DNA of 64,000 nt, from NCBI RefSeq assembly GCF_009914755.1, contig NC_060930.1; one strand, written 5' to 3'. Positions 1-64,000 of the stretch are shown here, piece after piece; position 1 is the stretch's first letter; each line of letters opens with the position of its first letter. A program made the translations under genes and the position numbers. The notes below the pieces were generated by a model that saw only the letters and a list, made by a program, of their open reading frames with translations, was not told the DNA's origin and ran no database searches. This stretch comes from the human T2T-CHM13v2.0 reference genome, Homo sapiens.

Positions 1-627
1 TGGAACAATGGTTCCTAGATTATCACTGGGAAAGCTATCTGTGAAAGAATTAAGAGCTTCATTGAAATCCAGATAGAGTGGGTCATTCATTCAATGCACA
101 GTCACCCCAACAATTCCTCCTTGTTATAGTCTGTCATATTATCAAGGAACAAAATCTAATTACTGTGGCAAGATATGACTCTCACCATACCATGGCAGTT
201 ACTTTCTAATTTCTAATGCTACTTCAGGTAATTACCTAACAACTATACAATGGATCAGACTAGTGTCTCTTCAAGCATTGATGGCACATGGTATAATTTT
301 AATTAAACTTTAATAAGATGCTAAGCATTATGCAAGGCTCTTGGGCACATTATGGATAAGGCTAGGGTCTCTCCTTTAAATCACTCACAACTGACAGATA
401 CACAAAAAATGTAGAAACTGCTATGAGAATGCAGTAGACAGCAACCAACTCTTGGGAGGAGGAGAGAGATCTGACAATCCTTCAGAGAAGAGGTAGTATT
501 GAGATATTAAAAAATGAAAAAGGTTTTCTTACACAGAAAAGGAGAGAAAGAAATTATAAGTGGAGGAAACTGTAAAAATGTTGGCGAATACAAGAGCTTG
601 GTGTGTTCACAAGAGGGCAGGCACAGC

Positions 628-780
628 CTAATGTTTCTCACCCTGGTTGAATACAGAATCACCTAGAGAACCTTTAACATTTACTCATGCCTAGCCCCAG
701 CCCCAAGAAGCAGGTCAGGATGGGGGCTGAGCTTTGAGAGTTCTGAAAGTTTTCCAGGTCTAATGTGCAACCAGGGCTGG
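628..780. mobile_element. MER5-like hAT DNA transposon fragment
   Basis: Resembles MER5 consensus motifs (agaatcacct..., tctaatgtgcaaccagggctg); family assigned by eye. Confidence 0.5.
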
Positions 781-895
781 GTACGAGGCTAGAGCGTAAA
801 ACCAATTCAATGGAGGGCGATGGGGCAAATTGCAGGAAATAGCTAGAAAGTTAGGGTGGGCCCAATTATGAACGAGTATGTGTGTCATGCAGGAG

Positions 896-1210
896 TTTTT
901 TGTTTTTGCTTTTGTTATTTTTTTGAGACAGGGTCTCACTCTGTCACCCAGGCTGGAGTACAGTGGTGAAAATCACAGCTCACTGTGGCCTCAACCTCCT
1001 AGGCCCAAGTAATCCTCCCACCTCAGCCTCCCAAGTAGCTGGGAGTACTTGGTGTACACTACCAGGCTTTTTTTTTTTTTTTTTTTTTAAGAGATGAGGT
1101 CTCTTTTTTTTTTTTTTTTCCCAGGTTGGTCTTGAACTTTTGGGCTCAAGCAATTCTCCCACTTTGGCTTCCCAAAGTGCTAGGATTACAGGCGTGAGTA
1201 CACCTGGCCT
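896..1210 (-). mobile_element. Alu (AluJ-like)
   Basis: Poly-T followed by gagacagggtctcactctgtcacccaggctggagt...gattacaggcgtgag. Confidence 0.9.
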
Positions 1211-3334
1211 CACGCAGGAGTTTGATTTTTATCCTACAGAAGGGAGTTCCTCAGAGTTTTTAAAGCAGAGAAACAGCATGAATAAAATCCCTCTGGAGAC
1301 TACATAGATGTTAGAATAGAGATCAGAGGCAGAGACTAATTAGGAGGTTACTCCAATAGCCCAGGTGAAATATGATGAAAGCCCAAACAAAGGCACTGGA
1401 CTGGGTGAGTCTTAGATACAACAGGAGACTATGGGTTTGAGATAGGGAATGTGTGTTTTTGTGTTATTTGGACAATGTACAGAGATGTGGGTTCTGTTTT
1501 CTCGGGGGCTGAATTTGAGGTATGTACAAAACCTCTCACTGGAGATGCTCAATAAGCAAATAGCTCTAAGGTTGTTTTATTTTTCCCCAAAGATAGAGTA
1601 TTATTGGAGTTCTTATTGGGAACACAGCATTCAGACAAGGCTGATACACTGTGTAACTCCAGGGTACTCCATTCACATAGAACACAACGTGAAAGGTGCC
1701 CACTGGAGTTGTTAAATAAGGCAGCCTGTGTTCAGAATAAGGAATGCAATAGTCCCATCACATCCTTGGTTTACTGCTCCAGAGGCCAAACTTCAAGAGA
1801 AATATTAAAGAACATAGTGAGGCATCTAAATGAAAGTACAAGAAGGGTAGATGAAGAAACACCGGATGCTGGAAGCAAAGGAGACTTGGAAAGCCATGAT
1901 AATTGTTCCAAGTGTACAAAGGATATCAGAGAGAAGGGTTAGTTACACTAGGTATGGTTCCAGAGAACAAGAACCATGACCACTCTTTGAGCTTTCTATT
2001 ATTCACATTAGTGAATTATTTCCCATACTGAAAAAAAGTGAATGGTATTAGCCAAAATAGCATTAGACAAGAAGCACCAGTCAGCTCACAGTCCAATATG
2101 AGCATATCCTAGCAGGATGTGGTTAAATACATTTGAGAATGGTATTGTTCAGCTATTCATCCTTTTTGTGGTGGCCCAAATATGATGAGTCACCTCATAA
2201 TCTGAAAGTAAAGAACAAAAACTTACTGTTGCGCTGGGAAAATAGGGCGATGGACAATGCACTAGAAAAAAGAAGGGAGCCATGGTAGGCGCCTTCGCTG
2301 CTCTACTCCATAGCAATGCTTCTCTTCTTGCTTAGTTTACAGAACCTGATTTTACTCAGGATTCGACATACTCAGGCACAGCAGCCACCCCAGGGCATGA
2401 ACTATGATAGATCTAAGCCAAGCAAAGGAATTCTACTTCCTTACTAAAATCTGTTTAGGAGTGGTGCCATGGCTCGGACTTACGAGAATGAAAGGGAAGT
2501 GAGCTGGTGAGGAAGAAGAGCTTCTGAGAAGGAATCTACTCCCTAATAAAGACAGTTGACAAAGAAGCGGCATTGAACATGGCTGTGTAAAGTGTGATAT
2601 TTAGGGCTGAGGCAGAGACGGCTATGAGACATCAGCTCTAAAGATGAGAATCCCAGCTGCAGAGGGTGTATTCATAGAAAGAGGTTGAGTCCTTGATGAC
2701 ATCAGTGAGCTGCTGCTTGAACCCTGAAAATATATGCCTTTGGGCTTATTGTTCTACAACCTAATTGAAGGTCTCTGTTGAAGAAGTCACTGTTAATCTA
2801 TCCACTACAGCTGAAAGCATTCCTGATACTATGGGCTACACCCACTTACAGTGGGCTATACTAACTTTTGTATTTTAGGTGACAAAATACAAAATTCTCT
2901 ACAGGAGGTGACAGATAGACCTTTATGGTTAGCATAGTTTTGAAGACTGAAAGAGGTGTACAGCTGGAGACAAATTAGAAGTAACTATTAGCCTAATGTT
3001 CATTTGCTTTCCATTATCTGCTTCCATTTTGAAAGAAAATAAGATGCAAGTAAGATACAAACCTATTGTGGTAAAAGAATGTCCAAAAACGGCCCTCAGT
3101 ATCACTCCAGGTTGCTTGGACAACTAGCTAGCTGAAGCTTTGTGACCTTGTGCAATCCAGTCATGTGCCTGTAACATGGCAGGTGGGAAACATGAAAGGA
3201 TTCCACTTTGCATGACAAGTGGGGCCCAACATGGGGACCACTCTGCATGCCATCCATAGTGACATTTACTACAGATAACCACAGAGCTTCAGTCAAAGGC
3301 AACCAAGGCAAACACAGAACTCTCAAGCTGAGTT

Positions 3335-3623
3335 CTTTTTTCTTTTTGTGAGACAGGGTCTTGCTCTGTCTCCCAGCTGGAGTGCAGCTGTGTGATCATG
3401 GCTCACTGCAGCCTCATGGGCTCAGACAATCCTCCCACCTCAGCCTCCTGATTGGCTGGGACTATAGGCATGCACCACCAGGCCTGGTTAATTTTTGTAT
3501 TTTTCGTAGAGACGGGGTCTTGCTATGTTGCCCAGGTTGGTCTTGAACTCCTGAGTTCAAGCACTCTGCCCACCTCAGCCTCCCAAAGTGTTGGGGTTAC
3601 AGGTGGGAGCCCCTGTGCCCAGC
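3335..3623 (-). mobile_element. Alu (AluJ-like)
   Basis: Antisense Alu dimer motifs. Confidence 0.9.
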
Positions 3624-3788
3624 CTCAATTGGAGTTCTAACAGGAAAAAAGGTTTCAGCACTCTAATGACTATTTTTAGTGTATTAATGTTAATACATCC
3701 TTCTTTGATACTTAATGGGAGACATCTACATCTACAGAGTCAGTGCTTCAAAGAAAGAAGCAGGCAAATATCAAAAATTTGATACTTG

Positions 3789-3882
3789 ACAAGACATCAC
3801 AATTCCAGCCTGAAATCTCTGAGTATATGACATTAGCATACAAAGATTTCACACTGTGTAGACCAGAGACCACATACTGGCA
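3789..3882 (+). repeat. ~95-bp dispersed duplicate, copy A (partner 5921-6014)
   Basis: 34-nt exact match AGCCTGAAATCTCTGAGTATATGACATTAGCATA at 3807-3840 and 5939-5972, with similar flanks. Confidence 0.9.
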
Positions 3883-4025
3883 GCATAATATTTCACCCGT
3901 AAGTCACTCCATTGAGACCTCACTCCACAAGTAGAAGACCGTTTCTACTGCTGGGTTCTTTACAATTTGTTAAAAAAAAGAAGCCAACTATTATCTTTTC
4001 TATGGTTGTGAGGTTTACTTGCATT

Positions 4026-4147
4026 TGTGTGTGTGTGTGTATATATATATACACATTTCACATACATATAATATTCATATATTATAAATACATTATATAT
4101 AAGTATATATGTAAATATGTGACATATTTATTTTATAAAATTATATA
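4026..4147. repeat. (TG)n(TA)n microsatellite and AT-rich low-complexity tract
   Basis: tgtgtgtgtgtgtgtatatatatat followed by degenerate TA-rich sequence. Confidence 0.85.
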
Positions 4148-4440
4148 GGCTGGGCGTGGTCGCTCACACCTGTAATCCTAGCACTTTGGGAGGCCCAGGT
4201 GAGCATGTTGCTTAAGTCCAGGAGTTCAAGACCAGCCTGGGCAACAGGGCAAAACCCCATCTCTACAAAATACAAAAATTAGCTGGGCTTGGTGGTGCAT
4301 TCCTGTAGTTAGTCCTAGCTACTTATGGGGCTGAGGTGGGAGGATTGCTGGAGTCTGGGAGGCGGAGGTTGCAGTGAGCCTAGGTCACACCACTGCACTC
4401 CAGCCTGGGCAACAGAGCGAGACCCTGTCTCAAAAAAAAA
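4148..4440 (+). mobile_element. Alu (AluJ-like)
   Basis: ggctgggcgtggtcgctcacacctgtaatcc...gagaccctgtctc plus A-tail. Confidence 0.9.
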
Positions 4441-4906
4441 TTTTTTTTAATTTAAAAAAGCATATAAATATGCATTTTTGATATACAGCAATATCTGAAA
4501 TACGCTTAAGACACTTAAGTGTCAACAAAGCATCACTCAAGTGAAAAATTAACTATAAGGCCCTACGTTCAGTACTGAGATATAAGATCCACAGAGCTGT
4601 GGGTGGCAGATCTGGCCTCTGGGGACTTCTCACGCAGTTGGAGAGGTGGGAAATACACAAATGACCAGAAGACATGGACACTGGATTAAGTTCCTACATG
4701 GAGTGGAGATGAGAGTGCTACCAGTGCACAAGGAAGGAGTCACTTTGTGGATCACTGGCTAGGAATCTCAAGGAAGGCTCTGGGCCACCAATTTCTAAAC
4801 TACAGCTAATTTTTCTTGTTAAGGACATGTCACTTATCCATATTTTAATCCAGGTATAAATAACAAATAAAATTTTTTAAACTATACAAAGTTTTCCTTG
4901 TCAGTT

Positions 4907-5372
4907 ATATTAATTTCCCACAGCTGCTCCAAAAATTTTCACAAAGTTGGTGGCTGAAAATAGCAGAAATTTATTCTCTCAGGTTTCTGGAGGTCAGAAG
5001 TCTGAAACCAGTATTCCTGAGTTGAAGCAAAGGTGCTGGCACTTCCTCCAGAGGCTCTAGAGGGAATCCATTCTTTGTCTCTTCCAGCTTCTGGTGGTTG
5101 CAAGCACTCCTTGGCTTGTGACCACATCACCCCAGTCTCTGCCTCTATGATCACATTTTCTTGTCTTCTGTTTTTAAATCTTCCTCTGTCTCTAGCTTAT
5201 AAGGACTTGTGTTTTCATTTAAGGCCTACCAAGATACTGCAGGATAATCTCTCCATTTCCGATTTTTTGATTCAATCACATCTGCAAGGTCCATTGTGTC
5301 ATATAAAGTAACACTCACAGGTTCCAAGGATTAGAACCTGGTATCTTTGCAGGCTATTATTTAGCCTATCAC
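4907..5372 (-). mobile_element. MLT1-type MaLR solo LTR
   Basis: Typical MLT1 motifs (gaaatttattctctc...tctggaggtcagaagtctgaa, ggataatctc, aatcacatctgcaa). Confidence 0.8.
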
Positions 5373-5532
5373 TCCCTAGCAAAACATCCCAAAGACTTAT
5401 ACAATCATCTAAATTACACAGCAGCAGTGTTATTCATTCAAAGTTGGGTGTTTTAGAAATGAAATCAGAAATCTGTGCTTACTTACCCAGCGAACAAGGA
5501 CATTCTGTTTTAAAATATAGAATGTACTTATC

Positions 5533-5895
5533 TCTTTTATTTTACTTTAAGTTCCGGAATTCATGTGCAGAATGTGCAGGTTTGTTACATAGGTATACGT
5601 ATGCCATGGAGGTTTGCTGCACCTATTGACCCGTCCTGTAAGTTCCCTCCCCTCGTCCCACCTACCCCACAACAGGCCCTGGTGTGTGTTGTTCCCCTCC
5701 CTGTGTCCATGTATTCTCATTGTTCAACTCCTGCTTATGAGTGAGAACATGCAGTGTTTGGTTTTCTGTTCCTGTGTTAGTTTGCTGAGGATGATGGCTT
5801 CCAGCTTCATCCATGTCCCTGCAAAGGACATGATCTCATACCATTTTATAGCGGCAAAGTATTCCATGGTGTATATGTACATTTTCTTTATCCAA
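5533..5895 (-). mobile_element. L1 3'-end fragment (older L1PA-type)
   Basis: ttttattttactttaagttc...gtgcaggtttgttacatagg...tgagtgagaacatgcagtgtttggttttctg. Confidence 0.85.
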
Positions 5896-5920
5896 GCATA
5901 CTTCTAACTTTGCATAGTGA

Positions 5921-6014
5921 ACAAGACTTGACAATTCTAGCCTGAAATCTCTGAGTATATGACATTAGCATATGGAGATTCCATGCTGTGTAGACCAGAG
6001 ATGGCACACTGGCA
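5921..6014 (+). repeat. ~95-bp dispersed duplicate, copy B (partner 3789-3882)
   Basis: Shares the 34-nt exact core with copy A. Confidence 0.9.
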
Positions 6015-6054
6015 CTCTGGGGGCTGAATCCCAGATTTAAAAATAGGGAATTTC

Positions 6055-6415
<361 letters not shown>

Positions 6416-9400
6416 CTAACCACCTGGGGTCCTTAGCCCTTCACGGTAATAAGAAGTGGAAGAAATGTCCGTACCTCTTCAGGCTGGGCGTGTGCTCTGC
6501 AGCTCACCACAGTCCCCATTTTTTGCCTGTTGCCACTTGCCATTTTTTTTTTTTAGCTGTCATTTTTTTGTGTGCCTTCATAGCCACTTGTTTTACTGGA
6601 TGAAAAATATTTCTCTGTTCCTATGCCTATAACAAAAGTGACAAAGTAAAAGCCTGAAAAAAAAAAAAAACCTTATACTTAAAGAAAAATTGGAAGAGAA
6701 GAAAAATTGTTCTTTTTTAGAAGAGAAGAGCAATTTCTTACTGTTTGACAAGCACACACCCAGCTTCCTTGAGTCTTTTATTTTCCTCCTCTGCCCTGAC
6801 AGCATTTAAATTCAGCTTCTGGTACAGATAGTTAACACTGCTTGAGAAGTGAATGGAATGTAGCAGCCTGTCCATTACCTTGAGAATTAGCATGTATTTC
6901 TAACTCGCAGTATTTCTAAATTCTGCTTTGACTCCAAGAATTAACTTGGATAAATCATTCACTACAACGAATCTACACTTAGCACCCTCATATATCAAAT
7001 ATGCCCAAAACATGATAATTTTAGTACTTAGTATGTGCATAGTACTATTATAAGTGCTTATGCATATATTAGTACATTTAACCCTCATAATTCTACCAGG
7101 CAGGTACTATTACAATTATCCCTATTTTACAGAGAAGGAAACTGAGACACAAGTTACATGTCTAGATTATACGACTAATGTGGCAGAAATGAGACAGGAA
7201 CCCAGGCTGACTGTACCAAACTTAAGGGAAAGCTTTCAAAAGATCATGAAATCTTTGGAGGATCTGAAAATGACAGGAACAGAAGTAGTACTTTGTATCT
7301 CAAAGCCCAAATATGAAAATGAATGATATGGCTATGTTCTAATTGTCTTCATTCTGCAATCAAATATCAGCGAATCCTCTGGAGCCATTGGCAGCACCAA
7401 CATGCCCACAGTGGAGGCAAAGTGAGGGACTGGTTCCAGTTTCCACTCAGCACTGATCTGCTGTGCCTCGGGGCATCTCTTGGTCCTTGAGTTTACTTTT
7501 GGTGGAATTAGGGCATGGGACTTGCTCTAAGGTGGTTTCTTCCTCTAAAGCTGTGTGATTCTGTGACTCTGTATCAGGAATTGAGCTAGCATTTGTCTAA
7601 GAAAAAAAAAAGGATAAATGTTTCTGCTTTTTGCATCACATGAACAAAGGTTAGCGGAGAAGACAGTGCCACCGAAGGACCCTGTATGCTACACACCTTT
7701 CTTTCAAGAGATGCACAAGTGCCCCAGTGCCTCAGCCAGGCCCCAGTAAACATTAAACATCGATTCCTTCTCTTTCGAGCTCACATGTCACCTCTTCCAA
7801 GCCTCCTGCCCCAACCTACACATATAGACCCGAGAATGGTCCTCTCCCTTGATGCCATAGTGCCTTGTCCTCACCTCACTGCCAGCCCCTTCCCCGTGGC
7901 AATGACCTGCAGGTGTACCCTCTGCTTCAGCCTCGACACTCTCCAAGACTGCTTCATCTTTGTCTTCTCACTCCACTTGCAGTAGCAAGTCCTCAAAGAT
8001 TGTTTGAAGGGCCCAAATGTGAGTTTTAGTCTTTGCTATTATTTTCTGTACCACCTTGGCTAAGTACCTCAAAATTCTCAGTGCTTCTATTTTGTCATAC
8101 ACAAAACAAAGATAAACTGTTGGGCCCAACTAAAAGTTCTGAAGTTCTGAAGTGGAAGAACAGTGAATACCACAGAATAGCTGGGGCAGGCAGGCAGCCT
8201 GGGCCCTCCCACAACAATGCCAAGATGACTGAGTCTCAGAGGATCACAGAAAGTCCCCCTCCATGCGGTCAGATCAGGCCTTTGGCCTTTGGGTAAGGCT
8301 GTACTCAACTACCAAAGAAAGACAGCTTTATCTCTCTTTCAAAGAGTTCCAGCAAACCTTTGAAGTCAATGTTATGATGTTCCTGGCTAGGTGACATTGG
8401 GGAAAAGCTTCCTGTGATTTGCCCCAATTCCCTCCCCTCAGCGTCAATCCTCGGTGGAGGCAAAGAACATTTGCTCATGGCCAGCAGCTCACATCAGGTG
8501 CCTTGCTCATTCACAGCCTAAAAAATGGAGGCGAGGGGCAGGGAAAATTGTAGTTCATTCTTTATTTTGAAACCTTAATCAATGAATTAATGCCATCATT
8601 ACACATTTTCTAAGACAGGAGACAAAAAGTTACAGCAAACTTGGGGTTCTCTGGGAGTTGTGGTTTACCAGGCCCACTGACACCATTCAGTTCCTTAGAA
8701 GGAGCTTGTCTCCCTTTGCATTAATTATCTTACATTGAAAAGATTCTGTTACTTTCATTTATCCTCCTAGGAAAAGTGGATTATATGCAAAATCATTAGA
8801 TGACCCTTCTCATGGTAATTCTGAGTTCCATTTTACCTTTACAGGTTTATAATTAGACTTCGTATTCTAGGTTTGAATGTGTCCTAACTTTACAAAAGTC
8901 AGTGAATACTGTTAATTTCTTTTAAAAAGGTACTAGAAATAGTATATCCGGGTTTATGTTTTTCTCCTGGACCTAATTCTTCTGCCTCTGTACATTTTAG
9001 CAAGCAAACCTTTTAAGCATTTTGCCTCTTGGACTACTGCTTTTTTTCTGCATAAGGAATAGCAGTTACAAAGCCAAAAGGACCTTCTTTACATGGATCT
9101 TGCTTTGTCTTTACCTTGACAGAGGAGTGAATTAAAGATGCATTCAGCTATTGCATCAACTGGATGTTAACAAGAGAAGATAATCCGTTACATGATGTGC
9201 CTTCTTCTGTGCCCCAGAAACTTCTTCATACCTTTACCATCCCTCTCCTCTTTCAATCCCAGCTTCTGAAAAAAGAACTCGTCCTGCACTAGGTCCTTAA
9301 TCCCATGAGAAGCTTCCATAACTCCCTGTCGCTTCTCTTACAATATAAAAGGTGCTCACGCCTTGAACCTTAAAAAAGTTCTTCAATCACTTGCAGATGA

Positions 9401-9660
9401 TTTTTAAACTAGGACACATAGTTGGCTTTGGTGGACTGTAAAGAACTGAAGTAAAGGCGAAATGTTAAAAAAAATAAAAAATAAAAAAACAGCCAGAAAA
9501 ACAAACCTTTACCCTGCCATGTGTGAAACTGTAGATGAGCTAGAACGAGAGTCCCCAGCTTAATGAAAACTGCCGAGGGTGGCAATAGTCCTGCTTGCCT
9601 GTGTTTCAGGGGTGGGCAAGATAAGGGATAGTGAAGATAGGGGAGTGACTAAGAGCATAT

Positions 9661-11190
9661 CACAAGTTCATGTAGATAGTAACTTTCATGATACTGGCAA
9701 ATAAGTAGCTGGACGTTACACAATAATACTTTACCTTTCTGGTTCTAACGCATTATCTTTTACGGTAGTTACAAGGACAGCCACATGTTATCAGTATTTA
9801 TATGCTATTACAACACATTTGACTAAGGAGCTGATCTCAGTGTAAGATGCTTTGCTAGCATGTATACAAAAAATCAAAATGAATTAAAGGAAGTAAAGGC
9901 TTAATGTAAAAATAAAATAGGGCAGGGATAAGCACGTTTTTTCTGTGAAGGGTCAGTAAACAGGATAGGCTTTGCAGGCTCTCCATCTCCGTCACAACTC
10001 CACTCTGCCATTGTAGCATGAAAGCAGTCAAAGACAATATGTAAATACATGGGCATGGCTGTGTTCCAGTACAAATTTATTTACAAAAACAGGCAGCAGG
10101 AAGGACTGGCACACAAGCCATAGTTTGTCAAGCCCTGAAGATGAGGAAATCCCCCAAATAAGCAGAAGCACTTTAGTACTCTCCATAGAGCCCTCACTTA
10201 CCCCTAGGTTACAGGGCTACATACAAGCTGTGTTTAACCTTAGAATATAAGCTCTGTGAGGTCAGAAACGTTGCAATATTCACAACTGTATTCCCAGTAC
10301 TCAGTTCCCAGAGAACTGGCATAGTTGGCACAAGTACGGACTCACAATAAAGACATGTTCAATGAATTAACTAATGAATGAACAACTTATGGAGCTTTAA
10401 AAGGCAATCCTGACCATAGATGATTTTCCTATACTACCACGTCCACCCTCACTGTCATCCCGTCACGCCCCACTTCTTTGCAAACTGGACAACTGTACTG
10501 GGACTAGGGTACCAAAATTATGACTCCTTCTAAAAACTTTTACACTAATTTAGGAAAAAACTTGCTTTTCAACAGCTAAGATCACATGAAGGCATGTATA
10601 TCTTACATTTTTCTTACTCCCCTTTGTCTTAGTTAAATCATTCTCTAGTAAATTCTCTTTCAAAGCAAAGGCAATGTCCAAGAGGGCAAAACCATTAATA
10701 ACTATCTTTTGGGAACCACAAGTTCATGCAGATAGTAACTTTCATGATATTGCCAAATACGTATTTGGGCATTATACAATAGTACTTTCCTTTCCGGTTC
10801 TCAGGCATTATCTTTTATGGTAGTCAAAAGAGCAGTCACATGTTATCAATACTTTATCACAGGTCATGCTTCACCTATAGAAAGGTAAAAAATAACTCAC
10901 ACTGATCTCTCCTAAAAAAACGTGTGGTTCTCATAAGCTCTGGGCCATCGTTATACATTTATTAAGTGGCTACTAAGGGTTCTTGACATGGTGGGAAAAG
11001 CACCAAATGAAAAGCAAGGCACTATTGTGGCCCTTTCATTTCAAAAAAAGTGAGTTAGGATGACAATCATCTGCTAGGAACTACAAGTTCACGCAGATAG
11101 TTACTTTCATGATATTGTCAAATATAGTTGGACATCACACTTATAATACTTTATCTTTTGGTTCAGAGGCATTATCTTTTATAGCAGCCA
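9661..11190 (+). repeat. Three diverged copies of a ~130-bp unit (9661-9793, 10717-10848, ~11077-11190)
   Basis: All share acaagttca-g-agatagt-actttcatgata...ggttc...gcattatctttta. Confidence 0.9.
9923..10137. mobile_element. MER58A-like hAT MITE
   Basis: CAGGG...CCCTG termini; gggcatggctgtgttcca...tttatttacaaaaacaggcag core. Confidence 0.8.
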
Positions 11191-14100
11191 TGATGAGCTT
11201 ATTTAAGATAAAATATAACTGAATGCTAATTAACATAGATTTGAATGCTAAATTCATTAGGAACTATGTTCAAAGCCTAATGTTGAACAAACTTCAGACA
11301 ATAGAGTTAAGAATTTTTTTTTTCTGTAAAGGACCTTAATGATCACTTGACATTCTCACTCTACAGATGAGATCCAACTAAGAAGAACAGAATACTTGCT
11401 ATCTTCAGAGTAGAATATTTTGAAATGTGTGAGTATAATACATGTTTTATAGCCAACTAAAGATGTATCAAATGTTCCCCACGTGCTCCTTGGTAAAAAG
11501 CATATGAATATTTTGCTAATCCTGAGCCCATATAGTTTAAAAAAAGGGGGGAGCAGATGTTTGAAGATGTGCTATCCTCAAACTCAAACATGACTTCACA
11601 TGTCAACATATGTTGGATTTGATTTCAGCCTGCTCAGGTAAGTCCCACGACAAGACACTCTTCCTACCCAGGAAGACTTCAACTTTCAAAGCACAGAGAG
11701 TCAGGTACTTAATGTGCAAAGATAGTTCAGTTTCCTTGGAAGAAAATCAGGAATAGAAGCCTTCTGTTTGGGTTGAGTGTTTCCCTAAAACCTGTTGAGT
11801 AGTAGTTTTTCCTAATATTGGACAGCAGTTAACTAGGAGCAGACAGATTGAATGAAGATGCCCATATCAACCTTGGTTACCACCTTGAGGTAGGCCTGAG
11901 CTGCTGCTTTTACTTCTTTGGCTGCAATCAAAGGCATCTCTGATTTTCTTCCTGCCACAACATTTCCTTAGCATTTTAATGCAATTTGCCCCAGAAAATG
12001 ATTTGTTTCACCAAATTCTTTTTACTAGGTAATTTTCTAGAACACATGTGCTTTTATAAGGAAGTTAAAACTGTATTTCAAAGGTAAGCACAACCACAAA
12101 CTAAGACACAATTACACTGTAATCCCAAAACGTGTATAAGTCATCCGGCACACACACACCTCTGTTTGCGCATTCTCCCTGATTCAACCACATCAACCAT
12201 AAACACTGAGGTTCACAGATAGGAGAGTTCTAATACTCTAAACATAGGCCCTTCTCAGAAAGCCACAGTCATCAAAGACCACAGGTGAAAGACAACAGTT
12301 AAATGAGATACTATTCACAGGCTTTCAGATCAACATACACAGAGAGGTCATTATATCCAGAATTCTCCCAAGGAACCACCAGGCAAATACACACACTCAC
12401 ATAGATCCCACAAGCAGAAAAATGCATTTTATAAGGGCAGACATCAATAGAACGGCTAGGTACCACTCCAACTCTGCAAGATCCTACAAAATGAAATGGA
12501 GGAGACTGCTGCAAGAGGAGCAGTATAAAAAAAAAAAATTAAGCAGTAGTGTTCCTGGCAAGGTTCAGATGGAAAAACAGCAACAGATCCCAGAAGCAGA
12601 GCTGCAGCCAGGAATAACCTAAGCTCAAGCCATTTTAAGTAAGGGCAGGATAATACTTACTAAGGATTCACTGCATGGTTACCCTGGTTCTCTAGGCCTC
12701 CAGGCTGAGTGTTCAGGAATTGGACTCTGTTAAGTTACTGTCAAGGGATAAGCAGACCTTTATCATGTATATGCCAGTTATGGGTAGGCACTATAGACCA
12801 TCTTCACACCACAACTCGGGGGTGAAACTGGGGGGGAGCATTTTCCCTATTTTGCACATGAGATTAATAGTAGGAGAATTACAGAAGGCCACACAACTAA
12901 TAAGTGGAGTCAGGCCCTTGCCCCAATTCTGCTGTACTTCAAAGCCCACAATACCACATTACCATGCATAACATATGGCTCCGGCCCTAAAGAGGCTTAA
13001 ACTAACCTAAACCAATTGGAGATCAATACAGCCAGTATAATGAAGGGCTAACAAGCAAGTATCTTGAGAAATAGAAAGAGGAAATATTATAAGAGAAGTA
13101 GACTTAGGCTCCTCTGAGGACAGGTAGGAGTCGCACAGGAGAGTAAAGAGAAGGGAGGTAGTTTCTAGGGAAAGCACTATGAGCAGTGACACTGCAGTGG
13201 CAAGAAGCCTGGCACCATTAGCAGGACAGCAAGAAGACCAGACTGCTTAGAGTGCAGAGATGCATGCTGAAATGAAAAGAGGATTTTAGATAGGAAGGGA
13301 AAGGCTGATTATGATAGGCCTTGAGAAGTCAGGCATATTATTTTAGACTTGAGATAGTACATAATGGAGAGAAACTGAAGGTTGCACGTCCAGAATAGAT
13401 ATGATGAAGTGATCATTTTAAAGATTAGACAGGCAATAGAACACTGAAAAGACCAGAGGGATGCTTCTCATTCATTCATTCATTCAGCAACCATTTAATG
13501 AGAGCTTACTAAGAGTCAGGCTTGGGAGGCTGTTGCAGTACTGCAGGAGTGGAAGAGTGAGGACTAGATTAGAATATAGAAGGAGGGATCCATATAAAAC
13601 ATATTTCAAAGGTCTTGATGACTCATTGATACAGAGGATGAAGGAAATGAAGGAAAAGATGGTTAAAGATAATTCCAATGTTTCAAGATTAACATAATTT
13701 CCACTGTACTAGGAACCTCAAAAAGCAATGAGAATAACAAACAATAAAGTATAAAAAGGGCTCTGATGATGTTGAACAGTCAATAAATAAAACTGCTAAA
13801 TGGCTTGTTTGATATCCTAGTAGTTCATTTACACTTAGTCTGTGGAGAAGAAACTTCAGTGAAAAGGCCTTTTCTTTGTGATTAAATGCTGAGTTCCCTT
13901 GGCAAGGACAGCAGGGGTCTACCTAATCAGACAGGCTCCAATAACCCTCCAGCACACCCCTCCACCATCTGAACCTAGATTGGTTTCATTAGGAAATGTG
14001 ACGGCCTCCCTGCTGCCTGGCCACCAGTTTTGACTTTGGAGAAGGGGATAAGGCAAAGCAGAAAGGGAGAAATAAAAAGTGGGCAGAGTCACTTAGAGAA

Positions 14101-15199
14101 TGGGGAATGGTACCGGATGTCATTTTAAATAAAGGATCCCAGTACTGCTTTCCTTTCTACATCTACTTCTAGTGTTTTACAAGTCCTGGTCCTCAAGTAG
14201 ACAGGAAAGCCTTAAAGAGTCTTTACCAAATTGTAGCGCATTGTTCAGAAACTATTTTAAATGTGCATATTTATGCATATATTAACTCCCAGCACAGTTC
14301 AGCAAATGATTGAGACACAAATTCTTCTTAATAATTTATATGTTGACTACAGAAATTTAAAGCTCATTTAAACTTTATATTCGGCAATGGTGCCATTCAC
14401 TATTGAAGCACACCCTGAAACTCCACTCACTGGGAAATGTGAGAAATGAAAACTGTAACTATCAAACTTCTGTTACTACAAAGAGTTCTACCGGCCAAAC
14501 AAACAAACAAAAAAATTCAAACCCCACAAGCGCCCATACCTTAGAGAAATCCATCCCGCTTGTAAAATTCAGTGTGGAATTCCCTCAGCCTAGCACAGCT
14601 CCAGCAAAAGCAGGTCTTATTTAGTTGTAAGTGGAAAGGAATACTCTTCTCTGCAGAATGATGCATTAGCTATATTACATATAAGTCCTTAATGTTAGTG
14701 TCAAAGTCAAACTTTAAAAGGTTAACATTACAAAAGAATCAGTTGTTCTGGAATATCCGTCAATATCCTTCTCATAACAGCTACTCAGATTAGTAAGAAA
14801 GAAATCAGAACAGAAAGAAATCCAGTAAAAAATGGTTGCAAATAAGTACTCGAGGATTTTTGCTCAGACCCCTTGTGGGACAGCCAAGGGCCTAGTCAGG
14901 GAAATTCCGAAAGCAAGTCCTCAACGTGCCCCGCAACGAGGCTTCAAATTAGCTAGGGTCTTCCCCCTCCTTAAGACTAAAAGATAAACACCCGTCAAAA
15001 TCCTCCAGGCTCCGAGTTTTCATACCAGGAAGGAGAGATCCACAGGATCGCGGAAAGAAACTATAACCCATTAGCCTCTTCCTGCGCCTCCGATCCGTCG
15101 CGGGGCCACGGCCAGGGGTCTCCCCGCCGCCCCATCCCAGCAGCTACTACAGTGACAGGTCGCCCGGCAGAAGCCCCTAAATCCCGGAGCCCCACTTAC

Positions 15200-15430
15200 T
15201 GGCGCCGCGAACGCAGGCGGGGGCCCGCCCCTGAGGTGAGCGCAGCTCCTCGACGAGCGGGGCGCAGCCGCCCGCTCCGGAGCTGGAAATGGGGACAATC
15301 CCTGCTAGGACCGGCCGAGGGCTCCGTACAGGGACGCCCGCGAGGTCCGGCGAGTCGCACGGGCCGCACGGCGCATGGTAGTGCAGCAGGAACCCGGCCG
15401 TTTTCCAGCCTCCGGCAGGAAAACAAACAA
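15200..15430 (-). other. CILK1: Non-coding first exon of CILK1 (ICK); 1-15199 is its intron 1 (5' boundary approximate)
   Basis: Strong minus-strand donor GCCA|GTAAGT (intron starts at 15199) inside the CpG island. Gene identity rests on the known head-to-head arrangement with FBXO9; no kinase coding exon was seen in the window. Confidence 0.75.
15305..15376 (-). CDS. Putative uORF in CILK1 exon 1: MRRAARATRRTSRASLYGALGRS* (23 aa)
   Basis: ACC ATG C context (A at -3), 24 codons ending TAG; translation not shown by sequence. Confidence 0.4.
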   Translation of the reverse strand: MRRAARATRRTSRASLYGALGRS

Positions 15431-17415
15431 AAGGCTGGGTGGCTTCTACTGGGGACGACCGGCCGCTTTCCCTGGGAAAAGTTACCCTGCAGCTCCCCTC
15501 GCTGGCCCTGCGCGTCCCTGCACTGCGTCCTGTTCGCCCTGGCTCGCGCGGCCGAGCCGCCAGGCGCAGCTCTGGGCCGAGGGCAGCACAGCGCCCAGGG
15601 ACCCCTAACCCCCGCTGACCGCAAGGCGATCTCCGACTCCGAACGAACGCCTCGTTGCAGATCGGCTCGATCAACCATCAAGACTTAGAAATGGAGGCTG
15701 TCGATGGACGTTCTGAGCACATTAAATTAAAGATAATCGTTGTGAAAACATTTTTCGGATTTGAAAAAACGTAGTTGAGGTGGCACGACATTGTGAAAGT
15801 AATCAATGCCACTGAATTGTATTCAAAGTGGTTAAACAGCAAATTTCATGTTACCTTTACAGAAAAATAAAATGAAAACGCAACTGATTGCCTGTTAGCA
15901 TTCCTTTGAACTCTTAAGAGTTTTTATGTTGTTAGCAAGTAGTTGTAAAGACTGGACTCTTAACCCAGATGGGAAACTGACTCTAGTCAGATATCCTCTA
16001 CACAACAATCGTCCTCTGTAACTAGTTATAGGGAATCTGACACTAACACGTAATTTTATAACACATTGATTTATGTCATAAGTGATATTGTAGACATTAC
16101 CTTAAATCATCCTTATAAGGCTAGAGCGGTTTGAATAAAGAAGTTGCTTCCAGGTCCCTGATTTTAAATTTACATAATTGTTCTAAGCCAACAGTTCTTA
16201 AACATTAGCGGGAAGCATCAGAACCACCTGGAGGACTTGTTAAAACAAACTCCTGGGCTGCACTCTCAGAGTTTCTGGTGCTAATGTTGCTGGGTCACAC
16301 TGCTGTAAGCAACACAAATTTAATTAATAAAGCAGTAACCCTTTGACACTTTGTGGACTGTTCTCTGAGTTTACAATTCCCAGCTGATCATATCAGTTTT
16401 TTTCTCACTATTTTTATTTTTGAATTCTACAGACTGAAGATTGTTTTTTACTGAAAAAATCTATACCAAGACCTGAATCCTTCTCTCCTCTTGATCTTGT
16501 GGAAGAAACATGCAAGATATAAGACAGTCAAGCTTCTTTAGATTTCCTCTCCCAAATGGAAAAAGGTCATCTGGCCACTTGACATATGTATAACATTGAT
16601 ATCTACCTTTGTGTTTACCTATTTAACAGCCAGCCCATATGGCAAATGAAAACTGAAAATCATTATCAGTGAAAAGATAGAGACACGACAAGGAATCTAA
16701 CAAGTCATATACTACTCCCATGAAAAGCAATTTCTAAAGTAAAATGATCAGTTTTAGTCAAATTGTCCAAGCAGGTCTACCTGGCAAACAAAGGTACTGT
16801 CTTGGTCTACCTTTTAGCAAGAGTCTGCTAGGCTAGTAAGTAGCCTAGATCAGTAGTTTTGGCCTCAGGAAATTATAATCCTGTAAATATAATATGAGAA
16901 TATAACCTTGTAATGAGGTCTAGTGGATACTGTGGAACTGACTGAAAATAGAAAATTAGTAGCTATGAAGCATAACAGTATTTTAATGCTCAATTTATCT
17001 TTACAAATATTATTTTATTAAGCTTTAATTACTTGCTAGAATAAAAGAAACCATCTGTGTAATTGACCAGGCTATTTTAAACTAGCACTCAACATTTTAA
17101 ATGAAACAGATTTGTTCCCAAACTATTTCAATACTTCATTCTCAGTATGTAAGAGTCACATTTATCATTTTATTCTATTATAAATCTTAGATTTAACCTT
17201 TCCCCCCAATTTAAATTTCAAAATTCAATTTTAAGGAGTTCATTGGGAGGAAATTTATCCTTAAAAAGACTTAAGCCCTAGAGTCTCCTTTAAAACAAAA
17301 AATTTAAATTTTTGGCCTCTTTTAAACAGTAAGGCATTTTTTATAGGTAGCTGACTTAGGGTGCAAATAAAAACACACGCATCCGAAGGGTGGATCCCAA
17401 TATTAAAACATGGCA

Positions 17416-17700
17416 GGCCGGGCGCAGTGGCTCACGCCTGTAATCCCAGCACTTTGGGAGGCCGAGGCGGGCGGATCACGAGGTCAGGAGTTCGAGACCA
17501 GCCTCACCAACATGGTGAAACCCCGTCTGTACTAAAAATACAAGAATTAGCTGGGCTTGGGGGCGCTCGCTGTAATCCCAGTTACTCAGGAGGCTGAGGC
17601 AGGAGAATTCCTTGAACCCGGGAGGCGGAGGTTACAGTTAGCCGAGATGGCGCCACTGCAATCCAGCCTGGGCTACAGCGAGACTCTGTCTCAGCAAAAC
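17416..17700 (+). mobile_element. Alu (AluS-like), CpG-rich, TSD aaaaca(t/c)ggca
   Basis: Full dimer with flanking direct repeats at 17405-17415 and 17701-17711. Confidence 0.9.
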
Positions 17701-17816
17701 AAAACACGGCATTTGGACTTCCTTATTGTAGCTCGTTCTCTCTCCCCTTCACTCTCTCGCTCTCTCCCCTCCCTCAGCACTTTCACCTCCATTTCTGTGC
17801 CAAAGATGTACTACAA

Positions 17817-18103
17817 TTTTTTTTTTTTTTTGAGACGGAGTCTCACTCTGTCGCCCACGCTGTAGTGCAGTGGCGCGAACACTGCAACCTCTGCCTCCCG
17901 GTTTCAAGCGATTCTCCTGCCTCAGCCTCCTGAGTAACTGGTATTACAGGAGCGCGCCACCAAGCCCAACTAATTTTTGTATTCTTAGTAGAGACGGGGT
18001 TTCACCATGTTGGTGAGGCTGGTCTCGAACTCTTGACCTCGTGAGCCACCCGCCTCGGCCTCCCAAAGTGTTGGGATTACAGGCGTGGGCCACCGCGCCC
18101 AGC
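17817..18103 (-). mobile_element. Alu (AluS-like), inverted relative to the 17416 copy
   Basis: Antisense dimer; TSD-like gat(g/a)tact(a/g)ca. Confidence 0.9.
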
Positions 18104-18436
18104 GGATATACTGCATTTTTAATCTCTCCAGAATAGAATGGATTAGAAATTTAAACTCTGTAAACTCGTTGAATGTTTGGAAGCCTATTAGTCCCTGGCA
18201 CCACTAGAAACTTTAAAAACTCAGTAAATGTTTGCTAAATTAAAGTTATAGGCTATGAAGCCTATCAGTTTTCACAAAACAGGCAAACCCGTAGTTAAAA
18301 AGATTTAAATTGTGTAAAAGCAAAGTATCACCTTATGAACAAGTACATTCACTCAAGAAGAAATCAGGTAGTTTGGGCTTTAAGAGGTGGGGCCGAGGAC
18401 CAAGTGTAAGTTCCGGTGCTCAAACCTGAGCGGCCG

Positions 18437-18455
18437 ACTACAAATCCCAGAGTGC
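18437..18455 (+). promoter_or_regulatory. ZNF143/THAP11 (SBS) motif ACTACAAATCCCAGAGTGC
   Basis: Matches ACTACAnnTCCCAnnnTGC. Confidence 0.8.
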
Positions 18456-18520
18456 CTCGCGGGCGCCGTCTCCACGGCACTTGGGTTTCAGGGCCATGGA
18501 ATCGCAAGCCCTTTTCGCAC

Positions 18521-18540
18521 TGCATTATGGGATCTGTAGT
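18521..18540 (-). promoter_or_regulatory. Second ZNF143/THAP11 (SBS) motif ACTACAGATCCCATAATGCA
   Basis: Reverse complement of tgcattatgggatctgtagt. Confidence 0.8.
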
Positions 18541-18599
18541 GAGACATGCCTTGCGTTGGCTCTTTCCTCCTGCTGGGCGCCAAAGCGCGTCTTTTCCTC

Positions 18600-18813
18600 A
18601 ATCTCCAGTCTGTCTGTGCTCTCAAAAACTTTAGTCGTTATAACAACTGTGACTGTTGAGAAATTTCACTGTTTTCCTGCATTCCTGGCGCGGGACTCTA
18701 GCCAGAGGCTCCGAGGACTTTGTAGCGACTGTCCCAAGCGTCCAGTTCGATGCTTCTCAGGGCGGCTTGCTTTAAGGGCCCACCCCTAAATTTGGGTTGT
18801 AAAAATTTTTGAG
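18600..18813 (+). other. FBXO9: Probable alternative non-coding first exon of FBXO9 (5' end approximate)
   Basis: Donor GAG|GTAATG at 18813/18814, just downstream of the SBS motifs; would give the isoform starting at M 27101. Confidence 0.55.
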
Positions 18814-19003
18814 GTAATGCTTGTTCAAGTTCGCTTAAGTGTTCACTCAGCCCAACACGCGGGTTGGGCTTGAGGTTCGGCACCCGGGCAGCCTCACCCC
18901 CCGCGTCAGGCGCGCGCACACAGTAGGTCCGCGACCCTTAGCCCTCCACTAGGCAGCCCGCGGGGATGGGTGGCCGGGCCGCCCACACGGGCAGCACCGG
19001 CAC

Positions 19004-19014
19004 TGCGCATGCTC
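19004..19014. promoter_or_regulatory. NRF1-like motif TGCGCATGCTC
   Basis: One mismatch from TGCGCATGCGC. Confidence 0.55.
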
Positions 19015-19206
19015 GGCGCGTCGGCGCAGGTTTCCGCAGCTGAGGGGGCAGCTCCGCGGCGGCGTCCGGGGTCTCCAGTAGGGCTGACGCTCCGGTGCTC
19101 GCACAATCCCCCGCCTCGGCTGGCAACGGGCGTCCCTCCACTCCCCGAGTCCCCGGCAGCCGCCGCCACCCCAGCGCGCCCCGATCTGGCCCCCTGCCCC
19201 GCGAAG

Positions 19207-19278
19207 ATGGCTGCCGTACGCCGGGCCCGCAGTTATTGCCGCTGCCTGGTGCGCTTCTCCGACCGAGAACTCTGCTAA
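19207..19278 (+). CDS. uORF in FBXO9 5' leader: MAAVRRARSYCRCLVRFSDRELC* (23 aa)
   Basis: Strong Kozak context AAG ATG G; stops 116 nt before the main ATG. Confidence 0.7.
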   Translation: MAAVRRARSYCRCLVRFSDRELC

Positions 19279-19394
19279 GCTCCGCTGCAGAGACAGGCAG
19301 GAGTAGACACCCGGACACCCAGCACCCCTCCTCCGGGGGGCGGTGCAGAGGGGGCACGGAGAGCCCCTCGAGCGCAGCAGGCCGCCCCGCCAGC

Positions 19395-19397
19395 ATG
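19395..19397 (+). CDS. FBXO9: FBXO9 coding segment 1 (start codon only)
   Basis: AGC ATG|GTAACC; splices in phase 0 to GCA GAA at 24665, giving [10 protein letters not shown]. Confidence 0.85.
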
Positions 19398-22210
19398 GTA
19401 ACCTGGCCAGGGGGCTCGAGGGTGGACGCCGCGGGGCGGGAGCGTGGTGTGCAGAGGGGCCGGGCCTAGGGCTGGGGGTCGGCGGGGACTCTGGGGAGGA
19501 GTGGGAGCTTCACGGCTGCCACCCGTTAGAGGGCCCTGGCCTGAGAAGGAGTGCGTCGGGGGGCGGGGGGTGCCAACCCTGGCTTCTCCCCAGGATTCCT
19601 TCCTGCTGAGCCTCCCCAACCCCCGCCGAGCTCGATGTGAGGAGGAGGGTTTGCAGGACAGCCGGGGAAAATGTCCCTTCTCGGCTCACTGAGTATATTG
19701 AACCAGTCTCGGTCCTCTCAAGGGATTTTATCAGAAGCATTGAGCATAGATTGAGGTAAGCTGTCACAGCGCCTGAATTCGGGAGGGAGCTCTGGCAAGA
19801 GGAGACACTTGTTGATTGCTCTTCTGCGGAAAAGCCAGGCCCACCGACAGGCCCTGCCGGCACCTTGAGGAGCCCTGGGTGTAGGACGCATCTGCCCCGC
19901 GAGGCGTCATTCCCTGGGAGGATGTTGGCAGGCGGTCCTGGCGGAGTGGGGTTGGAGGGTTCGTCTCCGCGGCGTCGGTGCCGTCCAAATGAGAGACTGA
20001 GCTAAGTTGCAGAGCTTGACAGTGCAGATTCCATGAGACTGTTCCATATTGGAATACGTAGTCTCTGCCCTATGCCTTTCTTTGGTTTAGAATAAATTGT
20101 TCATCTGAGAAACTAATCTCTGGCTGGGGCTTAAAGAATCAGGGATGCAATAATTCCAAACGATTTAATTTATAGTGGACTCAAATATTTATTGCATAAA
20201 TGAATGGCTGAATTTATTTTTATTAAATTAATCTGGAGGATAGAAAAGGCAATTGCCCCTGCCCCTAAACTTTCAGAAGTAGTTCTCTGACCGGGATTAA
20301 GTACTTAGCCTTTATAATTTATTAATCGCACCTGTGAAACAGGAGTAACATGATGAAGACATGGACTACTCATACACATGAGCTATTCAAGTGAAGGTGA
20401 TATTTAGGTCAAACTCGATTATGAAAAATAAAAGGAAAACCTCCAGGTGGCATCTGAGGCCCTACTTATTTCAAGTAGTAGTTGAATTGACCAAATGTCA
20501 ACTCAGCCGATCCCAGATATAATAGTTTGTTTTTGTGATCATACTGTCAAAATCAAAGTAAGAATGGTTTAGAGCTCCACTGTAACACAGGGGAGAAGAA
20601 AGATGCTGTCTATATTACACTTCTCCCATTTCCTTTCCTCATCCTTCAGATACACATTATCCAGATGGCATTTTATTTGTCGATTCAGCCAATATTTTTG
20701 AGTACCTATTAGCCTGGCATAGTGTGAGACTCTGGTACAATACTAGATCTTCAATATAACCAAACCTGCAAGGTGATTTATGATAAACTTTTAATCACAG
20801 AATGTCACATGAAAAGGGACCTCAGTAGATCACCATACCTCTTTATAGATGTCCCATAGACATGACAGCTGAGGCCTAGACAGGCCTTTACTACAAATCA
20901 AGCAATGTGTTTGACCTTATGGTTACAGAGGTAACTGAGATGTGTTCCTGTCCTGGATGCCTTAAATCTAGTAAATGAAACAGCCAACCTCAGTACAAAT
21001 GTTGTGATAAAAGTAAGCACAAGTGTTATGGGAACACAAAAATGTTGAAAAATGCTTCTGACTAAGATGAACCCTGAGCTGAATCTTGAAGAATGAGTAG
21101 AAATAGCTAAGTGAGGAAGAAGGCATTCCAGATAGAGCAAGCAGCGTATGCAAGCCAACTGGACAGAGCAGGGGAAGCTCTTGAAGTCAGTTTAGAATGA
21201 CTGCTAGGCAAGAGTTAGAAAACTAAATTACAAAGGATACCCCACAGAACTCAGGTCCCCTCGCATTACCTGTACTTAGAGTTTGCAATAATAAAGCAGA
21301 CTCTTGAGAAGAGAGAGAAATACACTTCTCAGTGGGATTTATACGCTCAGTCTTTCATTACATATTTTCCTACTAATGGTGTTCTTAGTAGGAAAAGCTC
21401 CCAACTTAAAGAAACTAAAAAATAATGTATTTGACAATACATTAATCCTTAAATTTTCCATTTTTCTAGAAATTCATCTGAGTTCTTGATCTCATTTATT
21501 TCTTCACAGATGTGTGCTTTACAGTGTGCCCAGCATTTTACCATATACTAACTGGTTCAAGTCTGAAAGGCACCTCTGCTTTGAGTCTGCTTGCCAGAGA
21601 TAAGATAGGAGGCAAGGCTAATTTATGTTCTGTAATATAGTGCAAGTATATCTGGTAGCTGTGTTAAAGATGTGTGTTAATATAAACATTACCCTCCCCC
21701 CCCGGCCGCCCTGAAATAACATATGACTAAAATTTGCAATTGTAAAACTTACCATCTTTGGAACCAGTAAAATTAAATGGGTTTTATTATTATCTAGCTT
21801 ACCTTGAAGGCCATTTCCCTGATTGCCACATTTCTTTACAGTAAGTGTTGAGCAAGTTTCATTTCCTAATAAATCTATTAGCTAACAGACTGAACTGAGG
21901 CAACATGCCATTTTCACTGGAAGGTAGGATTTAGTTTAATTTAGCAAACATTTATTGAGAATAAAAGGATAAAATTAAAGTCATCTGATTGAAACCTTTA
22001 TTAGGCTCCAAGTCACACACAGTAATTCCAGTCTAGCTTTATTCCACTGAAGCCGATCCAATATATAAAAATTGGATTTATAGACAGATAAAATAGAAGG
22101 GGTTTCTTTACAAAAGCATTTACTATTAAAAGTCTTTGACTAAGCTTTCCTAGTACATATAAAATACACAGAAGTCATATTTTCATAGAACACATTTAAT
22201 AACATGCTAG

Positions 22211-22576
<366 letters not shown>

Positions 22577-22606
22577 TGATCCATGAAGCAAAAACTATCT
22601 GCTACA

Positions 22607-22730
22607 GCCAGGTATGGCTGCACAAGCCTGTAGTCTCAGCTACTCAAGAGGTGGAGCAGAAGGATCTTTGGAGCTCAGGAGTTTGAGGCCATCCTGGGCT
22701 GCATAAGGAGACTCTGTCCCAAGAAAGCAA
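22607..22730 (+). mobile_element. Alu monomer (FLAM-like)
   Basis: gccaggtatgg...cctgtagtctcagctactc...ggagtttgaggccatcctggg. Confidence 0.7.
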
Positions 22731-23536
22731 TAACTATTTGCTGAACTCCATAGGACAACTAAATGTTACTATTTTCTGAAACAAAGTTGTTATTTTTAGC
22801 CACCTAACAATACATTTTAACCTAGAACCCAGTGGATTTGTTTATTCTACAGTATCAAAAAAAATTCAAGTATCAAGTTATATCTGATTGGTATCATTAA
22901 ACTTACCTGTGAAGAAGATAACTATAAAGAAGCAATGTTGTATTTCATTAACATGAAACATTAGAGTATTTTCTGTTTTGGGACTTGTAGAAGTTTATGG
23001 ACACTAAAATTATTTGGGCTTTTTGCCTTAGACTCAATTATGTTTGGAACATCTGTCACAGCACCTTGTCAACTGCATTCTAGAACATTTCTCCTCCTGA
23101 TGGAAAATACAACATGACCTATGAGGCAGTCTTGCAAAAGAAAAAAGAAATAGCAGAATCTAATCTAGCCTTTCAAGATCCTGCCACAATTTATAGGAAA
23201 TAAGAGTAAGAGGTCAAAGGAACATATTTATTGACACCTCAGCAAAATCTAGCTTCTACAGAAAAACGACCCAGTTTCATCCCAAATAAATTACAAGAAA
23301 AAAGAGTGAGGATTACAAAAGACTTGAGACATATCAAGCAATTACAATGTGGACTTTATTTGAATCTTGATTTCACAAACTGTGAAATATATGTATTTTA
23401 CATATGACATCTTGAGAAATATGAATACTGTGACTTGATATTTGATCTAAGGAATTACATTGATAATTATTGAAGTTGGGTCATGAGTACTTAGGGATTA
23501 ATTCTCTTTAAGTGTTTTTCTCATAAAAAGTTTTAA

Positions 23537-23927
<391 letters not shown>

Positions 23928-24067
23928 AGAAAAAGAGAAAATAATTTTTATTATAGATTATCAGTAGTTATGTATATTAATGAAGAATTTGGCTTCATTT
24001 ACCTAATTAGATTAATCATAAATCATTTATGAATAGTAATAGACTTGAATTGTTACTTTATATTACA

Positions 24068-24363
24068 CAGTTGGCCCTCTGTACCTGCAGGTTCTGCATC
24101 CTGGGATTCAACTGTGGATCAAAAATATTTGGGGGAAAAAAAGCAATACAACAATAAAAAATAATACAAATTAGGAAAAATATACTACAAGAACTATTTA
24201 CATGGCATTTACATTATAAGTAACCTAGAGATGACTTAAAGTATATGAGAAGATGTGCATAGGTTATATGCAAATATGCCATATGAGGGACTGGAAAACC
24301 CAGGGATTTTGGTGTCCTGGGGGCTCCTGGAACTAATCACCTGTGGATACTGAGGGACAACTG
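24068..24363. mobile_element. MER2-like Tigger MITE
   Basis: Terminal inverted repeats cagttggccctc / gagggacaactg followed by TA. Confidence 0.8.
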
Positions 24364-24631
24364 TAATTAAATTGATTTTTGGATGGATGCAACTGATGTT
24401 AAATTTGGCGGGGGGGAAATGTTAGGATTCACAATAACGTGAGTACTGTGGGTTGGAGTAGAGAATATGCTTTTCAGACTCATTTTCCTTTGGAAATTAA
24501 TAGTAAGGTCTCAAGTGCCCCCTACAGCCTTGCTACTCAAAGTGGGTTCCACAAAGTGTTGACAGTATGGTACTAAATAGAAAGTGGCTGAATGAGAAAT
24601 GTAGATTGCAGAGGGCAACTGGTGTGTTTAT

Positions 24632-24664
24632 ATGCCTGACATTATTTGGGTTTTCCCCCCTCAG
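24632..24664 (+). CDS. FBXO9: Alternative FBXO9 N-terminus [11 protein letters not shown] (in frame with exon 2; 447-aa form)
   Basis: ATG at 24632 reads through the polypyrimidine tract and acceptor into exon 2. Confidence 0.6.
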
Positions 24665-24751
24665 GCAGAAGCTGAGGAAGATTGTCATTCTGATACTGTC
24701 AGAGCAGATGATGATGAAGAAAATGAAAGTCCTGCTGAAACAGATCTGCAG
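24665..24751 (+). CDS. FBXO9: FBXO9 exon 2 ([10 protein letters not shown]...ETDLQ), acidic N-terminus
   Basis: cccctcag acceptor; ends CAG|GCATGT (GC donor); 87 nt. Confidence 0.92.
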
Positions 24752-26331
24752 GCATGTTTCTTCAATTGTGTCTTTGATTTTTATTCCATTGTTCCCATAC
24801 ATATGCAGAAATTGATCATAATCATGGGTATTTGTAGGTTATTACTGTTTGCATGGAATTTAACTGTTTCCATACTGGTTTATAGAATACTTAAAACTAT
24901 GTTATGGCTTTCTTTGTGAAAAGAAATATCAATAATGGTTGCTTGTAGTTTAACATGGGTTTAAAGTATTCAAACTAAGGCTTACGCATGACTCAAAACC
25001 CATAATCTTAAAAAGATTGATGGGTTTGACCACCTAAAAGTTTAAAACCTGTGTATAAGAAAAGGCATCATAAATAAAGTTAAGAGAAATAGCCAGCTGG
25101 AAAAACTGTTTATTATATATGGGCAGAGGATTCATCTCATTACATAGAGCACTCATATATTTGGAAGAACAGAGGATAAAAAGATATGAGTGGACTGTTA
25201 ATGGCAAAATAATACAAATGGCCATTAAATATTTGAAGAGATAATTAGCCTCATTAATAATTTAATCAGATTGGTGAATAATGTGCATCGCTGTCCAAGC
25301 TGTGAGAACACTCATGCAGTGTACATGAAAATGTAAATTGGTACAGCTTTCTGGAGGGCAGACTGGTGATATGGATCAAAATGAAAAACATGCATTCCCT
25401 TGATACAGCAATTCTACTTCCAGGAAATTAATTTTAAGGAAATAGTGGGGAAAGTAAATATGCAACTATAAAGATGTTTAGTATAGCATTGTTTATCTGG
25501 AAAAACATCATACAACTTAAATATTCATTACCTGTTATTAAGTAATGATGCATCCATACAGTGAAAACACTACAGCCATTTAAAAGGATGAAGTAAATCT
25601 TTATACATTAAAAGAGAAAAAAAGTTGCTGTAACTAGTTAAGTGTGTCTCACTGCACTTGTAAGGTTAATAATAATTATTTGGAACAGCTCATCTAGTAG
25701 ACATTGAATGCTGCTAAAGATTCTGCAGGTCAGAGATCTATGTGTAACAGGTTAAAAGCGTAGCAACAAAGCAGTGTACAGAATATAGAGAAAAATTAAT
25801 TTAAAACATTCTAGATACGTCTTTTTAAAAAAAAAAAAAAGGAAGCCAGGAATAACATATGCATCCCTGTTAGCAATGGCTGCCTTTGGGCAGAACGTGT
25901 AACCCAGTTTGGGTTCCCCAGGAAGCAGACTAGGTGAAGATTGCTGTGCAGGAAGTTTATTAAGGAGTATTCTTGGGATCAACACCTATGGAAGGGAGAG
26001 AGGGAAACAAATGGGCAGGGAGAAGACCAGCTGCAATGCAGTCTTAATGGACTGCTTAGCCATCCTCGAGGGAGTTCTGAAGATGAAATACCCTTTCAGA
26101 GATGACCTGAGTTGCAAAGAGCCAAGACTTTATTAGCCGTTGATCAGTCATTGGGTGGGGATTGAGAGGACAGTGTGATTTTGCTGAGGCAATACCCAAA
26201 AGGGCTGACAACTCAAGTGTTTTCAGATAGAACTCTCAGCAGTTTGGGTAACAAGTTCTTTATTTCTGAAAGGGAATCTGGGCAACACACCAGAGTCTAC
26301 CTTATAGGGTTCACTTTTTATGTGCTTTTAA

Positions 26332-26630
26332 TTTTTTTTTTTTTTGAGATGGAGTCTCGCTCCATTGCCCAGGCTGGAGTGCAGTAGCACGATCTCTGCT
26401 GACTGCCAACCTCTGCCACCCGAGTTCAAGCAATTCTCATGGCTCAGCCTCCCAAGTAGCTGGGATTACAGGTGCCCGCCACCACACCTGGCTAATTTGT
26501 TTGTATTTTTAGTAGAGACAGGGTTTCACCATGTTGGCCGGGCTGTTCTCGAACTCCTGACCTCAGGTGATCCGTCTGCCTCGGCCTCCCAAAGTGCTGG
26601 GATTATAGGCATGAGCCTCTGTGCCTGGCC
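26332..26630 (-). mobile_element. Alu (AluS-like)
   Basis: Antisense dimer. Confidence 0.9.
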
Positions 26631-27088
26631 TTTACATTTTTGAAATAACAAATATTTGAAAAAACATTTTCTTTTTGAAATACAGAATGTTAATAGATTT
26701 TGGGCTTACCTACAGAATTTTTGGCAGCATTCTTAATGTCTACTAGATGATATAGTCATTAAAAAATTATTGGAAGCTTATAACTTCAGTCTGTAAGTGA
26801 TGGCTTATATTTTCAATTCTAATTAAAATTTGGTTTTCCAATATAATTTGACTTTTGGTGTACTGACATGTATTTTATGCTAATTTTCTTGATTCTTTAA
26901 GTTTTGAGCAGAAAATTATTTTAAAAGATGTATTTAATGGATATTTAATAATTCAGAAGACAGTGATTTCTGGACTTAGAGTAATAAGTATATACGTGGA
27001 AGTAGATAGATGTTGGACATATTGATACATTGTTCCAGAGTTGAGCTACCCTTCCTTGATGAGTCCTAAAATGCTGTTCTCCCCATAG

Positions 27089-27247
27089 GCACAACTCCAG
27101 ATGTTCCGAGCTCAGTGGATGTTTGAACTTGCTCCAGGTGTAAGCTCTAGCAATTTAGAAAATCGACCTTGCAGAGCAGCAAGAGGCTCTCTCCAGAAAA
27201 CATCGGCAGATACCAAAGGAAAACAAGAACAGGCAAAAGAAGAAAAG
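27089..27247 (+). CDS. FBXO9: FBXO9 exon 3 ([14 protein letters not shown]...AKEEK)
   Basis: ccccatag acceptor; 159 nt needed to keep frame, so donor is AAG|TTAAGT. Confidence 0.9.
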
Positions 27248-27939
27248 TTAAGTATTATAGATATTGTAACAAATTACATTTTTTTTTTTTGGCACATGGA
27301 AATTTTCACTGACACAGTAAGTAGGCATTATAACCAGACTTTCGGGACATAAACACATATCTTGTAAAATAAAAATTTTGACTAGTATACTAGTTTATAT
27401 ATTTCTCACAATTTCTTCTAGGTACTTTGGATGGTACCACTACTCCTGCATGGCTTTTTTCTCTGTGGGTACACTGTCTTCATTGAGCTGTCTTTTGTTA
27501 ATTTATAGACCTCTGGGATTCATGTGGTTCCTAAAAGATTGGTGTCTCTGAATTTATTAACAGAACCAAAAAGAAAAAACAGAATTTTCTAAATTTATTA
27601 ATAGAACCAAAAAGATTGCTCACATGTTAATGTCTTTCCAGAGGTCTTAATTTCATGCAGTATTTTGTTATATTTTGAATTGATCAGCTTACAATAATGC
27701 ATTAATCATTTCCTTATTCTGGAAAATTTTGAAATATTTTCACACTGAAAATATTTTGAATGCTGTCTAACATTCATATCTCTTCTGGTACTTACTCACA
27801 CAGAGTAGGCACAGCATACCATTTCATTTCTTATTCTTCCATAGAGGCTGCCATCTTTTTACCATCAGATCCAAGTTTGTGTTTATAATTAGTCATCAAA
27901 TAATTGGCATTACCATGATGACTTACCTTCTATCTCCTC

Positions 27940-30030
<2,091 letters not shown>

Positions 30031-30090
30031 TGCCATCCATACTAATTTTTAATGCAGGTTTTCAAAAATTTTTACTTTATATTTTTATAG

Positions 30091-30148
30091 GCTCGAGAAC
30101 TCTTCCTAAAAGCAGTAGAAGAAGAACAAAATGGAGCTCTCTATGAAG
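30091..30148 (+). CDS. FBXO9: FBXO9 exon 4 (ARELFLKAVEEEQNGALYE), TPR-like segment
   Basis: tttttatag acceptor, AAG|GTAAAA donor; 58 nt. Confidence 0.95.
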
Positions 30149-30264
30149 GTAAAAATTCAGAGCCCAGGTTCATATCATAACATTTCTGAATAATGACTCT
30201 GTTATTAACCATATTTTTTTTTCTATAACTTATTTGGTATAGAACATCACTTTTCTTAATACAT

Positions 30265-30487
30265 TCTTCCTTCAGTACTCATTGGAAATTGGTTCCAGGA
30301 CCCTTTGTAGATACCAAAATGCTCAAGTCCTTTATATGAATGGTGTAATATTTACATATAACTTACTTATTATGTAAATAGTTATTATACTGTATTTTTT
30401 TTTTAATTTGTATTTATTTTAAATATTTTTGATCTGTAGTTGGTTGAATCAGAGAATGTGAAACCCATGAATACAGAGGGCCAGCTA
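30265..30487. mobile_element. MER2-like fragment
   Basis: ggttccaggacccc...gataccaaaat...gctcaagtcc...acagagggcca. Confidence 0.65.
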
Positions 30488-30795
30488 TATTTGAAATTGT
30501 TTTTTAAAAAATAAAAAATAGAAATTGTTTTTCTATATAACCTGTCTTTTTGCAAAAAAATATTGCTGGGAAACATCATCATGTTGGTAGGATGAGCAAA
30601 ATAACTTTTTTTTACATTTAGCTTTAGTTATTCTTCATTAATAAAGTATTTAAAAATTATTCATTTTAAAATATGCTCTTTTTATAGGTGAAAATTGCTT
30701 CAGAGGATGGGAATATAAAGGATAAATTGAGGAAAAAATACATGTTTTTCTTTCTAAGTTCCAATTTACATATTACCAACAGAAATATGTGGTAA

Positions 30796-31438
<643 letters not shown>

Positions 31439-31749
31439 TCATCCAGAATAATAGAACATGGCAGAATATATTGAATCATAAACTCCTTTGTAGGGAAAAA
31501 GAACTAGTCAGCCTCTACAGCTCCAAGTTCTACTGGTGTATCTCTGTGGGGAGAGTTATTGAATATTACAGCTCTAAACTACCTGTCTAGGAAATTTGTA
31601 AAAAATAAGTTTTGAAGATTACTTAGGTAAATAAGAGGCAGCTGGGCTAAAAGAAGTTAAATTTAAAGGATAATTTAAAAACAAAAACAAAAACTATTCT
31701 TTATTCCACCCAGTAGGAAGCATTTAATTTTCCTCAACTCTGTGTCTTA

Positions 31750-32067
<318 letters not shown>

Positions 32068-32401
32068 GAGAGAAGTATTTTTGTTGGCTATAGCAATTGC
32101 ATCTTCAGAGCCCAAAGAAAGACAACTATTTAAAAATCATGATACGTAAGAGGGTGAGGAAAAATATGGGAAGGGCTAATATATAAGAGTAAAATACAAC
32201 ATCTTAAGTTTAGGGAAAAGTTTCTTTCTGAGCATTAAGGTTTGGAAATAGTTTTGTGTCACTGAACTGCTGTTGCATGTAGAAAAACAGAATTTGGCCG
32301 TTTGTAAAGAAAGTTACCAAATTAAACCACAGTTAAGGGTAATCAAAGGAAATGACAAAAATGTGTGGTCACAGCTAATTTAGCTTTATTTCTTCTTTTA
32401 G

Positions 32402-32501
32402 CCATCAAGTTTTATCGTAGGGCTATGCAACTTGTACCTGATATAGAGTTCAAGATTACTTATACCCGGTCTCCAGATGGTGATGGCGTTGGAAACAGCT
32501 A
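32402..32501 (+). CDS. FBXO9: FBXO9 exon 5 ([21 protein letters not shown]...GNSY)
   Basis: cttttag acceptor, CTA|GTGCGT donor; 100 nt. Confidence 0.95.
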
Positions 32502-32686
32502 GTGCGTATATAATTTGATAGATAGTAATGCATAGAGTTTGTTAAAGTTAAGCATCTTTGCCCTGTTGACTCTTAAGATGGTGCTAATTCTGTTGAGCTC
32601 TATACTCTTTAGTATATCTTTGTTTATAAAGTTGTAGAAATTTTTTATTAGGGAAATTGCAAGATAACACATAGAAATGCACCTTT

Positions 32687-32734
32687 TAAACAGATACAAA
32701 AATAAACAGATACAAAAATAAACAGATACAAAAA
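32687..32734 (+). repeat. Perfect 16-bp tandem repeat x3 (TAAACAGATACAAAAA)
   Basis: Three exact copies. Confidence 0.9.
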
Positions 32735-34569
32735 AACGGTTTAAAAAAATAAAAGCAGTAGTTACTGAAAGGAGTAAATTAAAGGACACATTTCAACTTT
32801 CTGAAACCTATTTGAAGTAGAAAGTTTTAAAATGTAATTAGGCTAAATTTGGCAAAATATTAATAATGGTTAAAATTGAGTGATGGGTACATGGGAGTTT
32901 ATTACACTAGTTTCCTTACGTATATGTTTGAAATTTTACATTTTAAAAAAGGCTTCTAATTAGGAAAATGCTGAACTATAAAAGATGTTATTATTCTCTT
33001 AATGTTTTTAGTAAAACATTAAAACTCTAACATTTATTTAAAAGCACAGGTGCAGAATATATTCCTAAAAGAAATCATGTTTGAATTGTATAGTTGCCAC
33101 TGCATCAAAGCCATGAAGTAGCATTGGTTTTATATGGATAAAGATCAAGAAAACTTATTTTTAAGGCAATACTTTTGCAAGACAATTATAAAATTGTTTT
33201 GGCTTAATTGCACTATCTCCCAAAACTCAATTTGCTGATATTAGAAGAGAAGGGAGTCTGTACCCATGAGAGAATGTCAGGTTAAAAATAGACAGTACAG
33301 AGAAAAAAGTTTTGGTAATGAAATATTATATTAGCTATTATATTAATATATTCCCTCTGTCATGAAATAATTGTCACCTTTATTGATAACATATGCTTAT
33401 TGCCAATGTTTTTTAACTGCATATGGTATTAACACTTAAGCTTTGGATAAGTCATATTAAAAACATTCCCAACAAGGTCAATATTAATAGCCTGTTTAAA
33501 TTTTCAGCTAATAATATTGTTCACCAAATTAGAGTTAACAGTATGAGGTAGTTCATACTTAAAATGAATCACTTGGGTTTTTTCTAAACCTTCTTTAAAT
33601 TTGGGTAGAGTCGTTTAGACTCAGCTCTTAGCCAGTTTTATAAATATGTGCCAGATGCTGTTAAGAAAGATTGTATTAAAATATTAAAGAGGCATTTCTT
33701 TTCTTTCCCATTTTTTATACAAACCCAGACGCTATGAAAGTTCTTTAAGGATTCATCTTTTTTTTTTAAATAAGATCTGATAAGCCCTAAAAGTTTGCCT
33801 TTTTTTTTCTTTCCTGTAACATGTTTGTAGAATAGCCATTGAGTCCATCTAGCCTCAACCACACTTATATTTTGTTGTATTACAAAATGCCCTTCCTGGT
33901 TTTTTTTTTTGTTTTTTTGTTTTTTTTAAGTCTACATCACTTGAAACTTCCTGGTTTTCTAACTTCGCCTTCATCCAATCCTCTTTGTAAGTCTGATCAT
34001 CTTTAAGGTTTACTTCAGTAAAAATAGAAAGCTCATTTTTCTAGCACCATTCACTACACATTTGTGTATACTGGTAGATGATTTGTGAACCCTAAGATGT
34101 TTTCAAAGTAGGTATTTTCCTCTCTAAAGGTAGGCTGATAAGGCAAATCTGTTAGAAAACCCTTGGTAAGTAAGTACCTCAGATGACGTCTGTAGATTTG
34201 GTTTTTATCCAGTTAGAATAAATTAAGGTTAAAGAACATACTACGTTAAGATTTTTGAAACCATTTGAAAGCTTGCAGTAACTCATAAAATCTCTACTTT
34301 ACAATAAAATTAGTTAAATCTCAACACCTGTATCCAAAAATTCTAATTCTTTCTGGATGATAATTACTGAAGCTTTTTTCTTTGAAAAACTTGATACAGT
34401 ATTCCTTTGCAAGACAGGATAAATTCATCACATTTAAAAATGTATCACATGTTGAATAAGCTTTAGGTGACTTTTTGTAAAGCAAATTTGAAAATGCTAT
34501 GAAAAATCAGTTTCTAAACTGTACGCTTGTAGACTGAGGCACTTAATTTATTCACCTCCCTTTTTTCAG

Positions 34570-34700
34570 CATTGAAGATAATGATGATGACAGCAAAATG
34601 GCAGATCTCTTGTCCTACTTCCAGCAGCAACTCACATTTCAGGAGTCTGTGCTTAAACTGTGTCAGCCTGAGCTTGAGAGCAGTCAGATTCACATATCAG
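34570..34700 (+). CDS. FBXO9: FBXO9 exon 6 ([14 protein letters not shown]...QIHIS)
   Basis: ttttcag acceptor, CAG|GTGTGA donor; 131 nt. Confidence 0.95.
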
Positions 34701-34706
34701 GTGTGA

Positions 34707-35177
<471 letters not shown>

Positions 35178-35389
35178 TAGTAAGCTGCTTTACAATCTGA
35201 AGCAGAACAGTTTGTAGTGCTGTTGTTTAAGGATGCCATACCTTTTTCAGTAAAGATCTAACAGGGTAAGTCTGAGTTGTTGAGGTAGCCCTAAGAAAAC
35301 TGGAGGAATACTGGTATCATGAAGCATTTCAGCCATGTTGGACAATTGTCCTGAGACAGACTGAATGTTTAGGAATTAATGGATTTTTG

Positions 35390-35681
35390 TTCGGGCATGG
35401 TGGCTCACGCCTGCAATCTCAGCATTTTGGGAGGCTGAGTTGGGAGGATCACTTGAGGCCAGGAGTTCAAGATAAGCCTGGCCAACATGGTGAAACCCCA
35501 CCTCTACTAAAAATACAAAAATTAGCTGGGCGTCGTGGCGCATGACTGTAGTCCCACCTACTTGGGAGGCTGAGGCACGAGAATTACTTGAACCCAGGAG
35601 GCAGAGGCTGCAGTGAGCTGAGATTGTATCACTGCACTCCAGCCTGGGCAACAGAGCAAGAACCTGTCACAAAAAAAAAAG
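35390..35681 (+). mobile_element. Alu (AluS-like)
   Basis: Sense dimer with A-tail. Confidence 0.9.
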
Positions 35682-36105
35682 AAATTCATGTATTTTTAAT
35701 ATGTTAAATATTGTTTGGTTCGGGGCTTTTTCAGAGGAGGACAATTAAAAGTTTTCAAGGAGATGAAAATAACTTTAGTGTTAATAGATGCAATATGGAT
35801 CACACACACATAGATTATTTTCCTAAAACATTTATTTTAATATGTCTGGCAAAATAATCTTATGAGGGAAAAGAGTGCTTTATAAAAAGTAGCTTCAGAT
35901 CTATACTGAAAAAACAAAGATATTTATGTCTTGATGTTAAGAACCATTATTATTATTGAGTAGCTAAATACATTCATGCTTTAGCTCTGAGCAATACAGA
36001 GGGTGTGATTATAAATTTCTAGGAAGGTATAAATGTACTGGGAATGTAGTTGTGACAATAGAATGACATAGAGGAGAGTCACTGAAGGATGATTTTCTTT
36101 TGCAG

Positions 36106-36220
36106 TGCTGCCAATGGAGGTCCTGATGTACATCTTCCGATGGGTGGTGTCTAGTGACTTGGACCTCAGATCATTGGAGCAGTTGTCGCTGGTGTGCAGA
36201 GGATTCTACATCTGTGCCAG
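36106..36220 (+). CDS. FBXO9: FBXO9 exon 7, F-box core ([39 protein letters not shown])
   Basis: F-box pattern LPxEvlxxIf...L...VCR; tgcag acceptor, CAG|GTACTA donor; 115 nt. Confidence 0.97.
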
Positions 36221-36639
36221 GTACTAAGTTTTTGTTTTTGTTTTTTAAACAACTGAGGCAATGGTGAAAAGAAAGATGGTCCTTTGCCAATCCTGATAAA
36301 ATTACTTGATTGGTGTTCTGAGTTAAAGCTTAGAATAAACAAGTTTTGCTAAGCTGTACTTAACTTTCTCAAATAACTTAGAATTTAAAGGCTAGAATAT
36401 GCTAGGTTTCTAGGGTATAGAATAATATGTAGGACAGATGTAGTAACCCATACTACTACCATAGAGTTTACATGCTAGCTTAACTGATTTGGGAAAAAGA
36501 GTTATATTAGAAAAATATATTCAAGTCATTTTTACACTAACTGTAAACTCATTGTGGTAATGGTTTAGATTAAAACAGCACTAGCATTTTCTTATGGCTC
36601 ATTAAAAGTTATTCTATATTTTGAAAATTTTGCTATGTG

Positions 36640-36785
36640 TGGGAAAGGACTCTATTCAATAAATGGTGCTGAGATAAGCGGCTAGCCATGTGCAGAAGAT
36701 GGAAACTGGATCCTTTCCTTACACGACACACAAAAATCAAATCAAGATGGATTAAAGACTTAAATGTAAAACCTAAAACTATATA
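36640..36785 (+). mobile_element. L1 ORF2 fragment
   Basis: ctattcaataaatggtgctg...gaaactggatcc...tcaagatggattaaagacttaaatgtaa. Confidence 0.8.
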
Positions 36786-39396
36786 CTTAGTCCTTATATA
36801 GAATTTTTAAAAACAACTTGTTCTTAAAATTCAGATGCATTATTTTTAAATTAATTCCATTTGGAATCTTGTAGTTTTCATAAAATATTTGAATTTCTTG
36901 AAGACTCTTTTTCACAATTCTGTGTGCTAGTATATTTAACAAGTACCTGTTAAACACCTAGTGGATTGCCACTAGAGTCTCTAGCACTGTTATGTCAACC
37001 TAAATAATAAGCAGATAGACTCTCTAAAAGACATTTATTTGAGAATAATACATTGCAATGGGAATACACATGCCATAGTAAACTATTCAGGGAAACAAAA
37101 GTTTTTAAAGGAAAAAATGAGGATTACATAATTGTTTTGAAATACTTAATCCTTGACTACAAAGATCAGTAACAAGGGGGACGCCAGTCTGAGATTGGAC
37201 AGACAGTTTCTTGGGCAGATGTCCTTGCAGCAAAAATATTTTTTGTATAAGGCTGTGATGGCCTTTGTGCAGAGCTGTGTTTTTTATAGTCTTTTTTGTT
37301 AACCAGTCATAGAAGCCTGAGAACCTTCTCTTCATGGCCTTCCTCAGCTCTCTTTGTCAGGGTTTTCTTAACATTAGTGGCTCCATTTTTATTTTAACAA
37401 CTTTCACATTTTCCCCTTTTGATCAGTATCTTTCTCTGATCAGTCATCCTGTAGTTAGGTTTTGACATCCCATAGTACCAGCATAGACCAGTCCTGGTTT
37501 CTAGTCTCATCCCATGTTGGGGAGAATGATTAGCAACTAGGAGTCCGTGTCAAAATGCTTTTAAGCCACATTTGGGCAAGAAGGGACGTCTGAAGGGAAT
37601 GACTCTCAGGCTGTGTCTACCTGGATTCCATTATTAAGTTTGATTTTTGTCTATTCCATAGTCTTTGTTACTCAAAATGCTGGGCCAGCGTTATTGTTAG
37701 GTGTGGTACTTCTGCAGAAATTTAACAAGTAACAAAGTTAATAGTAATATGACAATTCCAATTTGCATAATGGTTTTGAGCCATGAACCTAGGCTTAAGA
37801 ACAACTAATTGAGTAGACCAGTGACCACAGGGAATTAGGTGAGACCATGTAATCATGCTACCTGTTTTCTTATTTTGTGTACATGGGTCTCAACTTTATC
37901 AGAGGGATTTATCTAGGTACAGCATGTAGTACTAGCAATAGCACAGATATTTTCTTTTTTAACCAATGAATACTAAAGGATTTCTTGGGTTAGGTTCTGT
38001 TAAGTTACCAGCAGAAGCTATTGATTATGAAATTTCAATTACACCATTATCCTGTCAAGTGAAAAAAGTAGCATTAAGTGGGGGTAAAAGTCTTATGATA
38101 TGGTTCTGATGTCATGGGAAAAGCTGTCTACAGCTTTCACAAAAACATCAGATTCTCCTCCTGATTTATGTTTGAATGTCTCTGGTCATGATATTGTTGT
38201 GTGGCTCATATATCAGGCATGAGACTTGTTTCTTAAAATTTGAATAGTTTCAGCTTAAAGGGCTTTACGAACCGAAGCTTTTGTTTTTAGTTGGCGTGTT
38301 GTAGTCCAATCCTGGAGGAAACTAGGAGAATTCATCAAACAGTCCGGTGTACGTGTGGATAACAACAGGTGTATTGCAGTTTTTTTTTTAAGAAACGTTT
38401 TTTTCCTACATTGATCATATAGGAATTTCAGATTTAAAAATCTCTTGAGGCTAGGAAGTCAAAGAGAGGTAGACTTTAGGCTTCACTTAGGGTCTTAAGG
38501 TTCTTGGGCCTGCTAGGAAGTGACAGGTTTTACTCACGATAAGGCTGAGAACTCTTAAAGCCGGATGTTTTATGCACATTCTTAAATATGACATTTTCAG
38601 TCAAAGCCTTGGTAATATAACTAATGTTTCTAATTGTATCCTCATATAAAGGGATTAGATTTTTATTGAACTTATATAAATAAAAATAATATGAATAGTT
38701 TCTGAATTTTGGAGAAATCAAGTAGGGAGAAAAAGCAAATGGTTCCACCTTGGTTCACAAAAGTCTTCTAACGTCATAAAGACATTCTCTTCATCATTTA
38801 CATCAATTTTATGTAATTTTTTATTATGCTTGATCTTTATTAGCAGTTCAGTGAACCCATGAATTTATTAGAGTTCTGGAAATTTTTATTTAGTCCATTG
38901 ATCTTAAAGTTAGCAAAAATCTTTGTTCAAGAGTACTGCTAGAGTCTTTTCCATAAACAGCAGTTTTGGACTGTAGCTGATTGCAAATGTTTTTAGAGAA
39001 TTCAAAATAATAATTGTGATGACAAAAACTTAGAATAGCCATGTAAAATCTGATGAAAGTTCTCAGTTGATGAGGGAATTTAGTTATTTCTAGTACATGT
39101 AGCATTTTAAGATAACCAGAATCATGACTGACACTGTCACATCAGGACTATCAGACTTTTATATAAATTTCATCTAGTCTTTAGAATACTCACATTAATA
39201 ACATCTATACAAATATAACTTTAGAAAATATTTGACATAATAGAAATTTATAACTAATAGCATACTAGATTTTTATGAGTTTACATAGTTTTGGAACATT
39301 TATATCAATAATATACCCATAAATGTAACTGAAAGAGGATCTAATACTTATTATTTAACAGTGCCTCCCATACAGTTTACCAAGTGAGGTTAATCA

Positions 39397-39849
<453 letters not shown>

Positions 39850-40365
39850 TCAAAACATTTGATCAAAACAAAATTGCTGGCCACTGTGAAGTTACTTATT
39901 TAACCATACTGATAATCAAAAGATCTTAAAAGCAATGCAGAAAGTTACATGGATGTAAAAGCCTTAATCCTTTTAAAGCTCAGTTTTCCTAAGTAACCAA
40001 AAACCTAATAAAGCACAGGCGTTATATTGATAAAACAATAAATTTTTTTTTTAGGCCAGTTGCCAAAAAGATAAAGAAATACCTTTTATAGGGTATTTGC
40101 TTCTCCATGTGGGAAACCTGTTTAGATAACTTGTAAGTTAAACCTGATTAAAAGGGTACTTGAATTTACTTAGGGACAGGAAGTATCCAGGGTTATATGT
40201 CTACATTAGAGAGGAATATAAACAAGAAAACTAGTAACTTGAGCAGGAGAATACATGGCTCTTAAATAGCATAGGAAGTTTCCTGGTTACATGGAGTAAT
40301 TCAGATGTCACATAAAGCCAAGAGTACAGAATCAAGTTATATTGGAGGAAAACATTGCTCTTCTA

Positions 40366-40965
<600 letters not shown>

Positions 40966-42195
40966 GAGATAAACATTTCAGTGTCAGGCTATTAACAGCA
41001 GAGCTAGAACTGGAGGGAAAAAATTAAGAGGAGTTGACAAAAAGGTTGAAAGAGAGAGTTATCACCCTAGCCAAGCAAAAAGATACACTCTTTCAAGGGG
41101 AGAGAGAACAGAAGGCAATGTTGTGTGACCTGCAAATCATGTGCAGGAGTGGTACAGCAAAAGTTGAACTTCTGATATAAATCTGAGAAGCTTCAGAAAG
41201 AAAAATTTTACCTTGAGAAGTGAAATTACCATTCTGAGTGAAAAAGACAGCATTTCCAACCTGGAACTAGGGCAATTAATTAGATCCCAGGAAGAAATAG
41301 AAACTGTAGTTTTGCAGATGGCTGTTCAACAGATTTTAGAATTTAAAATCAAAACCTCTTATAGTTTTATTAATACTAAGAGCAAATTAATACTTTAAGA
41401 AAACTTCATTGTTCTAACAGAGGACCAAGTTTTTTAGTTTTGTATTAGTGTATTTCTTATAGCAAAGCTCAATCTTTAGAAAGACTTATAAACAATTCTC
41501 TTCAATTATAGCCAACTTGACCACACACAAAATCTTTTATGAACCTTATCACAACTTATATTGATGACATGCTTGGACTTTCTGCTCTGTTGTATACCTT
41601 CCTCTTTCTTAACCAGTCATTTTACTTTAGGACAAAAATCTACCATACAAGATTCTTTTTTATACAAAATTATTCTCTTTTTCATCTTTTTTTAACCAAA
41701 AATATATCCTTGTAACTTTCTTCACATCTCTGTCTCCTACTTACTGATTTGTTTCTTATGCCATATTTTGAAATAAACTTTAAATAACTTCCAAATTACA
41801 CAAAATTCTTCATTATTTAATCTTGGTTCACATGTCATAAGCAGTGAGTTTTATCTCAACATGAATGGAAAAGTCAGCAGATTCAAAGTGTGAAGAAAAA
41901 AAATAGAGAACTTAGACTATATATATTCTATAGTTGCAGGTTTTTGAATGATGATAATTTGAGCTGTAAATTTTTCTTGATGTAATTTTGCCCATCAGTT
42001 TAAAAATGTGCACAACAATAGGCTATAAGATGTAGTCAGCTGGAATCCCAGAAAACCTGGCATGTTTTAACATTTGAGAATCCCATTCTGTTTCTTACTA
42101 CTCTCTCCAGAGGAAAGAAAATTCTGCAAATCCTGTCAGAGAAAGTCAGGAGTTTAGACCTGTGTTTTAGGTGGTGGTGACTGACCTAGTGGTTT

Positions 42196-42976
<781 letters not shown>

Positions 42977-44002
42977 AGCCCTAGTGGTTTTTAATTAGCC
43001 ATCTTCTGCCCACCATTCAGAATCTTTATTTTTGCTTATGGAAGATTTTCAGAAGAAGCAAGGGAAAAGAGTCAAACCAAATCAAAAACCAAAATAAGAA
43101 CATTCACAAATATTTTATCCCAGGCATGCAGATCAAACAAAATATTAAACTGAATGCACAGACCAAATCAAAAGTAAATTCACCAGAAGACGTGAACAGA
43201 ATGTAAATGCTGTAGAAACCAAGAATACCCAATCTAAAAAGACACTTTTCTTTACACCAGAAAGGACTTACCAGGAAAGACAAAAAGTTTATCATCTCAA
43301 AAGGGATGTATGGTCCTTTATTAAGGTGACCTTATCCAAACCAGATCCCAAATGATATCAAGAAGCCTCTACCAAAAGGAAGGAGGCTCAGCCTGAAAGA
43401 AGATTCACCAGGGCAGAAAAGGCAAGCCGTGGAAGTAGAGTGCTCAGAGCACTCAAGTAAGTACTGCACACTGGTTCCAAGAATCTCTGATTCCTTCAGT
43501 TAATGATCTTTTCAGATCCCGCTTCTGACACTTCTGTATTTCAACCTAAATAACAAATGCCCAAAAGTTATTTGGGATTAGAGCATCACAATGGGAATAC
43601 ACATGCCATAGTAAACCATGTGCTTATTCAGGGAGGTAAAGGCAGGCAGGTTTTTAAAGGAAAAAATGAGGATTACATAATTGTTTTGGAAATAATTATC
43701 CTTGGCTACAAAGATCATTAACAAGGGTAATGCCAGTTCAAGTTTGCACAGGCAGTTTGCTGGGCAGATGTCCTTGTAGAAGTATTTTTTGTATAAGGTT
43801 TAATGGCCTTTGTGCAGGGTTGTGTTTTTTGTAGTCTTTTTTGTTATCAGGCATACAAGCATGAGAACCTTATTTTCATGGCCTTTCCCAGCTCTGTCAG
43901 GATTTTCTTCACATTCATGATTTAATTTTGATTTTGACAACTTTCGTAGTTATTCCATTAACTTGTAATTGTATGTGAGAAAATACTATAAAGAAGGAAT
44001 TG

Positions 44003-44102
44003 GGCTGGTCTGAGTGCAGTGGTCGTTTACATCTAATTGATCACAACCAGTTACAGATTTCTTTGTTCCTTCCCCACTCCCACTGCTTAATTTGCCTAGC
44101 TT
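44003..44102 (+). pseudogene. Y3 RNA (RNY3) retropseudogene
   Basis: GGCTGGTCTGAGTGCAGTGG...CTAATTGATCACAACCAGTTACAGATTTCTTTGTTCCTT...CCACTCCCACTGCTT matches hY3; A-rich tail; TSD aaagaa(g/a)gaattg. Confidence 0.93.
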
Positions 44103-44279
44103 AAAAACAAAAACAAAGAAAGAAAGAATTGGTTAAGCAAATATTCAGGAATAAAACTTCATGTGTCATCATAAAAGTAACTTTAAAAGCAAACATTTTA
44201 AATATACATTTTAACATAAGTTTGAGGGGACTTATCTTTTTCAATCTGACACCGATCTAAATAGTTTTTGCTTCATTTA

Positions 44280-44535
44280 CTTATTTATGAATGAATGAAC
44301 AAGACAAGGTCTTGTTCTGTCGCCCAGGCTGGAGTGCACTGACACCATCATGGCTCACTGCAGCCTCAAACTCCTGGCCTCAAGCCACCCTCTTGCCTCA
44401 GCCTCCTGAGTAACTGGAACTACAGGCATGTGTCACCATGCCTGGTTAATTTTTTTTTTCATTTTGTATTTTTGCCTAGTTAATTAAAAAAAATTTTTTT
44501 AAGAGACAGGGTCTTGCTATATTGCCCAGGCTAGT
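44280..44535 (-). mobile_element. Alu (AluJ-like, partial)
   Basis: Antisense Alu motifs. Confidence 0.8.
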
Positions 44536-44562
44536 TTTTACATCTTTAAAACTGAATACTTA

Positions 44563-44863
44563 GCTGGGTGTGGTGGTGCACATGCCTGTAGTCCTAGCTG
44601 TTCAAAAGGTTAAGGCAGGAAGATTATTTGAGCCTAGGAGTTCTGGGCTCTAGTGCACTATGCTGACTGGGTGTCCACATTAAGTTCAGCATCAGTGTAG
44701 TAAACTCCAAGGAGCTGGGAGCCACCAGGTTACCCAGGGAGGGGTGAACTAGCCCAGGTTAGAAATGGAGCAGGTCAAAACTCCCATGCTGATCAGTAGT
44801 GGGATCATACCTGTGAATAGTCTCTGCACTCCAGCGTGGACAACATAGTGAGACCTCATCACT
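44563..44863 (+). pseudogene. Full-length 7SL (SRP RNA) retropseudogene
   Basis: Contains the S domain absent from Alus (GGAGGGGTGAAC...GGAGCAGGTCAAAACTCCC.TGCTGATCAGTAGTGGGATC); TSD-like ctgaata(c/t)tt. Confidence 0.93.
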
Positions 44864-44976
44864 TTAAGAAAAACAAACCCTGAATATTTTAAGTTAGAGA
44901 TGGAGTTAGAAATACTTTTAGTTATAGCAGAATCATGTCAATTTTTAGTACATCTTTTACTTAGCTTTTTGCACAC

Positions 44977-45268
44977 TTTTTTTTTTTTGAGACGGAGTCT
45001 CGCCCTGTCCCCTAGGCTGGAGTGCAGTGGCACAGTCTTGGCTCGCCGCAACCTCCGTCTCCCAGGTTCAAGCAATTCTCCTGCCTCGGCCTCCTGAGTA
45101 GCTGGGACTATAGGCACCCACCACCATGCACAGCTAATTTTTGTATTTTTAGTAGAGACAGGGTTTCACTATGTTGGCCAGGCTGGTCTCGACCTCCTGA
45201 CCTCGTGATCTGCCTGCCTTGGCCTCCCAAAGTGCTGGGATTACAGGCGTGAGCCACCATGCCCAGCC
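44977..45268 (-). mobile_element. Alu (AluS-like)
   Basis: Antisense dimer. Confidence 0.9.
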
Positions 45269-46030
45269 CCTGCACTAATTTTTTAAACAAAGTCCTGTTG
45301 GTGCTCCCTTCAAAATTTATCTCCAGTCTGACCATTTTACCACTTCTGCAACAACCCTTCTGACTCAGCCACTGTTCTGTTTGGTTTGGGTTACATAGTG
45401 GCATCCTACCTGGTCTTCCTGTTTCCACTCTTATACCACTAGACCATATTCTCCATAAACCACCAGAGTGATCTTTTAAAATAAAAGCATAAATTATGTT
45501 CAAAACCCTCCAGTGGCATCCATCTCATGTAAATAACCACTCCTTCCTACAAGATGCCACCTCACCTGCCCCGACTGCCTCATGATAGTTCCCTCTGCAC
45601 AATGCCCACTTTGCCACAGCTGTGTGCTCCTGCTGGCTCTTGGATGAGCCCACCAGTCACACTTCTGCCTGAGGGCCTTGCACATGCTCTGGTTGCTGCC
45701 TGAGATACTTATCCCCATCACTATGATCACCTTCCCAGAGAGGCATTTCCTGGCCTCCCTATTTCCTCACCACCATCATTTCTGTCTGCTGACTCTACTT
45801 TGTCTGTTGGTTGATTTTTGCACTAAGCGTACTACCAGAAGCTTTCCTCTCAATTTGCTTTCCCACAGTAAAAGAGCAGGGCCTTTGCCTTGTCCATTAG
45901 TTTCTCCTCAGAACAGTGCCTCCCAGGTGTTCAACAAATACTTGCTAAATAAAAGATGGCTGATAGCAAAAATATTTATGTCTATGTATAGGGACTTAGT
46001 TTTTATTGACATTGTGCTTTTATTCCCTAG

Positions 46031-46149
46031 AGACCCTGAAATATGGCGTCTGGCCTGCTTGAAAGTTTGGGGCAGAAGCTGTATTAAACTTGTTCCGTAC
46101 ACGTCCTGGAGAGAGATGTTTTTAGAACGGCCTCGTGTTCGGTTTGATG
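46031..46149 (+). CDS. FBXO9: FBXO9 exon 8 ([14 protein letters not shown]...RPRVRFDG)
   Basis: ccctag acceptor, ATG|GTAAGT donor; 119 nt. Confidence 0.96.
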
Positions 46150-46335
46150 GTAAGTTGGATTCTGTAGAACTCAGCAGAAATACTGATCTATAATGCTGAT
46201 TTTTATAAATACGCCGTTTAAATTTTCTGTGATGAATGTGAGTACTGTAAGCATGTTTAAAGGAAACCACAGTAAATATAATGCTGGGAATATCTGAATA
46301 TTATAATTTTTAACTTTTTAAAATTATTTTCATAG

Positions 46336-46426
46336 GCGTGTATATCAGTAAAACCACATATATTCGTCAAGGGGAACAGTCTCTTGATGGTTTCTATAGA
46401 GCCTGGCACCAAGTGGAATATTACAG
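46336..46426 (+). CDS. FBXO9: FBXO9 exon 9 ([30 protein letters not shown])
   Basis: ttcatag acceptor, CAG|GTACAA donor; 91 nt. Confidence 0.96.
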
Positions 46427-47067
46427 GTACAACTGTAGTACACTGAGTGAGTGGAAAATTCTCTCTCTCCATGTATTAGTTAAATGGACATCTGTTCTTT
46501 GTTGCTTTTGATTGACCCGCAAAATGGCCCTCAGTATTTTTATCTAGTACTCAATGTAGGAATTGCACTAAAAAAAAAAATAGGCTAATATAAATTACAG
46601 AATTTCTTCTGGCCTCTTTTAGATTTCTTCTTGTCTTTTGCCCTGGGTGTATTTACTTGCCTTTTCAAATAGCTTGTGCTTTTATTCCACCTTATTGCTT
46701 GCCAAATATTATTGTCATTTAGAAAAAAATAGACATGTTAACCGTTGTGTGTGGCTCTCACTTTGTTTGAAATTGTTGCTTTGGGAAAAACACAGAACTT
46801 TAATAAAACAATATTTGACTTTTATTCAGTGAGTAAAACTTAAAAGTTCAACAGTTTCCCCTGAGGAAGATAAAATATCTTTGGTTCTTTGTTGCTGGAC
46901 TAACAGGTAGTCAGTAATATTTGTTTTAATGTTTTAGCAGTTCTTTAGCCCGTGGTATTTCAGTGTTGGTTTCATAGCTATGAATAGGCATAGGTACTAA
47001 TAGATAAGGACATATTTTATACTTTGTGTGGGGGGTGTGTTTTGGTCTTCCTTTTCTTATTACATAG

Positions 47068-47163
47068 GTACATAAGATTCTTTCCTGATGGCCATGTGAT
47101 GATGTTGACAACCCCTGAAGAGCCTCAGTCCATTGTTCCACGTTTAAGAACTAGGAATACCAG
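47068..47163 (+). CDS. FBXO9: FBXO9 exon 10 ([32 protein letters not shown])
   Basis: tacatag acceptor, CAG|GTAGCA donor; 96 nt. Confidence 0.96.
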
Positions 47164-47486
47164 GTAGCATTTGTTTTTTAAATGGCTTTCCATCCAGTCT
47201 ATGTTTTATATGGTTCCTTGCAGGTTAAAGTAATCCAGTGCTTCTTTCACTTAATACTGGATGATTTTAAAAGCAATCATTCGGGGTCTTAGGAAAAATA
47301 CCAATTTCTGGGCTTTTCCTTAGAAAATCTACTTCAGCAGGTCTTTGGAGCCTTGGAATTGAGTTTTACTCAATCCTAGCTGATTCTTTTCAAGCAAGAG
47401 TAAACACTGTTGTAATTTGTTACTTCTTAGATTACTTAAATCCACTTAATAACTGATTTAGATTCAATTTGTTTTTTTTTTTTAAG

Positions 47487-47580
47487 GACTGATGCAATTC
47501 TACTGGGTCACTATCGCTTGTCACAAGACACAGACAATCAGACCAAAGTATTTGCTGTAATAACTAAGAAAAAAGAAGAA
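47487..47580 (+). CDS. FBXO9: FBXO9 exon 11 ([31 protein letters not shown])
   Basis: poly-T aag acceptor, GAA|GTGAGT donor; 94 nt. Confidence 0.95.
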
Positions 47581-49114
47581 GTGAGTATACGAGGTGTAAT
47601 TAATAGTTTTCTTATCTTAATAGCCTATTCATCCAAGCAGTCTCGATTAGAACAACAACAAAAAAAACCCTTTCTGATTATTTATACTGTTATATAAAAT
47701 GTATATTAACTTCTAGCAATCACTGAAGAAAGCTGGAGAGTTTTCTAAAATGTTGTTATTTTTTATTGGATCAGCTTTTTTGTTTTTTACCAGATAGTTT
47801 GTTTTTTATATATGAAAATGTAAAGCTGAAATCTCTTGTGAAATAACTAGTAAAATTATACCTGAATATGTTTTTGGCTCTGCTCATGTCGAATCACAGG
47901 GGATTTTTTTTCCTAAATTAGCTCATATAGATAATTCTTTCCATAAGGATATTGTTAGAACTTCAGTTTCTACTGGAAATAACCTAACTTCAGATAATTT
48001 TCTTCTTCCTGTTCTTAAAAAAGGAAAAAAATGCCAAGCAAATATGATTACTGACATTATTACATTCTAGAGTGCTTTAAATTGTCCTAACAGATTGGTA
48101 GCCTAATTTTTTCACCTTTCTCCATATGCACGTTTTCAATCCTGGTTAAAAATTGTTATATGTACCCAAGAAGCCAGTTGTATGGTATTTGGAATAAATA
48201 TTAATATTTACTTGTTGCCTTTATAATTAATACAGCTTTTGAAGGATATTTCTCTTGTATGAAATTCCCCCTTCTCTAACATCATATGTCCAGACAGGGC
48301 AGAGTTTCATCTGCGAGTCCTATCACCTTGTGGCCACCTGTTGCTGGCGTCTCCACTTCCCTCTGATGGGCTCCTGGAGCCTGGGCAGCAGCAGCCTGAG
48401 AGACAGAGAGAGTTGCTTTGACTGTGACTGCAGGTTTCCTGAGGTCAAAATTGGGAATTTGGAAGGCCTTAGTTGCTCAGGTTTTATCTAATTAAAAGAG
48501 TTTAGGAACTCCCATGTAGAATGTCAATTTTCTCTTCAGAATATGATGAAATATTCATAGTGTTTACATTTTTTTGTTTTTAGCAGCAGTATTTGCAGAA
48601 GTGTAATTCTAATGAACCTTGTCACAGCTGTTTGCTCATTTATTTTACTGTTATTGCAAAAGATAAGTTATACTCTGTGCTTTTTCAGCATCCTTCACCA
48701 ATTTATCACTTTCCCTCTTAAAAAATGTCCAAGTGTTTTCCAGTAGAAGGAAATACTAGGCTTAGAGATAGGAGATAATAATTTTACATCCCATCTATGT
48801 AATGTTGGTTACATAGTAGTTTTACCTCCCTGGATCTTCATTTTTTAAGCTAGTAAATAGAAATAATGCAATCATATTTAACACATGAGGTTATTATGAT
48901 GATTAACTGAGATGATGATGATGGGGAAAAAAATCTGATATTTTTAGAGTATTTAACAGTTTTTAAAGCACTCATACATTCTTGTGATAGTCAAAACGAC
49001 TCTTTACTGCATGCAAATATTATGTTACTTTTAGTGTCACTGTTGCATACTATTTCTGTAAACATAGAAGTGAGGTAAGGTTTCATTATAACTTATGCAT
49101 CTTTTCTTTTGCAG

Positions 49115-49266
49115 AAACCACTTGACTATAAATACAGATATTTTCGTCGTGTCCCTGTACAAGAAGCAGATCAGAGTTTTCATGTGGGGCTACAGCTATG
49201 TTCCAGTGGTCACCAGAGGTTCAACAAACTCATCTGGATACATCATTCTTGTCACATTACTTACAA
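49115..49266 (+). CDS. FBXO9: FBXO9 exon 12 ([12 protein letters not shown]...HHSCHITYK)
   Basis: ttttgcag acceptor, CAA|GTAGGT donor; 152 nt. Confidence 0.95.
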
Positions 49267-50221
49267 GTAGGTGAATGCAATAAAAATAACAAGGTTACAC
49301 TATAAATGTATACTTCGTATCCAGCTTAAGAATTTCAGATATGTTTCTAATTTCTCAGAGTTAACACTACATTACAAACTAAAACCAGTACTACTACAAA
49401 CTACTACAAACCAAGAAAATGGCCCAAACGAAAAAGACTAAGCATGCTTGAGGAAGCAGAGCATCTGGAACACTCATATAGTACCCATTGGAATGTGAAT
49501 TGGTACCACCACCACTTTGGAAATGAAAGTAGCATTCCATGGGAAGAATGGTACTTAGTCAGCTGTGAGCTGTCCATGTATGACTTAAAGCCATTTTAAA
49601 ATACCAGATCATTTTTCTTTTCCCACAGTTACCATTTTTTGCTTTATTTCCATTTGTTTTATCCTCAGGGATTATACACTGATTTAATAAAATTGTAGTT
49701 AGGAAAGTAAGTCTACTAAAAAAATAAGAGGTATTCCAAAGCCAAATTTGTTAGGTGATTCCTATTTAAAACTCTTTGTTCTATGCAGTAGCATTTACCT
49801 GTACATCATAATCAGTGAACTGAAGAGGGGAGGTATGAGAAAGGAGCCATACAGAAATATATAAAACTTAAAAAGGAACCAGGGAAGTGAAATATCAAGT
49901 CCTGTGGCAATTAAGGTTAGCTCTTGTTCAATTTGAAAGAATATTGGTACATGACTGAAGGCTCTTCGTTCTGCTTGAATCTAAAATTCTGAGAGAGAAG
50001 TTTTGAGGTCAGCTTCCATTGCCTCTTTGCAACCTTAACCACATTGTTGAAAACTGTGTCACATTTCCACTTTACCGATAACTTTTCCCTGCTCATTTGG
50101 AAGGTCCTGACAACAGAACGTTTTTCTTTCTCATCTTTGCCTACAAATTCTACTATATCTCCTTTTTGCTTCTCTCTCTAATGCTGTGGGATTTTTTTTT
50201 TCTACTTTTCAAAGAAAGAAA

Positions 50222-50520
50222 CCTGAGCAGGTGTGGAGGCTTATGCCTATAATCCCAGGACTTTGGGGGGCCAAGGCAAGAGGATCACTTGAGGCCAAGA
50301 GTTTGAGACCAGCCTGGGCAAAACTGGGTGACCCCATCTCTACAAAAAATAAAAATATTTGCCGGGCATGGTGGTATGCATCTTGAAGTCCCAGCTAATT
50401 TGGAGGTTGAGGTGGGAATATCATTTGAGCCCAGGAGTTCAAGGCTGCGGTGAGCTATGATCACACCACTGCACTCCAGCCTCGGTGATAGAGCAAGACC
50501 TTGTATCAAAAAGAAAAAAA
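50222..50520 (+). mobile_element. Alu (AluJ-like)
   Basis: Sense dimer. Confidence 0.88.
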
Positions 50521-51323
50521 GAAACCAAACCCTGAAGTAGAGCCAAGCAAATGAACAATGGATGGTTATAGTTTATACTTGACCCATTAGAAAAACATTG
50601 TTTATTTAGGAGAAAAAAGGACATTACCAGAGGCATTATTTGTAGCTGCTAATTATCACATTGACTTCCTTGTAATATTTATAAAATCACTTGAATTCTC
50701 TGCTTTCGTTTGTCTCTCTCAGTGGTAGCATAACTTACCACCTACTTTCCCTCCCCCCTGCCTATAATTATGCTGTTGATCATGCAATTATTAAATAATC
50801 AAATTATATTCTAGGAATATAGTTATTTCTGAAACATTTTAAGAAGAACCTAATGTCTATAGCTTCTGACTTAAAAATTCTATCTTAGGAATCTCTGAAG
50901 GACATCAAAATCACATAATTTTTAATTGAGAAATAGTAGACACAACCTAAATCTCCAATTAAGTAAACTGTGGTACAAGCAGACAGTGAAATATCATCCT
51001 GCCACTAAAAATGGTTTCTGAAAAATAATGATGTGGGAAAATACAAATAATTAAATGAAATAAAAAGAATTACTAAGTTTGATCTCAAGAAACACTAGAA
51101 AATATCCTTCATATGGCTCTGAGTGTTGGAATTGTGGTGATGTTTCTGTATACATTTCTAAATTTTTCGAGTTTTCTACAATATGCCTATATTATATAGA
51201 ATTTCCTAAGATGAATTAAAAATAAAAAAGGCTAAAGCATAGAATAACCTTCCCCAAACACACAAGGATTTTAAATGAATTGAAATTTCCTCATACTAGT
51301 AATTTTGTGCTTTTTTTTTACAG

Positions 51324-51432
51324 ATCAACTGGTGAGACTGCAGTCAGTGCTTTTGAGATTGACAAGATGTACACCCCCTTGTTCTTCGCCAGAGTAAGGA
51401 GCTACACAGCTTTCTCAGAAAGGCCTCTGTAG
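51324..51432 (+). CDS. FBXO9: FBXO9 last coding exon ([35 protein letters not shown])
   Basis: ttttacag acceptor; TAG at 51430-51432; total CDS 1314 nt. Confidence 0.96.
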
Positions 51433-51506
51433 AGCCTCAAGTCCAGTCCTCTATCACTTTTGCATGAATTAAAGTATATAGCGCAAAAGAGCACCTAAGT
51501 TATAAA

Positions 51507-51564
<58 letters not shown>
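51507..51564 (+). repeat. (TG)11(TA)18 compound microsatellite in the FBXO9 3' UTR
   Basis: Direct reading. Confidence 0.95.
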
Positions 51565-51567
<3 letters not shown>

Positions 51568-51927
51568 AATTGGAACTTATTTTAAATTGTTGGAGTTCTT
51601 TTAAGAAGAATATAAATTGATTATTTTTTTTATTTAAAGGGATAGTTGATTCCTGGGGTGTTTTGAAATTAAGTTGGAATTAAGTTGCTTAAGCATATTT
51701 ATGTTGTGAGAAACCTTAATATGAGGTTTATCATGCCCTTTTTCAAGCAGATTTATGAGCAGATTTCTGTCACATAAGTCGTCTTCTGCTTGAGTATCCT
51801 AATATTTCAATGCATCAGGGGAGCGCTCCACTGGATAAGCATTTTATTTCCCGCATGGCATAGTGTTTTTGCACTAAAGGCTCAAAGTGTGAGAACCTGT
51901 TCTGGATTTGTTTGAAATTATTTCACC

Positions 51928-51946
51928 AATAAAGATCATAAATAAA
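51928..51946 (+). terminator. Proximal poly(A) signals (AATAAA x2)
   Basis: AATAAA at 51928-51933 and 51941-51946, ~500 nt after the stop, with T-rich sequence downstream. Confidence 0.75.
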
Positions 51947-52049
51947 TGTTTCTTTCAAGAAAATATATTTGGATGGCCTTTTTAAAGTAACAGGATATTT
52001 AATAAGAGTCCTAGATAGCCAGCGGAGACTTTAAGAATCATTGCCTCTA

Positions 52050-53345
<1,296 letters not shown>

Positions 53346-54441
53346 AGAGAGGTTGGCCTTTTGTAGCAATCTGAGAAGTGTGTTTTTCAAGTTGGAAAGG
53401 AAGGAGAAAAGCAACTTGCCTAAGATAAGGTAGCTCTTCATGATATGACTGTTATTTCTGATATACAAATAAATAGAACATGATTAGGACATAGTCAAAT
53501 ATAGCTAGAAAAATATATTCCTAAGGAAAGTGAGATTTGAGGAGTCCCTGTTGTTCTGCAACATCCCTAGATTGAATGATCTGTTGCAGATGGTGGATAC
53601 CAAGTTCAAATTTAAAGATTTCTTTGTAAGCAGTAAAGTGACTTTCACTTATTTAACTTAGAACTGGAAAAAGTAACTTTTTTCCAGATTACATTTTCTG
53701 TATATTTGTAAAATGCAAAAGCAATATATATTTGTTGTGAGAAAATTAGAATATACAGATAAAATAAAATTTAAAAAAACACCCAAAGATAACCAGAAGA
53801 AAATTTTTGCTATGTAACCTTTTTCTTCTGGTCTTTGCAAATCCTGCCGTAGAAACTTTTTAACTTCAGGAGTGTCCTTCCTTTGCTCTATTAGGACATT
53901 ACAGAAACCAATACTATGAAAAGCTGACAGCAGTATCTGGATTAACTTTTTAAAAACAATGAAAGCATTTTACAGAAATTACATTTCAGATCGTGCTGGA
54001 ACTGTGTTCAGAAGATATCCTCAGAGGGAATCTGGCCTGAGCACCATCATGTTTAATTGCCTCCTCCTGTCTTGCATTTTCCTCCCAGCCCCCTTCCTAC
54101 CCCTTAGCAGAGGGCCAGGTGAGGGTGCTTGGGGCCCATGGGGGCTGGGAGTGTAGACTTCAGTTACACCCCCAGCCCCCAGGGGAAAGCATTAGCCTTG
54201 AATCCTCAATCCCAGGCCCTCTACTAACCACTCTCAACCTATGGTATTTATCTTTTGATTATTCTGTGCATCTATAAAAATGGGATTATATTGTACAGAA
54301 TGCTTTGTAAGCTTTCTCTCCCCACATAAGAATGCCCTGTAAGCATTTTGTTAAATATTTTTAATGACTTTAGAGTCCAACTTTATACTCCTCTTTATGC
54401 ATTTTGGTTTTCTAATTTAATGGTAGTGTAAACGTTTTTGG

Positions 54442-54447
54442 AATAAA
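54442..54447 (+). terminator. Candidate distal poly(A) signal for a long FBXO9 3' UTR
   Basis: AATAAA with upstream TGTA and downstream T/GT-rich tract. Confidence 0.5.
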
Positions 54448-55097
54448 CATTCCTGTGGCTAAATCTTTGCATACTTCTTGTATTATTACTTTAAGATGTT
54501 TCTAAGAAGTAGAATGACTGAATCAAAGAGTGAACATTTTAAAATATCTTAAAATATACATTTGGTAAATAATGTATACACTGTAGAAAAACTGGAAAAT
54601 AGATGAGCAGACAGAATAAAATGTAAATTACCTGTAGTCACCTCATCCATTATTCACTTTTTGATTTTAATCATCCTGGCCTTTCACATGTATGTGTGAT
54701 TTTTCAGTCATACAGTGAAACACTTCCAGTTCTGTCTCCTTTATCTGATGCTTTCATGCTCTGGATCTTAAAACCTGGCCAGTCATTTCCCCAGTGATGG
54801 ATGCTGAGTGTCAGCAACAGCTCTAGGTAAGTTGGCAACCATGACATGTATGGGCTAAGGCTTGCAAGGCTTCTCTGGCCACACAGAATCCAATTGCAGT
54901 CAGAGCAGAAACAGAAGCCAAGGCGATGCAGTGGGATCCCAGTTTCACAGTGACCATCCATTGGTCACTGTGACCAGTCACGATAGCCTCCACATCCAAA
55001 AAGTGATTTCAGTCTTTGGTTATGTATAGTGAACAACACCTGCACATTTATCTCCACTGTCTCCTGAAACTCCACTAAAATAGTAGTAAAGAAATAG

Positions 55098-55235
55098 GGC
55101 TGGGTGCGGTGGCTCATGCCTGTAATCCCAGCACTTTGGGAGGCTGAGACCAGGGGATCACTTGAGTGAGGGCAACATAGGGAGTTTGAGGGTAACATAG
55201 GGAGACCACTGTCTTTCAAAAAAAAAAAAAAAAAG
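55098..55235 (+). mobile_element. Alu monomer with an internal ~20-bp duplication
   Basis: gaggg(c/t)aacatagggag occurs twice. Confidence 0.75.
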
Positions 55236-56399
55236 AAAAGACTTAAGTCCTTCAAGACAGGGAGGACAGGAGAGGTGCTGAAAGCAGACAGGACAGGTTA
55301 GAATTTGGAAAATAGAAAGCAGGTGGGCAAGTGGTAAAGTGGCATTAAGCATGGGCTGTGTGTTGAAGTGCTAGATCCACGACTGAGTTCGAGCAAGTTA
55401 GTTAACTCTCCATGTCATGATAAATTAGAGGAAATATTATCATAATACCTACCCACAGAGTTGAAAGGAGTAACAGATAACACTCCACGTTAATTGCATA
55501 GGACAATGCCTGACTGAGTTGGTGCTCAGTAAATAGCAGCCATTATATGTATTATAACTGTTGCTGTTCCAGAGAGATCTGAGACCTCAGCCAGAAGCAG
55601 GGGAAGCTAAAAAGTGCAAATCAACTCAACTGGCCTCCCATGGAAGGTAAGGTACCACATGGAAACAGCAAGACCCTGCGGGAAGTATCCCCAGCCAACT
55701 CCCAGAACTCAAGTTGTCAGGCTCACACCATCAGGCAGGAAAGTGGAGGCTTCCCCTCTAGGAAAAGACCCCTTCCCACAAAAAAAAGACCTACGGATAC
55801 TGACATTTAGGAATCAACAGAATAGGTCCTCTCCCACGCCTCTCAGTCAGCAAGTACCACCTACCCACGTAGTTTCTAGTTAACATCGTAGTGGCTCCTT
55901 CTTGGCTATCAATGGACAAGCAAGGAACACCAAGTATTTGAAGACAAAGTCTAAATGAGTGACAGAGAATCAGACTTTTTAAATAAGCAGAGAAAGGGGA
56001 CATGATGGAAATAAAAAAGTGCAGGTAGTAGAAGAAATCTGAAAAACAAAATTCTATTTCTTCAAAGACATGGAAGAAGAAACAAGAACAAAAGGCTATG
56101 AGGAAACATTGGAAGTCAGAGCCTTTGAATAATACTTAATGTGATAGTGAAATATGTTTAAATGTCAGATGACACATAGAATGTCAAAGCTGGAAGTTTC
56201 CCTAGAAGTCACTTACTGACCAACTATCCCCATGTGGAGGTGAGGAAATGGGGGCTCATGAAGGGTGAAGTTGTTTGCCTCAGGTGGTATAACCAGGACC
56301 CTCACAAATTAAAGGCGTGTATTCATGCAGAGGGCCTGGCAGTTGTAAGCACTCAGTAAATTCTAGTCTTAATAATGTTTATTAAGAACTTAGATGTTA

Positions 56400-56990
56400 C
56401 TGCATGATCTTACTTATTTGTAAAATCTAAAAAAGTCAAACTGATAGAAGAGAGTAGAGTGGTGGTTACCAGGGGCTGGAGGGAAGGGTGGATGGGGAAA
56501 GCAGAGATATTAGTTCAAGGGTATGTAAAGTTTCAGCTAGGAGGAATACATTCTAGTGATCTGTGGCATAACATGGTCACTGTAGTTATTAACAATGCAT
56601 ATGTTTAAATGGCCAAAAGAGCATATTTTAAATGTTCTCACCACAAAGAAAGGATAAGTATATGAGGTGATAGATACGTTAATTAGTCTGATTTGCTCAT
56701 TTTGCAATGTGTACATGTATCAAAACATCACATTGTACTCCACAAACATGTACCATTATTTGTTAATTTAAAAATGCAGAGAATCAAGAACTTATATGTT
56801 CAACCTGGGCAACATAGACCTCATCTCTAGAAAAAATAAAAACAAAATTGGCCAGGCATGGTGGTACGTGCCTGGAGTCCCAGCTATTCAGAAGCCCGAG
56901 AAGTGGAGGCTGCAGCGAGCCAAGATCACGCCACTGCACTCTAGCCTGGGTGACAGAGTAAACCCTGTTTTCAAAAGAAAGAAAGAAAGA
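56400..56990 (+). mobile_element. L1MA-type 3' end followed by a partial Alu (56800-56990)
   Basis: agagtagagtggtggttaccaggggctgg...aaatgttctcaccaca...tgtatcaaaacatcacattgtac. Confidence 0.8.
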
Positions 56991-57307
56991 AATTATATGC
57001 AAGTAATAATAAAGTTGTTTAAAAACTTTGAGAGATTATGTGTTAAGTATGGGGCAGAAGGCCTTCTTTTATATGGATTATCTCATTTGTGCTCACAACA
57101 CACAGGTATTATTGTTCCTATTTTATAAATAAGAAATTTCAGGTTAAGAGAGTTTAAATAAACTTGTCAAGCTCATCCTGGTTACTGAGTAGTGGAGCAA
57201 GGCTAACTCCAGAATGCTTTCTCATAGCCAGAGCCAGGAGTAGAGTCCAGTTCTAAAGAAATAACATCAAAACTCCAATATGTTACAATTCCCACTGGAG
57301 CTTAGAC

Positions 57308-57615
57308 CAGCGCTGCCCACTAGAAATATAATTTGAACCACATATGTAATTTTTAAGTTTCTAGAGCCATTTTTTTATTAAAAAGGTGAAGTTAATTTTA
57401 ATAATTTATTTTAATCCAGTACTATCCAAAACAGTATCATTTTGACACGTACTCAATATAAAAATTACTAATGGGATTTTTTTACACTTTAAAAAATTCT
57501 AAATCTTTGGAATCTGGAGTGTAATTTACACTTCCAGCACACTTCTACTGGCTTAGCCATGTTCCAAGTGCTCATAGCCACATGTGACCAGTGACTACTG
57601 TAATGGACAGCGCAG
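57308..57615. mobile_element. MER3/MER33-like hAT element
   Basis: cagcgctgccca...agccacatgtg...tggacagcgcag termini. Confidence 0.75.
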
Positions 57616-58310
57616 CCATCAACCAAGGGGTACATCATAAGAAAGAGAGTCAATGGATGGTGTGTGTCAAGTTCAACCTCACAGTTTCTCTCCTTGTGTA
57701 ATTGGCATAGGGATAGGTAAGCCGAGCAGGGAGCTAATACCCAATTAATTGTTAGGCTCAGTACCTATGTATACTTCTCCTGATTCCACCAGAAGGTGTC
57801 CCTTGTCTGTCTCCAAAATATTCCACATTGCCTCTATCCCAGCAGTTATCACATTCCATTTTAATTCTGTTTTTACATGCGAATGCCCTCCATCAAACTG
57901 TGGTTGAGGACAGGGTCCATTTCTTTTAAATCTCTGATTCCAAAGCACCTCTCTGTTGTGAACATGAGATAAAAGGATCCCTATAAAGCACTGGACACAT
58001 TTCATGGGCTCTTGATGCTCTATTGGAAGAAACTAACAAAAGCATCCTTTTGTCACTAGGTGACACTCTTGTCCCAGCCTTTTTGTTTTTGCTCTTATTC
58101 TTCATAGTGTTAGGGGGAGCTGATTTTCACATTCACAAGAAAATAGGAACACCCCAGATCTTTCTGACTGACTTTCAAAGCTGCAAGTGACAGGATCTAA
58201 GATTTAAGGTGTATATTCAAACAGAAATGCCATTTTTGTGACAGTGCCCTAACTCCTGCCATGCCAACTCTTCAGCAAGTAGCCCAGAAATCTCAGTTTT
58301 CTTGGCCATT

Positions 58311-58344
<34 letters not shown>

Positions 58345-58883
58345 CTGGCCAGTTTGTCCTGGCTGCATGAGGAAATTGAATATCCTGATTTGGAATGAAT
58401 AGGAAAGGGATCCTGGGATAGTATCTGAGGTTGGGGTTGTTGAGATCCAGAAGAGGGGCCAACCTGTCCCCATTTGACAAGCAAGTGGCCTGATTTGTGA
58501 CTCTCTTGAGAGGCCCACAGCCCCTCTTGCTGTGGTCTAATGCTCAGTGCAGAGTTTTTGGGGGATCACTGTTAAATCCACTCAAGGCTTCCATATTTGC
58601 ACCTTCTTCTTATGAATCCAGTAAATATCTAGCAGCAGAATTGAGATTCAGAAAACTGTGCAAGACTATCCTAAGAATGCTGGCCAATTCTGGACATGGT
58701 GTGCATGTGTGTGTATGGTAGATTGAAGAAGGATAGTGTGGAGATTGCATAAGCAGCATAGGCTTCTTTTGCTGAAATGGCTTTTCTGTGCAGACTAACT
58801 TTTCCTCAAGTCCTGGAAATACATCCAGCCCAATTTATTGTATTCAGGCCAAAGGAGCAGTAAGTTGAAACCTGCTCTATAAG

Positions 58884-59023
58884 TAGGGTGATCAAATAGT
58901 CAATTTATTGTCAAAATCAGGACACTTTTTAGAGGAAAGAGTAGTGTTTTTTTTGTAATTGCACTGGAACAGCAAGCATAAATCGGGAGGCTCCTGAGCG
59001 AACTGGGATGGATGGTCACTATA
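58884..59023. mobile_element. MER94-like hAT-Blackjack MITE
   Basis: tagggtgatc / ggtcactata inverted ends; ggacactttt core. Confidence 0.5.
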
Positions 59024-59909
59024 CTCAAGGCATGGCCAGTGCCCTACATTTGGCTTTTTGTCAGATGTAACTCAGAATGAAGGTTATCCATTCTTTTCTG
59101 GCTATTTTTCTTCCTCTATAGAAGAGAAGAAAATACCAGCGGTGTTTCCTAGTGTGTGACGAGTAGAGTGACGATTAGACCTCACTAATTTCCATGATTT
59201 TACCAGGAAAACCACTTTGCAGAAGGGTCCAATGTATCTGTTGCCCTGCACTGGATTCTGAAGTCCCTCGGAATGCTCACTGACTTCTGCATTTGGCTAA
59301 CAGAGGCTTTAGTACCAGGAATTCCCAACAGCTTAAAAAAGTGAATCCATATCAGATAACAGTTTCTACTTTTCTCATGATCTGTTCTTTATTCCCATCT
59401 GATTTCTTTAATGACTAGCTAATTTCCTCCAGGCCTGGACCTATAATCCCAAATTAATGTGGACAGTTGCAGAGAGATATCTTTCTTTGCCTTATAGTTT
59501 GTATGTCTTTGAAGTGTGTAGCTAAAAGCAAAGTCTCCTCTCTTTGCTTGTTCCTTCATCCCCAACAGGGGTGTGTACCTCTGCACTATCTCCTAGAGGA
59601 GTGGATGTATTTTGAGCACTGCGATATAAAGAGCCAACTGCATGGTGTGGTGCAAAGACCACAAACTGGGTCAGAAGACATGAGCTCAGTGAACCTAGCA
59701 CAGATCCTGACCCTAGCAGATACTCAGTAAATGTGAGCTGATTCCCAATCAGATCATTATAGTTAACCATTGCAGTGGAGGGAAGACTTCTGTGGCTTCT
59801 ACCAACACTGTGTCAGAGGAGTTCTTTGCCTGGGTGCCCCCAATTCAAACCTAGTAGATGCTAGGACCATTCAGAGCAAGTGAGAACTACCAACACTGAG
59901 GCCTCTACA

Positions 59910-59939
59910 GATCTTTCAGCTTTGGATCTTTCAGCTTTG
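59910..59939 (+). repeat. 15-bp tandem duplication (GATCTTTCAGCTTTG)x2
   Basis: Two exact copies. Confidence 0.85.
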
Positions 59940-60119
59940 GAGCCTTTAAATCTTAAACATGATTCCTTTAGGTCCCTGGGGACCTGAATAAGAAAGAATC
60001 ATATTCTACCCAGACATGAACGAGTAAGGCCTTCCTCTAACTCAGAATTTGACAGGAGAAGTAGGGAAGTATCATAAAACAGTGGACAGAATCCGGACTT
60101 TGGGGTTAGATAGCCCTGG

Positions 60120-60406
60120 GTTTTTAGTTGTTTTTGTTTGTTTTTTTTGGAGATGGGGTCTCACCCTGTCGCCCAGGCTGGAATGCAGTGGCGTGGCCTC
60201 CTGAGTTGAAGGGATTCTCTTGCCTCAGCTCCTGAGTAGCTGGGACTAGAGGGGCACCATGCCCCGCTAATTTTTTGGTATTTTTAGTAGAGATGCGGTT
60301 TCACCATATTGGCCAGGCTGGTCTTGAACTCCTGACCTCAGGTGATCTGCCTGCCTCAGCCTCCCAAAGTGCTGGGATTACAGGCATGAGCCACTATGCC
60401 TAGCCA
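60120..60406 (-). mobile_element. Alu (AluS-like)
   Basis: Antisense dimer. Confidence 0.88.
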
Positions 60407-61376
60407 GCCCTGAGTTTGAACACCCACCCTTACCAGCATCTACTTAGTCAAAGTCACTTACCACCTGGAGCCTCATTTGTAAACTGGGGATAATGAAAAC
60501 TACCTGCAGGGTTGCTATGGCAATAAATACTACAGATGTTAGGTCCCAGCACATAATAGGCTCTCCATATGGAATCTATTATTATCTAAAAGGACAGTAA
60601 CACTTAGGGTCAGTTGAGAAAATAGCTCTGTACTAAGAAGGGACCAATGACTGGGAGATGCCAGAAAGCAGACTCTAAAATCATAAATCTCAAAACAACA
60701 ACCCTAAGACTGTACTTGTGAGCCATTTCAACTATGTAGTTTATAGGAGCAATCCCTTTACACTACAGCAAGTTAAGCTTCAACTTAAATCAATGGCTGG
60801 GCTTGATCCATTGGTAGTGGTTGTCTGAAGTGCTGGTTAAGAAATATTCTGCTGCTGAGTCAACTCAGTAGGGATGCGTGCCATGGCTGACTGATCAGCG
60901 ATGCCTGCTCTGGGCACAGGATTGGGAAGCAGAGGCAAGTATGCCAAATAGTTACCCTGTGTTCCTCACCCACCAGCGGATGAGACTGCCCTTAATACAG
61001 GAAAGAATTTGCAAGTCTAGAGTAGCACTCAGGCTTTGGGTAGCTTAGGGGAAATAAATGAAAGGTAGTGATGCGCCAAAGACTGATGCAAATAGGAAGG
61101 TTTGGGAGATTGTGGGAAATCTTGATAGTATGTAGGCAAATTTCAATGATTTCCTAACCCTACCCAGGAGCAGCCCCACAACAGTAGTCAAAAGGGCCTG
61201 AGCAATTGCCTCTAAGAGCCAAGAGAAAATTCTGAATATTGGGAAACCCTAAGTCAGTCCACAGAGCCTGAGTTAAAGTGCAGGAGGAGATGGGAAGCAC
61301 AACAGAGTATAAGGTAAAATTAAAGCAAATGCCCAACCTTGTCTTTGGAAACATTCGATTAAGAAGCAGTAGCTTG

Positions 61377-61680
<304 letters not shown>

Positions 61681-63537
61681 AAAACACTAGCTTGGAAACA
61701 GCCAAAATGGTCGAGAGCAAGAAAGCCTTAAATGTCCCACAAAGTAATGCTCCTTCCAAAAATCTAATGGCCTTCCTGTAATTGCTGAATGACGTCTCAA
61801 TACATCTGTTTTGAGAGCTCTAATCTTGAGCAGAATTGAGTAAGAAAAAGTACAGCCTGTTTCTTTCTTAATGATAGAGTAGAAAAGATGACCTTTATAG
61901 AGGTCATGGAGATTATAAATAGCAAATTCCTATTCCTAGCCCTGCGTGCCCCCTGCCCCAACTCAACAAGAAATAGCAGCATTTGAAGCAGACCTTCTGA
62001 GTTAGGAAAAATAATCCTGAAGAACTTGAAGAGTCAGGAGAAAAGTAAAGATCAAGAGCCTTAACTTTAAGAAAGAACAAGTTTTGGAACAGGCTCTTCT
62101 TCTCCTACCAAGACTGTCATTAAGCAGGTTTCTCTTGACGTGAGAACAGCTGCTCATGTGGCCACTTTGTTGCTTGTACCCTGAGGGCCAGCTGCATGAA
62201 GGGGCATGGTACAGCTCTCCCCCTAATCTTTTTAAGTTTTTTTTTTTTTTTGTAAATCTTTTTAATTTTGGTACCATTCCTACTGAAGTCTTTCTGAGAC
62301 AGCCAATATTCTTTTGTCTTTTCTTCCTACATTTTCCAATGGCACAGCAGACTGGGAAGCACCTGTGAGTTTTTCACATTTTTTGGCAAACATTAATATA
62401 TCAATTCTGGCAAATGCAGAGAGGCATTAAAAGAAATTTGGAATTGCCCATAAACTTACCATCAGAGATAACCACTGTTTACTTTCACTAGCTTAGTATA
62501 TATCATTGACTAATGGGTGCCCCGGTCATCCTTCTCCATACGTGCTGTGGGACATTGGTATGTTAGGAAGGGGTTCTTAGTGTCTCCTTGCCACTTTCTC
62601 ACCAGGAGCAGTACTGGCAGGGTTTAGGATGGGGGAGGCAGAGGAAGGGGACAAAAACGGTGATCACTACAATGCTGAGAAGTGGGGGAATGGAAAGTAT
62701 TTGTGAGCATGGTGTAAATTTAATGCATTATGCTTATAGATGTGGCAACACTAATGGTTGAATGGGGGAATAATTTGGTGACAGTCTTCTCTGATGCATT
62801 CTGGCAGGTGGAGAAGTATTTCACTGTTTGAGAAACATTGTTTTTCACGGTTTAAGAAACATCTTTCAAAGCCTAATTTCTTTACTCCTCAGGTGTCAAG
62901 ACCTTTGTTTACACCAGATCAATTGTGCAAAGTTCCCTGCAACCTAGAAATGAAGCAATTATTTCAAATCTATTTATGGGACACAGAGGACACACAGTGA
63001 GATTTTGCTGATAGTGCCTTTAAATCTGAACCTTGGGTCCCACCCCTCTGCCAGGCCACGTTTGTCTAGGTAGGCAGTGACTGCCCAATTTACCTGGATT
63101 GGTAGGGGTGATGGGGGAATACAGAGGAAGAAAGACTCATTAGATGCTGTTCTAAGATTAGCTCTAGTTCCTGATCATTGGAACAGTCTTTGGAATTCTC
63201 TGCTCAGTCCTGGGAAGATGTTGTCAAGGGGATAATTGTCAGAATGGTGCAAACACTGCAGGAGAAACAGTAGATACACTCACCAAAAAGATAAGGAGGT
63301 GTTTTCTGGAAAGATGGCCCCTTTGCAATTAGTGACTATTCAAAATTAAAACTACCTCCTTTCAGTTACCCAAGTAACTGCCATTCATAAATGCCTGAGT
63401 TGTGGTTGCATTTACCCGTGTGCAGAGAAACTGACCACAAGACTTTCAGGACTCAGAGGACTGAATTGAGGGGTGGCTGCCTCTCAATGAGGAGTCAGAG
63501 GAGCAGGGTGTCTTCCTCAGGACTCACCAGGAACAAT

Positions 63538-63694
63538 AGGACCCATGTGATGAGATTGGGCCCGGGCTAGCCTTCCCATCTGAAGGTCCTCAATGTAATC
63601 ACATCTATAAAGTCTCTTCTGCCACGTAAGGTTTTGTCACAGGTTCTAGTGGTTAGGATGTGGACATCTTTGAGGGACCATCATTCTGCCTACC
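63538..63694 (-). mobile_element. MLT1 LTR fragment
   Basis: aatcacatct...cacaggttctag...ttaggatgtggacatctttg...attctgcctacca. Confidence 0.7.
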
Positions 63695-64000
63695 ATAGCC
63701 ATGACTTCCTGGGTATAGCAACACTGCTCAAACTCTATGCCTCCACTTCTAGGGATCTGGACACAGGTCATGAGCTCAGAGTTTTTAGAAGATGGTGTCA
63801 CTAGGGTAGGTATTAATATTAGCCTCAGCACAATACCAGCAGTTTGGCACCCATGATTATCCCAGCAAGCTTCAGACATCTAGTCTTCCTTCAGGCATCT
63901 GTAGACATTTGCATTTTGGCACTTCCATCAGCTCCCAAACCCTTTCCTCTGGCTGGCTCAGAAATACCTAGCGCCATGCTTGACCCTCTGGTAGGGAGGT

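What the first reader, a model, noticed from the sequence alone, without database searches (positions are those of the whole stretch)
27240..27256. FBXO9 needs a TT-AG intron; an overlapping GT one base upstream gives a premature stop (possible 1-nt splice/NMD switch)
Seen: exon 3 reads GAA GAA AAG|TTAAGTAT and exon 4 starts tag|GCT CGA GAA. The 13 segments give an intact 1314-nt frame only if intron 27248-30090 begins TT. Positions +2..+8 (TAAGTAT) perfectly match the U1 snRNA 5' end; only the normally invariant +1 G is missing. The only adjacent GT (AA|GTTAAGTA, starting 27247) joined to the same acceptor reads K-L-E-N-S-S-stop (TAA 30107-30109), far upstream of later junctions. Known: GTTAAGT donors are recognised by shifted U1 pairing, TT donors are very rare, and I recall the FBXO9 protein reading EEK-AREL with no insert. 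Inference: one U1 site, two cleavage registers, one productive and one NMD-targeted, so the level of this SCF substrate receptor could report 5' splice-site fidelity (U6/U5/PRP8). I cannot tell whether this is already described.
Basis: partly seen in the sequence, partly recalled or inferred. Interest (0 to 1): 0.88.

Follow-up and report, generated by a model that had tools for sequence, protein, structure and literature searches.

The report
Known TT-AG intron of FBXO9
Intron 3 of the human FBXO9 gene really does begin with TT instead of the near-universal GT, but this rare splice site, and its tendency to be cut one base too early, were already published in 2018.

Summary
Window 27245-27255 reads AAG|TTAAGTAT. 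All 3 RefSeq FBXO9 mRNAs use intron 27248-30090 (TT-AG), and the 1314-nt frame is intact. Cutting one base earlier, at the GT at 27247, and joining to the same acceptor gives K-L-E-N-S-S-stop, with TAA at 30107-30109, 937 nt before the last junction.

One correction: a GT..TA intron (27247-30089) gives the identical mRNA. "Only if the intron begins TT" is therefore not strictly true.

The case is already in print. PMC6280755 (Genome Res 2018) names the FBXO9 site aAG TTAAGTAT as a natural TT 5' splice site, citing PMC4176328. Moved into a reporter, it was spliced at both -1 and +1. The same paper invokes NMD for -1 GT neighbours of other TT sites.

The "one U1 site, two registers" part is therefore supported and known. 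The "NMD switch / fidelity sensor" part has no evidence. I found no paper on the endogenous -1 junction.

I could not test orthologue DNA, population frequency or RNA-seq counts.

Verdict: real, rare, already known, low interest.

The parts
27089..27247 (+). FBXO9 coding exon 3 of the select transcript (159 nt, phase 0 at both ends); ends ...GAA GAA AAG
   Evidence: RefSeq exon in 3 of 3 transcripts; translation ends ...AKEEK
27208..27247 (+). Purine-rich exon end (85% purine, 4 GAA); putative exonic splicing enhancer. This is inferred, not tested.
   Evidence: Highest purine fraction of the 12 exon ends, next 0.72. The 2018 paper found noncanonical donors strictly dependent on flanking enhancers (abstract). 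The ETV1 TT site has only 60% purine, so this is not a shared feature.
27245..27255 (+). Donor core AAG|TTAAGTAT (-3..+8): the U1-complementary site with T at +1
   Evidence: 9 of 11 Watson-Crick matches to the U1 5' end. Best ViennaRNA duplex is in this register, -5.9 kcal/mol. Printed identically in PMC6280755.
27247..27248 (+). GT of the -1 register (last exon base G plus intron +1 T)
   Evidence: Use with the AG acceptor shifts the frame by -1 and gives a stop after 6 codons. The -1 register was seen in the reporter.
27252..27253 (+). Second GT at +5/+6
   Evidence: The 2018 paper reports that accurate +1 TT splicing depended on a GT at +5/+6.
27248..30090 (+). Intron 3, 2843 nt, TT-AG as annotated
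27279..27290 (+). Run of 12 T, 32-43 nt into the intron; possible U-rich intronic enhancer (inferred only)
   Evidence: The first 60 intron nt are 48% T, marginally the highest of the 12 introns (next 0.47). ETV1 has 27%.
30069..30090 (+). Pyrimidine-rich tract and AG acceptor (tttttactttatatttttatag)
30091..30148 (+). FBXO9 exon 4 (58 nt), begins GCT CGA GAA
30107..30109 (+). TAA that becomes an in-frame premature stop only in the -1 register

Best explanation
Intron 3 of FBXO9 is a constitutive U2-type intron with a noncanonical TT-AG boundary.

U1 snRNA pairs with the donor in the ordinary register: 2 exon base pairs, a single mismatch opposite T at +1, then 7 contiguous pairs at +2..+8. 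Positions +4..+6 (A-G-T) also fit the usual later U6 contact in that register, a step inferred from general knowledge. The spliceosome therefore mostly cuts after the exon's last G even though +1 is U. This gives the productive EEK|AREL mRNA.

The last exon G and the +1 T also spell GT. A fraction of events is cut one base early, using the same U1 helix read as a 'shifted' register. That product is frameshifted, stops after 6 codons, and is expected to be removed by NMD.

I read this minor product as imprecision inherent to G|TT donors, not as a regulated switch.

Shown: the anatomy, the frame consequences, and the two registers in a reporter (published). Inferred: the U6 contribution, the enhancer roles of the purine-rich exon end and the T-run, and NMD of the -1 product.
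For: - TT-AG is annotated in 3 of 3 RefSeq mRNAs with an intact frame.
- The -1 register gives a stop at 30107-30109, 937 nt before the last junction.
- No AG acceptor rescues that frame, 0 of 44.
- U1 matches are 9/11 in the TT register against 4/11 for the GT read unshifted.
- The best duplex is in the TT register at -5.9 kcal/mol. A bulged-U register that pairs the G with U1 C8 scores -3.8.
- PMC6280755 names FBXO9 aAG TTAAGTAT as a natural TT site, spliced at -1 and +1 in a reporter, while ETV1 aAG TTAAGTtg was spliced only at +1.
- In their RNA-seq all nine high-confidence TT sites were the primary site of their cluster. NMD was suggested for the -1 GT neighbours in NPIPB3/4.
- The ETV1 site is present in this genome at an exon-like boundary.
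- The shifted U1 register is established (PMC4856993 introduction).
Against: - By nearest-neighbour energy the U1 duplex is only the 4th weakest of the 12 FBXO9 donors (-5.9; range -3.9 to -9.1; consensus -15.2). 'Strong compensation' holds by match count, not by energy.
- The energy gap between the TT and bulged-U registers is the same for FBXO9 and ETV1, about 2.1 kcal/mol. My model therefore does not explain why only FBXO9 showed the -1 product.
- The purine-rich exon end and T-rich intron start are not shared by ETV1.
- The mRNA alone cannot separate TT..AG from GT..TA.
- The reporter figure is a supplement I could not see.
- Endogenous use of the -1 junction was not examined by me, nor by any paper I found.
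Confidence: 0.85

Rival explanations
1. Regulated splice/NMD switch. The ratio of +1 to -1 cleavage is set by spliceosome fidelity factors or splicing regulators. Through NMD it then tunes the amount of FBXO9.
For: - Both registers occur in a reporter, and the register depended on flanking enhancers and nearby U1 sites.
- The -1 product is NMD-eligible by position.
- FBXO9 is among 20 differentially expressed genes shared by two NMD-factor-deficiency data sets. The direction is not in the main text (PMC9090808, passage only).
- FBXO9 is listed among genes with cassette-exon changes on snRNA knock-down (PMC6771400, passage only).
Against: - No paper reports the endogenous -1 junction or its regulation.
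- In fibroblast RNA-seq only 3 of 9 high-confidence TT sites had a secondary GT neighbour, and FBXO9 is not one of the three named. Whether FBXO9 is among the nine is in a supplement I could not see.
- The two expression hints are unspecific. They concern gene level or cassette exons, not this junction.
Confidence: 0.08
2. The intron is really GT..TA. The 5' cut is at the GT (27247) through shifted U1 pairing, and the 3' cut is one base upstream of the AG (after 30089). This gives the same mRNA.
For: - The mRNA is identical.
- The shifted register is established.
- As quoted in PMC6280755, an earlier study found the FANCC TT site spliced exclusively at the -1 GT in another reporter.
- U2-type introns with a good GT donor and a non-AG 3' end exist: 99 across five species in PMC1557818.
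Against: - It needs a TA 3' terminus right beside a perfectly good AG.
- The FBXO9 and ETV1 donors gave the +1 product in a heterologous reporter, away from FBXO9's own acceptor.
- In RNA-seq, TT sites were always the primary site. [quoted passage not shown]
Confidence: 0.05
3. Rare allele or assembly error: most genomes have G at 27248 and an ordinary AAG|GTAAGTAT donor.
For: T to G would give a near-consensus donor (read). Population data were not available to me.
Against: The 2018 paper prints the same 11 bases with T, taking the site from a 2014 survey of human RNA-seq. Both predate this assembly (date recalled). RefSeq curated mRNAs align across it as TT-AG.
Confidence: 0.02

Closest known systems
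ETV1 constitutive TT-AG intron (PMC4176328 Figure 6B text; PMC6280755)
   Same: Same core AAG|TTAAGT, with G at -1 and a second GT at +5/+6. Annotated and constitutive. Confirmed here in this genome at L004 291-301, minus strand, after an exon-like stretch preceded by ...tcctctttcag.
   Different: ETV1 has tg at +7/+8, so it makes fewer U1 pairs (duplex -3.9 against -5.9 kcal/mol). In the reporter it was cut only at +1, while FBXO9 was cut at -1 and +1. Its flanks are less purine-rich and less T-rich.
FANCC c.165+1G>T mutant TT donor (published variant; discussed in PMC6280755)
   Same: The pattern ..G|TTAAGTAg, with residual correct splicing at TT and competition with the -1 GT.
   Different: It is a pathogenic mutation of a former GT site with low activity. 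The FBXO9 site is the normal, sole annotated donor of a constitutive coding exon.
Shifted-register 5' splice sites (/GUUAAGU class; ref. 10 of PMC4856993)
   Same: The same U1 helix: U1 pairs one base downstream of where the GT would place it.
   Different: In that class the GT is the productive cleavage site. In FBXO9 the GT cut is the unproductive one, and the productive cut follows the U1 register despite U at +1.
TT sites with -1 GT neighbours in NPIPB3/NPIPB4 (PMC6280755)
   Same: A primary TT site with a minor out-of-frame GT junction at -1, for which the authors suggest NMD.
   Different: There the -1 junction was measured endogenously (2% against 10% gene-normalised reads). For FBXO9 I found no endogenous measurement.

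Membership tests
Natural U2-type TT-AG introns | The intron of the curated mRNA alignment starts TT and ends AG | tested here: met
   3 of 3 RefSeq transcripts. Caveat: a GT..TA drawing gives the same mRNA.
Natural U2-type TT-AG introns | The rest of the donor is U2/U1-like | tested here: met
   9 of 11 matches to the U1 5' end, 7 of them contiguous at +2..+8
Natural U2-type TT-AG introns | At least one GT within the site (-1/+1 or +5/+6), as reported for all TT sites in PMC6280755 | tested here: met
   GT at 27247 and at 27252.
Natural U2-type TT-AG introns | Experimentally observed cleavage at +1 | not testable with these tools
   Reported for the FBXO9 site in a reporter (main text). The figure is a supplement that I did not see.
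Shifted-register GT 5' splice sites | U1 pairs better one base downstream of the GT-defined register | tested here: met
   4 of 11 matches unshifted against 9 of 11 shifted
Shifted-register GT 5' splice sites | The GT is the site that yields the functional mRNA | tested here: not met
   The GT cut with the AG acceptor gives a stop after 6 codons, and 0 of 44 alternative AG acceptors rescue the frame
U12-type (minor spliceosome) intron | Donor /RTATCCTT and a branch site TCCTTAAC near the 3' end (consensus recalled) | tested here: not met
   The donor is TTAAGTAT. No such branch motif is seen by eye in the last 70 nt.
Regulated unproductive splicing coupled to NMD | The alternative junction creates a stop more than about 50 nt upstream of the last junction | tested here: met
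   TAA at 30107-30109, 937 nt before the last junction
Regulated unproductive splicing coupled to NMD | The alternative junction is present endogenously and stabilised when NMD is blocked | not testable with these tools
   No reads are available. No paper was found.
Regulated unproductive splicing coupled to NMD | The ratio changes in response to a signal or to the gene's own product | not testable with these tools
   Nothing was found

The most novel reading that the evidence does not exclude
The choice between cutting at G|UU and at A|GUU in FBXO9 intron 3 is not fixed noise. It varies with spliceosome state or splicing regulators (U1C/LUC7-type factors, SR proteins, U6/U5/PRP8 fidelity). 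Because the -1 product is destroyed by NMD, this 1-nt choice would set FBXO9 dosage. At the least, it would offer an endogenous single-gene readout of 5' cleavage-register fidelity.
Probability: 0.08. Interest if true: 0.55.

Novelty: already known. Interest (0 to 1): 0.15.

Why it matters
The site is one of very few natural, constitutive exceptions to the invariant G at intron position +1. PMC6280755 counts 121 TT among 341,386 Ensembl introns with an AG 3' end, and nine high-confidence TT sites in its fibroblast RNA-seq.

It matters in three practical ways:
- Aligners and gene-builders that accept only GT/GC/AT donors break such genes. PMC4176328 shows this for ETV1.
- A +1G>T variant is not automatically null.
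- It shows that U1 and later contacts, rather than the GT itself, can fix the cut.

For FBXO9 specifically, an unmeasured share of transcripts may be lost to a 1-nt early cut. All of this is established in outline. What remains open is only the endogenous size and regulation of the -1 product.

Tried and rejected
Retrocopies. I searched the whole genome with exon 3 (159 nt) to read the spliced junction from a processed pseudogene. The only match was the gene itself, 1 of 1.

Orthologue proteins. FBXO9 exons encode at most 53 aa, and I may not type a joined protein. I searched exon 3's translation alone and no candidate shared enough words. 23 candidates of unnamed source were left out. With the length filter (29-93 aa) this blank says nothing about orthologues. 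I did not repeat it.

Orthologue DNA, population frequency and RNA-seq reads. No tool here holds vertebrate genomes, variant tables or reads, so none was done.

U12-type intron: rejected by eye, no RTATCCTT donor. RNA editing to a canonical site: rejected on principle, since A-to-I editing cannot turn U into G. PMC4176328 describes editing only for A-containing sites (abstract).

Frame rescue of the -1 donor by another AG acceptor: 0 of 44. An open-ended micro-exon search was not done; the curated mRNAs contain none.

Thermodynamic explanation of why FBXO9 but not ETV1 shows the -1 product: it failed. The gap between registers is about 2.1 kcal/mol in both.

Enhancer features as a common trait of TT sites: not supported by the single comparison with ETV1.

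Papers:
- PMC6280755: outline, sections 6 and 16, part 1 of 2 of section 17, and passages.
- PMC4176328: outline, sections 17 and 18, and passages. FBXO9 is absent from its main text (0 hits for 'fbx'), so its listing there is taken from the 2018 paper's citation and presumably sits in the closed supplement.
- PMC4856993, PMC1557818, PMC2882926, PMC6771400, PMC9090808, PMC3723527 and PMC9776223: passages only.
- The 2009 and 2012 U1-register papers and the 2010 FANCC paper were not held. They are cited only as quoted by others.
- (TT splice + U1 snRNA + FANCC; 32 papers, 15 listed): I read the listing only.
- (TT-AG etc.; 3 papers) added nothing on FBXO9.

Full report
What is there. The window reads ...GAA GAA AAG|TTAAGTATT... 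at 27239-27256 and ...tttttatag|GCT CGA GAA... at 30082-30099. I rebuilt all three RefSeq FBXO9 transcripts from the annotation file. Each uses intron 27248-30090, whose ends are TT and AG. The select transcript NM_033480.3 gives a 1314-nt, 437-aa frame without internal stops, reading ...AKEEK|ARELF... across the junction. Window base 27248 is chr6:52,913,248 of T2T-CHM13.

Ending exon 3 at 27246 (GT donor at 27247) and keeping the AG acceptor gives ...EEKLENSS followed by TAA at 30107-30109, 937 nt before the last exon junction. None of the 44 AG dinucleotides between 27300 and 30148 that lie in the phase needed to repair this shift gives a stop-free reading. The facts of the observation are therefore right.

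A correction. The last exon base is G and exon 4 also begins with G. An intron drawn as 27247-30089 (GT..TA) therefore produces exactly the same mRNA as 27248-30090 (TT..AG). The mRNA alone does not prove that the cut is before TT. There is also a second GT at +5/+6 (27252), whose use would shift the frame by 4 nt.

U1 complementarity. Counted against the 11-base U1-complementary consensus (recalled, and consistent with the U1 5' end printed in PMC4856993), the TT register has 9 of 11 Watson-Crick matches. This is the highest count of the 12 FBXO9 donors; the others score 5-8. The GT read in its own unshifted register has 4 of 11.

By nearest-neighbour energy the picture is less flattering. 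The best duplex is in the TT register at -5.9 kcal/mol. That makes it the fourth weakest of the 12 donors (range -3.9 to -9.1; consensus oligo -15.2), because the +1 mismatch splits the helix. A register that bulges one U so that the exon's last G pairs with U1 C8 scores -3.8.

Flanks. The last 40 nt of exon 3 are 85% purine with four GAA, the highest of the 12 exons. The first 60 intron nt are 48% T, marginally the highest, and include a run of 12 T at 27279-27290. I take these as candidate enhancers, because the 2018 paper found noncanonical donors strictly enhancer-dependent (abstract). This is inference only.

What is in print. A full-text search for FBXO9 with 'non-canonical splice' returned one paper, PMC6280755 (Genome Res 2018). 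Its section 'Accuracy of noncanonical TT splicing' names FBXO9 and ETV1 as two naturally occurring TT splice sites, citing the 2014 survey PMC4176328. [quoted passage not shown] The same paper reports several related points:
- Accurate +1 use depended on a second GT at +5/+6 and on suboptimal U1 complementarity.
- The register can be moved by flanking enhancers and nearby U1 sites.
- All nine high-confidence TT sites in its fibroblast RNA-seq were the primary site of their cluster.
- It gives 121 TT among 341,386 Ensembl introns with an AG 3' end.

FBXO9 does not occur in the main text of the 2014 survey (0 hits). That survey does describe ETV1's constitutive TT-AG junction and states that 28% of its noncanonical sites are conserved in mouse.

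Comparison from elsewhere. I fetched the ETV1 gene region of this genome and found the published ETV1 motif once on the gene's strand, at L004 291-301. It closes an exon-like stretch that follows ...tcctctttcag. ETV1 shares the AAG|TTAAGT core but pairs less with U1 (-3.9 kcal/mol). Its flanks are only 60% purine and 27% T, so the flank features of FBXO9 are not general to TT sites. The gap between the TT and bulged-U registers is about 2.1 kcal/mol in both genes. Simple duplex energy therefore does not explain why only FBXO9 gave the -1 product.

How it most likely works. U1 binds in the ordinary register with one mismatch at +1. The bases at +4..+6 suit the later U6 contact in the same register (established knowledge, not tested here). 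The cut therefore usually falls after the exon's last G despite U at +1. Because G|T also spells GT, some events are cut one base early with the same U1 helix. This is the 'shifted' register described in the literature (PMC4856993 introduction). The early cut gives a frameshifted mRNA whose stop position makes it an expected NMD substrate.

How U at +1 passes the second step is unexplained. The 2018 authors say as much.

Rivals. The GT..TA drawing is possible on the mRNA alone. Introns with good GT donors and non-AG ends do exist (PMC1557818). But it needs a TA terminus next to a good AG. It is also contradicted by +1 products of the FBXO9 and ETV1 donors in a heterologous reporter.

A rare allele or assembly error is unlikely, because the 2018 paper prints the same bases.

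For a regulated switch I found only unspecific hints. FBXO9 is one of 20 differentially expressed genes shared by two NMD-factor-deficiency data sets, with direction not given in the main text (PMC9090808). FBXO9 is also listed among genes with cassette-exon changes on snRNA knock-down (PMC6771400). Searches for FBXO9 with nonsense-mediated/UPF1 (3 papers), NMD (8 papers), U1 snRNA (3 papers) and noncanonical/splice (8 papers) produced nothing on this junction beyond the 2018 paper.

What I could not do. No tool here holds vertebrate genomes, population variants or reads. Exon 3 has no retrocopy in this genome. The one protein search possible under the rules (exon 3 alone, 53 aa) was blank for reasons of length filtering.

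Verdict. The TT-AG intron is real and rare. Both it and its two cleavage registers are already described, so the finding is not new. The regulatory reading stays speculative.

Noticed in passing
window 24752-27088: The intron just upstream of exon 3 is GC-AG (donor cag|GCATGTTT, 8 of 11 U1 matches). Two consecutive FBXO9 donors therefore lack GT.
   Followed up: partly
window 27317-27324: A good GT donor (aca|GTAAGTAG, 7 of 11 matches, -7.2 kcal/mol) lies 69 nt into intron 3. The 69 nt are in frame and stop-free, so its use would insert 23 residues. It is not in any of the 3 RefSeq transcripts.
   Followed up: partly
window 27279-27290: A run of 12 T, 32-43 nt downstream of the TT donor. It could be a U-rich enhancer and is likely to be length-polymorphic. 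Neither point was tested.
   Followed up: no
window 30040-30057: Read by eye: a branch-like TACTAAT at 30040-30046 is followed by an AG at 30056-30057, 33 nt upstream of the used acceptor. Using that AG would add 33 nt ending in an in-frame TAG.
   Followed up: no
L004 291-301 (minus strand; G000 C7, ETV1): The published ETV1 TT donor AAG|TTAAGTTG is present in this genome at the end of an exon-like stretch. A second copy of the motif at L009 1168-1178 is on the opposite strand to the gene and looks like chance.
   Followed up: partly
window 19207-19278 (LOC128031835): A small annotated coding gene sits inside the FBXO9 5' exon. A review table lists an FBXO9 upstream-ORF peptide said to bind the main protein (PMC9776223, passage only). 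Whether the two are the same was not checked.
   Followed up: no
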